A stretch of DNA of 57,973 bases from an uncultured Erysipelotrichaceae bacterium (lineage in GTDB: Bacteria > Bacillota_I > Bacilli_A > RFN20 > CAG-826): positions 1 to 57,973 of the forward strand of contig CADCPN010000031.1 of assembly GCA_902803375.1 (NCBI GenBank), in the 5' to 3' direction. Of the stretch, positions 1 to 57,973 are shown in pieces. The position numbers and the translations under genes are program-made. Position 1 is the first letter of the stretch; each line of letters opens with the position of its first letter. Below the pieces are notes generated by a model, which was not told the origin of the DNA, searched no databases, and was given only the letters and a program-made list of their open reading frames with translations.

Positions 1-1
1 C

Positions 2-727
2 GGCGACCTTGAGCTCGATGGCGAAGAATCCCTCATGCAGCTAAACGCCCTCCCGAAAGTTGAACTCTTCAAGGGCGGGCACCATGGTTCCTATACCGCT
101 GCCCTCGCTTCCTTCTATGACGTCATCCAGCCAAAGCGGGTTGCCGTCTGCTGCTGCGCTGGCAATACTGAGTATTCCGTTAACCCCGCCCGCAGTTTCC
201 CGACTCAGGAATTCATCGATGCCGCCGCTCCTTATACCAAGGATATCTACGCCACCACCCTAGGCTCCTTCACCGATGCCTCCTATAGCACCTCGCTAAA
301 CGGCCAGATCAATATGACCTACGATGCCAATGGCATCACACTCGATTGCTCTAATAACAACTATGTCCTCGGCTTAAGCTCCTGGTTCAACAAGACCAAT
401 GACCTCTATACCAAGGAGATGGTCGTCAGCTATGGCGAGAGCGCCTATAAGAGCCTAGGGATCAAAGAAGGCTACACCAACATCATCGAACGCAATCCCG
501 CTAAGCCCTCCAGTTTTGAAAAAGGCACCCGCTGCCTTACCGAATATAAGATCACCCAGACCTTCAAATCGGTGGAGTCCAAGACCAGCTCCTCTGGAAA
601 GACAACGACCTATTTCGTCACCTATGACTGCGTCTATGACTACGTTGATAGCACTGGCAAGAGAATAACTAACAAATCGACCATGCCGAATAGACTTTGG
701 CCCTCAAGAGGCGTCAGACTGGCCTAA
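2..727 (+). CDS. MBL-fold (ComEC-like beta-lactamase domain) protein, 5'-truncated by the window edge
   Basis: The frame is open from nt 2 (GDLELDGEESLMQLNALPKVELFKGGHHGS...). The GGHHGS motif is the same type as LKAGHHGS in the ComEC MBL domain at 5678-7705. A long S/T/N-rich C-terminal extension follows. Stop TAA at 725-727, then a hairpin terminator. Confidence 0.6.
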   Translation, partial: GDLELDGEESLMQLNALPKVELFKGGHHGSYTAALASFYDVIQPKRVAVCCCAGNTEYSVNPARSFPTQEFIDAAAPYTKDIYATTLGSFTDASYSTSLNGQINMTYDANGITLDCSNNNYVLGLSSWFNKTNDLYTKEMVVSYGESAYKSLGIKEGYTNIIERNPAKPSSFEKGTRCLTEYKITQTFKSVESKTSSSGKTTTYFVTYDCVYDYVDSTGKRITNKSTMPNRLWPSRGVRLA

Positions 728-746
728 CTACAACCATCAACATGGA

Positions 747-778
747 GGAATTCGCCCGTGTAGGACGAATTCCTTTTG
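747..778 (+). terminator. Rho-independent terminator
   Basis: 8-bp stem GGAATTCG (747-754) / CGAATTCC (766-773) followed by TTTT. Confidence 0.6.
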
Positions 779-779
779 C

Positions 780-950
780 ATTCTCTAAAGAGAAGCATAT
801 CATATAGCCGAATCGGGAACCTGCCATTCCCCCTTATCGCGGGCAATGCCGCCGTCACCTAGCGTTAATAGGTAGTCAGAGAGCACCCCATAGGTGAAGA
901 AGGATGGTACCGCGCAAGACACCGCGTTCCTTCGGTCAGGGTGTTTTTAT
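780..950 (+). promoter_or_regulatory. T-box leader (tRNA-sensing riboswitch) controlling alaS
   Basis: T-box-like sequence GGATGGTACCGCG at 902-914, against the family consensus GGGTGGTACCGCG. A terminator hairpin follows directly (ACACC...GGTGT, 918-944) with a TTTTT run just upstream of the alaS RBS. An AGAGA box lies near 793. The specifier codon was not resolved by eye. Confidence 0.65.
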
Positions 951-967
951 TTTTCTAGGAGAGTTAT

Positions 968-3574
<2,607 letters not shown>

Positions 3575-3588
3575 TTAGCATCTATTAG

Positions 3589-3628
3589 CCTTCCTCTTCG
3601 GGAAAAACTACCTTTCCCGAAGGGAAGG
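3589..3628 (+). terminator. long imperfect hairpin after alaS (possible attenuator or terminator without a U-tract)
   Basis: CCTTCCTCTTCGGGAAA / TTTCCCGAAGGGAAGG forms a ~15-bp stem with one bulge. No T-run follows. A TATAAT hexamer lies just downstream. Confidence 0.35.
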
Positions 3629-3659
3629 CCCTTATAATGATAAGAAAGAGAGAACCACC

Positions 3660-3929
3660 ATGATCGAGATCAAAAACGACAACGATATGATCATCACGTC
3701 CGACGATGGAACAGAGGACCTCATGAAGATCCTCTTCTATTTCCATAACGACCAGAGAAATAAGGATTACTATTTCCTCTATCGCGAAGAAAACCCCGAT
3801 GAGGTCATCGTTATGGGCTCTAGCGACGGAGAGTCTCTTGAAGAGCTTACCGATGAGGAGTTCGACGAGGCCGACCAGGTCTTTGAAGCCTATCAGGAAG
3901 ACCCGGAGATCCAGAACCTCAAAGACTAG
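3660..3929 (+). CDS. DUF1292 (YrzB/UPF0473-like) small acidic protein
   Basis: 89 aa with the typical DUF1292 pattern (short N-terminus, Y-F-L-Y core, acidic C-terminus). Its position downstream of alaS matches yrzB in B. subtilis. Confidence 0.7.
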   Translation: MIEIKNDNDMIITSDDGTEDLMKILFYFHNDQRNKDYYFLYREENPDEVIVMGSSDGESLEELTDEEFDEADQVFEAYQEDPEIQNLKD

Positions 3930-3996
3930 TTAAAACTTGTCTAAAAAGTAGTCAAAGTCTATACTTTGTAAGCCTTAATAATAAGAAGGAAGAACC

Positions 3997-4473
3997 ATGG
4001 CAGAGAAAAAGATTATCCTTACCGAAAAAGAGCGCGAAGCCCTAAATAGCGAATACCGTCACCTCATTGACGTCGAACGTCCTGACGTCATCGAAAAACT
4101 TCAGCTTGCTAGAAGCCAGGGCGACCTTTCCGAAAACGCCGACTATGATGCCGCGCGTGATCGTCAGGCTCAGGTCGAAGCTCGTATCGCCGAGATCGAG
4201 AACATCCTAAATAATGCCGTTGCCGCCGAAGAAGTCGCCGGCAGCACCAAAGGCAAGATCACCATTGGCTACACCGTCACCTTCAAAGAGGGCGATGAGG
4301 AAGTCACCGTTAAGATCGTCGGTAACGTCGGCGCCGATCCGCTAGCCGAAATCCCGTCCGTCTCCAACGAATCCCCGCTTGGCCGCGCCCTTATCGGCGC
4401 CAAGAAGGGCGACACCGTCCACGTTGAATCCGTTGAGCCCTACGACATCACCATCCTTGATGCCCAAAAATAA
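3997..4473 (+). CDS. greA: transcription elongation factor GreA
   Basis: 158 aa. Contains GDLSENADYDAA, the coiled-coil tip with acidic residues, and a C-terminal FKBP-like domain (SPLGRALIGAKKGD). Confidence 0.95.
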   Translation: MAEKKIILTEKEREALNSEYRHLIDVERPDVIEKLQLARSQGDLSENADYDAARDRQAQVEARIAEIENILNNAVAAEEVAGSTKGKITIGYTVTFKEGDEEVTVKIVGNVGADPLAEIPSVSNESPLGRALIGAKKGDTVHVESVEPYDITILDAQK

Positions 4474-4495
4474 TCGGAAATAAAACCAAAACAAG

Positions 4496-4527
4496 AAAGT
4501 CCCTGTCGCCAGATGGGGACTTTTCCT
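4496..4527 (+). terminator. Rho-independent terminator after greA
   Basis: Stem AAAGTCCC / GGGACTTT with an 11-nt loop, followed by a T-run. Confidence 0.5.
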
Positions 4528-4549
4528 GAAAAGCAAGAGTATCCCATCC

Positions 4550-5035
4550 ATGAAATATTGTTCTAATTGCGGCAGCGAGATTCCCGAGGGATCTACCTTT
4601 TGCCCTTCTTGCGGCGTTAGGCTAGGCACAGCTGAGGATAACCCATTCACCAAAACCTCGACGGAACCAGAAGAAAAGAAAGAGGAAAAAGTCATTGATG
4701 CCGAAGTCCTCAATTCCAAAGCCGATGAATCTGCCTCCTCTTCCTCTGAAAGAAAGGAAGAGCCTTCTTCTAACAATTCCTCCTCCTACTCGGATGAAAG
4801 CAGGAAATCCATTCAGACCGCCGCCTTCGTGTTCATGATCCTTGGCACGATTGCCCTTGCCTTCGTCTATCTATTCCCACTTTGCTGGTGCGTCCCGATG
4901 ACCATGCACTATAACAGTTGCATGAAAAATAACCAGCAGGCCTCTTTGGGCTTTGCGATCTGCAGCCTCCTCTTCGTCTCGCCAATCGCCGGCATTTTGA
5001 TGGTCGTCGATTACGCGATGGCTAATTCGAAATAA
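4550..5035 (+). CDS. zinc-ribbon protein with an acidic/Ser-rich linker and a C-terminal two-helix membrane module (CD225/dispanin-like)
   Basis: N-terminal CSNCG...CPSCG zinc ribbon. The C-terminus carries two hydrophobic helices around a PLCWCVP motif. Confidence 0.6.
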   Translation: MKYCSNCGSEIPEGSTFCPSCGVRLGTAEDNPFTKTSTEPEEKKEEKVIDAEVLNSKADESASSSSERKEEPSSNNSSSYSDESRKSIQTAAFVFMILGTIALAFVYLFPLCWCVPMTMHYNSCMKNNQQASLGFAICSLLFVSPIAGILMVVDYAMANSK

Positions 5036-5051
5036 TTCTTTTGTCGCTATC

Positions 5052-5076
5052 AACCTCCCTTTGCGGAGGTTTTTTA
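5052..5076 (+). terminator. Rho-independent terminator
   Basis: Stem AACCTCC / GGAGGTT, followed by TTTTT. Confidence 0.6.
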
Positions 5077-5135
5077 TATATTTAGTGTCCTTTTTCCGAT
5101 TTGACCCCCTAAAAGATAAGTGAGGAGGTTAGGTT

Positions 5136-5675
5136 ATGAAAACCATCATCATTATCGTCGTGCTTACCCTTATCGGACTCATAGGATATTCCTATGTCGA
5201 AGAGATGAAGGTTGGTTCTTCGACAACAAGCCAAGTGGAGGACTCCAGCTCAACCTTCACGATCTCGGTCTCAGGAGAAGTGAAGAAGGCGGGGACCTTC
5301 GTCTTCAAGGAAGGGGCGACGATGCTAGACCTTCTTGAAGCGGCAGGAGGGGCCACTACCAACGCGGATCCTAGGGCTTATGACACCTCTTTTGTCTTAA
5401 GAAAGTCCGATAAGGCCTACTACATCGCACCAATCTTCGATAACGCGAACACCTGTGCAAGCGATCCTATCGAGAAGGCCAACATCAATACGGACGACGC
5501 GGAAACGATCCATGGCATCACCGGTATGTCCTCTAGCGTCGCCCATAGCCTCGTTACCTATCGCTCCACCAATCCTTTCTTTGCCCTTGAGCAGATTAAG
5601 GATGTCCCTGGCATCGGGCCCGCTACCTTCTTGACGGTTAAGGATAAGATCATTCTTCGCGAAGCGCAGGAGTAG
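5136..5675 (+). CDS. comEA: competence protein ComEA (membrane-anchored DNA receptor, SLBB plus helix-hairpin-helix)
   Basis: N-terminal TM helix, an SLBB-like segment (ISVSGEVKKAGTFVFKEGATMLDLL) and a C-terminal HhH (IKDVPGIGPATF). Lies immediately upstream of comEC. A strong RBS (GAGGAGG) is present. Confidence 0.85.
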   Translation: MKTIIIIVVLTLIGLIGYSYVEEMKVGSSTTSQVEDSSSTFTISVSGEVKKAGTFVFKEGATMLDLLEAAGGATTNADPRAYDTSFVLRKSDKAYYIAPIFDNANTCASDPIEKANINTDDAETIHGITGMSSSVAHSLVTYRSTNPFFALEQIKDVPGIGPATFLTVKDKIILREAQE

Positions 5676-5677
5676 AC

Positions 5678-7705
5678 GTGAAGCCTCTTTTCATCCTGAT
5701 AGGCTTAGTCCTGGGGATGTATATGGGGAATAGCAAAGACCCCCGGGTTTTGCTTTGCTTAGTTTTGTTTGCCTTGCTTGCTCTATTCTTTTCCAAAAAG
5801 AAAGGGTTAACTTTGTGGTTTATCGGAGGGCTAACAGTAGGGCTAGTAGTAGGATTTGTCCGACTGCCAGTCCCTTTTGGCAAAGGAACGTATACTGGAA
5901 TCATCGTCAAAACCAGCGATAACTACGTGATCGTCTTCTCTAGACTAGAGCGTTTCTATGTATATGCAAAAGGACATAGCTTTGAACTGGGCGACATCGT
6001 TTCCTTTGTCGGTAAGGTAGAAGAGTATTCCTTTTCGACCTACGAAGGCAGATTTGACTTCGGAGAATATCTTTCCTCAATAGGGGTTAGGGCAAGCTTA
6101 TCCTCTTTTGAGCATACCTTCTTATTTAAAAACCCGGTTCGAATTAGGGCAATGGAGAATCTCTTCTTAGGGAAGCTAGATGAGAATGCCTCCGCTTTGG
6201 CTTCCTCGCTGCTATTTAATAGGAAGAATTACGAAAGTAGCGCCCTAATTGCCGCTAATAGCCTTAATATCGTCTTCATACTCTCTAACTCTGGTTTACT
6301 TTATGGAATGCTTTTGCGAAGGATAGAAGCAGTCCTTAAGTACAAGCTAAAGGATAGGACGGCTGAGAGAATCATGCTTTTTCTCTCATTGTTCTTCTTA
6401 CTGTTCTCCATTGATAAAATCGGCATCAGACGAGTATTTTTGTTGCGTCTATTGCGTTATATCAATAAGTATTGGCTAAAGGAACAGTTCGAGTACTTTG
6501 ATCTATTGGGCTTTGCTGGGATCATCTTTTTCCTCCTTAACCCATATGACGTGATTGCAACAGGCTTCTTATTGGGGTTTGGGGCAAGCTATTGCAGCAA
6601 CCTAAGCGGCGTCATCTTCTCTAGATATAAGAAGACGAAAAAGAAACTGCTCGGCTTTCTCCTACTTAGGCTTCTTATCCTCCCCTTAAGTCTGGAGTCT
6701 AGCCTAGGCGTATTGCATCTATTCGCCCCGATCTACGCGGAGATCCTCCTGATTCCGGTAAGTTTATTTCAACTTGTCGGATATCTTAGCTTTCTCCTAT
6801 TCCCTTTTCCTCAGCCGATTAATTTCTTAGGCAACGCCTTAACGAATTTCCTCCTAGGCCTGTCGAAGGTTGACCCAAGCCTAAGGATCCCTATCTCGGG
6901 AACGGTTTTCCAATTCCTTTATTATCTATTGCTTATCTCTTCTTTATATTTCATAGAAGTAGGCGTAAGGAGATATAGGAATATCCTTATAGGAGTCTAT
7001 TTAGGCTCTTACGTGATTTCTTTATTGCCGATACTCCCCTTAGCCAGCCAAGAAGTAACCTTTATCAACGTTGGCCAAGGCGATTCCATTCTGATCCGCG
7101 ACCATGGCAAAGTCGTGCTTTTAGACACCGGTGGCAACCTCCATTTCGACATGGCGAAAGAGGTGCTCATCCCCTATCTATATCGAAAAAGAATCTACCA
7201 TATCGATTGCCTTATCGCCTCCCATGGCGACTTTGACCATATCGGGGCGAAAGATAGTTTGATGTCGAACTTCAAAGTATATAACTACGTAGATAAGAAA
7301 GAAGACTTCCCAATAACCATCGGTAACATTACATTAACGAATTATAACGTCTATGGAGGGAAGGAAGAGAATGAGACCTCGTTGGTCTTAGGTTTATCCT
7401 TCATGGATAAGAGGTGGCTATTCACTGGCGATGCCACCATCTCCATCGAGAAGAAGATCATCCTCGATAACCCCTCTTTGAAGGCGGATATCCTTAAGGC
7501 GGGGCACCATGGTTCGGATACCTCTTCTTGCGAAGAGTTCCTAAAGGCCGTTTCCCCGGAAACGGTCATCATCTCGGTTGGCAAGAAGAACTCCTATGGC
7601 CATCCTTCCAAAGCGGTGATTTCCCGGATGGAGAAGCTAGGCATAAAAATTAGAAGAACCGACCTCGAAGGGACCATTACCTATAAGAACTTATCTTTAG
7701 GATAA
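5678..7705 (+). CDS. comEC: DNA internalization channel ComEC/Rec2 with a C-terminal MBL domain
   Basis: 675 aa with a GTG start. It has an N-terminal OB/DUF4131-like segment, a polytopic membrane core and an MBL domain (VGQGDS, ASHGDFDHIG, KAGHHGS). Confidence 0.9.
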   Translation: MKPLFILIGLVLGMYMGNSKDPRVLLCLVLFALLALFFSKKKGLTLWFIGGLTVGLVVGFVRLPVPFGKGTYTGIIVKTSDNYVIVFSRLERFYVYAKGHSFELGDIVSFVGKVEEYSFSTYEGRFDFGEYLSSIGVRASLSSFEHTFLFKNPVRIRAMENLFLGKLDENASALASSLLFNRKNYESSALIAANSLNIVFILSNSGLLYGMLLRRIEAVLKYKLKDRTAERIMLFLSLFFLLFSIDKIGIRRVFLLRLLRYINKYWLKEQFEYFDLLGFAGIIFFLLNPYDVIATGFLLGFGASYCSNLSGVIFSRYKKTKKKLLGFLLLRLLILPLSLESSLGVLHLFAPIYAEILLIPVSLFQLVGYLSFLLFPFPQPINFLGNALTNFLLGLSKVDPSLRIPISGTVFQFLYYLLLISSLYFIEVGVRRYRNILIGVYLGSYVISLLPILPLASQEVTFINVGQGDSILIRDHGKVVLLDTGGNLHFDMAKEVLIPYLYRKRIYHIDCLIASHGDFDHIGAKDSLMSNFKVYNYVDKKEDFPITIGNITLTNYNVYGGKEENETSLVLGLSFMDKRWLFTGDATISIEKKIILDNPSLKADILKAGHHGSDTSSCEEFLKAVSPETVIISVGKKNSYGHPSKAVISRMEKLGIKIRRTDLEGTITYKNLSLG

Positions 7706-7723
7706 GTTATAATATCTAGGCCT

Positions 7724-8701
7724 ATGATTACGATTATCTATTCCTCCGAACCTCTTCAGACCAAAACCCGTGCGAAGAGCCTCGTTAAGAAATCGATACC
7801 GCAACGCGACGAGACCAACTATATTTCCTTCAATATGACCGTCACTACCCCAGGAGAGCTCGCCTGCGAATGCGAATTCCTGCCTTTGGGAACGGAAAAG
7901 AAAGCCATTGTCGCCGATAACTGCACATTCTTGGAGAAGCCAGTCCGCGGCAAGGCTAAGCCTAACTATGAAGGCTTGGATGCCCTGGAGGCTTTCTGCA
8001 AGAACCCCGCGGACTTCACCGACCTATATATGCTCGTCTATGCTGAGAAGCTAGATGAGAAGAATCCGATTGTGATGGCCGTCAAAGCAAACGGCAAGAT
8101 AATCGAAGAACGGAAACCCGATGAAGCTTATTTCCGCAGCGCCATGGAAGGCTTCCTCCAAAAACGGGGCATCTATATCGAGCCAGTTGCCGCCGATGAA
8201 TTGCTTCGCCGCGTTGGCGACGACTTCGGCAGATTCTCCAATGAGCTTAGAAAGCTGGAAATCTACGCTAACGGCGAGGATATCCGCCTGGCCGCGGTTA
8301 AGATGCTTGTGGCCCCAAAGCTAGAGGATGATGCCTTCACGATGAGCAACGCCCTCGTGAATAACGACGTGAAGAAAGCCTTTAAGGTCTATCGCGACCT
8401 GCAGGTAGCCAATGTCGATGAGGTCATGCTTATCGGCATGCTGGCCAGCCAATTCCGCTTCATGGATGAGGTTGCCTTCCTTGATGAGAAAGGATTCTCC
8501 TCTAGGCAGATCGCCTCTACCCTTGGCGCTAATCCTTACCGCGTGTCGAAGACGCTGCAATCGATGTACTCGGTAGACTCGGAGACGATTGCCAATATCC
8601 TTAATGAGCTCTATATCGCGGATAAGGCTATCCTGACAGGGTCGGCCTCCCCCGAATTCGCCTTCTCTAGATTCTTAGCAAACTTCAGCCTTCGCGGATA
8701 A
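7724..8701 (+). CDS. holA: DNA polymerase III delta subunit
   Basis: 325 aa. The position after comEC is as in B. subtilis, and the size and helical C-terminal domain fit HolA. Confidence 0.8.
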   Translation: MITIIYSSEPLQTKTRAKSLVKKSIPQRDETNYISFNMTVTTPGELACECEFLPLGTEKKAIVADNCTFLEKPVRGKAKPNYEGLDALEAFCKNPADFTDLYMLVYAEKLDEKNPIVMAVKANGKIIEERKPDEAYFRSAMEGFLQKRGIYIEPVAADELLRRVGDDFGRFSNELRKLEIYANGEDIRLAAVKMLVAPKLEDDAFTMSNALVNNDVKKAFKVYRDLQVANVDEVMLIGMLASQFRFMDEVAFLDEKGFSSRQIASTLGANPYRVSKTLQSMYSVDSETIANILNELYIADKAILTGSASPEFAFSRFLANFSLRG

Positions 8702-8717
8702 GACGAGGGCTTTTTTT
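8688..8717 (+). terminator. Rho-independent terminator of holA
   Basis: Stem GCCTTCG / CGAGGGC overlaps the stop codon and is followed by a 7-T run. Confidence 0.6.
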
Positions 8718-8744
8718 CGATATCTATAAGCAGAAGTAGACATT

Positions 8745-8771
8745 AAAAAACCGAGCGCTTGGCTCGGTTTC
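8745..8771 (-). terminator. terminator of rpsT (bidirectional hairpin)
   Basis: Stem ACCGAGC / GCTCGGT, flanked by an A-run and a T-run. Confidence 0.6.
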
Positions 8772-8800
8772 TAATTTAAGGGTATTCCGTTAACCGTTAA

Positions 8801-9055
8801 TTACTTAACGATGGACTGGAGGTGGGCCTTACGACGGTTGGCGGCGTTTCTGGCAACGATGTGGTCCTGAGCGGCCTTGTCGAGAAGGGAGATGGCGAGC
8901 GGGAGAGCGGCCTTGGCGGCTTCCATGTCGTTGGCGGCAACAGCGGCTTCGACCTTCTTAATGGCGGTGCGGAGCTCGGACTTACGGGCGGAGTTGGCGG
9001 CGTTGGCGGCCTTGTTGGTGGCGTCACGCTTGATCTGAGATTTAATGTTTGGCAT
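8801..9055 (-). CDS. rpsT: 30S ribosomal protein S20
   Basis: MPNIKSQIKRD... is the canonical S20 N-terminus. The ORF-track start at 9121 is an upstream extension, and the ATG at 9053-9055 gives 84 aa. Confidence 0.93.
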   Translation of the reverse strand: MPNIKSQIKRDATNKAANAANSARKSELRTAIKKVEAAVAANDMEAAKAALPLAISLLDKAAQDHIVARNAANRRKAHLQSIVK

Positions 9056-9152
9056 TGCGAATTCTTCCTTAAATTTGTTAGCGGTGATTATATTATCCTT
9101 TAGGATAGTGTTAATCAACACCCATTTTCTTTAGAAAAGGGCATTGTTAATC

Positions 9153-11198
9153 TTATTTTTTAGCCTTTTTCTGACGAGAGGGCTTTTTGGCAAGAAGATC
9201 GAGGATTTCTTTGGTGAAATCGTTGAGGTTGCCGAGGACGCCGTACTTGTCTTCGGGGATCTCGATGCCGAATTCGGCATTGAGGGTCTGGCACATCTCG
9301 ATGTAGCTCATGGAGTCGCCGCCGAGGTCGGTGGTCCAGATGGCCGCGCCATCGATCTTGAACTCAGGGAGCATCAAGATCTTGGCGAAGACCTTCCTGA
9401 TCTTGGAGGAGACCTCTTCGACTTCCTTCGGGTCATAGCCTTCGAAGGAGACGGCGTTGTTCTTGGGCTGGCCTAGGCCGATGAAGTCGCTGGAGCCTTC
9501 GGCGATCGCCTGCTTGATCATGAAGCGCTTGACCTTCATGGAACCAGAGACCGGAAGCGGGCGCTTATCGATAAGAACGGTCTGAACCTTCTTTTCGGAA
9601 GGAAGGGTGTCATTGATGGACTTGATGTCTTCGTAGATCTTCTTGATCTGCTCTTCGGTGACGGAGTTATCGACTTCGCAGACGAGGGTGATCTTTTCTT
9701 CTTTTTCGCCAGGGAGAGTTGCGCCCAAGCAGACGGCGTTATGGAGATGCTTAACGTCTTTGAAGTAGTATTCGATTTCGTCGGGGAAGACGTTCTCGCC
9801 GTTGGAGAGGATGATGGTGTCTTTGATGCGGCCCTTCATGAAGTAGCTGCCCTTGGAGTCCATCGTTACGATGTCGCCGGTCGGGAACCAACCATCTTCG
9901 AAATTGACGCGCTTTAGCATGCCGCCGATTATCTCCCTGCCATGGGTTATCGGGGAGCGGATCATAAGTTCGCCGGTGACATCGCCATTATCGCTGGTAG
10001 TGAGGTGGTCGCCGCCAAGCTTATATTCGACGCCATGGAACGGATGCCCGATGGAGCCTTTTAACCTCTGGGAGATATTGGGGCTCATCTCAACGGAGGT
10101 GACGCCGACTTCGGTCATGCCGAAGCCGTTATATAGAGGATAGCCTAGGCCGTTGATGGTGTTTTGGGTCTTCGGGGAGAGGAAGCCGCCGCCGGAGATG
10201 CAGTACTCAACGTGCTTGCCGAGAACCTTCTTCTGGAAGGCGTGGAGGATCAGCTTGCTAGCGCCGTGACCCGCCTCTTTCTTGGAGATCTTGCCGGTAT
10301 TGTAGGCAACCATCTTGGAGAAGAGGTCGGCTTTGGTGCCGCCCATGTTGGCGACGGTGCGGGAGATGTTCTGCGCAATGCCGTCCCAAAACATCGGGAC
10401 GCTGTAGATATGGGTGCACTTGCCTTTCCTAACCGCATAGAGAAGATCGCTGGTGGCGATGGAGGAAGGATAGACGAGGCAGCAGCCATAGAAGCTGTAC
10501 CAAAGGAAGACGGCCACGAATCCGAAGATGTGGTGGAAGGGGAGCATAGCCAGGATGCGGATCTTTCCTGGGTGCATAAGGGTCGTGGTCTCCTTCGGCA
10601 TATCAAGGGAGGCGAGGATCTGAGCGCAGAGGTTGGCGCCGGTATAGACCATCATCTTGGCGGCGCCGGTGGTGCCGGAGGAGCAGAAGATGACGTGGTT
10701 AGCCCAATCTGGACGGAATTCATAGTCCGCCTCTTCGTTCATGATTTCGTTGACGCGGTACTTGCTGACGACGAATTCGGCCTCATCGTTAGCGATGATA
10801 GCCTGAGCTTTCGCCTGGGAAAGGAGGTTATTGGCGTTCTCGGTGGCGAGTCTAGCATCAAGCAGAAGAGGGGAATGCCCGCACATGAGCAAGGCCCAGA
10901 AGATGATGCCCCAGCGCGGGGAGTTCTTAAGCTTTAGGCCAACGACGGAACCTGCGCGGATTCCAGAGAACAAGGTGGAGAGCTTAGAGGCGGTCTTGAA
11001 GACTTCGTCTGCGAAGTCGCCATAGCAGACCTTCTTGGGCTTTCCCTCCTCATCGAAATACATGTAGGCATCCGCTTTGGCATCGCGGGCCATCATCATG
11101 TTGTAGATGTCTTCCATCGACATCGAGGTTTCCTGAAGCTTCGCGGTTTTTGCGATAAAGGCGGAAACGGCTTCTTTGCTGTATTTTTTCATGGGCAA
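9153..11198 (-). CDS. adenylate-forming enzyme (acyl/aryl-AMP ligase) fused to a C-terminal phosphopantetheine carrier domain
   Basis: 681 aa. Adenylation motifs present: SSGTTGAAK, NGFGMTE, TGD, GRIKD and a C-terminal MKVKR lysine. The last ~80 aa carry the carrier-protein serine motif DLGGDSMSYIEM. Confidence 0.8.
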   Translation of the reverse strand: MPMKKYSKEAVSAFIAKTAKLQETSMSMEDIYNMMMARDAKADAYMYFDEEGKPKKVCYGDFADEVFKTASKLSTLFSGIRAGSVVGLKLKNSPRWGIIFWALLMCGHSPLLLDARLATENANNLLSQAKAQAIIANDEAEFVVSKYRVNEIMNEEADYEFRPDWANHVIFCSSGTTGAAKMMVYTGANLCAQILASLDMPKETTTLMHPGKIRILAMLPFHHIFGFVAVFLWYSFYGCCLVYPSSIATSDLLYAVRKGKCTHIYSVPMFWDGIAQNISRTVANMGGTKADLFSKMVAYNTGKISKKEAGHGASKLILHAFQKKVLGKHVEYCISGGGFLSPKTQNTINGLGYPLYNGFGMTEVGVTSVEMSPNISQRLKGSIGHPFHGVEYKLGGDHLTTSDNGDVTGELMIRSPITHGREIIGGMLKRVNFEDGWFPTGDIVTMDSKGSYFMKGRIKDTIILSNGENVFPDEIEYYFKDVKHLHNAVCLGATLPGEKEEKITLVCEVDNSVTEEQIKKIYEDIKSINDTLPSEKKVQTVLIDKRPLPVSGSMKVKRFMIKQAIAEGSSDFIGLGQPKNNAVSFEGYDPKEVEEVSSKIRKVFAKILMLPEFKIDGAAIWTTDLGGDSMSYIEMCQTLNAEFGIEIPEDKYGVLGNLNDFTKEILDLLAKKPSRQKKAKK

Positions 11199-11205
11199 TA
11201 TTCTA

Positions 11206-11742
11206 TTAGGACTTCTTTCTCGGGAAAACCCTCAGTTCATCAGAGAATGCGATTTGTCCCGGTTCAACGCTGTGCCTAATGACAGCGCCAGGCGCTATTT
11301 TAGCACCATCATTGATGGTGATGGGACCCAAAACGATGGCTCCTGTGCCAACGACGACGTTATTTCCTAGCGTTGGATGGCGTTTGCCATGGCTATGGGA
11401 GACGCCGCCGAGAGTGACGCCATGGTAGATCGTGCAGTCATCGCCGATCTCGGTCGTTTCCCCGATGACGACGCCATTGCCGTGGTCGATGAAGAGGTTT
11501 CTGCCGATTTTGGCGCCCGGATGGATCTCGATGCCAGTGACGCGGTTAGCGTGATGCATCGCCATTTCGGCGAGAAACTTCATGTGGTGTAACCAGCAGA
11601 AATGGGAGAAGCGGTACCAACGCATCGCGATGCAGCTTGGATAGAGGAAAAAGACCGCGAAACGGTTCCTTGCCGCGGGGTCTCTTCTCATGATGGAGGC
11701 GATATAGCCTTCCTTTTTGGTTTTTTTAGATTGGCTTTCCAT
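11206..11742 (-). CDS. cysE: serine O-acetyltransferase-like hexapeptide-repeat acetyltransferase (short CysE type)
   Basis: RRDPAARN...[44 protein letters not shown]...KRHPTLG aligns by eye with B. subtilis CysE. The ATG at 11740-11742 is preferred over the TTG at 11832. No convincing SD sequence is present. Confidence 0.75.
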
Positions 11743-11775
11743 AGAAATAGATGGAGTGAGGATGAATGCGGCTTT

Positions 11776-11800
11776 GCTTCCTAGGATGCAACTAGGAAGC
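11776..11800 (-). promoter_or_regulatory. perfect 9-bp-stem hairpin in the cysE 5' leader
   Basis: GCTTCCTAG-N7-CTAGGAAGC, about 35 nt upstream of the cysE ATG. No U-tract and no T-box motif were seen. Confidence 0.3.
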
Positions 11801-12062
11801 TCTTGATGCTTTCCAATAGAGGATATTAGCAAGAAGAGGCAAAATGAGGAAGAAGGGCAATGCTAAGCAAATCGTTGAGGGAAGCCCTCTTTTTGCTAAA
11901 AGCAATCTGCATACCTTTATATATAAGGATAAGCGGCTTGCCCCTTGCCTTCGTTCTACTTGCCCTGTCAAAGAAACTATCTTTTTACTAAGCCTCCGAC
12001 ATCCATAAACAAATGATGTTTATGATACAATGCTAGAGTCAAAAGAAGGATTTGCAAGCAAT

Positions 12063-13007
12063 ATGGCTTTTAGTGTCAATAACCAACCAAGAATCATCTA
12101 TATGGGCACCCCCGAGATCTCCGCGATCGTCCTCCGCGGCATGATCGAGGCCGGATTCAACATCGTCGCCCTTATCACCAATGAGGATAAGCCCGTTGGC
12201 AGAAAGAAAGAACTGGAGCCCACCCCAACCAAAAAGGTGGCCGCTACGCATCATATCCCCGTCTATCAGCCTCATCGCATTCGTGAGGATAACGCGTTTC
12301 TTAAGGATATCCCCTGCGACATCATCGTCACGATGGCCTATGGCCAAATCGTGCCGAAAGAGGTTTTGGATCACCCTTCCATCGGCTGCATCAACCTTCA
12401 TGGCTCCCTTTTGCCAAAACTGCGCGGCGCCGCGCCGATTCAGCGCTCCATCATGGAGGGCGACAAGGTCACCGGCGTCACCCTCATGCAGATGGTCGAC
12501 AAGATGGATGCCGGCGTCATGTATGACAAAAAGGAAGTCGTCATCGAAGATAATGACAACTATACCTCTTTATCCATCAAGATTGGCGAGGCCGCAAAAG
12601 ACCTTATCGTCGAAGACCTTCTTAAGTATGCAAATGGAAAGCTTCCTGGCCTAGCGCAGAAAGAAGAAGAGGTCACCTTCGCCGCGAAGATTAAGCCAAC
12701 TGACGAGCACTTATCTTTAGATATGGAAGCCACTGACCTCGTGAATATGATCCGTGGCTTATCGCTGACGCCAGGAGGATATTTCCTACTGGAAGGCAAG
12801 AAGCTAAAAGTCTTCGGCGCAGTCATCGATAGAAAAGGCGAAGAAGCACCCATCGGCACAATACTCTCCCTTAAAAAAGGCGTGTTCCTGCAGGCAAAAG
12901 GCGCGGTCCTCTCTTTGTCTTCCCTTCAGTTAGAAGGCAAGAAGAGCATGGACGCCAAGTCTTTTGCTAACGGCAATCAGAACCTCCTTGGCAAGGTCCT
13001 AAAATAA
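12063..13007 (+). CDS. fmt: methionyl-tRNA formyltransferase
   Basis: RIIYMGTPEIS...INLHGSLLPKLRGAAPIQ are canonical Fmt motifs. The ORF track starts at 12030, but the ATG at 12063 (MAFSVNNQPRIIYMGTPE) fits homolog N-termini better. Confidence 0.9.
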   Translation: MAFSVNNQPRIIYMGTPEISAIVLRGMIEAGFNIVALITNEDKPVGRKKELEPTPTKKVAATHHIPVYQPHRIREDNAFLKDIPCDIIVTMAYGQIVPKEVLDHPSIGCINLHGSLLPKLRGAAPIQRSIMEGDKVTGVTLMQMVDKMDAGVMYDKKEVVIEDNDNYTSLSIKIGEAAKDLIVEDLLKYANGKLPGLAQKEEEVTFAAKIKPTDEHLSLDMEATDLVNMIRGLSLTPGGYFLLEGKKLKVFGAVIDRKGEEAPIGTILSLKKGVFLQAKGAVLSLSSLQLEGKKSMDAKSFANGNQNLLGKVLK

Positions 13008-13010
13008 AGG

Positions 13011-15362
13011 ATGGCTAACGGCAAGCGCTTCCTGCATCTATCCGTCCACGAACTCGTTGACTGCCTTCTCCGCACCGGCGACATCGATGACCGCGTCTAT
13101 AACCAAGAGACCATGCAGATGGGCTCAAAGCTGCACGCGGCCTATCAACAGAAGCAAGGCAACGAGTATCTTTCCGAATACCCCCTTGCCGAGACTTTTG
13201 AAAGGAAAGATGGCATCATCGCCCTTCAGGGCCGGGCGGATGGCATCATCTATAGGGACGGCGAGATGCCAATCATCGATGAGATCAAGTCCACGGTCGA
13301 GAAGCTGGAGGACTTCTTCCTCGAGCAGGAGCAATGGCATTTGGGCCAGGCGCTTTGCTATGCCCTTATGTACCTCCATGAAAAAGGCGGCAAGGAAATC
13401 GGCATTCAGCTTACCTATATCTCCCAGATCGACCAGCGCAAGATGGTCAAAAGCTATACCTATACGCTAGAGCAGGTGGAGGAGAAGGTATATGGCTACA
13501 TGGACGAGTACCTCGACTTCCATTCCTTTATCTACAAGCACCAGCAAAGAAGGAACGAGACCGCGAAGTCCCTTCCCTTCCCCTATAAGCATTTCCGCGA
13601 TGGCCAGCATGATTTGGCTAAGTATTGCTATGGCGTCGCCAAGCATGGCGGCATCTTCTTCGCCGAAGCCCCAACCGGCATCGGCAAGACGATGTCCACC
13701 CTTTTCCCATTCGTGAAAAGCTTCGCCGATGGCCATACCGATAGGATCTTTTACCTCACCGCGAAGAATACGGGCGGCCTCGCCGCCTATGATGCGATGG
13801 GCGAGCTTTATGAGAAAGGCTTCGAGGGCTTCGACTCCTTCCTTATTGCCAAGGAGAAGATGTGCTTTAACCCAGGCCACAGCTGCAACCCCGATGATTG
13901 CCCCTTCGCCAAAGGCTATTACACCAAATTGAAGCAGACCCTTCTTGACGTCGCCTCTTCCGGCAAACGCTTCGACCGCAGCACCATCGTCGATACCTGC
14001 ATGAGCAATAGGATTTGTCCTTTCGAGTTCCAGCTCGACCTCTCGCTTTGGAGCGACGTCATCATCGCCGACTATAACTATTTCTTCGACCCCATCGTGT
14101 ATTTGGAACGTTATTTCGACCCGATGGTCGACTCTTCCCGCGACCTGATCCTCGTCGATGAAGCCCATAACCTCGTCGACCGCGGCCGCGACATGTATTC
14201 GGTGACCCTATATTCCAATGACCTCTCCGCGGCGAAGAAGCTATTGAAAGGCAAGCAATATACCGCCTTAAAACGCGGCATCACCAAAGTGGAGAAGGCC
14301 CTTCTTGGCCTTCTTCCTAGCAATGAGGATAGGCTGCAGCTAGAAATTCCTCCCGATGATGTTGAAAAAGCCATCGATGCCATGAGGAGAGCCGAGCAGA
14401 AGTTCCAGAAGGAGACCCCTGAGAAGCTCCCGCTTCCCTTTGCTGATTTTGGCAGGGCGAGCAACCGTTACCTAAAGCTCGTGAAGGAATATTTCTCCTC
14501 CTCTAGTAGGGTCTATGCGACTAGGGAAGGAAAAGGAGTGGCGCTTCATATCCTTTGCCTAGACGCCTCAAAATATCTAGAGGAATCGATGAGCAAGGTC
14601 AAAGGCGTGGTCCTTTTCTCCGCCACGCTATCCCCCATCTCCTATTACATGGATTCCTTAACGGGAAAAAGCAACCATCCCTACTTGCTTTTGCCTTCCC
14701 CTTTCCCGAAAGAGAACTTCGATTTGATGCTCGCGCCTAACGTCTCCGTCCGCTATAAGGATAGGGCCGCCACCTATCAGGAGGTCGCGAATTACCTTAG
14801 GGAATTCGTCGCCGGGAAAAAGGGCAATTACTTCCTTTTCTTCCCAAGTTACGATTACCTGATGAACATCACGCCTTACCTAGATTTCGGCAAGGCCGCG
14901 ACCTTCCCGCAGACTAGGCAGATGAGCGAAGAGGATAGAGCCTCTTTCCTCTCTAATTTCCCCCTTAATCCCGGCAATACCAACGTCGGCTTATTGATCC
15001 TTGGAGGCGCCTTCAGCGAAGGCATCGATATGGCGGATGACCGCCTTATCGGCGTCGCCGTCATCGGCATTGGCCTGCCGCAGGTAGGCTTTGAGAATGA
15101 TTTGCTGAAAGACTACCACCAAAAGCGCAGCGGCAACGGCTTCGACTACGCCTATAAAGACCCTGGCATGAACAAAGTCATGCAGGCGGTCGGAAGACTG
15201 ATCCGAAGCGAAACCGACCGTGGGGCCGCGCTTTTGATCGATGACCGCTACATGAGGAATGAGTACCGCGACCTCTTCTCTAGGACTTGGACGAGCTATG
15301 ATGTCGCCTTAAGCCCAATTGACGTAAGGGAAAACCTCATTTCTTTCTATAAGAAAAACTGA
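13011..15362 (+). CDS. fusion of an N-terminal PD-(D/E)xK (RecB/Cas4-like) nuclease domain to an XPD/DinG/Rad3-family Fe-S DNA helicase
   Basis: 783 aa. Nuclease motifs: GRAD (D77), IIDEIK (D90-E91-K93) and QALCY (Q113..Y117). Helicase motifs: Walker [11 protein letters not shown] and DEAH box LVDEAHNL. A four-Cys cluster (MCF..HSC..DDC..ICPF) lies between them, as in the XPD 4Fe-4S domain. C-terminal motif VI-like QAVGRLIRS. Confidence 0.85.
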
Positions 15363-15390
15363 CTTTTTGCTAATATTAGCGCCGAAAACT

Positions 15391-17205
15391 ATGCCATTTG
15401 ATCAGAAACACATCAGAAACTTCTCCATCATCGCCCACATCGACCATGGCAAATCCACCTTAGCCGACCGCATTTTGGAGCTCACCAATACCGTCTCGCA
15501 GAGGGAGATGAAGGAGCAGATCCTCGATTCCATGGACCTTGAAAGGGAACGCGGCATCACGATTAAGCTCAATGCCGTCACCGTCACCTACAAGGCGAAG
15601 GATGGCGAGGAGTACATCTATAACCTCATCGACACCCCAGGGCACGTCGACTTCACCTACGAGGTCTCCCGCTCCCTCGCCGCCTGCGAAGGCGCGCTTT
15701 TGGTCGTCGATACCACCCAAGGCGTCCAGGCCCAGACCCTCGCCAACGTCTACCTCGCCGTTGATAACAACCTCGCGATTCTTCCCGTCCTCAACAAAGT
15801 CGACCTCCCTTCCTCGATGCCAGACCTCGTCAAAGATGAGATCGAAAACCGCATCGGCATCGATTGCTCCGACGCCTGCCTGATCTCCGCGAAAACCGGC
15901 TTTGGCGTAGCCGAGGTCCTAGAGAAGATCGCCAAGGATATCCCCTCTCCTTCTGGCGATCCCTCCGCGCCATTAGAAGCGCTCATCTTCGACTCCTATT
16001 ACGATTCCTACCGCGGCGTCGTCGTTCTCATCCGCATCAAAAACGGCTCCGTCAAAGTCGGCGATACCATCCGCCTCATGCAGGCTGGCAAGGAATACCT
16101 CGTCACCGAAGTCGGCATCCGCACCCCCAACGAAATGAAGACTCTCTCGCTAGATTGTGGGGAAGTCGGCTATCTCGCCGCCCAAATCAAGGACATCCAC
16201 GATGTCTTCCCCGGCGAAACGATCACCCTCGCCTCCAATCCGGCCAAAAAGCCGCTTCCTGGCTACCGCAAGATGAACCCGATGGTCTATTGCGGCCTCT
16301 ACCCCGTCGAGTCCAAGGCCTATCCTGACCTAAAGGATGCCCTTGAAAAGCTCTCCCTTAACGATGCCTCATTAGTATTTGAGCCTGAAACATCCAAAGC
16401 CCTAGGATTTGGCTTCCGCTGCGGCTTTTTGGGGCTTCTCCATATGGATGTCGTAGAGGAGAGGCTGGAGCGGGAATATAACCTCAACCTCATCCTGACC
16501 GCCCCAAGCGTCGTCTATCACGTTAACCTCACTAACGGCACGCAGATCAAGATCTCTAACCCGAGCGAGCTCCCCGATTTGGCGAAGGTCGCCTCCATCG
16601 AAGAGCCCTATGTCTCCGCCTCCATCATGTCTCCCAAGGAGTACGTCGGCCCGATCATGACGCTATGTCAGGATAAGCGCGGCATCTATAAGGATATCGA
16701 ATACTTCGATGACACCCGCGTCATCGTCAAATACGATATGCCGCTATCGGAGATCATCTATTCCTTCTTTGATAAGCTAAAGTCCTTCACCAAAGGATAT
16801 GCCTCTCTTGACTACGAGATTTCGGATTATCGCCCTTCAGAGCTTTGCAAGATGGACATCCTCCTAAATGGCGAAGTCATCGATGCTCTCTCTTCCATCG
16901 TCTATAAACCTAGCGCCTATAATCGCGGCTTGGCGATCGTCTGCAAGCTAAAGACCCTCATCCCAAGGCAGCAGTTCGAAGTTCCTATCCAGGCGGCGAT
17001 CGGCGGCAAGGTCATTGCCCGCGCGGATATCAAATCCATGCGCAAAGACGTTCTCGCCAAGTGCTATGGCGGCGATATCTCCCGTAAGAAGAAGCTTTTG
17101 GAGAAGCAGAAGGAAGGCAAGAAGCGCATGAAAGCCATCGGCTCGGTCGAGGTCCCGCAGGAAGCCTTCATGTCCGTCCTCTCCATCGATGACGACATGA
17201 AATAA
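15391..17205 (+). CDS. lepA: translation elongation factor 4 (LepA)
   Basis: [20 protein letters not shown] and DTPGHVDF are GTPase motifs, and the LepA C-terminal domain is present. The ATG at 15391 is preferred over the TTG at 15367. Confidence 0.96.
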
Positions 17206-17225
17206 ACCAAATCCTTTTTGGCTTA

Positions 17226-17250
17226 GGTCTAGAGCAATCTAGGCCTTTTT
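17226..17250 (+). terminator. Rho-independent terminator of lepA
   Basis: Stem GGTCTAGA / TCTAGGCC with a GCAA loop, followed by TTTTT. Confidence 0.65.
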
Positions 17251-17354
17251 ATTTTATCTAGTCGCCATCGAATATTCTTCGATAAAATTAGTAGTTTTTT
17301 GGTTGTATAGACTTAAGTCCCTGTTTATAATCAAGGGTAAGAGAAGGCGAAAAT

Positions 17355-18857
17355 ATGGCATCGAAGACCAATGAAATCCGCTATACGGATGAGAACTACG
17401 TGACCGAGCAAGGCCTCAAGAAAGCCCTCGGCATCTCCTTAATCGATTACATCTGGAAAGGCATCGATAATTATCGCTATGCCAACGCCAGAAGGCTCAA
17501 CCTCCGCACGATCACCCAGATCCCCTTCTGGTACACCTCGACAGAGGCCCTTTACGATAAATACACCGCCTTCGAGACCAAGCTTTCCTATTTACAGACC
17601 GAATATAGCAAGATCGCCCTTGATCCGGAATTAAAGAAAGAAGCCGATAAAAAGGTTAATTTCATCATCGTCAAAGCCATCGCCGAAGCCTCTTGCATCG
17701 AATTAGACGACCTCTCTGCCAAAGCCCTCGTCAACGGGCTATATCATCCTACCGATGAGAAGCAGACCGCCCTTCTTAATTACTTCAATGCGCTTAGGTC
17801 GCTTACCCGTGACTTATCGATCTCTAGCGGCGAGGACTTCATCGCCAAAGAATACGCCACTATCCTTGGCACCGAGGACCTTCTCTCCTTTTATAGGGAT
17901 TCCGATCCGAAGAACATCTTCTCCACGGTCATCGTCGGAAGAGTCTATGAATCCGCGCCCTGCGAGCAGATCAATTCCTTGATGGATGCCCTATGGGACT
18001 TCATCAACGTCGATTCGAGCAAAGGTTTCATCAAGGCTCTCACCACCCTTTATTACGTCAACTACGTTAAGCCATTTGACCTATATAACCCGATGGTCGC
18101 CTCGCTGCTAGGCAAATACGTTCTCGGACAAAATAACCTAGCCGGCATCGCAACTATCCTTCCTCTAGAATTGCTATTGATCCCGACGGATAGAAGCAAG
18201 GATGAAAACGTCGAGATCCAAAAGAAGGGCGATATCACCTACTTCCTTTTATACGGCATCGATAAGCTCACCCCGATCATCGACTCCCTCCTTGATGAGT
18301 TCGTCTCCATCAAGAAGGCGAAGATCGCGCAAGAATTCGTCGCCTTTCCGCAAGAAGAGATCCCCATGGAGGCTAAGCCTGCTATCGAGCCTTCTCCCTT
18401 AGAAAAGAAGGCTGCTACGCCAGTAGAAGCCTCCCCCGAGTCAACCTCGAATGAGCCTGCCAAGGCGCAGGCGGCTCCCTCTCTCCCTCTCTCCCCTAGC
18501 AAGATTAAGCCAATAGAGAAAGTTTCAGTAGAAAGAATCGAGCAAACTAGCGATAATTCCCTTACGGGCTCCCTTGCCTTGTCGCTGCCGAAATCCAACC
18601 TCTCCGAGAAGGAGATGAAGGAAGTGGCGAGATACATCCTCGAGACCCATCCCAATATCCGCAAAGGCCAGGCCAACTTCTTTGCCTCCCATTGCACGAT
18701 CGGCAGATATTACACGATCCAGGACTACAAGAAAGCTAACAAGGTCGCCTACGAAACCGCGCGCACCAGCATGGATAACCTTGCCCTAGAAGGCTTCTAT
18801 AAGAAGCTGCAGATCAAGAACAAATACGTCTACACCCCCATCAAACAAGGAGAATAA
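17355..18857 (+). CDS. Fic-like protein with a degenerate active-site motif, a Pro/Ala/Ser-rich linker and a C-terminal winged-helix-like domain
   Basis: 500 aa. VKPFDLYNPMVAS (nt 18066-18104) occupies the position of the Fic motif IHPFxDGNGRxxR, with His and both Arg replaced. The C-terminus (YTIQDYKKANKVAYETARTSMDNLALEGFYKK) resembles the wHTH tail common in Fic proteins. Confidence 0.45.
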   Translation: MASKTNEIRYTDENYVTEQGLKKALGISLIDYIWKGIDNYRYANARRLNLRTITQIPFWYTSTEALYDKYTAFETKLSYLQTEYSKIALDPELKKEADKKVNFIIVKAIAEASCIELDDLSAKALVNGLYHPTDEKQTALLNYFNALRSLTRDLSISSGEDFIAKEYATILGTEDLLSFYRDSDPKNIFSTVIVGRVYESAPCEQINSLMDALWDFINVDSSKGFIKALTTLYYVNYVKPFDLYNPMVASLLGKYVLGQNNLAGIATILPLELLLIPTDRSKDENVEIQKKGDITYFLLYGIDKLTPIIDSLLDEFVSIKKAKIAQEFVAFPQEEIPMEAKPAIEPSPLEKKAATPVEASPESTSNEPAKAQAAPSLPLSPSKIKPIEKVSVERIEQTSDNSLTGSLALSLPKSNLSEKEMKEVARYILETHPNIRKGQANFFASHCTIGRYYTIQDYKKANKVAYETARTSMDNLALEGFYKKLQIKNKYVYTPIKQGE

Positions 18858-18862
18858 CCATA

Positions 18863-19111
18863 ATGAACTTCGTACTCTTCGCCTCCGATTTCCCCGGTTG
18901 GGCCATACTGCTATTGATCCTCGCCATCTTCCTGCTCATCATCCTCGGCGTCATGCTTCTAAAAAAGCATACCAAGCTATTCAAGGATGATTCCAAGCCG
19001 AAGTCCGAGAAAGAGATCGCCGCGGAAGAGCTCAATCGCCTCCTCACCCCGATCGATGAGCCCCTTCAGGAGAAGAAAGAAGGGGAAGACGAGGACGAGA
19101 AAGAGAAGTAA
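18863..19111 (+). CDS. small single-pass membrane protein with an acidic C-terminal tail
   Basis: 82 aa with one strong TM helix (WAILLLILAIFLLIILGVMLL) and a K/E/D-rich tail. Its stop overlaps the hemW ATG (TAATG). Confidence 0.5.
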   Translation: MNFVLFASDFPGWAILLLILAIFLLIILGVMLLKKHTKLFKDDSKPKSEKEIAAEELNRLLTPIDEPLQEKKEGEDEDEKEK

Positions 19112-20208
19112 TGGCGCTGCCCACCTCTCTTTACATCCATATTCCCTTCTGCCGGCACATCTGCGCTTATTGCGACTTCCCCAAACTCTTCTACAAGGAA
19201 GAATGGGGGAAGGCATACATAAGCGCTCTTTTTGATGAGCTGGATTCCTATAACATCGAGAAAGGCTCTTTGAAGACCATCTATATCGGAGGCGGCACGC
19301 CTACCGCCCTAGACGATGAGCTTTTATCCTCCTTGCTAAAAAAAGTCAGGCCTTATCTATCTTCTTCCTATGAGTTCACCGTTGAGGCTAACCCAGAGAC
19401 CATTACGCAAGAAAAGGCAAAGATCCTCTATACTGCTGGGGTAAACCGCGTCTCAGTTGGCGTAGAAAGCTCCTCGCCTAGGCTATTGAAGCTGATGGGC
19501 AGGGCCCATAGTTTTTCTGATGCGGTTACTTCCATTGCCATCTTGAAGAAGATAGGCATTTCCAATATCAACGCGGATATGATCTATGCTCTTCCCACAG
19601 AGACCTATGAAGACGTAAAAAAGGATATCGATGCCTTCCTCTCTTTGGATATCGATCACCTTTCTTGCTATTCTTTGATTTTAGAAGGTGGGACGATATT
19701 CTCCGCCAAAGGCATCAAAGAAGCCCCCTCTGATACCCAGGCTGACCAATACGAATTGATCCTAAGATGCTTGCGCAAGGCCGGATTCACCCGTTACGAG
19801 GTCTCTAATTTCGCTAGAAACGGAAAAGAGTCGGAGCATAACAAGGTTTATTGGAGGGATGAGCCCTATTATGGGGCCGGGCTTGGCGCCGCTGGCTATA
19901 TTGGCAACAAAAGATATAAAAATACCTTAAATTTCAATACCTATTGCAAAGGAAAGCATTTAGACTATGAAGAGGAAGTGGGTGCCGATGACGACGTCCA
20001 TTACTTCCTTCTCACGAACCTTCGCCTCGCGCAAGGATTCCACCTTGCAACCTTCAAGTCTCGATTTGGCTTTTCTTTGGAACAAGAGAAGTCCAAAGAG
20101 CTTGCATCCTTAAAGAAAAACGGCCTCATATCCATTGAGGAAGGCCGCCTATATTGCACGGATAAAGGCTTACTATTGCTCGATTCCGTCTTGCTGGAAC
20201 TTTTTTAG
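19111..20208 (+). CDS. hemW: radical SAM heme chaperone HemW (HemN-like, oxygen-independent coproporphyrinogen oxidase family)
   Basis: CRHICAYCDF is a CxxxCxxC radical SAM motif. The GGGTP motif and the position after lepA are as in B. subtilis. Confidence 0.88.
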   Translation: MALPTSLYIHIPFCRHICAYCDFPKLFYKEEWGKAYISALFDELDSYNIEKGSLKTIYIGGGTPTALDDELLSSLLKKVRPYLSSSYEFTVEANPETITQEKAKILYTAGVNRVSVGVESSSPRLLKLMGRAHSFSDAVTSIAILKKIGISNINADMIYALPTETYEDVKKDIDAFLSLDIDHLSCYSLILEGGTIFSAKGIKEAPSDTQADQYELILRCLRKAGFTRYEVSNFARNGKESEHNKVYWRDEPYYGAGLGAAGYIGNKRYKNTLNFNTYCKGKHLDYEEEVGADDDVHYFLLTNLRLAQGFHLATFKSRFGFSLEQEKSKELASLKKNGLISIEEGRLYCTDKGLLLLDSVLLELF

Positions 20209-20261
20209 CGAAGGTATTTCGCTACAAAAAATACCATTGTGTTATCATTGCCTACTGAAGT

Positions 20262-20849
20262 ATGAAAAAATTTTTCGCGTCACCCTTACTTTTATCCTCC
20301 TTATTGCTATCTGGCTGCATCGACTCCCTCGACCGCGGTTTTTTCATCACGGGGAATAACGGCTCCGATAGCCTCGTCATGGAAGCCGTCGAATACACCA
20401 AGAAAGAGACGGAGGCCCCTTTCATCACGTTGATGATCGCCAATACCTATTATGCGAAGGATGAAGATGGCGCCATCGTCAAAGCCTATAGCCCCTCTTC
20501 GGTCCCTAGTAGCTTTAAATCCATCAAGCTCGCCGCCCATATGGATGGCTTTGATTTAGTTTATGATGTGCCGGTGGCGGAGTATGGCAAGATGGAAAAC
20601 GGCATCCTCGCCGAGAACAAAAGCAAAGCGGTGGCCGAGGATTTCAAGCTCCGTTACCGTTTCTCCCTGCAAGAATATCTTTCTAATTCCTCCCTAGATA
20701 CCATCACGGTGGAATCCACCTATGTCTATGATTGCCCCAATAACGTCATTACAGGCAATAAATACACCTTCGCCGTCGAAAGAAAAGCGGAGAAGACCGC
20801 TTTGTCTTTCCTCTCTTCTTCATTATTCCGCTCTAGCGAGGCGGATTAA
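20262..20849 (+). CDS. lipoprotein of unknown function
   Basis: Signal peptide with lipobox LLSGC (MKKFFASPLLLSSLLLSGC). Confidence 0.6.
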   Translation: MKKFFASPLLLSSLLLSGCIDSLDRGFFITGNNGSDSLVMEAVEYTKKETEAPFITLMIANTYYAKDEDGAIVKAYSPSSVPSSFKSIKLAAHMDGFDLVYDVPVAEYGKMENGILAENKSKAVAEDFKLRYRFSLQEYLSNSSLDTITVESTYVYDCPNNVITGNKYTFAVERKAEKTALSFLSSSLFRSSEAD

Positions 20850-21493
20850 GCCTTCCTGATAAGCAAGTACCAATGGGAATAGCCGGTGGCATTCCCATTT
20901 TCCTTTATCGAATCGATTCGCTCTAGCGTCAGGATCTCAAAGTCTTTGAACAAGATATCGATATCAGCTTTGTCTGCATGGGAATGGGGGATGCCTTGCT
21001 CTGGGCCAGGCTTAGTATCAATAACGGTCCAAGGGTCCAGAAGAGAGGATCCTTCGCTTGGGAAATCCTCTTCTTTTCGGCAAAGGTCCATATAGGCCTC
21101 GCCGCCATGGCGCAAAACGCGATAGATCTCAGATAACACCATATCGATGCCTTTTCTATCGGTGTGGCTCACTACGTGGTTAGCGAAGAGGCAATCGAAG
21201 GTTTGCTTGCCATATTCTAGATGGTGCATATCCCCAATAGTCGCGTCGACGCCTAGCTTTTTGGTGGCTATTACGGCATCGCTAGATAAATCAAAAGCTT
21301 TGACGGCGAAGCCATTTTCCTTAAAGAAAAGGGCGTGCCTTCCCAATCCGCAGCCAAAGTCGAGGTAATCTTTCTTCCCTTGCCCTTTCCAGCGGCTAAC
21401 TAGGTAATAGGCGATGGGTTCAGGGGTTAGCCAAGGCTCCTTTTTGCTTTCTTTCTCCCAATCCCAGGCCTTCGCGATCGCTTCTTTTTCCAT
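20846..21493 (-). CDS. class I SAM-dependent methyltransferase
   Basis: Motif I is DFGCGLGRH, with a post-I acidic residue (AFD). The ATG at 21491-21493 (MEKEAIAK...) is preferred over the upstream extension to 21562. Confidence 0.75.
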   Translation of the reverse strand: MEKEAIAKAWDWEKESKKEPWLTPEPIAYYLVSRWKGQGKKDYLDFGCGLGRHALFFKENGFAVKAFDLSSDAVIATKKLGVDATIGDMHHLEYGKQTFDCLFANHVVSHTDRKGIDMVLSEIYRVLRHGGEAYMDLCRKEEDFPSEGSSLLDPWTVIDTKPGPEQGIPHSHADKADIDILFKDFEILTLERIDSIKENGNATGYSHWYLLIRKA

Positions 21494-21583
21494 ATATCTC
21501 TTAATCTCTATATATAAGGATAAGGGAAGAAACCTGGTAAGTAGAAAGGAAATGCCCAGCATGACGAAAAATATTTCAACTTT

Positions 21584-21610
21584 TTAGCGCTCTAGCCTTG
21601 ACAGTGCTAA
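21584..21610 (+). promoter_or_regulatory. CIRCE operator 1 (HrcA binding site)
   Basis: TTAGCGCTC-N9-CAGTGCTAA against the consensus TTAGCACTC-N9-GAGTGCTAA. Confidence 0.8.
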
Positions 21611-21625
21611 AGTCGTTCCTATAAT
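21598..21625 (+). promoter_or_regulatory. sigmaA-type promoter of the hrcA operon
   Basis: TTGACA (21598-21603), 16-nt spacer, TATAAT (21620-21625). It overlaps CIRCE 1. Confidence 0.65.
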
Positions 21626-21629
21626 GTAC

Positions 21630-21656
21630 CTAGCACTCGAAAGTAAAGACTGCTAG
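21630..21656 (+). promoter_or_regulatory. CIRCE operator 2
   Basis: CTAGCACTC-N9-GACTGCTAG, directly downstream of the -10 box. Confidence 0.7.
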
Positions 21657-21674
21657 AAAGGCTAGGTAATCGAG

Positions 21675-22709
21675 ATGACTAGAAGCGAAATGATCCTAAA
21701 ACTCATCGTCGAGCACTTTATCAAAACCGCCCAGCCCGTCGGAAGCCAGACGCTTCTAGACGAATACAAACTCAACTATTCGAGCGCCACGATCCGCAAC
21801 GAGATGAACACGCTTGAGAAGGAGGGCTTCCTTGAGAAGACCCATACCTCCTCTGGTCGCGTCCCTTCTAAGAAAGGATACGAATACTACGTTGAGCATC
21901 TTCGCGAAGATCGCATCGACGAGGAAGTCAAGTACGCCCTCGCCGCCGTCCTCGATAAGAAGGCGCAGTCGGTAGAAGAGGTCATCAAGCAATCCTGCGA
22001 GATCCTCTCCAATATGACCAACCTCGCCTCCGTTGTCCTTGGACCTAAGGTCAACGATGAGCACCTCGTCAGCGTTCAGATCATTCCGTTAGGAAACAAC
22101 TCCGCTACCGCCGTGTTCGTCACCGACCAAGGCTACGTCGAGAACAAGACCTTCATGATCGAAGATGGCATATCCATCGAAGACATTCAGAAGACCGTCA
22201 ATCTTCTCAATGACAGATTGAAGGGCACCGCGATCGTCGACCTCGTTCCCAAGATGGAAGCGATGAAGCCGGCCGTCACCGACTACATGGTCGGGCAAGA
22301 CGTCATCTACCAGGCAATCCTCGAGGCGTTCATCAAGTTCGCCGGACAAAGGATGAGCCTCTATGGCAAGAAGAACCTCCTCAATCAGCCTGAATTCGCA
22401 GATGATGCGAAGAAGCTGAAGGAAGTGCTGAGCCTCATCGATGACCCTGCCGCGATGGCCAAAGCCCTCGAAGTGAACGAGCCAAAGCTAGACGAAGACG
22501 TCAAAGTGAGATTCGGTGAGAAATCCGACCTCGCCATCGTCTCCGCCGAAGTCTCCACTCCCGGCGGCAAGCCTACGACGCTAAACCTCGTTGGCCCAAC
22601 CCGCATGGACTATGACAAAGCGATGGCATTGCTCCGTTACGTCTCCGAGACGCTAGACGATTACTTCGCCTCCAAAGGCAAAGATTACAAAGACGAAGGG
22701 AAAGAATAA
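21675..22709 (+). CDS. hrcA: heat-inducible transcription repressor HrcA
   Basis: 344 aa. The N-terminal wHTH (GSQTLL...SSATIRNEM..LE..G.L.K.HTSSGRVPS) is canonical HrcA. Confidence 0.93.
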   Translation: MTRSEMILKLIVEHFIKTAQPVGSQTLLDEYKLNYSSATIRNEMNTLEKEGFLEKTHTSSGRVPSKKGYEYYVEHLREDRIDEEVKYALAAVLDKKAQSVEEVIKQSCEILSNMTNLASVVLGPKVNDEHLVSVQIIPLGNNSATAVFVTDQGYVENKTFMIEDGISIEDIQKTVNLLNDRLKGTAIVDLVPKMEAMKPAVTDYMVGQDVIYQAILEAFIKFAGQRMSLYGKKNLLNQPEFADDAKKLKEVLSLIDDPAAMAKALEVNEPKLDEDVKVRFGEKSDLAIVSAEVSTPGGKPTTLNLVGPTRMDYDKAMALLRYVSETLDDYFASKGKDYKDEGKE

Positions 22710-23350
22710 TGGACGAAAAGAATAAGCAAGAAGCAGCAGCCGAAAACGAAGATTGCGGCTGCGAGGAAGAGGATAAGGAAGAAAAGCTCGGCCGCAAGGT
22801 CGGCAAGGATAAGTACCTCAAGGCTCTTGATGATCTTGCCAAGGCCAACGCCGATAGAGATCATTGGAAGAATGAGTACTACCGGGCCTACGCCGATACC
22901 CAAAACCTCCGCAAATCCCTAGAAGAGGAGAACCGCACCGCGGTCAGATACCGCGCTGCCGGATTCGTAGAATCCCTGATCCCGGCCCTAGATGCCTTCC
23001 ATATGGCTCTAGCGAATCCAGCCCCGAACAAAGAAGCCCAGAATTACCTCATCGGCTTCAATTACATCTACAACCAATTGGTTAGCGCCATGGCCAACGA
23101 AGGAGTGAGCGAAATCTCTCCCAAAGTCGGCGATGACTACGACCTCAACACGATGCACGCCATGGAGGCCGTCGAAACTGACGATGTCGCCCCTGGCAAG
23201 ATCGTCAAGGTCCTAACCAAAGGCTATAGGCTCCACGACCGTCTCATCCGTCCGGTCATGGTTACCGTCTCTAAGGCCAAGTCCGAAGAGAAAAAAGAAG
23301 ACGAGAAGAAAGAAGAAAAAGTAGAAAACAAAGAGGCCAAACAGGCCTAA
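22709..23350 (+). CDS. grpE: nucleotide exchange factor GrpE
   Basis: 213 aa with an acidic N-terminus, a coiled coil and the C-terminal GY.L.DRLIRPVMV motif. Confidence 0.93.
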   Translation: MDEKNKQEAAAENEDCGCEEEDKEEKLGRKVGKDKYLKALDDLAKANADRDHWKNEYYRAYADTQNLRKSLEEENRTAVRYRAAGFVESLIPALDAFHMALANPAPNKEAQNYLIGFNYIYNQLVSAMANEGVSEISPKVGDDYDLNTMHAMEAVETDDVAPGKIVKVLTKGYRLHDRLIRPVMVTVSKAKSEEKKEDEKKEEKVENKEAKQA

Positions 23351-23366
23351 TAGGAGATAAATCATT

Positions 23367-25193
23367 ATGGCAAAAGAAATCATTGTCGGTATCGATCTTG
23401 GTACCACCAACTCCGTCATCAGCTATATGCAGGCTGATGGCAAAGTCAAAGTCATTCCGAACCCGGAGGGAACTAATACCACCCCGTCCGTCGTCGCTTT
23501 TAAGGGAAGCGGTGAGGAAATCGTCGGCAACGCCGCTAAGCGCCAGGCCGTCACCAACCCCGACACCGTCTCCTCTGCTAAGCGCGCCATGGGCACCTCA
23601 CAGAAATTCCACATCAACTGCGTCTCCAAGGATTTCACCCCGCAGGAGATCTCCGCTAAGGTCCTCGCTTACATGAAGTCCTATGCCGAAAAGAACCTCG
23701 GCCAGGAAGTCAAGAAGGCCGTCATTACCGTTCCGGCTTACTTCAACGATGCCCAGCGTCAGGCTACCAAAGACGCCGGCACCATCGCTGGTCTAGAAGT
23801 CGTTCGTATCATCAACGAACCGACCGCCGCTTGCTTGGCCTATGGCGTTGAGCAGGGCAAGACCGAGAAAGTCATGGTCTTCGACCTTGGCGGCGGCACC
23901 TTCGATGTCTCCATCCTCGATATCGGCGATGGCACCTTCGAAGTCCTCTCCACCAACGGCGACACCCACCTCGGCGGCGATGACTGGGACCACGTCATCG
24001 CGGATTGGATCGCCGCTCAGATCAAAGCTGAGACCGGTGCTGATCTAACCGATAAGATGGCCCGCCAGAGATTCCTTGACGCCGCTGAGCGCGCCAAGAT
24101 CGAACTCTCCAGCTCTGTTTCCACCACCATCTCCCTTCCGTTCATCGGCATGTCCGCCAACGGCCCGATCAACTTCGAGACCACCCTTACCCGCGCCAAG
24201 TTCCAGGATCTTACCCGCAACCTCCTCGAGCGTTGCAAAGCTCCGATGGAGCGTGCCCTCGCCGACTCTGGATTAACCTATAACGATATCGGCACCGTCC
24301 TTATGATCGGCGGCTCCACCCGTATGCCGGCCGTCCAGGAAATGGTCACCAAAGAAACCGGCAAGACCATCAACATGTCCGTCAACCCGGACGAAGCCGT
24401 CTCCGTCGGCGCTGCCATCCAGGGCGCCGTCATCGCTGGCGATGTTAAGGATGTCGTCCTTCTCGACGTCACCCCGCTTACCCTTGGCATCGAGACCCTC
24501 GGTGGCGTCATGACTCCGCTCATCCCGAGAAACACCACCATCCCGACCACCAAGTCCCAGGTCTTCTCCACTGCCGAAGATAACCAGCCGGCCGTCGACA
24601 TCATGGTCTATCAGGGCGAACGTCCAATGGCTCATGACAATAAGCTCCTCGGCCACTTCCAGCTCACCGGCATCAAACCGGCGCGCCGTGGCCAGCCGCG
24701 TATCGAAGTCACCTTCAATATCGACGTCAACGGCATCGTCAAGGTCACCGCAAAAGACCTCGACACCCAACAGTCTCAGGATATCACCATCTCTGGCTCC
24801 AACGGCCTCTCCAAGTCCGACATTGACCGCATGATCAAGGAAGCTGAGGAGAACAAGGCTGCTGACGAGAAGAGAAAGAACGAGGCTGAGGTCATGAACA
24901 AGGCCCAGACCTACGTCGACCAGATCAACGCTACCCTCACTGAGCAAGGCGACAAGATGACTCCGGAACAGAAGGAACAGCTCACCAAGCTTCGCGACGA
25001 AGCCCAGGGCGCTATCGCTTCTAAGGACATCGAGAAGCTCAAGGAAATCGTCGGACGTCTAGAAGACGCTGCCGCCGCTGCCAGCAAAGCTGCCTCCTCT
25101 GGTGCCTATAACGCCAACAACGCAGGCGCCAAATCCGAAGGCAATGAGACCGCCGATGATGTCGTCGATGCCGACTTCACCGATAAGAAGTAA
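23367..25193 (+). CDS. dnaK: molecular chaperone DnaK (Hsp70)
   Basis: [18 protein letters not shown] and [11 protein letters not shown] are Hsp70 signatures. Confidence 0.98.
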
Positions 25194-25223
25194 TCCTTCT
25201 AACTACATCAAAATCTAGCAAAT

Positions 25224-25251
25224 GCGCTGGCCTAGACTTCTAGGCCAGCGC
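25224..25251 (+). promoter_or_regulatory. perfect 12-bp-stem hairpin between dnaK and dnaJ (possible partial terminator or processing site)
   Basis: GCGCTGGCCTAG-ACTT-CTAGGCCAGCGC, followed by GGTTTGCTTT, which is only a weak U-tract. Confidence 0.45.
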
Positions 25252-25286
25252 GGTTTGCTTTCGTTCAATTCAAAGGAGGCCAGAAC

Positions 25287-26423
25287 ATGGCTGAGGAAAA
25301 ACGCGATTATTATGAGGTTTTGGGCGTCAGCAAGACTGCGACCAAAGACGAGATCAAATCCGCATACCGCAAACTGGCCAAGAAGTACCATCCTGACATC
25401 AACCACGATCCGGATGCGCCAGAGAAGTTCAAGGAAGTCACCGAAGCCTATGAGGTCCTTGGCGATGACCAGAAACGCGCCCAATATGACCAGATGGGCT
25501 TTGCTGCCTTCGAGCAAGGTGGCGCCGGCGGAGGCGATCCTTTCGGCGGCATGGGCGGAGGATTCGGAGGATTTGGCGACATCAACGACATTTTCTCCTC
25601 TTTCTTCGGCGGTGGCGCTGCCCGCGGAGGCAGAGCCGAGACCGGCCCGCAGAAAGGCGAAGATTCCCTTATGCGCGTCCGCATCTCCTTCATGGATGCG
25701 GTTAACGGCACCAAGATCAAGATCCCGGTAAACTACGATGAGCCCTGCGAAAATTGCCACGGCACTGGCGCAGAATCTCCTAGTGATTTAGAGACCTGCC
25801 CCCATTGCGGAGGCAGCGGCGTCGTATTGACGCAGCGCCGTACCATCCTTGGCGTTGTGCAGCAGCAATCCAGCTGCCCACATTGCGGAGGCTCGGGCAA
25901 GATCATCCGCAATAAGTGCCATGCCTGCGGAGGCAGCGGCTATAACCGCGTCCACCGCGACGTCGAGGTCAACGTGCCTAGCGGCATTAACGCCGGACAG
26001 CAGATCCGCGTCACCGGCAAAGGCAGAAAAGGCCTTAACGGCGGACCTAATGGCGACCTCTACGTCGAGGTCTTGGTTCAGGACCACGCATTCTTCAAGC
26101 GCGATGGCAACGATATCCATATCGATGTGCCGCTAAGCTTCATCGATTGCGCTCTTGGCAAAAAGATCGATGTCCCGACCGTCTATGGGGAAGCTACCGT
26201 CATGATTCCAGAAGGAACCCAGCCGGATCAGATCCTTAGACTCAAGGGCCAGGGCGTCAAAGACCTCCGTACGCAGAAGCCGGGCGACGAGTATGTCCAT
26301 ATCAAGGTACAGACTCCGACCAAGCTCTCCCGTACGCAGAAGGACTTGCTTGGCGAATTCCAGAAGCAGGTTTCCTCGAAAGATGATCCCTACACCAAAT
26401 GGAAGAGCAGGTTCTCCAAGTAA
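25287..26423 (+). CDS. dnaJ: molecular chaperone DnaJ
   Basis: J-domain with HPD (YHPDIN), a G/F-rich region and four CxxCxGxG zinc-finger repeats. Confidence 0.96.
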
Positions 26424-26438
26424 CAGCAATTCGCAAAG

Positions 26439-26466
26439 ACACCTCTCCACATGGGGAGGTGTTTTG
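26439..26466 (+). terminator. Rho-independent terminator of the dnaK operon
   Basis: Stem ACACCTCTCC / GGGGAGGTGT, followed by TTTT. Confidence 0.65.
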
Positions 26467-26499
26467 TTATACTTATGGGCTTTCAAAAGGAAGAGTGCT

Positions 26500-26958
26500 A
26501 TGAACAAATTTATGGAACTTGCCATCATAGAGGCGAGAAAGGGCATTGAAAACGAAGAAGGCGGCCCCTTTGGCGCGGTCATCGTCAAAAACGGCGAAGT
26601 CGTTGGCAAAGGCCATAATCAGGTATTGAAGCGTCATGACCCTACTTGCCATGGCGAGATGATGGCCATCCACGATGCCTGCGAAAACCTCGGCACCTTC
26701 GATCTTTCTGGCTGTGAGATCTATACGACCGGCGAACCCTGCCCGATGTGTCTAGGAGCAATCCTTTGGGCCAACATGGATAAGGTCTACTATGGCTGCA
26801 ACATCATCGATACGGCCAAGATCGGCTTCCGCGATGAGCAGTTCTATAAGATGAGCTCCCCGCAGGAGAAAGCGAAGTTTGTCAAAGAGCTCGATAGGGA
26901 TGCTTGCCTAAAGCTTTATGACCGCTACGTGAAAATCACCGGCAAAGCCAATTATTAA
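26500..26958 (+). CDS. guaD: guanine deaminase (CDA-fold, GuaD-like)
   Basis: 152 aa. DPTCHGEMMAI plus EPCPMCLGAI are the zinc ligands, and IGFRDEQFYK resembles the B. subtilis GuaD C-terminal region. The ATG at 26500 has an AAAGGAAGAG RBS. The ORF-track start at 26293 overlaps dnaJ and is rejected. Confidence 0.8.
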   Translation: MNKFMELAIIEARKGIENEEGGPFGAVIVKNGEVVGKGHNQVLKRHDPTCHGEMMAIHDACENLGTFDLSGCEIYTTGEPCPMCLGAILWANMDKVYYGCNIIDTAKIGFRDEQFYKMSSPQEKAKFVKELDRDACLKLYDRYVKITGKANY

Positions 26959-26975
26959 GGGTAAAGATATCGATG

Positions 26976-27003
26976 CGGGATGGATGTTTCATCCCGTTTT
27001 TCT
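26976..27003 (+). terminator. Rho-independent terminator
   Basis: Stem CGGGATG / CATCCCG, followed by a T-run. Confidence 0.6.
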
Positions 27004-27065
27004 TTGGTCTTTAATTGGCTTGCGGAAGCCTACTAGTCTATACTTGTCTCGTTAAAGAGTTTTCT

Positions 27066-27503
27066 ATGCCTTACTGCAAATCCTGCCATCGCGAAATCAG
27101 CAAATTCGATACCGATATCTGCCCTTATTGCGGCGAAGAGTCACCTATCGATTCCAATTACAAAACCATGGACATCACCAGGAGAATCGACCAGATGGAT
27201 CCTTCCTTCAAGCTTTATAAATCGAAGTCCCAGAAGGTCTGCGCCATCCTGTCGATGACTTTTGGCTATTTCGGCGTCCATAACTTCTATATCAAGAAGA
27301 ATAGCCTTGGCTATATCGATATCGCCATCACCGTGGCGCTCGTCGGCATCCTAGGCAGCGTCTTGGCCTTTGCCACACCGCTTCCTGTTTGGCTAGGCTA
27401 TGTCCTAAGCTTCCTTGCCGCTTGGGCCATCTTCTTGCTTAATGGCTTCATCATCTTAAAGAAAGACAGCCCGCGTGATGGCTCTGGGGAGTTCTTGCGC
27501 TGA
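27066..27503 (+). CDS. zinc-ribbon plus TM2-domain membrane protein
   Basis: The N-terminal CKSC...CPYCG is a zinc ribbon. The TM2-like motif is FGYFGVHNFYIKKNSLGY, and two or three TM helices follow. The ATG at 27066 is preferred. Confidence 0.7.
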   Translation: MPYCKSCHREISKFDTDICPYCGEESPIDSNYKTMDITRRIDQMDPSFKLYKSKSQKVCAILSMTFGYFGVHNFYIKKNSLGYIDIAITVALVGILGSVLAFATPLPVWLGYVLSFLAAWAIFLLNGFIILKKDSPRDGSGEFLR

Positions 27504-28225
27504 TGCAACACTACTTTGGGCACATCGAAGGCGGCTACGCCTGCATTGATGATGGCGACGCCCACCATCTTCTTAATGTAAGGAGAGGAGAGATCGGCGA
27601 GAAACTCGAGATCGCAGAAGGCGAAGAGCTTTTCTTGGCGGAAATCGAATCCATTGACCCGCTTAGAATCAGGATTTTGGAGAAAATAGAAAAGAAGAGA
27701 GAACTCGATAACCCTTTGCTTCTTGCCTTTGCCTTGCTTAAAAGCGACCATAACGAGCTTATTGCCCTTAAAGGCACTGAGCTAGGCGTCTCTACCTTCA
27801 TCCCCTTCACCAGCAATAGAACTATCGTGAAGCCAAAGGAAAAGGAAGATAACAAGCTTTTGCGCCTACGCAAGATCGCCTCTGAGGCCGCGAATCAGTG
27901 CCGTAGGACCTCCATCCCTGAAGTTACATCTTATTCCTCCTTCCAGGAGCTTATGAGCCTAAAAGCCGATAGAAAGCTATTTGCCTATGAAGGAGAAGCG
28001 GGCAGCTCTGCAAGCCTTCTTTCTTCTATGGCCAACCTGCAAAAGGGCGAGTCTATCCTTGTCCTAATCGGCCCAGAAGGCGGGTTCAGCGAGAAGGAAG
28101 CCAAGATGGCTCAGGAGAACGGCTTTGCGTTCGTTAGCCTTGGCAGGCGCATCCTCCGCGCTGAGACCGCGGCTTTATATTGCGCCTCCATCATTGGGGC
28201 GATTTCTGAGGAGGGAGAAGAATGA
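27503..28225 (+). CDS. rsmE: 16S rRNA (uracil1498-N3)-methyltransferase RsmE
   Basis: LIGPEGGFSEKE and GRRILRAETA are SPOUT RsmE motifs. The start overlaps the upstream stop (CTGATG). Confidence 0.9.
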   Translation: MQHYFGHIEGGYACIDDGDAHHLLNVRRGEIGEKLEIAEGEELFLAEIESIDPLRIRILEKIEKKRELDNPLLLAFALLKSDHNELIALKGTELGVSTFIPFTSNRTIVKPKEKEDNKLLRLRKIASEAANQCRRTSIPEVTSYSSFQELMSLKADRKLFAYEGEAGSSASLLSSMANLQKGESILVLIGPEGGFSEKEAKMAQENGFAFVSLGRRILRAETAALYCASIIGAISEEGEE

Positions 28226-29034
28226 ACCTCTTTGAAACCTTGGAGAAGAAGCAAGGCCATACCGCCTTCCAGTCCGGATCGGAGATGAGATATTTCCTCG
28301 ATAACTCTCCGGTGCTTCGCGATTACCCCGCCTTCGCCAGATGGGGCAAAGTCAGCAAACCCTTCGACATCATCAGGGCCAATATCTATATCCGCGGGAT
28401 CCTCAACAAGGAATTCGTGGAGCGCACCTACTTCAAATTGACGGAAGGAGGAGTCAATAAAAAAGACCTCCTCGACAGTGAGAAGCAAGCGCTGTTCTCT
28501 AGCGTCTCCCTCGCCACGAATTCTCTAGATTTCTATCTTGAGAATGACGAGAATCGCATTTTGATTCCATTCTTCTCTAGAAGCTTGAATGACGTCTATT
28601 CCCATTCGTATTGGAAGCTGGAAGAACGCCCATATAAGGCCTTGCTAAAAGACCTAGAATCCGTGGCAATCGATCCCTTTGATACTTATGGCGATGACCT
28701 CTATAACTCTTATTTCACGAAGCTCATCCGGCTAAAAAAAGATAGTACCGGAAGTGCGTATTATGACTATGATGCAGCGTCGGTCTATTTCGTGAATAAA
28801 GGCGGCAGGCTCGATGCGGCCCTTTGCCTATTCGACAAAGAACTCCGTCATCCAAACACCCATCACATGATGGAAAGACTTAAGCCGGTCGTGAGCGCTT
28901 ACTACGAAAACGATAAGGCTGGAATGATAAAAGCACTAGGCGATAATAAGTTAATTTCCAGTAGTTTATTGAATAAACTTATTGCTGATGACAACAAGCT
29001 AAATTTGAAAATTGATAAAAAAGGAAAAATTTAA
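28222..29034 (+). CDS. hypothetical cytoplasmic protein (no recognisable domain)
   Basis: 270 aa with no TM helix or signal peptide. The start overlaps the rsmE stop (ATGA) and the stop overlaps the mtaB start (TAATG). Confidence 0.55.
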   Translation: MNLFETLEKKQGHTAFQSGSEMRYFLDNSPVLRDYPAFARWGKVSKPFDIIRANIYIRGILNKEFVERTYFKLTEGGVNKKDLLDSEKQALFSSVSLATNSLDFYLENDENRILIPFFSRSLNDVYSHSYWKLEERPYKALLKDLESVAIDPFDTYGDDLYNSYFTKLIRLKKDSTGSAYYDYDAASVYFVNKGGRLDAALCLFDKELRHPNTHHMMERLKPVVSAYYENDKAGMIKALGDNKLISSSLLNKLIADDNKLNLKIDKKGKI

Positions 29035-30317
29035 TGAAAACCTTCTACCTTCATAGCCTCGGCTGCAAGGTTAACTCGTATGAGAATAGCGCGCTAGGCA
29101 CAGAGCTACGCACTGCTGGATACATAGAGACCAACAAAGAGGAAGACGCTGATATCGTTATCCTCAACACCTGCTCCGTCACGGGGAAGGCCGACCAAAA
29201 ATCCCGTCAACACATCTCCACTTATAAGAAGAGGAACCCTAACGGGATTCTGGTTGTCATGGGCTGCTATTCGCAATCTCATGCCGAGAAGGCCAAAGAG
29301 CTAGGCGCCGACATCGTACTGGGCTCTGCTGGACGTAGCCTCGTCGGCAAATACGTCGCGCAGTTCGAGCAGACCCACGAACCTATCGTTGACGTTAAGA
29401 AGACCGTTCGTCACGAAGCGTATGAAGAGCTTGGCGCGACCGCTTTCTGCGAGAACGCCAGAGCCTATTTGAAAATCCAGGACGGCTGCGATAACTTCTG
29501 TTCCTATTGCTTCATTCCGCAGCTTCGCGGCAATTCTAGATCCCGCTCTCCGCGCGAGGTCCTCAATGAGGCCGAGGCTCTTGTCGATAAAGGATATAAA
29601 GAGATCATCATCACCGGCATTCATATCGGCGGCTATGGCAAAGACCTCGGCGATGGCTCCTATCGCCTTGCCGATTTGCTCGAAGACATGCTCAGGAAGT
29701 GCCCGGACCTCTATCGCGTACGTATATCTTCTCTAGAAGAGAGCGAAATCGATGAGAAGCTCCTCAGCCTTCTTAAAGATCACCCAAATATCGCCAACCA
29801 TCTCCATATCCCGCTTCAGTCTGGCTCTAGCAGCGTCCTTAAGAGGATGAAGCGCAAATATGACACCGAGGCCTTCCTCAAGAAGCTTGATGCCATTCGC
29901 GCGGTCCGCCCCGATATCGCGATCACCACCGACGTCATCGCCGGCTTCCCGCTAGAGACGGAAGAAGAGTGGAGGGAGACCATGGAATTCTGTGCCAAGG
30001 CTAACTTTGCTGAAATCCACGTCTTCCCATACTCGCCTAGGCCCAATACCTACGCCGCTACCCTTAAAGACCTTGATCCTTCTATTAAGAAGGAGAGAGT
30101 CCATGAGCTTCTAGAGCTGTCTAAGAAGATGAGAAGGGAATACGAGGAGAAGTTTTACGGCAAAGATTTCGAAGTTCTCTTCGAAGACTTCGACAAAGAG
30201 GCGAAAATGGCCTCTGGCCATACCTCCAACTATCTAAAAGTCAGCATCCCAAGCGAAGTTGCCCTCCATGGCACCATTAAGGTTCTCACATATAATAAAG
30301 AGATAGCATCGGATTAA
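29034..30317 (+). CDS. mtaB: tRNA (t6A37) methylthiotransferase MtaB
   Basis: UPF0004 N-terminal domain Cys residues (LGCKVN, NTCSVT, GCY), the radical SAM motif CDNFCSYC and a C-terminal TRAM-like domain. The position after rsmE is as in B. subtilis. Confidence 0.9.
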   Translation: MKTFYLHSLGCKVNSYENSALGTELRTAGYIETNKEEDADIVILNTCSVTGKADQKSRQHISTYKKRNPNGILVVMGCYSQSHAEKAKELGADIVLGSAGRSLVGKYVAQFEQTHEPIVDVKKTVRHEAYEELGATAFCENARAYLKIQDGCDNFCSYCFIPQLRGNSRSRSPREVLNEAEALVDKGYKEIIITGIHIGGYGKDLGDGSYRLADLLEDMLRKCPDLYRVRISSLEESEIDEKLLSLLKDHPNIANHLHIPLQSGSSSVLKRMKRKYDTEAFLKKLDAIRAVRPDIAITTDVIAGFPLETEEEWRETMEFCAKANFAEIHVFPYSPRPNTYAATLKDLDPSIKKERVHELLELSKKMRREYEEKFYGKDFEVLFEDFDKEAKMASGHTSNYLKVSIPSEVALHGTIKVLTYNKEIASD

Positions 30318-30352
30318 TTCGAAAAAATTTATACATCTTCTCAAAATTGACG

Positions 30353-30380
30353 TTGACGTAGGGAATGACTTCCTTATAAT
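30353..30380 (+). promoter_or_regulatory. sigmaA-type promoter of rpmF
   Basis: TTGACG, 16-nt spacer, TATAAT. A second TTGACG lies 6 nt upstream. Confidence 0.5.
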
Positions 30381-30410
30381 TTCCTGCGTTCCAAAGGAGA
30401 GATTAGAACT

Positions 30411-30596
30411 ATGGCAGTCCCACAGAGAAGAATCAGCAAAACCCGCAAGAGAATGCGTCGTTCCCACTTCAAGCTCGAGGTCACCGGCTTGGTCGCTTGC
30501 CCGCACTGCGGCGAGATGATCCGCGCCCACCACGTTTGCCCGAAGTGCGGCTACTATGCTGGCAAGCAGGTCATCAAGACCGGCGAAGATAAGTAA
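30411..30596 (+). CDS. rpmF: 50S ribosomal protein L32
   Basis: [19 protein letters not shown]... with a CxxC..CxxC zinc ribbon. Confidence 0.95.
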
Positions 30597-30637
30597 TTTA
30601 TCCAACCAACTTGAAATTGCTAGGAAAGCCTGAGGTT

Positions 30638-30656
30638 AAGCCTTGGGCTTTTTTCG
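30638..30656 (+). terminator. Rho-independent terminator of rpmF
   Basis: Stem AAGCC / GGCTT with a short loop, followed by TTTTT. An alternative larger stem starts at 30625. Confidence 0.5.
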
Positions 30657-30754
30657 TCCGTCCCATCGCAATTTCGTATACCCCCATAGGGTATCTATGC
30701 TTGCTATCCTTCTTAAAGAAGTGGATAATCCCCAATACAAAGAGGAATTACATA

Positions 30755-31411
30755 ATGGAATTCAACAAATTATTCGACCACACCCTTTTGAAGCCCGAGG
30801 CCACTTCTGAGCAGATCAAGAAGCTTTGCGCCGAGGCGAAGGAGCTCAACACCATGTCCGTCTGCGTCAACCCGTGCATGGTTGCCCTCGCCGCGAAAGA
30901 GCTAGCAGGCAGCGGCGTTAAGGTTTGCACCGTCATCGGCTTCCCTTTAGGCGCCACCACCACCGAGATCAAAGTCGCCGAAGTTAAGAAAGCCATCGAA
31001 GACGGCGCGACTGAAGTCGACATGGTCATCAACCTCGGCTGGGTCAAAGAAGGCAGGTACGAAGACATCAAGAATGAAGTCTCTGCTCTTAAAAAGGCCG
31101 CTGGCAACAATATTTTGAAGAATATCCTTGAGTGCTGCCTCCTCAGCGATGAAGAGATCCGCCTCTCTTGTATCGCTACCAAAGAAGGCGGCGCTGACTT
31201 CGTTAAGACCAGCACTGGCTTCTCCAAAGGCGGAGCCACCGTCCACGATGTCGAAATCATGCGTGAGGCCGTCGGCCCGGATTTTGGTGTCAAAGCCGCT
31301 GGCGGAATCCACACCCTTGCGCAAGCCGAAGCCCTCGTCAAGGCTGGCGCCAACCGCCTTGGCTGCAGCGCCTCCGTCGCCATCATGGCGGAGTATAAGG
31401 CTCAGCGCTAA
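30755..31411 (+). CDS. deoC: deoxyribose-phosphate aldolase
   Basis: FDHTLLKPEAT, VCTVIGFPLG and the Schiff-base region DFVKTSTGF. The ATG at 30755 is preferred over the ORF-track TTG at 30611. Confidence 0.9.
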   Translation: MEFNKLFDHTLLKPEATSEQIKKLCAEAKELNTMSVCVNPCMVALAAKELAGSGVKVCTVIGFPLGATTTEIKVAEVKKAIEDGATEVDMVINLGWVKEGRYEDIKNEVSALKKAAGNNILKNILECCLLSDEEIRLSCIATKEGGADFVKTSTGFSKGGATVHDVEIMREAVGPDFGVKAAGGIHTLAQAEALVKAGANRLGCSASVAIMAEYKAQR

Positions 31412-31425
31412 TATTCAAATAGCAG

Positions 31426-31455
31426 ATGCCAAGGGGAATCCTCTTGGCATTTTCT
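31426..31455 (+). terminator. Rho-independent terminator of deoC
   Basis: Stem ATGCCAAGGGG / CCTCTTGGCAT, followed by a T-run. Confidence 0.6.
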
Positions 31456-31482
31456 TTTTCTCTTCCCTATAATCAGGCGATT

Positions 31483-32025
31483 ATGAAGCTTTTATTCACC
31501 ATCGATAAGAAAGATTACGCAGAAGGGGGGAATGTCTATTCCCGCCCTTCCTCTAGGGCCATCATCAAGATGCAGGGGAAGATCGCGATGTGCTACCTCA
31601 CCGAGCGCGGCTACTATAAATTCCCAGGCGGCGGCATCGAAGAAGGCGAAACGTCGGTGCAGGCCCTTATCCGCGAAGTCAAAGAAGAAGCGGGGCTGGC
31701 TCTTATTCCTTCTTCCATTAAGGAATTTGGCTATGTCCACCGCGTCCAAAAAGGCAGAATTGCTGATATCTTCGTTCAGGATAGTTATTACTATCTAGCT
31801 TCGGCAGAAGAAGGGATCTCGGCCCCAAGCCTTGAGCAGTACGAGGAAGAGCTAGGATTCGTGTTGGAGCTAGTGACGCCAGAAGCCGCGATAAGAGATA
31901 ACCTAGAGGCCGAAGCCAAGCTCAGCGATCCCTTTGAAAAAGAGGAAGCGGAAAGAGAAAGGCGCGTCTTGGAACTATTGAAGGAGGAGCGGAAGATCAA
32001 CCGCTTTCCCAGAAAACGTCAATGA
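31483..32025 (+). CDS. NUDIX hydrolase
   Basis: The Nudix box is GGGIEEGETSVQALIREVKEEAGL. The ATG at 31483 is preferred. Confidence 0.85.
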   Translation: MKLLFTIDKKDYAEGGNVYSRPSSRAIIKMQGKIAMCYLTERGYYKFPGGGIEEGETSVQALIREVKEEAGLALIPSSIKEFGYVHRVQKGRIADIFVQDSYYYLASAEEGISAPSLEQYEEELGFVLELVTPEAAIRDNLEAEAKLSDPFEKEEAERERRVLELLKEERKINRFPRKRQ

Positions 32026-32129
32026 AGGCCAGAATAGGCCATAAAGAAACGAAATATAACGATTTACGTTGCGCGATGTCTTCGGGCGTGGTAACCTTTC
32101 TCTCGCGTAAAGAAAGAAGGTGAACTGTA

Positions 32130-32306
32130 ATGGCCGTTAAAACCGTCGTCCGCGAGGGCGAAACCGTCGATGACGCGCTCCGTCGTTTCAAGAGGGGCGT
32201 TAACAAATCCGGAATCCTTCTCGAAACCCGTAAGCGTGAGTGCTACCTAAAACCTGGACTAAAGCGCAAGATGAAGTCCAAGCTCGCTCGCCGCAAGAAG
32301 TTCTAA
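32130..32306 (+). CDS. rpsU: 30S ribosomal protein S21
   Basis: Not in the ORF track because it is only 58 aa. Translation: [68 protein letters not shown] is present and a terminator follows. Confidence 0.9.
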
Positions 32307-32322
32307 TCTTCATTACATATCA

Positions 32323-32347
32323 AACCTCCGTCAGCTGGAGGTTTTTT
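32323..32347 (+). terminator. Rho-independent terminator of rpsU
   Basis: Stem AACCTCC / GGAGGTT, followed by TTTTTT. Confidence 0.65.
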
Positions 32348-32427
32348 CGTTCTATATAAAGGAAATTCCTCTTTTTGAGTACCTTTTGCCAATTCCCTCC
32401 CTAAAAGGATAGTGAGAGGAGTGAAAG

Positions 32428-33636
32428 ATGAAGACGATTTACCAAGCTCAAAAGAAAGGATGCGGCTATGCCGTAATGAAGATGGCGCTTTGCCATGCTT
32501 CGGGAAGAAGCGATTTCGCTTACCTGCAAGAGCCATTAATCGAGGCGGAGGCCCCGTCGCTGCGTGATTTGGCGATCTATGCCAGACGCCATGGCCTGGT
32601 GATGGTCCCTTTTAAGGCAAGCCCAAAGGAAAGCATCCTTGAGAACGATGAATTCCCGTTGGCGGTGATCCTAAACGAAGGGATGACCACCCATATGGTC
32701 TATCTATATAAGAAGAAGAGGCGCCATTTCTATATCCTTGACCCCGCAAGAGGAAAGAGGGTTCTAAAGGAAAAGGAGTTCCTAAACCTATTTGAGGGGA
32801 CCGTGATGATCGAAGAAGGCTATATCGATAACTCTCCTAGGGTCAGCAAACCTTCCGTTTACCCAAAATCGCTCCAATTCCTTAACTGCGTCGTCACCTT
32901 ATTGCCATTTTGCTTCCTAATGGCCGCTCTAGGCGTTTTAAGATTGCCGCAGGGACTTCTCTTAGCCGGAATCCTTTTCGCTTCTAGCATCGCCCTTTTG
33001 CTAGTGGAACGCCTATTTAAGATCGCGAGCATGAAACGCTTCGATACTCTTCATCTTGACGGTGTATTAGCCATGAAAAGCAACGAAAGGAAAGAACGCT
33101 ATGCCCATTATTGCCGTTATAAGGGGTTATGCCTTACCACCTTGCCGGCCTTTTTGCTTACGCTAGCAGAAGTAATAGCCGCATCGACATTATTCGCGCT
33201 TAACGATAAATACTTAGGCCTAGAGATTGCGATGCTCATCTTGCTGTACCTCCTTTATTACCTGCTTTACCGCAACAAGGAGATATTGACGATGCAAGAA
33301 GTAGAGTGGAAAGAGAGGGTGTTCTTTGATTCTCCCCTAGATGAGGACCATAGGAAAGCGGCTTTGCATGACCTATCTAGGCTCGGGACTGCTTTTAGCA
33401 AAGAGCTCTTGCTGAAAGAGGCCTCTGGCTACGCGCTTAGCATCGGATTAAGCGCCGCCATGATTCTCATTTGCCCACAGCCTAGCCTAGAGACCTTCCT
33501 TTTCTACGCTCTTTCTAGCTCGCTTGTCCTCAATAGCCTCAACTCCGCCTTCTCTTTGTATGAGGGATTAAAGGAAAAAGAGAAGGAGGAGCCTTACTTC
33601 ATTCTTCACTTCCCTATAAGGGAAGAGATGGAATAG
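32428..33636 (+). CDS. peptidase C39-like domain fused to a six-helix membrane domain, with no ATPase domain
   Basis: 402 aa. QAQKKGCGY (Cys12), THMVY (His89) and ILDP (Asp105) have the spacing of the bacteriocin-processing C39 catalytic triad. About six hydrophobic helices follow. The ORF ends 11 nt before ybeY. Confidence 0.65.
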   Translation: MKTIYQAQKKGCGYAVMKMALCHASGRSDFAYLQEPLIEAEAPSLRDLAIYARRHGLVMVPFKASPKESILENDEFPLAVILNEGMTTHMVYLYKKKRRHFYILDPARGKRVLKEKEFLNLFEGTVMIEEGYIDNSPRVSKPSVYPKSLQFLNCVVTLLPFCFLMAALGVLRLPQGLLLAGILFASSIALLLVERLFKIASMKRFDTLHLDGVLAMKSNERKERYAHYCRYKGLCLTTLPAFLLTLAEVIAASTLFALNDKYLGLEIAMLILLYLLYYLLYRNKEILTMQEVEWKERVFFDSPLDEDHRKAALHDLSRLGTAFSKELLLKEASGYALSIGLSAAMILICPQPSLETFLFYALSSSLVLNSLNSAFSLYEGLKEKEKEEPYFILHFPIREEME

Positions 33637-33647
33637 CCCATTTCCTT

Positions 33648-34136
33648 ATGGTAAAATACCAACCTATGGAATTAGGCTTTGAAAATCGCTTAGACGCCGC
33701 TTATGACGTCCTAGAGGAGAGATACCGCTCCATCATGGAGACCGCCTTTGAACTCCTCAACATCAAAACGAACTACGAGGTCGATGTCTCCCTCGTCGAT
33801 GAGGACACGATTCATCAGATCAACCGTGACTATCGCAACGTTGACCGCGTCACCGACGTCATCAGCTTTGCCTTCAATGACGACAAATCCAAAGAAGGCT
33901 TGATTCTCGGCGACGAGATTCCGCATATGCTCGGCGAGATCTTCGTTTGCGTCCCGCGTGCTCTCGAGCAGGCGAAACAAATCGGCAACACCCCGGAAAG
34001 AGAGCTAAATTTCCTCTTCTGCCATGGTCTGCTCCATCTTCTTGGATACGATCATATGAAGAAAGAAGACGAAGAAATCATGTTCCCGCTTCAGGATAAA
34101 ATCCTCGATGCGGTCAAAGAAAAGGAGTCGAAATAA
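33648..34136 (+). CDS. ybeY: rRNA maturation endoribonuclease YbeY
   Basis: Zinc motif HGLLHLLGYDH. Confidence 0.92.
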   Translation: MVKYQPMELGFENRLDAAYDVLEERYRSIMETAFELLNIKTNYEVDVSLVDEDTIHQINRDYRNVDRVTDVISFAFNDDKSKEGLILGDEIPHMLGEIFVCVPRALEQAKQIGNTPERELNFLFCHGLLHLLGYDHMKKEDEEIMFPLQDKILDAVKEKESK

Positions 34137-34540
34137 TGGAAATCGATGAAAACAAACTACTAGAGGATGCCCTGGAGGCGAGAAAGCTTTCTTACTCCCC
34201 GTATTCTCATTTCGCGGTCGGAGCCGCTTTGCTTTGCCGCGATGGCAGCGTCTATCCTGGCGCCAACATCGAAAACTCCAGCTACCCGCTCTCCCTTTGC
34301 GCTGAGCGCAATGCTATCTTCAATGCCATGATGGATGGCAGAAAGAAGGAAGAGTTCGTTGCTCTTGCCCTCATCGCCGACACCGAAGCCCCCTGCTCCC
34401 CCTGCGGCTCTTGCCGTCAGGTCATGAGCGAGCTTCTCCCCTCTGATACCCCCATCATCATGTCTAACCTCAAAGGAGACAAGAAAGTCACCACCCCTGC
34501 GGAATTACTTCCATTCGCATTCTCAGGAGAAGATCTATGA
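34136..34540 (+). CDS. cdd: cytidine deaminase
   Basis: CAERNA plus CSPCGSCRQ are the zinc ligands. 134 aa. Confidence 0.92.
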   Translation: MEIDENKLLEDALEARKLSYSPYSHFAVGAALLCRDGSVYPGANIENSSYPLSLCAERNAIFNAMMDGRKKEEFVALALIADTEAPCSPCGSCRQVMSELLPSDTPIIMSNLKGDKKVTTPAELLPFAFSGEDL

Positions 34541-35415
34541 AAGTAGGATTCATCGCAATTCTTGGCCGTCCTAATGTCGGCAAAAGCACCTTATTAAACG
34601 CCCTTCTATCCAAGAAGGTTTCTATCGTCACCCCGCGTGCTCAGACTACCCGCGATGCCATCATGGGCATCCTCAATGAATTCGACCACCAGTACGTTTT
34701 CGTCGACACTCCGGGTATCTTCGATGGCAGCGCAGGGCTTGATAGAGAGATGAGAAAGTCCGCTTTCACGAGCTCTCGCGACGTCAATGCCATCCTTTAT
34801 ATGATCGATGCCTCGGTCAAGAGCCTAGACACCGATTTCGAGGTCTATGACTCTATCCGCAGCGATGCCCCGCGCATCATCGTCCTTAATAAGATCGACT
34901 TAATCCGCCCGCAACGCGGCATGGAGCTTAAGGCAGAGATCAAAGAGAAGTACCCAGAAGTCACCATCCTAGAAGCCTCTATCAAAGAGAACTTCGGCAT
35001 CAAGGAAATTAAAGATGCCATCGAATGTTATCTAGAAGAAGGACAGCCGTTCTTCCCGCAGGGCGTCCTCACCGATAAGGATATGGCTTACCAGGCCAAG
35101 GAAGTGATCCGCGAGAAGCTCCTTCATTTCCTTCATCAGGAAGTCCCACACCAGTCCGCCGTCAAAATCGATCGCTGCGAAGAGACCGCAAAGGGCGTCG
35201 TCATCGAAGCTACCATCATCCTCGAGAAGCCCAATCACAAAGGCATCGTCATCGGCAAAGGCGGAGAGATGATCAAGAAGATCGGATTCGCTACTCGCAC
35301 CGAACTCGGCCGTATGTGGAAGAAGCCCATCGCCTCCCTCCATATCGAGGTTGAGGTCGATCCCGGCTGGAGAAACGATCCGCGCAAGCTTGCCGAACTC
35401 GGTTATGGCGAATAG
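34537..35415 (+). CDS. era: GTPase Era
   Basis: GRPNVGKST, DTPG, NKID and a C-terminal KH domain (VIGKGGEMIKKIG). Confidence 0.95.
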   Translation: MKVGFIAILGRPNVGKSTLLNALLSKKVSIVTPRAQTTRDAIMGILNEFDHQYVFVDTPGIFDGSAGLDREMRKSAFTSSRDVNAILYMIDASVKSLDTDFEVYDSIRSDAPRIIVLNKIDLIRPQRGMELKAEIKEKYPEVTILEASIKENFGIKEIKDAIECYLEEGQPFFPQGVLTDKDMAYQAKEVIREKLLHFLHQEVPHQSAVKIDRCEETAKGVVIEATIILEKPNHKGIVIGKGGEMIKKIGFATRTELGRMWKKPIASLHIEVEVDPGWRNDPRKLAELGYGE

Positions 35416-36148
35416 CGCTACCATCAAACGCAGTGGCATCGTCCTGCGCGTCACCCCGCTAAAAGAAGCCGATGCGATGGTCAATGCCATCGATGAATCC
35501 GGCGTTTTCAGCTTCTATGCCCATGGCATTAAAAAGCTTGCCAGCAAGAATGCCTCTAGCGTCAGCGAGCTATGCCTAAGCGACTTCGTCCTCAATGAAT
35601 CGAGCTCTGGCTCCTTAACCTTAAAAGAAGGCAATGGCCAGCAGATCCTTGTCAAAGACGGAGACTTATTGGCCATCTCGACCGCCGGCTTCCTCTCTGA
35701 GCTCACGAAGAACCTTTTCTTTGAGGGCTTTGATGACTTCAACCCGGAGATCTATGCCTGGTTCAAGGCGAGCCTGCTTGCGTTAAAAGCAGGAGCGGAT
35801 CCGCTTACCGTTGGGCTCATTTATTTCGCTCATGCCTTATCTTTTGCTGGCTATGGCCTTGATGTGAACCAATGCGTCAACTGCGGGGCTAAGAAGAACA
35901 TCGTCGCCATCTCCTATGCCGACGGCGGCTATATCTGCAATGACTGCTTTGATGCAGAAGAAGACACCAAGACCCCGCTTTTGCAATTGAAGATCCTCCG
36001 CTATGTCTTCTGCTGCGGCAAAGAAGATATCTCCCGCATCGCCTTTGAAGACAAAGACCTTTATCCGATATATGACGGCCTTGAGCAGTATTTGCTCGAA
36101 GCCACCGGCTTGAAGCTCAAGACCCTTGAGTTCCTCAAGAAAATCTAA
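35405..36148 (+). CDS. recO: DNA repair protein RecO
   Basis: N-terminal OB fold (GIVLRVTPLKEADAMV) and a CxxC..CxxC zinc motif (CVNCG...CNDC). The ATG at 35405 overlaps the end of era. Confidence 0.85.
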   Translation: MANSATIKRSGIVLRVTPLKEADAMVNAIDESGVFSFYAHGIKKLASKNASSVSELCLSDFVLNESSSGSLTLKEGNGQQILVKDGDLLAISTAGFLSELTKNLFFEGFDDFNPEIYAWFKASLLALKAGADPLTVGLIYFAHALSFAGYGLDVNQCVNCGAKKNIVAISYADGGYICNDCFDAEEDTKTPLLQLKILRYVFCCGKEDISRIAFEDKDLYPIYDGLEQYLLEATGLKLKTLEFLKKI

Positions 36149-36198
36149 CACTGATTACCGTTTTCGTAGCAAATCAAGCAAAGTACACTTATAGTGGG

Positions 36199-36226
36199 TT
36201 GACCACCTTATACTCAAGAGTATAAT
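36199..36226 (+). promoter_or_regulatory. sigmaA-type promoter of glyQS
   Basis: TTGACC, 16-nt spacer, TATAAT. Confidence 0.5.
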
Positions 36227-36289
36227 TGCACCCGTAACTTTGTTTTTTCTACGCGAAAAGGCAAATAAAACAAGGAGACATATTTCAAA

Positions 36290-37669
36290 ATGTCGTCAAA
36301 ATTCACCTTTGAACAGGTCACGACCCATCTACAGAATACGGGCTACGTGTTCCAGGGCAGCCAGATCTACGGCGGCCTAAGCAATACCTGGGATTACGGT
36401 CCTCTAGGTTCCGAACTTAAGAAGAACATCCGCGAGATGTGGTGGAAGAAATTCGTTCAGGAATCCCCGACCAACGTCGGCATCGATGCCGCCATCCTCA
36501 TGAACCCTCGCGTTTGGGAAGCTACCGGACACGTCTCCACCTTCAACGATCCGATGTGCGACTGCAAGGCCTGCAAAGCCCGTCACCGCGCCGACAATCT
36601 CATCAAGAGCCAGTACCCGGATGTCGATGTCGATGCCATGACCTTCGAGGACATGGACAAATTCATGCGGGAACACCTGATGGTCTGCCCCGTCTGCGGA
36701 AAGAGCGACTTCACCCCGATCCGCAAGTTCAACATGATGTTCAAGACCCATATCGGCGTCACCGAAGATGCGTCTAGCACCGTCTACCTCCGTCCAGAAA
36801 CCGCCCAGGGCGTCTTCGTTAACTTCAAGAACGTCCAGCGCGTCACCCGCAAGAAGCTTCCGTTTGGCATCTGCAATGCCGGCAAGAGTTTCCGCAACGA
36901 AATCACTCCGGGCAACTTCACTTTCCGCACCCGTGAGTTTGACCAGCTTGAGATGGAATTCTTCTGCAAGCCTGGCACTGACCTAGAATGGTTCGCTTAT
37001 TGGAAAGAGTACTGCCGCAAATTTCTCGATTCCCTCGGAGTTAAGGATGAAAACCTCCGCTTTAGAGACCACGAGCCCGCTGAGCTAGCTTTCTATTCCA
37101 AAGGCACCACCGACGTCGAGTATAACTTCCCGACCATCGGCTGGGGCGAAATCCTCGGCGTTGCCGACAGAACCGACTATGACCTCAAGCGCCATGCCGA
37201 GTTCTCCAAAGAAGATCTCACCTATTTCGACGCTGAATCCAACGAGAGATACCTCCCGTACTGCATCGAGCCGTCTATGGGTCTTGATCGCCTTGTCCTC
37301 ATGGTCGCCATGGATGCCTACGATGAAGAAGAACTAGAGGGCGGCGATAAGCGCACCGTCATGCATCTTCTCCCGGCTCTTGCCCCGTATAAGGTCGCTG
37401 TCTTGCCGCTAAGCAAGAAGCTCTCTGGCAAAGCGCTAGAAGTTCTCAACATCCTCAACACTCATTTCTCCGTTACCTTCGACGAGACTGGCTCCATCGG
37501 CAAGAGATATCGCCGTCAGGATGAGATTGGTACCCCCTATTGCGTCACCGTTGACTTCGATACCGAAAACGATGCCTCCGTCACCATCCGTGAGCGTGAT
37601 TCCATGACCCAGGTCCGCATGCCCATCAAGGACCTCGTTGGATACTTCAGCGTCAAATGCTTCTATTAA
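36290..37669 (+). CDS. glyQS: glycine--tRNA ligase (single-chain, alpha2 type)
   Basis: 459 aa. [12 protein letters not shown]...WDYGPLG and the class II motifs (FRNEISP-like [17 protein letters not shown]) are present. Confidence 0.95.
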
Positions 37670-37735
37670 TTAAAGTAGAAGTTAAGTATTAAATTAGTAG
37701 TTATTTATATACTAGGTATATAAGAGAGGAGGAAA

Positions 37736-39562
37736 ATGTACAGCATAGATTTAATCGACGCCGTGTTGGCTTCTGCTGATATCGTAACAGTCATTTCCTC
37801 CTATATCGATGTTCAGAAGCATGGGCGCAGCTTCTTGTCTATATGCCCGTTCCACGATGATAAAAACCCATCGATGAACATCTCCAAGGAGAAGCAAATC
37901 TTCAAATGCTTCGCCTGCGGGACCGGCGGCAACGCGATCACCTTCGTGCAGAAGTATGAGAAATGCTCCTTCATGGAGGCAGTTCGCAAAGTCGCCGAGA
38001 TCTCCGGATTCAAGGACCCTCGCCTTCAGGCCGAGGCCCCAAAGATCCACGTCGATGAGAACATCGCTAGGCTCTATGCCTGCATCAACGATCTCCATAC
38101 CTTCTATAAATACGCGCTATCTACGCCAGAAGGCGAGAAGGCGCGGCAATACTGTGCCTCAAGAGGACTAGACGAAGCCACCATCAAAAAGTATGGCATT
38201 GGCTACGCCCCCGCCGATGGCGCATTGACCGTCCAATACCTAACCGCCAAAGGCCATTCGCTGAAATCCATCGAGGATATCGGCATTGCCTTAGCCAAAG
38301 CGGAAGGCATGAAGGATTCTAACGCCGGAAGACTTATCTTCCCCCTATGCAACCCCAACGGCCAAGTCGTGGGCTTCTCCGCAAGAAGACTCGATGGCAT
38401 CCATGAAAATAAGTACATGAACTCGCCTGAGACCCCTATCTTCCATAAGGGGAATGTGCTCTATAACTTCCATAACGCCATCCAAACGGCCCATCATGAC
38501 GGGTATTGCTATGTCCTAGAAGGATTCATGGACGTCATCGCCCTCAATAAAGCCGGCATCAACAGCGCCGTTGCCTTGATGGGCACCGCATTGACTTCTG
38601 ACCAGATCGCATTGCTAAAGAGGATGCGCGCGGAAATCCGCGTGTGCCTTGATGGCGATAACGCCGGACAGATGGGCATGATGAGGATGATTGGCGGCCT
38701 TAGCCAAGCCAAAGTCGAGGCCAGAGTCGTTGACTATGGAACCGACCTCCGCGATCCTGACGACATTCTCCAGGAGGATGGAAAAGAGGCGTTGCTCTCG
38801 AAAATGAGCACGCTCATCGATCCCCTCGACTTCCAGCTTAACTATTACCTAAACGTCAAACACCTCGACTCCCGCCAAGATAGGGAGAAGGTGCTCAACG
38901 TCTTCCTCCCCTATGTCCGCGCCCAAAAGCCAGGCATCCAGCAGGAAGATTACTTGGTGAAGCTCTCCAAAGCCACCCATTTCGACGTTGAGGCCATCCG
39001 CGAGCAGATGAATCGCGTCGCCCCGGGCGAAGAGACCGAGGATGAGGCGATTTACCGCGAAGCGAGCCTCATCCCCATCAATCCCCATCCCGAACGCGCC
39101 CTTGTGGTCAAATTGGCCCAGGCCGAGCGCACGTTCCTCTATTACATGCTTAGCGAGCCTTCCGCCGTGAACTACTTCAAGTCGCGGCTAGGAGACTTCT
39201 ATACCCCCATCTACGAGGACATCGCGATGTACATCCTCGACTATAACGGAAAGCATCCGGAAGAGCCGATCGAAGTAAACCGCATCCTCTCCGCCATTCA
39301 GGCATCGGAAGTCGAAAACTCCGAGGCCCTGCAGGAAATGGTCAGCCGCCTATCCTTAGAGAGGAACCATGAGAACTTCTCAGAAGCCATCCTCGACAAA
39401 TGCGTCGAGGTCATCAATTCCGAGAAGCTCTCGATGAGAGAACGCGACGTGGTCCAGAAGGCCATCGCGGAGACCCCTGACCCTCGCGCGCAAGCGAAAG
39501 CCATTGCCGACTTCGCCGCCAAAAAGCGCGCCCTCTGGAACAAAACCGGCAAAAAGAACTAA
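37736..39562 (+). CDS. dnaG: DNA primase
   Basis: Zinc-finger CPFHDDKNPSM...FKCFACG and TOPRIM motifs (VLEGFMDV, DGDNAG). Confidence 0.93.
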   Translation: MYSIDLIDAVLASADIVTVISSYIDVQKHGRSFLSICPFHDDKNPSMNISKEKQIFKCFACGTGGNAITFVQKYEKCSFMEAVRKVAEISGFKDPRLQAEAPKIHVDENIARLYACINDLHTFYKYALSTPEGEKARQYCASRGLDEATIKKYGIGYAPADGALTVQYLTAKGHSLKSIEDIGIALAKAEGMKDSNAGRLIFPLCNPNGQVVGFSARRLDGIHENKYMNSPETPIFHKGNVLYNFHNAIQTAHHDGYCYVLEGFMDVIALNKAGINSAVALMGTALTSDQIALLKRMRAEIRVCLDGDNAGQMGMMRMIGGLSQAKVEARVVDYGTDLRDPDDILQEDGKEALLSKMSTLIDPLDFQLNYYLNVKHLDSRQDREKVLNVFLPYVRAQKPGIQQEDYLVKLSKATHFDVEAIREQMNRVAPGEETEDEAIYREASLIPINPHPERALVVKLAQAERTFLYYMLSEPSAVNYFKSRLGDFYTPIYEDIAMYILDYNGKHPEEPIEVNRILSAIQASEVENSEALQEMVSRLSLERNHENFSEAILDKCVEVINSEKLSMRERDVVQKAIAETPDPRAQAKAIADFAAKKRALWNKTGKKN

Positions 39563-39614
39563 GGCTTGAGACACCTTAGCCGCCTCATAGATCACTAGGA
39601 AAGGAGCATTACCA

Positions 39615-40970
39615 ATGCCAGCAACCAAAAAGAAAGCCAAAGTCGCCAAAGAAGAACTCGACGAAGAAATCGAGGAAGGCGAAGCCGCCGAAGATCCTGT
39701 CGTCATCGAGGATGAAGATGACGGCATCGCTTCCCTTGATAAGATCAAGAAACAGTTCCTTAAACAGGGAAAGGCCTCTGGCTACATCAATGCCGGCGAC
39801 GTCCTTGACGCCACCAGCCACCTCGACATCAGCGATGATGAATTCGAAGGCCTAATCGATTATTTCAAGAAGAACAACATCAAGGTCGAATCCGACGATG
39901 ATTCCCCCGAGGAAGAGCCGGAACCCGAAGGACCCGTCTCCGAAGAGGACATGGAGAAGGAGATGGAAGAGGACGAAGTCGACGCTGACGAAGACGACGA
40001 GAACCTCTCCGACGACGAGAAGGAAGTCGCCGCCATCACCGACCTCTCCAAGATGAGCATCGGCGAAGTCAAGGTCAACGACTCCGTCAAGATGTACCTC
40101 AAGGAAATCGGCAAAGTCGACCTTCTTAACGCCGCCCAAGAGACTGAGCTCGCCAAGAAAATCGTCGCCGGCAATGCCCCTGGCGCCACTCTCGAGCAGC
40201 AGGAAGAAGGACAGCGCGCCAAGGATCAGTTAATCAATGCCAACCTTCGTCTCGTCATCTCCATCGCCAAGCACTACGTCGGACGCGGCATGCACTTCCT
40301 CGACCTCATCCAGGAAGGCAACATGGGCCTGATTAAGGCCGTAGAAAAGTTCGACTACACCAAAGGTTTCAAATTCTCCACCTATGCAACCTGGTGGATC
40401 CGTCAGGCCATCACCCGCGCCATCGCTGACCAAGCCAGAACCATCCGTATCCCGGTTCACATGGTCGAGACCATCAACAAGATGACCCGCGTCCAGCGCC
40501 AGCTCGTTCAGGAGCTAGGCCGCGACCCGACCGCCGAGGAAATCTCCGAGAAGATGGATGGCGCCTTGTCCCCTGACCGCATCAGAGAGATCCAGCGCAT
40601 CGCGATGGAGCCGGTCTCCCTTGAGACCCCGATTGGCGAGGAAGATGATTCCCACCTCGGCGACTTCATCGAGGACAAAGATGCCCAATCTCCAGAGGAG
40701 TACACCACCAAGTCCCTCCTCAAGGATGAGCTCTACACCATCATGCAGGACCTCACCCCGAGAGAGCGCCGCGTCCTTGAGCTCCGCTATGGCCTCATCG
40801 ACAACCGCCCGAGAACCCTCGAGGAAGTCGGACGCGAATTCGGCGTCACCCGTGAGCGCATCCGTCAGATCGAAGCCAAGGCTATCCGCAAGCTTCGCCA
40901 TCCTACCCGCGCCAAGAAGCTAGGCGACTACCGCGATTCCATCTATACCGCCGAAAACGCCAAGCGCTAA
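39615..40970 (+). CDS. rpoD: primary RNA polymerase sigma factor (sigma70/SigA) with an extended acidic N-terminus
   Basis: Region 2 ([32 protein letters not shown]) and region 4 ([30 protein letters not shown]-like) are present. 451 aa. Confidence 0.96.
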
Positions 40971-40997
40971 GCGGCGTTGACCAACAAGCAAATAAGC

Positions 40998-41028
40998 AGA
41001 AGGAGGGCCTAGTATTTGGCCCTCTTCT
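40998..41028 (+). terminator. hairpin terminator after rpoD
   Basis: Stem AGAAGGAGGGCC / GGCCCTCTTCT with one bulge. The U-tract is weak. Confidence 0.45.
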
Positions 41029-41049
41029 ATTTCAGGAAGGAGAAAGATC

Positions 41050-41727
41050 ATGAAGAAATTGTCCGCAAGGCTCTCTGCCGTCGCAAGCCTGGTGAAAGCA
41101 GGCTCCTATCTTGCCGATGTTGGCAGCGACCACGCCCAGCTTCCTCTTTACCTCATCTCCTCTGGCAAAATCTCCTATGCGATGGCCATCGATAACAAGA
41201 TGGGCCCCTTCCTGAGGATGAAGCAAAACGTCGAGGCCGCCGGGTTCAAGAACCAGATCTATTGCTCCCTTTCTAGCGGCATCAACGAGATCAGAACCGA
41301 CATCGATACCGTCGTTATCTGCGGACTCGGCGGAATTCTTACCTGCGAACTGCTTGAGCAGCATCCGGATAAGCTAGAGAACGTCGAGCATATCATCGTC
41401 GATCCCCATCGCGATTTACGCGCGGTAAGGGAAAGAGTCACCGCCCTAGGCTATTACATCGAAGACGAAAGAATGGTCTACGAAGACAAGATCTACTATT
41501 CGATCATGCTCTTCTCCAAAGGCGTGCCTCCTAAGCCCTACACCGAGACCGACCTTTGCCTTGGCCCGGTATTAAGGCAAAGAAGAGAACCCGTCTTCCT
41601 TTCTTTCCTAGAAGAGCAAAGGAAGAAGATCTCCGATATCCTCAACAAGAACCTCTCTAAGGAGGCTAGGGAGAACTACCTTGCCGCCTATAGAATGGTC
41701 GCCAATGAATTAAAGAAAGACGCATAA
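41050..41727 (+). CDS. trmK: tRNA (adenine22-N1)-methyltransferase TrmK
   Basis: LADVGSDHAQLPLYL and VICGLGG match B. subtilis YqfN/TrmK. The position downstream of sigA is also conserved. Confidence 0.8.
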   Translation: MKKLSARLSAVASLVKAGSYLADVGSDHAQLPLYLISSGKISYAMAIDNKMGPFLRMKQNVEAAGFKNQIYCSLSSGINEIRTDIDTVVICGLGGILTCELLEQHPDKLENVEHIIVDPHRDLRAVRERVTALGYYIEDERMVYEDKIYYSIMLFSKGVPPKPYTETDLCLGPVLRQRREPVFLSFLEEQRKKISDILNKNLSKEARENYLAAYRMVANELKKDA

Positions 41728-41748
41728 CCCGCTGGCTATGCGTCTTTT
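41718..41748. terminator. bidirectional terminator between trmK and the convergent ABC/TPR operon
   Basis: Stem AGACGCATA / TATGCGTCT (9 bp), with A/T runs on both sides. Confidence 0.6.
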
Positions 41749-41749
41749 G

Positions 41750-42532
41750 CTACTTTCTATATCTTTCGTAATAGGCGGCGAGGTAGCTCCAGCTCCCCCA
41801 GATATCATCCATATCCAAGGCCTTATCGATATAGTGGTCATGTCGCTGCTTATCCTTTTCGAATATGACGGCTAAGCCATAATAGAGGCAACTGCGATTG
41901 ATGTCGTCCATTTTATCGATCTCCTCTTCGGGGACATCATTTTCTTTATCGAAGAAGTACCTGACGGCTGCGTTATAGCCAACGTGGTGGCCGTGGTCTA
42001 GTGGCTTATCGAATGCTTTGACTTCCGCGACGTCTTTGCCTAGCTTCAAAGCAAGCAGGAGGTGCCAATATAGGATTGCGATATATAGTTCTCCATCATC
42101 CTCAACGGGCTCGTAGCATTTCTTGACGACCTCGATTGCCTCTTCATAACGGCCAAGGAAATATAGGGAGAGGAGAAGATGGTAATGGTAGCTCCAGGGC
42201 TTATCTTGCTCCTGAAGCTCCTTATCTAGCGTTAGGGTAAGAGAAGGAGAGCCTGTCTTTAAGCCGCATAGGGAAATTCGTCCCGCCACTTTCATGCCGG
42301 CGAGCCTGCATTCTTGAAATAATGGCAAAGCTTCGCGATAACGTAGCTGCCAAGCTAAAGCATTGGCGAGGGCGAGCTTATTCTCATTGCTGGCATCGCG
42401 ATGAAATGCGATCCTGGCCTTAGCGGTATTGCTATCGTCTGCGACTGGGTTTAATGCCCCTTGAAGCTCATTTTCGTAGGTAGAGTGAATATCGCTGCAG
42501 ACGCGATGATTATGGGTGATGCTTAGATCCAT
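41750..42532 (-). CDS. TPR-like all-helical cytoplasmic protein, last gene of the ABC operon
   Basis: 260 aa. Repeated ~34-aa helical hairpin patterns (e.g. LLLSLYFLGRYEEAIEVVKKCYE). The start lies 5 nt after the permease stop. Confidence 0.5.
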   Translation of the reverse strand: MDLSITHNHRVCSDIHSTYENELQGALNPVADDSNTAKARIAFHRDASNENKLALANALAWQLRYREALPLFQECRLAGMKVAGRISLCGLKTGSPSLTLTLDKELQEQDKPWSYHYHLLLSLYFLGRYEEAIEVVKKCYEPVEDDGELYIAILYWHLLLALKLGKDVAEVKAFDKPLDHGHHVGYNAAVRYFFDKENDVPEEEIDKMDDINRSCLYYGLAVIFEKDKQRHDHYIDKALDMDDIWGSWSYLAAYYERYRK

Positions 42533-42537
42533 GGTTG

Positions 42538-43362
42538 CTATTTCCTTTTGAATAGATGGGGCCTTCTCTTGCTAGAGAAAGGAAGGCTAATGAAGAAGAA
42601 GCTAAGGCTAAGCGTTGCGATAGCTAGCCCCGGCAGCAATAAGGCGCCATATTGCTTCGATAAGAAGGCGCCATTGCGGTAAACGAGGTTGATGAGGGTA
42701 CCCCAAGAGACGTTATATTGGTCGCCTAGCCCCAAGAAGCTGAGGGTGGATTCCATCATGATGGAAGAAGAGACCAGGACAAGGAACCTTGCCAGCAGGA
42801 CGGGGAGAAGGTGCGGCAATAGGTGCCTTATAATGTTTTTCTCCTTCGATAAGCCCATAACGACGCCATTTTGGTAGAAGCTAGACTCCTGGATGCGGAG
42901 GCTTTCTTCCTTGACGGCCCTGCCGGTATAGCCCCAGGTGAAGAAGCCGATGAGCAGGATTAGGGTCAACGAGCCCTTCTCTAGATAAGAGGCGAGGATA
43001 TAAAGGAAGAGGAAGCGCGGCAAGATGGTGAACAAATCCTCTAGCAGCGAGAACGCCTTTCCTAGCATTCCCTTGCTAGAAGCGGCTAACCCAATAGCTG
43101 TACCGACCAGTAGCGATAGCAAGGCTCCGAAAATGCCGACGGTTATCGTGCTTTTGGCGCCATATACCGTCTCCGCGAAGACGTCATATCCCATATCGTC
43201 TGTGCCAAAGATGTGGATGGCGTTGGGCTTCTCCCAGATCTCAAACATCGTCTTGGGGGAGAAGGAAGTGAAGATGCTTGGGAAAAAGGCCATTAAGCAG
43301 AAACAAAATAGCAGCAAGACCCCTAAGAGAAAAAAGAATAAGGACAGCTTTCGCTTAAACAT
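42538..43362 (-). CDS. ABC transporter permease (OppC/DppC type)
   Basis: BPD_transp_1-like membrane protein. The ATG at 43360-43362 (MFKRKLSLFFF) overlaps the upstream stop. The ORF-track extension to 43557 is rejected. Confidence 0.85.
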   Translation of the reverse strand: MFKRKLSLFFFLLGVLLLFCFCLMAFFPSIFTSFSPKTMFEIWEKPNAIHIFGTDDMGYDVFAETVYGAKSTITVGIFGALLSLLVGTAIGLAASSKGMLGKAFSLLEDLFTILPRFLFLYILASYLEKGSLTLILLIGFFTWGYTGRAVKEESLRIQESSFYQNGVVMGLSKEKNIIRHLLPHLLPVLLARFLVLVSSSIMMESTLSFLGLGDQYNVSWGTLINLVYRNGAFLSKQYGALLLPGLAIATLSLSFFFISLPFSSKRRPHLFKRK

Positions 43363-44323
43363 GCCTTGCCTCCTTTCTTTTGGGGTCAAGGAAGTAAAGG
43401 ATGATATCGACAAGCAGCAAGCCAATAAAACTGGCGATGCAGGTAAGGATAAGGATGGCGCTGACCATCGGGTAGTCGCTATCCTGCAAAGACTTAAGAA
43501 GCAGTTTTCCCATACCCTGAATCGAGAAGATCTCCTCGATGACGACGCTTCCGCCAAAGCTTGCCCCTAGACTTAGCCCGACCGCGGTCAAGAAAGGCCC
43601 GGCGGCATTGGGGAAGAGGTAGTGGTATTTGTATTCTTTGTGGCTGACCCCACGCGCTCTTGCATAAAGCAGATACTTGGAATCGCTAATGGAAGCTATG
43701 CTATTGCGCAAAAGCATATATTTGCCAGGGAACTGAGCAATAACTATTGTCAATATAGGCAGGAAAATATGGGCTAAAACATCAAAAAAGTTAGAGTTGG
43801 CGCTACTTTTATATCCGTGGCTTGGGAAAAGCTTCAAGTCAAAGGCAAAATAGAAGAGCAGGAACATCGCCACCATGAAGGTTGGGAAAGCGTTAAGCAA
43901 AACGGCGAAAGAGGTCGAGATGGAATCCGCGATTTTCTTTTTTCTTGAAGTGACTTCTAGGGCCAAAGAAGCGGAAATAAGGGCGGAAAGGATAACCGCG
44001 GGAAGCGTGATCGACAAGGTGATGAAGAACCTTGGCCAAATCAGATTGGCGCAGCTAGTCGTGTAAACGATCGAGTAGCCTAGCGTCCCATCGAAAAGGT
44101 GGGCGATGAACTTCCCAAGCTGAACCCATAAGGATTCGTCATAGCCGTAGAAGGAGACGTAGTAGCTATAGGTTTCGTTAGAGAAGGAATTGCCAGAGGC
44201 CGCTTTCGTCAATAACGGGTCTCCTGGCAATAAACGAGGTAAGAAAAAGGCGATTAGCACGACGAAAACTAACCCTAGAAGGGAAAGCAATGTCTTTTGA
44301 TAAAACGCCTTTTTCGGATTCAT
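43355..44323 (-). CDS. ABC transporter permease (OppB/DppB type)
   Basis: 322 aa with six TM helices and an N-terminal LPGDP motif typical of OppB/DppB. Confidence 0.85.
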   Translation of the reverse strand: MNPKKAFYQKTLLSLLGLVFVVLIAFFLPRLLPGDPLLTKAASGNSFSNETYSYYVSFYGYDESLWVQLGKFIAHLFDGTLGYSIVYTTSCANLIWPRFFITLSITLPAVILSALISASLALEVTSRKKKIADSISTSFAVLLNAFPTFMVAMFLLFYFAFDLKLFPSHGYKSSANSNFFDVLAHIFLPILTIVIAQFPGKYMLLRNSIASISDSKYLLYARARGVSHKEYKYHYLFPNAAGPFLTAVGLSLGASFGGSVVIEEIFSIQGMGKLLLKSLQDSDYPMVSAILILTCIASFIGLLLVDIILYFLDPKRKEARHV

Positions 44324-44329
44324 ATCCCT

Positions 44330-46033
44330 TTAGAAGGACAAAGAGGTCCAGGTGGCGTAGTTATAGATGCCCCAGTTCGCGTCGATATGGAAGGAAGAGA
44401 ACTTCTTATTCGTCGCGGTGAGCAAAGAATCGTTATAGAGGGAGATGACGGGAAGCTTGGCGGCATAGAATTCCTGCATTGCCTTAGCGGAAGAAGCATA
44501 AGCTTCGACGGTGCCGGCGTTTCTAATGCCATCTCTAGCGGCGATGAACTCAGCATCATCAACCTGGGCGCCGCCTTGGACGGGGTGGGCGTTATCGACA
44601 TAGATATTGCCAAGCCCCCCAAGCATTGACATGCCGGCGGCGGTATAGCCATAGAGGGCGGCGGTCATGAATTCGGCGCTGGGATTGCTAGAAAGCGCCT
44701 CCTGGTAGAACTTATGGGAGACCTTGGCGTTATAGGCGCTAGTTTCCTCTCCATCGAGGGTGACTTCGATGCCGGCTTCCTCTAACTCTGTCTTCACTAG
44801 GCCTGCCATGCGGACGAAGTTGGCCTTGCCAGAATTATAAGTAAGCGGGAAGCTTAGGCGCCTGCCTTCTTTCTCATAGAAGCCCTCGCTATCTTTGGCA
44901 TAGCCTTTAGAAACAAGGATTTCATTGACTTTATCGAGGTTTTTCCTAAGTTCTGGGGTCTTGACGTAGCCTACGGTGGAGGAGGGGACGAAGGAACGTT
45001 CTGGGGTAACGGAGAACTCGGAGCCAAAGGCTTTGGCGAAGGCACTGTAGTCTAAGGAGTAGGCGACGGCTTCGCGGATAGAAAGATCAGAGAAGGTCGC
45101 TGACTTGGTATTGAAGGTTAGGACGCCGGGGCAACTAGTGGTGGCGTAGGAGATGATGCTGACGTTATCGTTGCTTTTAAGGGAGGCAACGGCAGTGGCC
45201 TCAAGGCCTTTGGAATACTTATAGATGCCATCGATCTCGCCTTCGGAGAGGGATCTGACGGCCGCGGTCTCGTTTTCGAAGAGCTCGACTTCGACTCGTT
45301 TGGCCTTCGGGGTGCCCATGAAGAAGTCATCTCTGGCGGCGAAGACGATCTTGTTGGCGGAAGAAGAGAAAGAGACGAAGGAATAGGCGCCGCAGCCAAC
45401 TCTGGACTCCTTTTCGGGGATCACGGCTTCCTTGGCGTCTTCATATTTCTCATAAATATGCTTAGGAAGGATGCGGATGGTCGCGATATTGGAGAGCTCT
45501 CTAACATCGGGGGAGGCAAGGGTGAGCGTGAGGGTCTTTTTGTCTTTTGAGACGATGGCAGACTCATATTTCCTCGCGGTGACTGTGGTTTTGCCATTTT
45601 TCTGCGTGGTGACGTCATGAAGGTAGTTCTTGCTTTCCTTCTTATCGGCGTAGTTGAGGGTGAAGAGGAAATCTTCGGCGGTTACCTCTTCCCCGTCATC
45701 CCACTTCGCGCCTTTTTGGACGGAGTAGGTGAAGACTTTCGCGTCTTTGACATCGAAGGTGAATAGCCCTGGGGTATATTGGCCATCGTTTCCTAGGTAG
45801 ACCGGAGACATTTGGGTAAGAGAGGCAGATAGAATATCGTAATTATATTCTTCTCTGGTGGCGGTGAGGATTTCCGCGGCGGTGCCTAGGCGGAAAACCT
45901 CGGTCTGGGCAGACTTTTCCGAGCTAGAACCTAGTGAAGAGGCTTCCATAGAGGAAGAGGAGGACCCTCCGCAGGAAGATAAAGCGGCGCTAGTGAGAAC
46001 TAGAAGTAAGAGAGTGGATGTGTTTCTTTTCAT
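44330..46033 (-). CDS. ABC substrate-binding lipoprotein, family 5 (peptide/nickel type)
   Basis: Lipobox ALSSC after MKRNTSTLLLLVLTSA, with SBP family 5 size and pattern. The start at 46033 overlaps the ATPase gene by 44 nt. An alternative start is at 46078. Confidence 0.8.
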   Translation of the reverse strand: MKRNTSTLLLLVLTSAALSSCGGSSSSSMEASSLGSSSEKSAQTEVFRLGTAAEILTATREEYNYDILSASLTQMSPVYLGNDGQYTPGLFTFDVKDAKVFTYSVQKGAKWDDGEEVTAEDFLFTLNYADKKESKNYLHDVTTQKNGKTTVTARKYESAIVSKDKKTLTLTLASPDVRELSNIATIRILPKHIYEKYEDAKEAVIPEKESRVGCGAYSFVSFSSSANKIVFAARDDFFMGTPKAKRVEVELFENETAAVRSLSEGEIDGIYKYSKGLEATAVASLKSNDNVSIISYATTSCPGVLTFNTKSATFSDLSIREAVAYSLDYSAFAKAFGSEFSVTPERSFVPSSTVGYVKTPELRKNLDKVNEILVSKGYAKDSEGFYEKEGRRLSFPLTYNSGKANFVRMAGLVKTELEEAGIEVTLDGEETSAYNAKVSHKFYQEALSSNPSAEFMTAALYGYTAAGMSMLGGLGNIYVDNAHPVQGGAQVDDAEFIAARDGIRNAGTVEAYASSAKAMQEFYAAKLPVISLYNDSLLTATNKKFSSFHIDANWGIYNYATWTSLSF

Positions 46034-46685
46034 TTTCTTTGTGGTTATGGATTTTGATGCCGGTCTGGCATAGCGCATTTAAGAGCGCTTCATCATGGGA
46101 GATGAGGATGATGGATAGTTGCCTTTTGCAGGCGAGGTCTTTGACAAGAGACAAGACGCTGGCTTGGGTTAAGGTGTCTAGCATCGAGGTGGCCTCATCA
46201 AGGATCAGGTATTTCGGCGAGAGCAATAATGCCCTGGCGATCGCGATTCTCTGCGCTTCGCCTCCGCTTACGTTATTTGGGTATTTCTCTAGTATCTCTG
46301 TCTCTAAGCCAACTAGGGATATGGCTTCTTCGATAGCCTTTTTGGCTTCTTTCTTGCCTAATCCCGCTACGCGGGCCGCCTCAAGGAGACTAGAAGAGAA
46401 GCGGTAACAGGGATCAAAGGAGGAATAAGGGTCTTGATAGACCATCTGGATGACGCCTCCGACATCCCGTTGATACTTTCCTTTTATATATAAAGGATGG
46501 CCATCGACGAGTATCTCGCCCTTATCGATGCCGGTGAGGCCAGTGAGGATACGGGCAAGCGTGGATTTGCCGCTCCCCGAATCTCCTTCTAAGCCGAAGA
46601 AGCCGGAATCTGGGATTTCAAAGGAATAGTCATCGAATATCGGGATTTTCCCGAAGCGCTTGCCAACATGGAGGAACGTAATCAT
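45990..46685 (-). CDS. ABC transporter ATP-binding protein (OppF/DppF type)
   Basis: Walker A GDSGSGKST, signature VSGGEAQR, Walker B LILDEATS. The start forms an ATGA overlap with the upstream gene. Confidence 0.88.
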   Translation of the reverse strand: MITFLHVGKRFGKIPIFDDYSFEIPDSGFFGLEGDSGSGKSTLARILTGLTGIDKGEILVDGHPLYIKGKYQRDVGGVIQMVYQDPYSSFDPCYRFSSSLLEAARVAGLGKKEAKKAIEEAISLVGLETEILEKYPNNVSGGEAQRIAIARALLLSPKYLILDEATSMLDTLTQASVLSLVKDLACKRQLSIILISHDEALLNALCQTGIKIHNHKENEKKHIHSLTSSSH

Positions 46686-47578
46686 CTCTGGATGCACCTC
46701 CAATAACGCTTATCTTGGCGTTTATCTAGCTCTTCCTTTAGGCATTCTTCTTTCGCTAAAGGGCAAAAGCCATAGAATGGGCAAGAGGGAGAGGCATCTC
46801 TAATCTGGACATATCCTTTTAAGCCATGGCGTGGCGTAGCCTCGATAAGGGCTTTGGTGTAAGGGGATTTCGGATTCTCCAATACCTGCTTACTTGGCCC
46901 ATATTCCATGACGACGCCCTTATTCAAAACAAGGATGTAGTCGGATAAAGAGGCGTAATCGATATCATGGGTGATGATGAGGCGGGTCGAGGAAGAGAAG
47001 TGCTTAGAGAAAAGCTCCGTGAAGATATCGATGTTTTTAGGATCTAGGCCGTTGGTGGGCTCATCGGCGATGACTAGCTCCGCTAGAGGGGACAAGGACA
47101 AAGCGAAGACGACGCGCTCGGCCATGCCTCCGGAAAGCTCGTAAGGGTATTTATCTAAGATAGGATAAGGATCCTTGAAGCCGACTTTGCGTAGAAGCGA
47201 AGCCTCCACGGCCTCAAAGTCGCCTTTTTTGACGCCCCATTTCTTTAAGGCTTCGCCTAGCTGCACCCTGATGGAAGTCGCAGGATTTAAGAAGGCGATG
47301 CCATTTTGGGGAAGGTAGACCCAATTTTTGCCTCGCCTATCTCTTTTTTCCTTTTCTTTTAAGGAGGAGATATTCTCTTTTCCAAGGTTTATCTCTAGGC
47401 CACTCACTTTTAATTGGGGGTCAAGCAGGCCGAGAATCGCATAGGCCAACGTGGTCTTTCCTGAGCCGGATTCACCAACAAGAGAAAGCGATTTCCCTTC
47501 TTCTAGAGAAAAGGCAATGGGCGAGAGGATTCTCTTGCCATCGCTAGTTGTGATTCCCTCGAGTCGTAAAGTGAACAT
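46682..47578 (-). CDS. ABC transporter ATP-binding protein (OppD/DppD type) with a Cys-rich C-terminal extension
   Basis: Walker A GESGSGKTT, signature LSGGMAER, Walker B VIADEPTN. The C-terminus reads CPFYGFCPLAKEEC. Confidence 0.88.
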   Translation of the reverse strand: MFTLRLEGITTSDGKRILSPIAFSLEEGKSLSLVGESGSGKTTLAYAILGLLDPQLKVSGLEINLGKENISSLKEKEKRDRRGKNWVYLPQNGIAFLNPATSIRVQLGEALKKWGVKKGDFEAVEASLLRKVGFKDPYPILDKYPYELSGGMAERVVFALSLSPLAELVIADEPTNGLDPKNIDIFTELFSKHFSSSTRLIITHDIDYASLSDYILVLNKGVVMEYGPSKQVLENPKSPYTKALIEATPRHGLKGYVQIRDASPSCPFYGFCPLAKEECLKEELDKRQDKRYWRCIQR

Positions 47579-47618
47579 ACGTGCTAGCAAATAATAAAGG
47601 CAGCATCGACATTATTCA

Positions 47619-47648
47619 AACAAAACGAATAAATTAGTACGTTTTGTT
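47619..47648. promoter_or_regulatory. inverted repeat, candidate TetR operator in the divergent promoter region
   Basis: AACAAAACG-N12-CGTTTTGTT (9-bp arms), located between the ABC operon and the divergent TetR gene. A TATAAT lies at 47661-47666. Confidence 0.45.
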
Positions 47649-47732
47649 CGGCTATTGTTTTATAATCCGTATAAATCGTTCGGCAAAATCCATTTTTATA
47701 AAGGATTTACCGATATAAGCAGGTGAACGAAC

Positions 47733-48302
47733 ATGAATAAGAAAGAAGAAAAAACGATTGCTCTGTTGGTCTCTACCCTCGCTAAGCTCATCCAAAAAGA
47801 AGACTATGCGGATATCACGATCAGCGAGCTCATTGAGGAAAGCGGCGTCTCTAGAAGCACCTTCTATTCCCACTTCAAGAAAAAGGACGATGTCCTAAAC
47901 GAGGTCTGCGACGACATTTTCCATCACGTCTTCTCCGTCCATCTTCAGGAAGAGGAGAGGCATGACTTCTCCCATGAATCCGTCTTGGATTGCCGCCATA
48001 TCGTCCTTCACCTTTTCTACCACGTGCAGGAGCAAAGGGAGGTCCTCTGCCCCATCTTCGATTCCTCCGCCTATTCGATTTTCCGCAAAAGGCTGGAGCC
48101 CAATGTCACCAGCCTTATGAAGATCGCCCTTGGCATGAAGGAGTTCCAGGTAAGCAACGTCCCCGACGACCTTGCCTTATCGATCGCCACGAGCGCCCTC
48201 GTTAATTTCATACGTTATTTCTCCTTCTCCAAAGATGCCTCCCTTACACCGGAAAGGATGACGGATTACTTCTTCGGACTCTTTGCGCCTAAGCGGAACT
48301 AA
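47733..48302 (+). CDS. TetR/AcrR family transcriptional regulator
   Basis: The N-terminal HTH ITISELIEESGVSRSTFYSHFKKKDDV is canonical TetR_N. Confidence 0.85.
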   Translation: MNKKEEKTIALLVSTLAKLIQKEDYADITISELIEESGVSRSTFYSHFKKKDDVLNEVCDDIFHHVFSVHLQEEERHDFSHESVLDCRHIVLHLFYHVQEQREVLCPIFDSSAYSIFRKRLEPNVTSLMKIALGMKEFQVSNVPDDLALSIATSALVNFIRYFSFSKDASLTPERMTDYFFGLFAPKRN

Positions 48303-48645
48303 CCTAGAACATAGCCGACAAAAGCAGCGGTTTTTTCCTTTAAATTCACGTAAATGAACACATTTTTTTCTTTGCAATGAGGGACAAGAAAGAAGGGAGT
48401 TTGCCCGCTTCGCTATTTTAGGAAGCTACCAAACGAAGAGCATTCTCTAGGCCTTACCTTTAGAAGTAGTGGCACCCTTCCTCATTGCTTATGACCTGCC
48501 AGAAAAAGAGTCGGTTATCACCGTTACCAAGGACATCAAAAAATGCGATAAGGCCGACGTTTTGGCAGTCTTTGATGATTGCGGATCCACCTCTTCGCCC
48601 TATATCGTTATCATCCAGTCGAATGACGTTGCCGTTAAGTAGTCC

Positions 48646-49509
48646 CTATAAGGATTCCAAGTAGGCTTTGCAGGCTAAGAAGGTTTCCTTTGAGGTGGAT
48701 GCTCCACTAGCAAGCGCCACCTTCTTGATATTGCCTAGATCTAGGCTACGAAGCTCTTGTTCGTCTAAGACGAGCCTGGCTTCAAAACCTTCGCTTTTGG
48801 CGATTTCCTCCAGCTTTTTGGAGTTATTGGAGAGCTTGCTGCCAAGGATGATGACCATATCGATGTCTTTAGCTAGCTTCTTTATCGCGTCTTGGCGGAA
48901 AGAAGTGCTGTGGCAACGCTCCTTTCCGATTAGGGCTTTAGGGAAAAGCTTTTTGATTTCCTTATGTGCCTCTTCTAGCTCAAGGTAGCTAAGGGTCGTC
49001 TGCGAGATGACGATCGGCTGCTCCCCGTGGACTTTCTCCTTCTCGAACTTATTGGTTTTGACATCATAAAAAGCCGCGGATCTGACGTTAGATAAGAAAG
49101 CCTCGGACTCTAAGTGTCCACGCACGCCGATATAGATGAGGGGATTTGAACTGGCCGCCTCTTTGCCAAATATAAGGTTTTCCTTCACGAAGCGGCAGGA
49201 GGCATCGATGATTTTTAGGTTTCTTTCCCTGGCGATGGATTCCCATCCTTCCGGGTGGCCATGGGCGGAGAAAATAAGGACGCTGCCAGGCTTAACCTCG
49301 CGAAGCTCTCTCTCTAAGGGAGCGACTCTTTCATCGAGCAATAATAGGCCATGGCCAGAGAGCATCTTTACGGCATCCTCATTATGCACGAGCATCCCCA
49401 AAAGATAGACGGGGGTAGAGGGATTATCCTTTTTCGCTTTGAGGGCGAGGCTGATGGCGGACAGAACGCCTGAGCAATAGCCATAGGGGGAAACGACGAC
49501 AACTTGCAT
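48646..49509 (-). CDS. ispH: 4-hydroxy-3-methylbut-2-enyl diphosphate reductase
   Basis: 287 aa. The PYGYCSGV N-terminus and conserved Cys positions (C12, C~105, C~198) fit IspH/LytB. Confidence 0.9.
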   Translation of the reverse strand: MQVVVVSPYGYCSGVLSAISLALKAKKDNPSTPVYLLGMLVHNEDAVKMLSGHGLLLLDERVAPLERELREVKPGSVLIFSAHGHPEGWESIARERNLKIIDASCRFVKENLIFGKEAASSNPLIYIGVRGHLESEAFLSNVRSAAFYDVKTNKFEKEKVHGEQPIVISQTTLSYLELEEAHKEIKKLFPKALIGKERCHSTSFRQDAIKKLAKDIDMVIILGSKLSNNSKKLEEIAKSEGFEARLVLDEQELRSLDLGNIKKVALASGASTSKETFLACKAYLESL

Positions 49510-49579
49510 ATGTGTTATTCTAATTTAAGACGCCGCACTAGGAAAGGGAGGGTTATACAAGTATAATAGCCCCGCAATT

Positions 49580-50971
49580 ATGGCAAGTTTCAAAGCATTT
49601 AATCTATCGGAGAGAATGGTCTCCGCCCTCGAAAAGCTAGGTTACACCTCTCCTAGCCCCGTGCAGTCCCGCATCATCCCAAAGGCTCTCAATAGGCAGT
49701 CCCTCGTCTGCCAATCCGAGACCGGCAGCGGCAAAACGCACGCGTATCTGATTCCGATCATCGATAGGATCGATACCAACCTTCCGCGCCTGCAGGCAAT
49801 CATCATCGCCCCAAGCCGCGAACTCGCTCGCCAGGTCTATGACTTCGCGAAGCCTTTTGAGCGTTTCTATCCGCATCTAAAAGTTCGCTTGATGTCCAGC
49901 GAAGAGGAAAAGGCCCAGAACACCGAAGGCCTTTCCATCGCCCCGCAGCTAATCATCGGCACCCCAGGCCGCCTAAAAGACCTCCTTTCCAACGAATACG
50001 AACTCGACCTCCACGGTGTCAAGACCCTCGTCCTCGACGAGGCTGACATGCTTATGGAACTCGGCTATTTCGATGACATCGATGAGCTCTATGGCAAACT
50101 CCCGAAAGGGGTCAACACCATGGTCTTCTCCGCCACCCTCCACCAAGGGCTTAAGTACAAGCTGGAGAAGTACATCGCCTCCGATTTCCTATATGAAGGC
50201 GAGGAGAACAAGACCTCCAGCCACGTCACCCATCACCTCGTTGATATCAAGCACGTCGGCGCCTTGGAGGCCCTTGCTACCTTCTTAAAGATCAAAAACC
50301 CGTACCTTTGCCTCGTCTTCGCTTCCAAGAAAGAAGACGTCAAGAAGGCATATGATTTCGTCAAAAACCTCGGCTACACCGCCACTATGTTCTCTGGCGA
50401 CCTTGAAACCCGCGAGAGGAAGAAGACCATCCGCCTCATCAAGGATAACCGTTATCAGGTCATCGTCTGCTCTGATTTGCTAAGCCGCGGCATCGACATC
50501 GAAGACGTCACCGACGTCGTCTCCCTCGACCTGCCGATGGACCTCTCCTATTACTATCACCGCGCCGGACGTACCGGCAGATTCGACAAGAAGGGCGATT
50601 CTTGGGTTTTCTATAACTCTGACTCCGTCGATCGCCCTTCCGAGCTTATCTCCCAGGGCTTGGTCTTTGATTTCCTAACTCTAAAAGGCGACCAGCTCGT
50701 CCCGAATCCTTTAGGGCTAGAGAAGAGAAAATTCACCAAGAAGAAGGCCTGGGAGAGCGAAGAGCAGCTGAAAGACATCAAGATCGCCAAAGCTAAAACC
50801 CGCGTGAAGAAGGTCAAGCCTGGCTATAAGGTCAAGACCAGGCGCGCGATCGAAAAGGTCAAGAACAAGTATCGTAGAAAAGCCATCCAGAAGGCCGTCA
50901 AAGCCCAGAAGGATAGACGTTACGCGGAAGCGGCAAAGCGTCGCGCCGCCAAAGCAGAAGCAGATGAATAA
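49580..50971 (+). CDS. cshB: DEAD-box ATP-dependent RNA helicase with a basic C-terminal tail
   Basis: Q-motif, SETGSGKTHAY, DEAD (VLDEADML), SAT, and HRAGRTGR. It lies adjacent to nfo, as B. subtilis cshB does. Confidence 0.85.
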   Translation: MASFKAFNLSERMVSALEKLGYTSPSPVQSRIIPKALNRQSLVCQSETGSGKTHAYLIPIIDRIDTNLPRLQAIIIAPSRELARQVYDFAKPFERFYPHLKVRLMSSEEEKAQNTEGLSIAPQLIIGTPGRLKDLLSNEYELDLHGVKTLVLDEADMLMELGYFDDIDELYGKLPKGVNTMVFSATLHQGLKYKLEKYIASDFLYEGEENKTSSHVTHHLVDIKHVGALEALATFLKIKNPYLCLVFASKKEDVKKAYDFVKNLGYTATMFSGDLETRERKKTIRLIKDNRYQVIVCSDLLSRGIDIEDVTDVVSLDLPMDLSYYYHRAGRTGRFDKKGDSWVFYNSDSVDRPSELISQGLVFDFLTLKGDQLVPNPLGLEKRKFTKKKAWESEEQLKDIKIAKAKTRVKKVKPGYKVKTRRAIEKVKNKYRRKAIQKAVKAQKDRRYAEAAKRRAAKAEADE

Positions 50972-51848
50972 GGATGTGCTGCTAGGGTCCCATATCGGGC
51001 TTTCTGGCCCTGACTATTTTCTTGGCGCCGTCAAAGAAGCGCTTTCCTATGGCGAGAACTGCTTCATGTTCTATACCGGCGCCCCGCAGAATACCCTGCG
51101 TAAAGACGTGTCTGCCTTAAAGCCTGAAGAAGGCAAAAAAGCGTGGCTAGATGCAGGAAATTCCCTTTCCTCCATCATTGTTCACGCTCCCTATATCATT
51201 AACCTTGCCTCCAAACTGAAGCCCGAGTCCTATGCTTTCTCCAAGCAATTCCTCGCCCAAGAGCTTCAAAGGGCCGCCGCCTTTGGCGCGGATAAGCTCG
51301 TCCTCCATCCAGGCTCAGATATGAAGATGGGCCCTGAGGTTGGTATCGCTAACCTCGTGGAGGCCCTCGACGAAGTCCTCGATAACGATGATAGTAGCGT
51401 CAAGATCGCAATCGAGACGATGGCGGGCAAAGGAACCGAGATCGGGCGCAGCTTCGAGGAAGTGGCCAAGATCTTGTCTTTGGTCAAGCATAAGGATAGG
51501 GTAGGCGTCACTCTCGATACCTGCCACGTCCATGATGCTGGCTACGATACCTCCAATCCTTCCGCGGTCATCGATGAATTCGACCGCGTCATCGGACTGG
51601 ATAAGCTTCTTGTCATCCACCTTAACGATTCCAAGAACCCTCTTGGCTCGCATAAGGATAGGCATGAGAACCTTGGCAAAGGCGATATCGGCTTCGAAGC
51701 TTTATCTTGCTTTGTCTACGATCCTCGCCTAGCCAATATCCCGAAAATCTTAGAGACTCCCTATTATAACTCGAAGCCTCCTTATAAGAAGGAGATAGAG
51801 ATGCTGCGGGAAGGCTACTTTGATCCTGATTATCTCTCTAAGCTATAA
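50964..51848 (+). CDS. nfo: endonuclease IV (AP endonuclease)
   Basis: Metal-binding motifs LGSHIG...HAPYIINL...LVLHPGS...ETMAGKG...DTCH...HLNDSK are present. Confidence 0.92.
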   Translation: MNKDVLLGSHIGLSGPDYFLGAVKEALSYGENCFMFYTGAPQNTLRKDVSALKPEEGKKAWLDAGNSLSSIIVHAPYIINLASKLKPESYAFSKQFLAQELQRAAAFGADKLVLHPGSDMKMGPEVGIANLVEALDEVLDNDDSSVKIAIETMAGKGTEIGRSFEEVAKILSLVKHKDRVGVTLDTCHVHDAGYDTSNPSAVIDEFDRVIGLDKLLVIHLNDSKNPLGSHKDRHENLGKGDIGFEALSCFVYDPRLANIPKILETPYYNSKPPYKKEIEMLREGYFDPDYLSKL

Positions 51849-51858
51849 AGCATAAAGA

Positions 51859-51892
51859 ATAGGCTGATTCTTGCGAACCAGCCTTATTTTTT
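51859..51892. terminator. bidirectional terminator between nfo and ispG
   Basis: Stem AATAGGCTG / CAGCCT(T)ATT, followed by TTTTTT. Confidence 0.5.
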
Positions 51893-52943
51893 ATAGCTTT
51901 TCGATTTCTTTGATCAGCTCAGGGACGATATCGGCGTTATCGACGTTACGCAGGATTTCCCCCTTCTTGAAGATAACCCAGGTGCCATTGCCGCCTGCTG
52001 CGCCTAGATCGGCATGCCTAGCCTCCCCTGGGCCGTTGACGATGCAGCCCATGATGGCGACGGTCTTCTGGATATGGTGTTCCTCTAGATATTGCTCTAT
52101 GGCTTTGGCGGTCGGGATGAGGTCGACCTCGGTTCTGCCGCAGGTGGGGCAAGAGATGAAGGTTGGGAACTTATCATAGAGGCCTAAGTCATGAAGAAGG
52201 CGCTGCTCGGCCTTGATTTCCTCGACGGGATCATCGCTTAAGGAAATGCGGATCGTGTCGCCGATGCCATCGAGAAGAAGCGGGGCAAGCCCGGCGGAGC
52301 TTCTAATGAGTCCGATATCCTTTGGTCCAGCCTCGGTGATGCCAAGGTGAAGAGGATATGGGAAGGTCTCGCTGGCGAGGCGATAGGCCTCGATGGTCTC
52401 CCTGACGTCGCTTCCTTTTAAGGAGATCACGATGTCGTGGAAGCCAAGGTCTTCTAGTATCTTCACGTGCTTCTTCGCGGAGTCGACGAGCATCTGGCTC
52501 TTGATGACTTCCTTGCCGAAGTAGATGGATTTATCAAGCGATCCCGAATTGACCCCGATGCGGATGGGGACGTTATGGGCTTTGCAGGCGTCGACGACTT
52601 CCTTGATCTTCCATTCTTCGCCGATGTTGCCGGGATTGATGCGGACGGCATCGACGCCGGCATCAATCGCAGCTAGGGCGAGGCGGTAATCGAAGTGGAT
52701 GTCGGCAACCAAAGGGATGCTCGTTCTTTTCTTTATTTCCTTAAAGGCTTTGGCGTCATCCATATCAAGGCAAGAAAGCCTCATGATATCGGCGCCGGAA
52801 GCCGCGCAGGCATTGATTTGGGCACTCACTTCCTCGACTTTGCTGGTCTTGATGTTGCACATCGACTGCAGCAGGACTTTCTCCTGCCCGCCGAGGGTAA
52901 GGTTTCCTATTTTGATAGGTCTAGTTTCATTACGTTTACGCAT
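51891..52943 (-). CDS. ispG: 4-hydroxy-3-methylbut-2-en-1-yl diphosphate synthase
   Basis: TIM-barrel N-domain (VQSMCNIKT, RINPGNIG) and the C-terminal Fe-S motif CPTCGR...MGCIVNGPGE. Confidence 0.93.
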   Translation of the reverse strand: MRKRNETRPIKIGNLTLGGQEKVLLQSMCNIKTSKVEEVSAQINACAASGADIMRLSCLDMDDAKAFKEIKKRTSIPLVADIHFDYRLALAAIDAGVDAVRINPGNIGEEWKIKEVVDACKAHNVPIRIGVNSGSLDKSIYFGKEVIKSQMLVDSAKKHVKILEDLGFHDIVISLKGSDVRETIEAYRLASETFPYPLHLGITEAGPKDIGLIRSSAGLAPLLLDGIGDTIRISLSDDPVEEIKAEQRLLHDLGLYDKFPTFISCPTCGRTEVDLIPTAKAIEQYLEEHHIQKTVAIMGCIVNGPGEARHADLGAAGGNGTWVIFKKGEILRNVDNADIVPELIKEIEKL

Positions 52944-53042
52944 GGCGATAATTTAGCACAATTTATATGAATATTCCTTGTAGATTTCTAAAGGATCCTA
53001 TGGTACACTTGCACTCGCCTAAAAAGGGAGCGTGAGAAAACA

Positions 53043-53201
53043 ATGGCCAGCAAACGCGATGAAGTCATCCTAAAGTGCACGGAGTGCGGTAACGAGAACT
53101 ACATCACTACCCGCAATAAGAGAAACCATCCGAACAAGATGGAGATCAACAAATTCTGCCCGCACTGCAGAAAGATGACCCTTCACAAAGAGAAGAAATA
53201 A
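53043..53201 (+). CDS. rpmG: 50S ribosomal protein L33
   Basis: Not in the ORF track because it is only 52 aa. Translation: MASKRDEVILKCTECGNENYITTRNKRNHPNKMEINKFCPHCRKMTLHKEKK, with CxxC..CxxC. A terminator follows. Confidence 0.9.
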   Translation: MASKRDEVILKCTECGNENYITTRNKRNHPNKMEINKFCPHCRKMTLHKEKK

Positions 53202-53221
53202 GGCTTCGGCCTTATTTTTTT
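53200..53221 (+). terminator. Rho-independent terminator of rpmG
   Basis: AAGGC-TTCG-GCCTT, followed by a T-run. Confidence 0.6.
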
Positions 53222-53257
53222 CGCTTTTTTCTTCCGAAAACCCTTATCTTTTTATTT

Positions 53258-53902
53258 ATGTCTATCCCCGTTACCAAACTTATTTACGGCGGAGAATTCG
53301 CCAATACCTATATCCTTGGAGAAGAAGGGAAACCATGTCTAGTCATCGACCTAGGCTATAACCGCAACCACTGCGTCGAAAACTACGTCAAGCGCCACCA
53401 TTCTATCTGCGCTGGCATCCTGATCACCCATGGCCACTTCGATCATATCGCTGGGCTCAATGAGCTGGAAAAAGAGGTCATGGCCCCGATTTTCATGCCG
53501 AAAGATGACTTAGAATGCCTAAGGGACCCTAAGCGGAATGGCTCAGACGACCTCTGTGACGAAGAAGTGCTCATCGAGCAACGAATCCAGCCATATGGGG
53601 TAGAAGACGAAGACGAGATCGCGCTTGGGGGATTCAAAGTCAAGGTGATCGCCACCCCCTTCCATACGATCGGCTCGGTCTGCTATTACATCGAATCCCT
53701 TGGCATCCTCTTCTCTGGCGATACCTTGTTCCATTTAGGAATCGGAAGATATGACCTTCCTGGCGCTGCCCCAAGAATGAGAAGAAGCAGCCTTAGGAAA
53801 CTCGGCGATTTGCCTGACGATACCAAGGTTTATCCCGGGCACGGCCCATCCACGACCATCGGGGATGAGAAGCGCTTCAACGACGCCTTCCTTGACCTTT
53901 AA
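53258..53902 (+). CDS. MBL-fold metallo-hydrolase (glyoxalase II / YqgX-like)
   Basis: Metal motif ITHGHFDHIAG, a later GDTLF motif and a C-terminal PGHGP. Confidence 0.85.
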   Translation: MSIPVTKLIYGGEFANTYILGEEGKPCLVIDLGYNRNHCVENYVKRHHSICAGILITHGHFDHIAGLNELEKEVMAPIFMPKDDLECLRDPKRNGSDDLCDEEVLIEQRIQPYGVEDEDEIALGGFKVKVIATPFHTIGSVCYYIESLGILFSGDTLFHLGIGRYDLPGAAPRMRRSSLRKLGDLPDDTKVYPGHGPSTTIGDEKRFNDAFLDL

Positions 53903-53938
53903 CTTCGCTCTTTGAAGAGCCGAACGACTTGTATATAA
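53900..53938. repeat. direct repeat copy 1 (39 bp)
   Basis: TAACTTCGCTCTTTGAAGAGCCGAACGACTTGTATATAA. It starts with the TAA stop of the MBL hydrolase gene and contains the palindrome GCTCTT-TG-AAGAGC. Confidence 0.95.
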
Positions 53939-54089
53939 CCTGACTTAACGCCGGAACCCTAAAACAGAGCCAAAATTTTAATCAATCTCAAACAATATAG
54001 TGTTAAATCTTAAAAACGGGTATAAATTATAAAACTCGTTATTGCGACGCCAAAATTATATGGTGCTATTTGCCGAAGAGGGGGTTGAT

Positions 54090-54572
54090 ATGACTTTTAG
54101 AGTGGACTATAGAACATCTACAAGCAGCTCGTGGAAAAATAATATAGATTGGAATCCTGCTAAAGCTGAAGGATATTTCGCTAAACAGTGGTGGATTACT
54201 GGATTTAGCCCAACCTGCGCAAACAAGAAATTACCTAATTCCAGCTTTTTAAGGGCTACTTATACAGTTAAATGTATAACTAAGGGATATAGTAGTTCAT
54301 TTGATACGGCTTTGAAGAATAGTTTTCAATCTAAGTATGTGAATTCAATGAACCTGTGGACTTTTAATTCGAGAGTATCCGGAATCTTGTGTAGAACAGG
54401 ATTCGCGATACTCTCCGAGGAATCCCCGCATGTGACTGCTTCCCTTGGAAACGTCGAACGAAATGATTGGACCATCCATGGTTTCAATGGCTCCTTCCTG
54501 GATGTTTCCGCCTTAGGCTGGGTTCCCTTGCTTTCCGGCCACCCAATTTTTCATGGACGTGATTCGAAATGA
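54090..54572 (+). CDS. hypothetical ORF, probably a truncated or chimeric gene fragment
   Basis: The ATG at 54090 is preceded by GAAGAGGGGG. The first ~100 codons lie in DNA of about 35% GC, and the rest runs into DNA of about 50% GC. No recognisable domain. Confidence 0.3.
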   Translation: MTFRVDYRTSTSSSWKNNIDWNPAKAEGYFAKQWWITGFSPTCANKKLPNSSFLRATYTVKCITKGYSSSFDTALKNSFQSKYVNSMNLWTFNSRVSGILCRTGFAILSEESPHVTASLGNVERNDWTIHGFNGSFLDVSALGWVPLLSGHPIFHGRDSK

Positions 54573-54760
54573 CCTGCGGTCTTTCAATTAGGTGTAAGCT
54601 GTCTTTCGCCAAAAAGAGGGAATGCGGATTTTATTGTTCGATTTTATGCTCTAAAGTGGACTTTCCGTCATTCCCAAAGTCATCTTTTGCATGCCTGCGT
54701 AAGAAGACCAGGAGACCTCATCGGTCCCTGCCGCAGACGGCAACCCTATTGTAAGTCGCC

Positions 54761-54780
54761 GCATATCCCGCGGGATATGC
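54761..54780. repeat. perfect 20-bp palindrome
   Basis: GCATATCCCGCGGGATATGC is its own reverse complement. Confidence 0.9.
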
Positions 54781-54821
54781 CTATGGCAGTGACCAAGGAA
54801 TCATCCTGGTATTAATCATAT

Positions 54822-54849
54822 GAAACAAAGCCCCGCATTGCTGCGAGGC
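54822..54849 (-). terminator. Rho-independent terminator of the lipoprotein gene
   Basis: On the minus strand: GCCTCGC-AGCAAT-GCGGGGC, followed by TTTGTTTC. Confidence 0.55.
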
Positions 54850-54876
54850 TAAGTTTATAGGATGGGAAGTGATGAC

Positions 54877-57030
54877 TTACTTCTTGAAGTGGAGGGTGTT
54901 GTAGATCTTCACTCCATCTTCTCCGGCCGCGGAGAGGACAGCAAGTTTGAATTGCGTTTTGCTATTCCAGTTGCAGAGGGCGACTTCGACATCAATCGTC
55001 TTACCAACAAACGGTTCCAAGAACGCGTATTGGGAGATGCTCGAGGAATAAACTTGAATCGAGCTAGTGCCATCGGCCACAGAATAGGTCGGGTAGCTAC
55101 CGCTGCTCTTGGTAATCGTGCCTTGGAGGGCATATACGTTCAGCGTGACGGAGTCATTGGTTTTCTCGAACTTTTTCAAATCCGAAATGGTCTTGCCGGT
55201 GATGAAGGCCGAGGCCGGGAGTTCATGGCTGCCAAATTCATTGGCAACAAGTTTGGCATTGCTAAGGCATTGTTCACCAAAGTTATAGTCGGTTGCCGTC
55301 CAAAGATCACGGGTCGCATTAAGAATAATCTTTTGGCCCATTTTGACGTGAGCGAACCATTTCGCGGAGTCGTGGAGGGTAACGGCAATCGCTCCGTTTT
55401 CATCAAAGAGGTAGAAACCATCTTGGACGGTGAGAGACGGGCCGACGATACCTTCGACGGTAACTTCGGTATCGACCGCGGCTTTTTTGGCCGCGTCGAC
55501 GTTGATCGCGGTGATGTCGCCAAGGGCTTTGCGTTCAATGGCAATCTTCTTGGTCGCGAACTTAAATCCTTCTAAGGACGCGGAGATGGTAATGTTGGCC
55601 GTACCGGTTCCGCTGGTATGGAAGATGGTCTTGCCGTCTTTTTCTTCAAAGGAAGCTACCGTGTTATTGTCAGAAGCATAAGTGAGCTTCGCGCCTTCAA
55701 ATCCAAGAAGCGTGCTGGAGACGGTGGTCGTCATTTCTAACGCCGGGTCAGCAACGTAAGAGGTTTCGAATTGGTCAACGGCATAGTAGTCGATAGCAAA
55801 TTGAGCGGCATCGTTCTTATCGAAGGCGAAATGGTTGTCTTCGATTTTGACCGGGACAAAGCGCCAGGCGCAGCCATAAGTCGTGCTCTTGGCATTGAGG
55901 GCGGTCAAATAGACCGTGCAGATCTTGTTGACGAACGGATCGATCCAGGCAAAGTCAGAACCGCTATTTTGCGAATAGACGTAGTTACCAGTGACGCCAT
56001 CCAAGTCATTGAAGTAATAGTTGGTGAATCCGCCAGGTCCTTCCACGACGGATTTGGTGATGTAGGCATTGGCCTTATAAACCTTGGTCGAGATGTCTTC
56101 AGAGACCGGAGTTTCGACGATTTCCTTGACCGTCTTGGGCTGAGCGAAGGTCAAATCGATGGTGCCGTTACCCGCAGTCTTGTTCAAAAGGGTGACGTTT
56201 TCGATTTGATTGCAGCCTTTGTAACCATATTTGGCCGCGTTGGTTTGTTCTTTCCCCAAAACATAGTTGGTCTTTTCGCCGGCGATTTCAATCTTGTCGC
56301 CAACTTGGACGCGTCCCGCGACATCGGTAGAGAAGACATAGATGGAATCCGTGCCATCGCTGACCATGACGCCTTCGGCCGCGTTCTTTTGTCCGAAGAG
56401 GATGCTAAGAACTTGGAGGTTCTTCATGTGAACCTTGCTGCCGTTTGCGGAAGCGCGGGCCGCGGCGACGGTCGCATCCTTATATTGGGTTAAATCAATA
56501 TCCGGGGCATTGTGGGTGAAGGAAAGGATCCACGCGGAAACAAGCTCCATTTGGGAGTTCTTGTAGTTTTGGACGTTGCATTCGAGTTCGATGTCGTCTC
56601 CTGCGACGGGGCGTTCTTCTTCCGGAAGTTCGCTGTAGCGTTTTTCACCGGTCTTGTCATAGGTGCCATAGACATAGACTTCGCCGGTTTCGTCCTTAAT
56701 GGTCATTTCTCCATAAACAGGGTTGCTAACTTTGACGACTTTGGCCCGGACGCGATAACGTGTTTCGGATTTGGAGCCGTCTTCTGGAGCAAGGGCGATG
56801 ATTTCCGCGATTGTTTTGTATTCCGCGGGTTTTACGTCAGACGAGGTATTGGAGGAATCACTGGACGTCTTGTTGGACGTATCAGTAGAAACGGGGGTGT
56901 CTGGGGTAGACACAGGGAAAGAGGTGCTCTCTCCCGGCTTCGTGGAGGAATCATTCGGTTTGGTCGTGCCGCAGGAAGCGAGCGCGAGAAGCGAAGTGGC
57001 CAGCACGAAAAGCAGCGACTTGTTTTTCAT
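54877..57030 (-). CDS. large surface lipoprotein with about five OB-fold-like modules and one Ig-like (Big_2-type) module
   Basis: 717 aa. Signal peptide plus lipobox LALASC, then an S/T/P-rich stalk. The recurring pattern is a [beta-rich run]-DGT/DETG-xIxVY-...-GDxIE/VGxxIxV unit, for example YRVRAKVVKVSNPVYGEMTIKDETGEVYVYG..GDDIELECNV, GVMVSDGTDSIYVFS..VQVGDKIEIAG, VEGIVGPSLTVQDGFYLFDENGAIAVTL..MGQKIILNA and LQGTITKSSGSYPTYSVADGTSSIQVYS..VGKTIDVEVA. Confidence 0.75.
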   Translation of the reverse strand: MKNKSLLFVLATSLLALASCGTTKPNDSSTKPGESTSFPVSTPDTPVSTDTSNKTSSDSSNTSSDVKPAEYKTIAEIIALAPEDGSKSETRYRVRAKVVKVSNPVYGEMTIKDETGEVYVYGTYDKTGEKRYSELPEEERPVAGDDIELECNVQNYKNSQMELVSAWILSFTHNAPDIDLTQYKDATVAAARASANGSKVHMKNLQVLSILFGQKNAAEGVMVSDGTDSIYVFSTDVAGRVQVGDKIEIAGEKTNYVLGKEQTNAAKYGYKGCNQIENVTLLNKTAGNGTIDLTFAQPKTVKEIVETPVSEDISTKVYKANAYITKSVVEGPGGFTNYYFNDLDGVTGNYVYSQNSGSDFAWIDPFVNKICTVYLTALNAKSTTYGCAWRFVPVKIEDNHFAFDKNDAAQFAIDYYAVDQFETSYVADPALEMTTTVSSTLLGFEGAKLTYASDNNTVASFEEKDGKTIFHTSGTGTANITISASLEGFKFATKKIAIERKALGDITAINVDAAKKAAVDTEVTVEGIVGPSLTVQDGFYLFDENGAIAVTLHDSAKWFAHVKMGQKIILNATRDLWTATDYNFGEQCLSNAKLVANEFGSHELPASAFITGKTISDLKKFEKTNDSVTLNVYALQGTITKSSGSYPTYSVADGTSSIQVYSSSISQYAFLEPFVGKTIDVEVALCNWNSKTQFKLAVLSAAGEDGVKIYNTLHFKK

Positions 57031-57175
57031 CTTTCATTCCTTTCTAAAGCAGCAAAAAAGGGTGCTACTATCCCCCATGGACCATGGAGAATTCGTACCC
57101 TTCAGCTGCATTTTGATTTGATGAATGGTTTTGAACCAACCAAAATTGAAGCACGGAACGGCAAGAAAGCAAATA

Positions 57176-57200
57176 GTAAAATTGTAAAATCCCGTAAAAT
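57176..57200. repeat. three closely spaced GTAAAAT direct repeats upstream of the lipoprotein gene
   Basis: GTAAAAT occurs at 57176-57182, 57184-57190 and 57194-57200. Confidence 0.8.
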
Positions 57201-57369
57201 CGTGTTCTATTTCAGGTGATGTGAAACAAAATCGATAGCCAAGGAACATAACCCAGGGACGCAACCCCCGAGGGGGTTCGGCGGCGGCATATGAAAAAGG
57301 CATCCTGGCCTTTATAATGTTGTTTGTCAAAAACGCATTGGGAAAGGGGGGTGCCATGGGCATTATATC

Positions 57370-57909
57370 ACAAGAGAAGGCCAGGAATTACCTGCCTTTG
57401 GACGTTCAGACGAGGCTTTCGTGCTGCCAAAGGAGGGCAAACTCCGGCTGGAGCGTGAAGAAGATCTGCTCCTATTGCCGCGTCTGCAGGCAGTCGCTTT
57501 GGAGGCGGATGGCCAGGTTCGACGGGAGCGAGTTCTCTGACAAGGCCTTCAAAAGGCGAGGGGAGCCGATGCGGCCGCAGGTACCCCAACGCCTTGGAGC
57601 CGCTATTGGCCGCACATGGGCCGATCCCGATTCATAAGGCCGAGGACGCCTGAGCATAACGGGAAGGTCGAAAGAAGCCACGGGATCGACCAGGAGAAGT
57701 TCTACCGCAACCTGAGATTCTATTCTTTGGATGACCTCAGGAAGCAAGGGAAAGCCTGGATGGACCGATACCATTCGACCCCAAGGATGGCGCTCAGGCT
57801 GAGATCGCCCAACCAAGCGGAACTTGACAGCTTAAAACGGATTATGAAGAATACGGGCGAGGTCAGATGCCCGAGATTGCTAAAATGTCTCACATCAGCT
57901 GATAACTAA
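57370..57909 (+). pseudogene. 5'-truncated, frameshifted DDE (rve/integrase-core) transposase remnant, IS481/IS3-like
   Basis: FDGSEF (the DNGSEF-like box) lies in one frame at about 57510. LEPLLAAHG lies in a second frame at about 57594-57620. IRPRTPEHNGKVERSHGIDQEKFY plus the C-terminus lie in a third frame (57616-57909). No N-terminal HTH or first catalytic Asp region is present. Confidence 0.6.
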
Positions 57910-57930
57910 CAAATCCCAAAAACGGGCCTA

Positions 57931-57969
57931 TAACTTCGCTCTTTGAAGAGCCGAACGACTTGTATATAA
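57931..57969. repeat. direct repeat copy 2 (39 bp)
   Basis: Identical to 53900-53938. The window ends 4 nt later. Confidence 0.95.
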
Positions 57970-57973
57970 TACA

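Follow-up and report, generated by a model that had tools for sequence, protein, structure and literature searches.

A probable 43-bp target-site duplication of an IS1634-family element around a lipoprotein-bearing island in an uncultured Bacilli lineage

The window analysed here is the whole stretch of 57,973 nucleotides from a gut or rumen lineage of uncultured Bacilli close to 'Candidatus Enteromonas'. Close to its end, the gene of an MBL-fold hydrolase is followed by an insert of 3,988 bp, which lies between two copies of the 39-mer TAACTTCGCTCTTTGAAGAGCCGAACGACTTGTATATAA (Table 1). A sequence-only reading of the window had described the two repeats as perfect and the stop codon of the MBL gene as the first three bases of copy 1. 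Both observations were confirmed: the copies show 0 mismatches, and copy 1 opens with the stop codon of CDS 53258-53902. Exactly two copies of the 39-mer are present in the window; no third window copy was found at 3 or fewer mismatches, and the count in 100 shuffles was 0. The repeat can be extended leftwards by 4 nt to 43 nt with one mismatch (CCTT in copy 1, CCTA in copy 2; 42/43 identity), and the last 4 coding nucleotides of the MBL gene then also fall within copy 1. The MBL-adjacent copy of the diverged strain L110 reads CCTA, as in copy 2 of the window, and the synonymous change CTA>CTT in the last MBL codon of the window therefore postdates the duplication. The window stops 4 nt past copy 2, one base before a further insertion sequence (IS) copy starts in identical assemblies. 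In assembly L004, copy 2 is followed by TACAAAGGTC and then by efp.

Table 1. Features at the MBL-efp locus, in window coordinates
Feature	Position	Strand	Basis or remark
MBL-fold hydrolase gene, 214 aa	53258..53902	+	Pfam Lactamase_B, 81 bits
Repeat copy 1, putative target-site duplication, 43 bp	53896..53938 (39-mer 53900-53938)	+	IS terminus begins at the following base
Internally deleted IS1634-family element, 82 bp	53939..54020	-	BLAST against the intact IS of L001
AT-rich block, GC about 0.36-0.40	54021..54370	.	Base composition
Hairpin-rich non-coding segment, 452 bp	54371..54822	.	Fold z-scores
Lipoprotein gene cassette, 2,380 bp	54823..57202	-	BLAST to other loci
Internally deleted IS481-family element, 709 bp	57203..57910	+	Profile matches and inverted repeats
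Stub of a second IS1634-family IRL terminus, 16 nt, AAATCCCAAAAACGGG	57911..57926	-	Abuts repeat copy 2
Repeat copy 2, putative target-site duplication, 43 bp	57927..57969 (39-mer 57931-57969)	+	Runs on into the native efp leader
Promoter-like site upstream of efp (TTGAAG, 16 nt, TATAAT)	57943..57970	+	Consensus scan on L004 5090-5117
Target of the second, strain-polymorphic insertion	57888..57973 (+1 base past window end)	+	87-bp duplication in L001/L091

The surrounding gene order is conserved. Related species were collected with the ispG protein as query in place of the MBL protein, which found no relative among species-representative genomes and only distant ones (up to 64% identity) in the JGI metagenomes. 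The order ispG-rpmG-MBL-efp is present in 66 of the 69 related species; the MBL gene directly adjoins efp in these, at a median distance of 76 nt, and none of them carries the island genes between the pair. This agrees with the earlier view that about 4 kb had been inserted into a conserved backbone right after the MBL gene. In the three other species, which have a large gap, a znuA-type operon and an M6-protease-like gene lie between MBL and efp; these are ordinary genes with no IS, and the idea that the spacer is a general IS hot spot was rejected. The empty state of the island is known solely from a sister species with a DNA identity of about 77% (MBL 79% identical), which has a single MBL-efp spacer homologous to the native one, with TTGTATATAATACAAAGGTC uninterrupted, the insert absent, and the same junction of copy 2 and efp leader. 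No strain-level empty site was found for the island itself, and the pattern expected of it (MBL end, one 39-mer, TACAA) gave 0 matches in the JGI metagenomes.

The native spacer contains a promoter-like site, which is complete in copy 2 only. Copy 1 keeps the -35 hexamer TTGAAG (53912-53917); its -10 hexamer is spoiled to TATAAC (53934-53939). Related species share a conserved motif with TATAAT in their MBL-efp spacers, and the duplicated sequence upstream of efp may act as a promoter. No tRNA or tmRNA gene was found.

The insert is a composite of several elements, and most of the content noted earlier could be confirmed. Next to copy 1 lies the 82-bp relic, which matches the intact IS of L001 at 92% over 50 nt in BLAST and at 22/26 positions at the other end. 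It consists of an IRR end (53939-53964), the pentamer CAGAG (53965-53969), and an IRL-proximal part of 51 nt (53970-54020) terminating in AAATCTTAAAAACGGG; its end motifs are unique in the window. Strain L110 carries a 751-bp element where the window keeps CAGAG alone, and the pentamer is a scar left by a nested element. Direct reading of the sequence also suggests a possible 5-bp TATAA repeat at the borders of the relic itself; part of its history may therefore depart from the proposal given below. The AT-rich block follows (GC 0.36-0.40 at 53850-54449, about 0.50 in the surroundings) and makes up the N-terminal two thirds of a doubtful ORF of 170 aa (54060-54572), which has no Pfam or NCBIfam family. 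Positions 54001-54370, including this block and the IRL terminus, are missing from L110, and the ORF is thus not conserved.

The non-coding segment beyond it is indeed rich in hairpins, with a fold z-score of -5.05 for the minus strand of 54480-54822 and -3.0 for its plus strand. In Rfam, nothing matched the window at gathering thresholds or the island at E<=1, the plasmid and phage BLAST of 53939-54822 had no match, and no further copy of the segment was seen in any locus fetched. A minus-strand stretch at 54345-54479 with the peptide FDVSKGSSH was taken by us to resemble the start of an IS110-type transposase, with the hairpin-rich DNA as its leader. This candidate was rejected as unsupported: Pfam was null, and only 2 weak matches were obtained among 1.84 billion representative proteins. 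It is conceivable that the strongly structured segment, which adjoins the cassette, represents a structured RNA not yet described or one end of an unknown mobile element.

The lipoprotein gene (54877-57030) lies on the minus strand, as noted earlier, and encodes 717 aa with the lipobox LASC and weak OB-fold matches in profile searches. Its cassette also holds the terminator-like hairpin of the gene and 172 nt of upstream DNA. Over exactly 54823-57202, the cassette is 89-90% identical to L116/L117/L122 and 77% identical to L114/L115. In all five loci (L114-L117 and L122) the lipoprotein gene sits after an Na_Ca_ex gene, and the cassette appears to have been copied from such a locus beside the Na/Ca-exchanger gene. 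A supposed third IS terminus at 57184-57202 (13/19) was rejected as native upstream DNA of the lipoprotein gene, conserved in L116/L117/L122. The right border of the cassette is formed by an IS481-family end. The sequence-only reading had seen here the C-terminal remnant of an rve-type transposase with at least two frameshifts. The rve part was correct; the remnant is instead an internally deleted IS481-family element with both terminal inverted repeats (57203-57228 and 57886-57911, 20/26, TGT...ACA), and one frame change was seen, between its two fragments. It carries the N-terminal HTH and the rve-type domain of the family: HTH_23 at 57317-57637 scored 23.3 bits, just below the cut-off of 24.6, and rve_3 at 57616-57909 scored 38.7 bits (cut-off 26.5), with a partial match to NF033577 (model positions 218-282). 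About 150 codons are missing; the catalytic core is deleted, and the relic is therefore non-functional. The last 16 nt of the insert match the reverse complement of CCCGTTTTTGGGATTT, the 5' terminus of the P0005-type IS, at 16/16 positions, and recur in the window at 54005 alone. The weaker similarity noted earlier between 54005 and 57911 is thus explained as two copies of the IS terminus AAATCCYAAAAACGGG.

An intact copy of this IS was found in the assemblies L001 and L091, which represent the same strain as the window. Here, a copy of 1,922 bp lies 5 bp further downstream, in the layout repeat, CCTGGCTTTAGG...(1,922 bp)...AAAAACGGG, repeat. A perfect 87-bp duplication abuts it on both sides; this duplication overlaps the 39-mer and creates a third copy of it. 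L004 is the empty site of this second insertion: it is otherwise identical, the IS is absent, and the target is present in one copy. The element has imperfect terminal inverted repeats (CCCGTTTTTAGG... and CCTGGCTTTAGG..., 16/23 by eye) and a single ORF, and its length is within the family range of 1,500-2,000 bp. The 576-aa protein matches the NCBIfam model of IS1634-family transposases (NF033559) with 304.5 bits (cut-off 100, E=1.6e-90) and Pfam DDE_Tnp_1 only weakly (17.7 bits, cut-off 23). The filled and empty assemblies suggest that the IS is active in transposition. More than 8,000 homologues are detectable in metagenomes, and a related IS (71% transposase identity) between dnaX and prfA has a flanking repeat of at least 99 nt. 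Duplication lengths from the short metagenomic IS contigs L095-L102 were discarded, as their left and right flanks derive from different sites; with such chimeric flanks across the repeat, the length is not readable in most metagenomic IS contigs.

These observations point to a transposition footprint. The repeats are, with a probability of roughly 0.85, a 43-bp target-site duplication (TSD) of the native MBL-efp spacer that was made by the insertion of an IS1634-family element and has the 39-mer as its core. Both inner borders of the repeats are IS termini, the IRR motif on the left and the IRL (57911-57926) on the right; each abuts a repeat copy, and their relative orientation is that of the intact copy, in line with the earlier statement that the repeats delimit the insertion. 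The left terminus belongs to an 82-bp relic and the right one is a 16-nt stub, so that their origin is read from sequence in a window with no intact element. The DDE transposase would join the element ends to the spacer at points 43 bp apart on the two strands, a widely staggered attack, and gap repair would then copy the intervening target to leave one copy on each side of the insert. The duplicated target would comprise the last 4 coding nucleotides and stop codon of the MBL gene and, from the putative efp promoter, the -35 hexamer with the larger part of the -10 hexamer. Such long duplications may survive here by leaving efp with an intact promoter. The event is of an ordinary kind and not a novel integration system, as long variable TSDs are already documented for IS1634 and IS1549.

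The order of events within the insert can be read in two ways. Stepwise assembly is slightly favoured: a plain IS insertion would have made the duplication first, an IS481-family insertion would have followed 16 nt from the IS1634-type end, and homologous exchange through both IS types would have imported the lipoprotein cassette, which bears an IS481 end at its border. Alternatively, a single transposition might have carried the whole 3,988-bp segment as a composite transposon: two directly oriented IS1634-type copies would have flanked the cargo, with the outermost IRR and IRL in use, and both would have decayed after this one event had duplicated 43 bp. This is a variant of the same explanation, different solely in the order of events and about equally possible; its own chance is put somewhat below even. 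As in composite transposons, IS ends in direct orientation (IRR...IRL, cargo, ...IRL) bracket a cargo gene, with one duplication around the whole. The two IRL termini differ (CTT and CCC), and at least two IS1634-type copies must therefore have contributed. Unlike composite transposons, the IS copies are cut to 82 bp and 16 nt, no second IRR survives, and the cassette border is an end of the IS481 family and not of the IS1634 family, a sign that IS481 mediated the joining. Furthermore, all contigs encoding the exact island lipoprotein show the same context, and neither a second site of the unit nor an occurrence elsewhere with IS ends was found; the homologues, at about 90% identity, belong to another locus that is free of IS elements. 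No remnants of an IS1634-type transposase were found inside the island by tblastn. The insert, having no transposase of its own, could move only with the enzyme of full-length copies, one of which adjoins it in some assemblies.

Three further explanations were also considered. The 39-mer might belong to the dispersed, REP-like repeats or stem from a segmental duplication, with the island acquired by homologous recombination between copies and not by transposition. Several Logan contigs do terminate within the 39-mer, as at repeats; such breaks are accounted for by the local duplication itself. All copies (2 in the 58-kb window, 3 in L001) are at the single MBL-efp locus, whereas a REP-like repeat would have many copies at unrelated intergenic sites, and the sister species has a single-copy homologue, which makes this origin very improbable.

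The sequence-only reading had preferred attL/attR-like sites of a site-specific integration or recombination between dispersed repeats, and this preference was not upheld. As in integrase-borne islands, an exact direct repeat reaches into a conserved gene at its 3' end, the content looks foreign, and the repeat has an internal palindrome (GCTCTT-TG-AAGAGC), which might be the core site of a tyrosine or serine recombinase. This palindrome, however, overlaps the -35 hexamer of the promoter-like site in the native spacer, and the repeat is that spacer itself. Unlike such islands, the insert has IS termini at both ends; it lies between MBL and efp, neither of which is a recombinase gene, and there is no tRNA or tmRNA. 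The larger island ORFs and the short ORFs of 54326-54754 and 57034-57363 yielded no recombinase domain, in agreement with the earlier view that no integrase lies between the repeats and that the element is either decayed or mobilised in trans; it is decayed, and an enzyme to mobilise it would have to be supplied in trans. Moreover, the next insertion at the locus has different end points, shifted 5 bp downstream, and the change in repeat length from 43 to 87 bp between events is unlike a fixed att core. A TSD had been dismissed since those of IS3/IS481-type elements are short; the border element belongs to the IS1634 family and is not the IS481 remnant. An att origin is thus highly improbable. 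A chimeric join at a shared k-mer has a negligible chance: the window stops 4 nt past copy 2 and short metagenomic contigs across the IS are demonstrably chimeric, but at least 5 independent assemblies from different samples and assemblers carry the island at 100% identity (with both repeats in L001-L004, from MEGAHIT-type and scaffold-type pipelines), parts of it are matched identically by L091 and L094, and strain L110 has the same left junction.

The closest known systems are IS1634 of Mycoplasma mycoides subsp. mycoides SC and IS1549 of Mycobacterium smegmatis, which are described with long variable direct repeats of 8-514 bp; no mechanism has been put forward for them (PMC2266710). The element here is likewise a single-ORF DDE element of 1.5-2 kb that passes the family model, its termini fit the family consensus C-----YT (table in PMC2266710), and the repeats of this clade, with lengths of 43 bp, 87 bp and at least 99 bp, are similarly long and variable. 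Its host differs, being an uncultured gut or rumen lineage in which the element is known from sequence alone, and the window holds only relics. The typical TSD of the IS1634 family is 5-6 bp (PMC2266710), which counts against the long-TSD reading. Typical members such as ISGka5 of Geobacillus kaustophilus produce AT-rich duplications of 5-6 bp (PMC2266710; PMC8024623); they share the transposase family, whereas the duplications here are of 43-99 bp.

The att-like repeat pair of this locus would thus be an unusually long footprint of transposition. For annotation, this serves as a warning that long direct repeats around an island do not alone imply site-specific integration. The three lengths represent new natural cases of long TSDs for the IS1634 family, one of them with a pair of filled and empty sites. 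The case also documents that IS activity has relocated a surface lipoprotein gene in this uncultured lineage of gut Bacilli. Such insertions may be tolerated because the duplication restores the downstream promoter or start region, as in the two cases examined most closely. It is conceivable, though doubtful at present, that this IS1634 clade makes TSDs of 40-100 bp as a rule, and that these allow it to insert harmlessly between a gene and the promoter or start codon of its neighbour (efp here, prfA in a relative). If true, the clade would supply natural data in abundance, as well as a tractable element, with which to study the mechanism of long TSDs.

The 39-bp direct repeats proposed in the sequence-only reading were verified in both coordinates and identity. 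No other match to the 39-mer was found in the 57,973-bp window with 3 mismatches allowed, and shuffled sequence gave none. The repeat reaches 4 bases further to the left, which gives 43 nt with one mismatch (CCTT vs CCTA). Strain L110 (about 98% identical) has CCTA in the copy beside the MBL hydrolase gene; therefore the original duplication was 43 bp, and the mismatch is a later synonymous change in the last MBL codon of the window. Metagenome contig L001 (122.7 kb) matches positions 53000-57973 with 100% identity, and additional independent assemblies of other samples contain the island without any difference.

Related genomes were collected by an ispG protein search, which gave 80 species-level genomes of uncultured Bacilli from guts and rumens, including 'Candidatus Enteromonas', Alloenteromonas and Fiminaster MAGs (best identity 81%; the exact species of the window was absent from the collection). 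A sister species, with 79% identity in MBL and about 77% at the DNA level, has the next backbone gene efp 131 nt after MBL, and its spacer (...CCGCTCTT...TTGTATATAATACAAAGGTCGTTTTTGACA...) is homologous to 39-mer copy 2 and its right flank. Both genes were present in 69 loci among the 80 species and adjacent in 66 of them, with a median gap in related species of 76 nt between matches; no homologue of any island gene was found near MBL-efp in the 69 loci. The uninterrupted site that the sequence-only reading had suggested looking for was thus seen in the sister species and in most relatives, which indicates that the 39-mer is native MBL-efp spacer and that all of 53939-57926 was inserted. Additional DNA separates MBL from efp in three other species (L012 7356-9017, L031, and L069 4383-8928); it holds either a gene resembling M6 metalloproteases or a metal ABC transporter operon of the znuA type together with an iron-dependent repressor, and nothing IS-related was found in these three gaps. 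The MBL protein (53258-53902) has a precomputed annotation as Pfam PF23023 (Anti-Pycsar_Apyc1), and our own Pfam scan gave general MBL-fold families only. The gene is syntenic in most relatives examined, so a housekeeping role seems more likely for this hydrolase than one in phage counter-defence.

Beyond the window, L001 contains a 1,922-bp element (14718-16639) located 5 bases past 39-mer copy 2, which is also present in L091, another assembly of the same strain. Its assignment to the IS1634 family rests on the profile match of its 576-aa protein, a transposase of that family (NCBIfam NF033559, 304.5 bits; cut-off 100), on its size and termini, and on a flanking duplication for which an empty site exists. 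The element is bounded by a perfect, directly abutting 87-bp duplication, and since this includes the 39-mer, three copies of the latter occur in L001 and L091. A third assembly, L004, which is otherwise identical, lacks the IS and has the 87-bp target once, with efp about 50 nt later. This natural filled/empty pair shows that the IS makes long target-site duplications at the MBL-efp locus, and the absence from L004 indicates that the insertion is recent and polymorphic. The window (last position 57973) stops one base before the insertion point, and breaks within the 39-mer are seen in several short-read contigs; both would be expected at a local repeat.

Judged from the terminal sequences, the island edges show the same geometry as the intact copy. 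The intact copy is arranged as duplication, CCTGGCTTTAGG... (IRR, near the transposase stop codon), ...AAATCCTAAAAACGGG (IRL, upstream of the start codon), and duplication. In the window, CCTGACTTAACGCCGGAACCCTAAAA (53939-53964) directly follows repeat copy 1, and AAATCCCAAAAACGGG directly precedes copy 2 in its 43-bp form; neither motif occurs elsewhere in the window. The latter matches, at 16/16 positions, the terminus of an IS variant whose transposase is 87% identical. The weaker second similarity noticed earlier (54005 vs 57911) proved to be the IRL terminus, present twice. L111 (1745-1808), from another strain with MBL 97% identical, has a 39-mer with a 1-nt deletion, and the IS end that follows it at the same position as in the window is a distinctly different variant (CCTGTCTTAAGGTTGGGACCCCAA), which suggests that the end was replaced or that a separate insertion occurred at the same point.

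The best-supported explanation is that the 43-bp duplication is the product of IS1634-family transposition into the MBL-efp spacer. The two IS ends would be linked to the two target strands at widely spaced positions, and the interval between them would then be copied by repair synthesis in a presumed cut-and-repair step. The usual duplications of the IS1634 family are AT-rich and 5-6 bp long (PMC2266710); the intact element resembles in behaviour the two long-duplication members, IS1634 and IS1549. Moreover, between dnaX and prfA lies a relative of the IS, with 71% identity in the transposase, whose flanking repeat of at least 99 nt contains the prfA ribosome-binding site and start codon; this repeat was reconstructed from three assemblies (L118 2351-2395 and 4331-4429; L119 1-87; L120), and its left copy is collapsed in the scaffold, which also contains an N-gap. 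This third case supports long duplications as a trait of the IS clade. The sequence-only reading was correct in describing an insertion that is marked by its repeats and has no enzyme of its own, but not in its mechanism. Site-specific integration between attL/attR-like sites is not supported: the larger island ORFs and the short ORFs of 54326-54754 and 57034-57363 gave no recombinase, and the repeat has no fixed core. The features of a REP-like dispersed repeat were not found either.

Features of the island and its flanking repeats
Feature	Coordinates	Length	Description
39-mer copy 1	53900-53938	39 bp	exact copy
IS relic	53939-54020	82 bp	IRR end and IRL-proximal 51 nt of an IS1634-type element
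AT-rich block	54021-54370		low GC over 53850-54449
Structured segment	54371-54822		strongly structured, self-complementary, non-coding
Lipoprotein cassette	54823-57202	2,380 bp	717-aa gene (minus strand), terminator and 172 nt of upstream DNA
IS481-family element	57203-57910		both inverted repeats kept (20/26); HTH_23 and rve_3 fragments
IRL stub	57911-57926	16 nt	
39-mer copy 2	57931-57969	39 bp	exact copy

The AT-rich block, hairpin-rich DNA, opposite-strand lipoprotein gene and transposase fragments described from the sequence were all present. Between the two parts of the relic, L110 carries a 751-bp element (9400-10150) that is bounded by inverted repeats of 26 nt (CTCTGTTTTACATGT...) and contains an ORF of 170 aa weakly matching an IS1/IS1595-type zinc-binding domain; the window has only a CAGAG scar there (53965-53969). 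L110 also lacks window 54001-54370 (the AT-rich block and IRL terminus), so the 170-aa island ORF that runs from this block into the structured segment lacks conservation and is unlikely to be a real gene. The structured segment gave fold z-scores of -5.05 (minus strand) and -3.0 (plus strand) over 54480-54822, and had no match in Rfam, plasmids or phages and no second copy in any fetched locus.

The lipoprotein cassette, at exactly its table coordinates, is 89-90% identical to three contigs (L116 7829-10205, L117 7836-10184, L122 5829-8208) and 77% identical to two others. The gene has a conserved home in related lineages, directly downstream of a Na/Ca-exchanger gene and followed by GH16 and sugar-transporter genes or a phosphoglucomutase gene; the single-gene copy in the island has therefore been relocated or acquired. 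Its product is a member of a large OB-fold-containing family of gut Firmicutes (about 700-850 aa). Its 90%-identity protein cluster has 290 members, vs 4 for the adjacent MBL protein.

Since the two IRL termini are not the same (CTT vs CCC), the insert received material from at least two IS copies. In a stepwise route, a plain IS would have made the duplication, after which an IS481-family element inserted at a distance of 16 nt from the IS end; the AT-rich block, structured segment and cassette would have entered later, by homologous exchange through both IS types. Alternatively, the whole unit might have moved in one step as a composite transposon. The left end of the IS481-family element, whose catalytic core is missing about 150 codons, joins the cassette with no base between them, and cassette homology stops exactly there; this border gives the stepwise route a slight edge. 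Neither the exact lipoprotein outside the MBL-efp island context nor an intermediate strain was found.

A consensus scan revealed a promoter-like site inside the duplicated spacer (TTGAAG, 16 nt, TATAAT), and we infer from the sequence that it would act as the efp promoter. The -10 hexamer extends one base past the 39-mer, to its final T; in copy 1 the IS end supplies this base instead, giving TATAAC, and the intact site is kept by copy 2, in front of efp. The TATAAT-containing motif recurs in the MBL-efp spacers of relatives. Around the -10 box (window 57958-57973) there is a near-palindromic motif, TTGGTATATAATACCAA in relatives and CTTGTATATAATACAAAG here, which is kept upstream of efp across species (spacers of L013, L016, L018, L035 and L112); both IS insertions lie within this motif or at its border. 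The motif could have an operator role in addition to a promoter one.

The efp and prfA cases are alike in that the downstream gene keeps its own upstream signals via the long duplication, and this retention may explain the persistence of such insertions. The main value of the locus is that it offers a clean natural case of long target duplications and cautions annotators about 'att-like' repeats.
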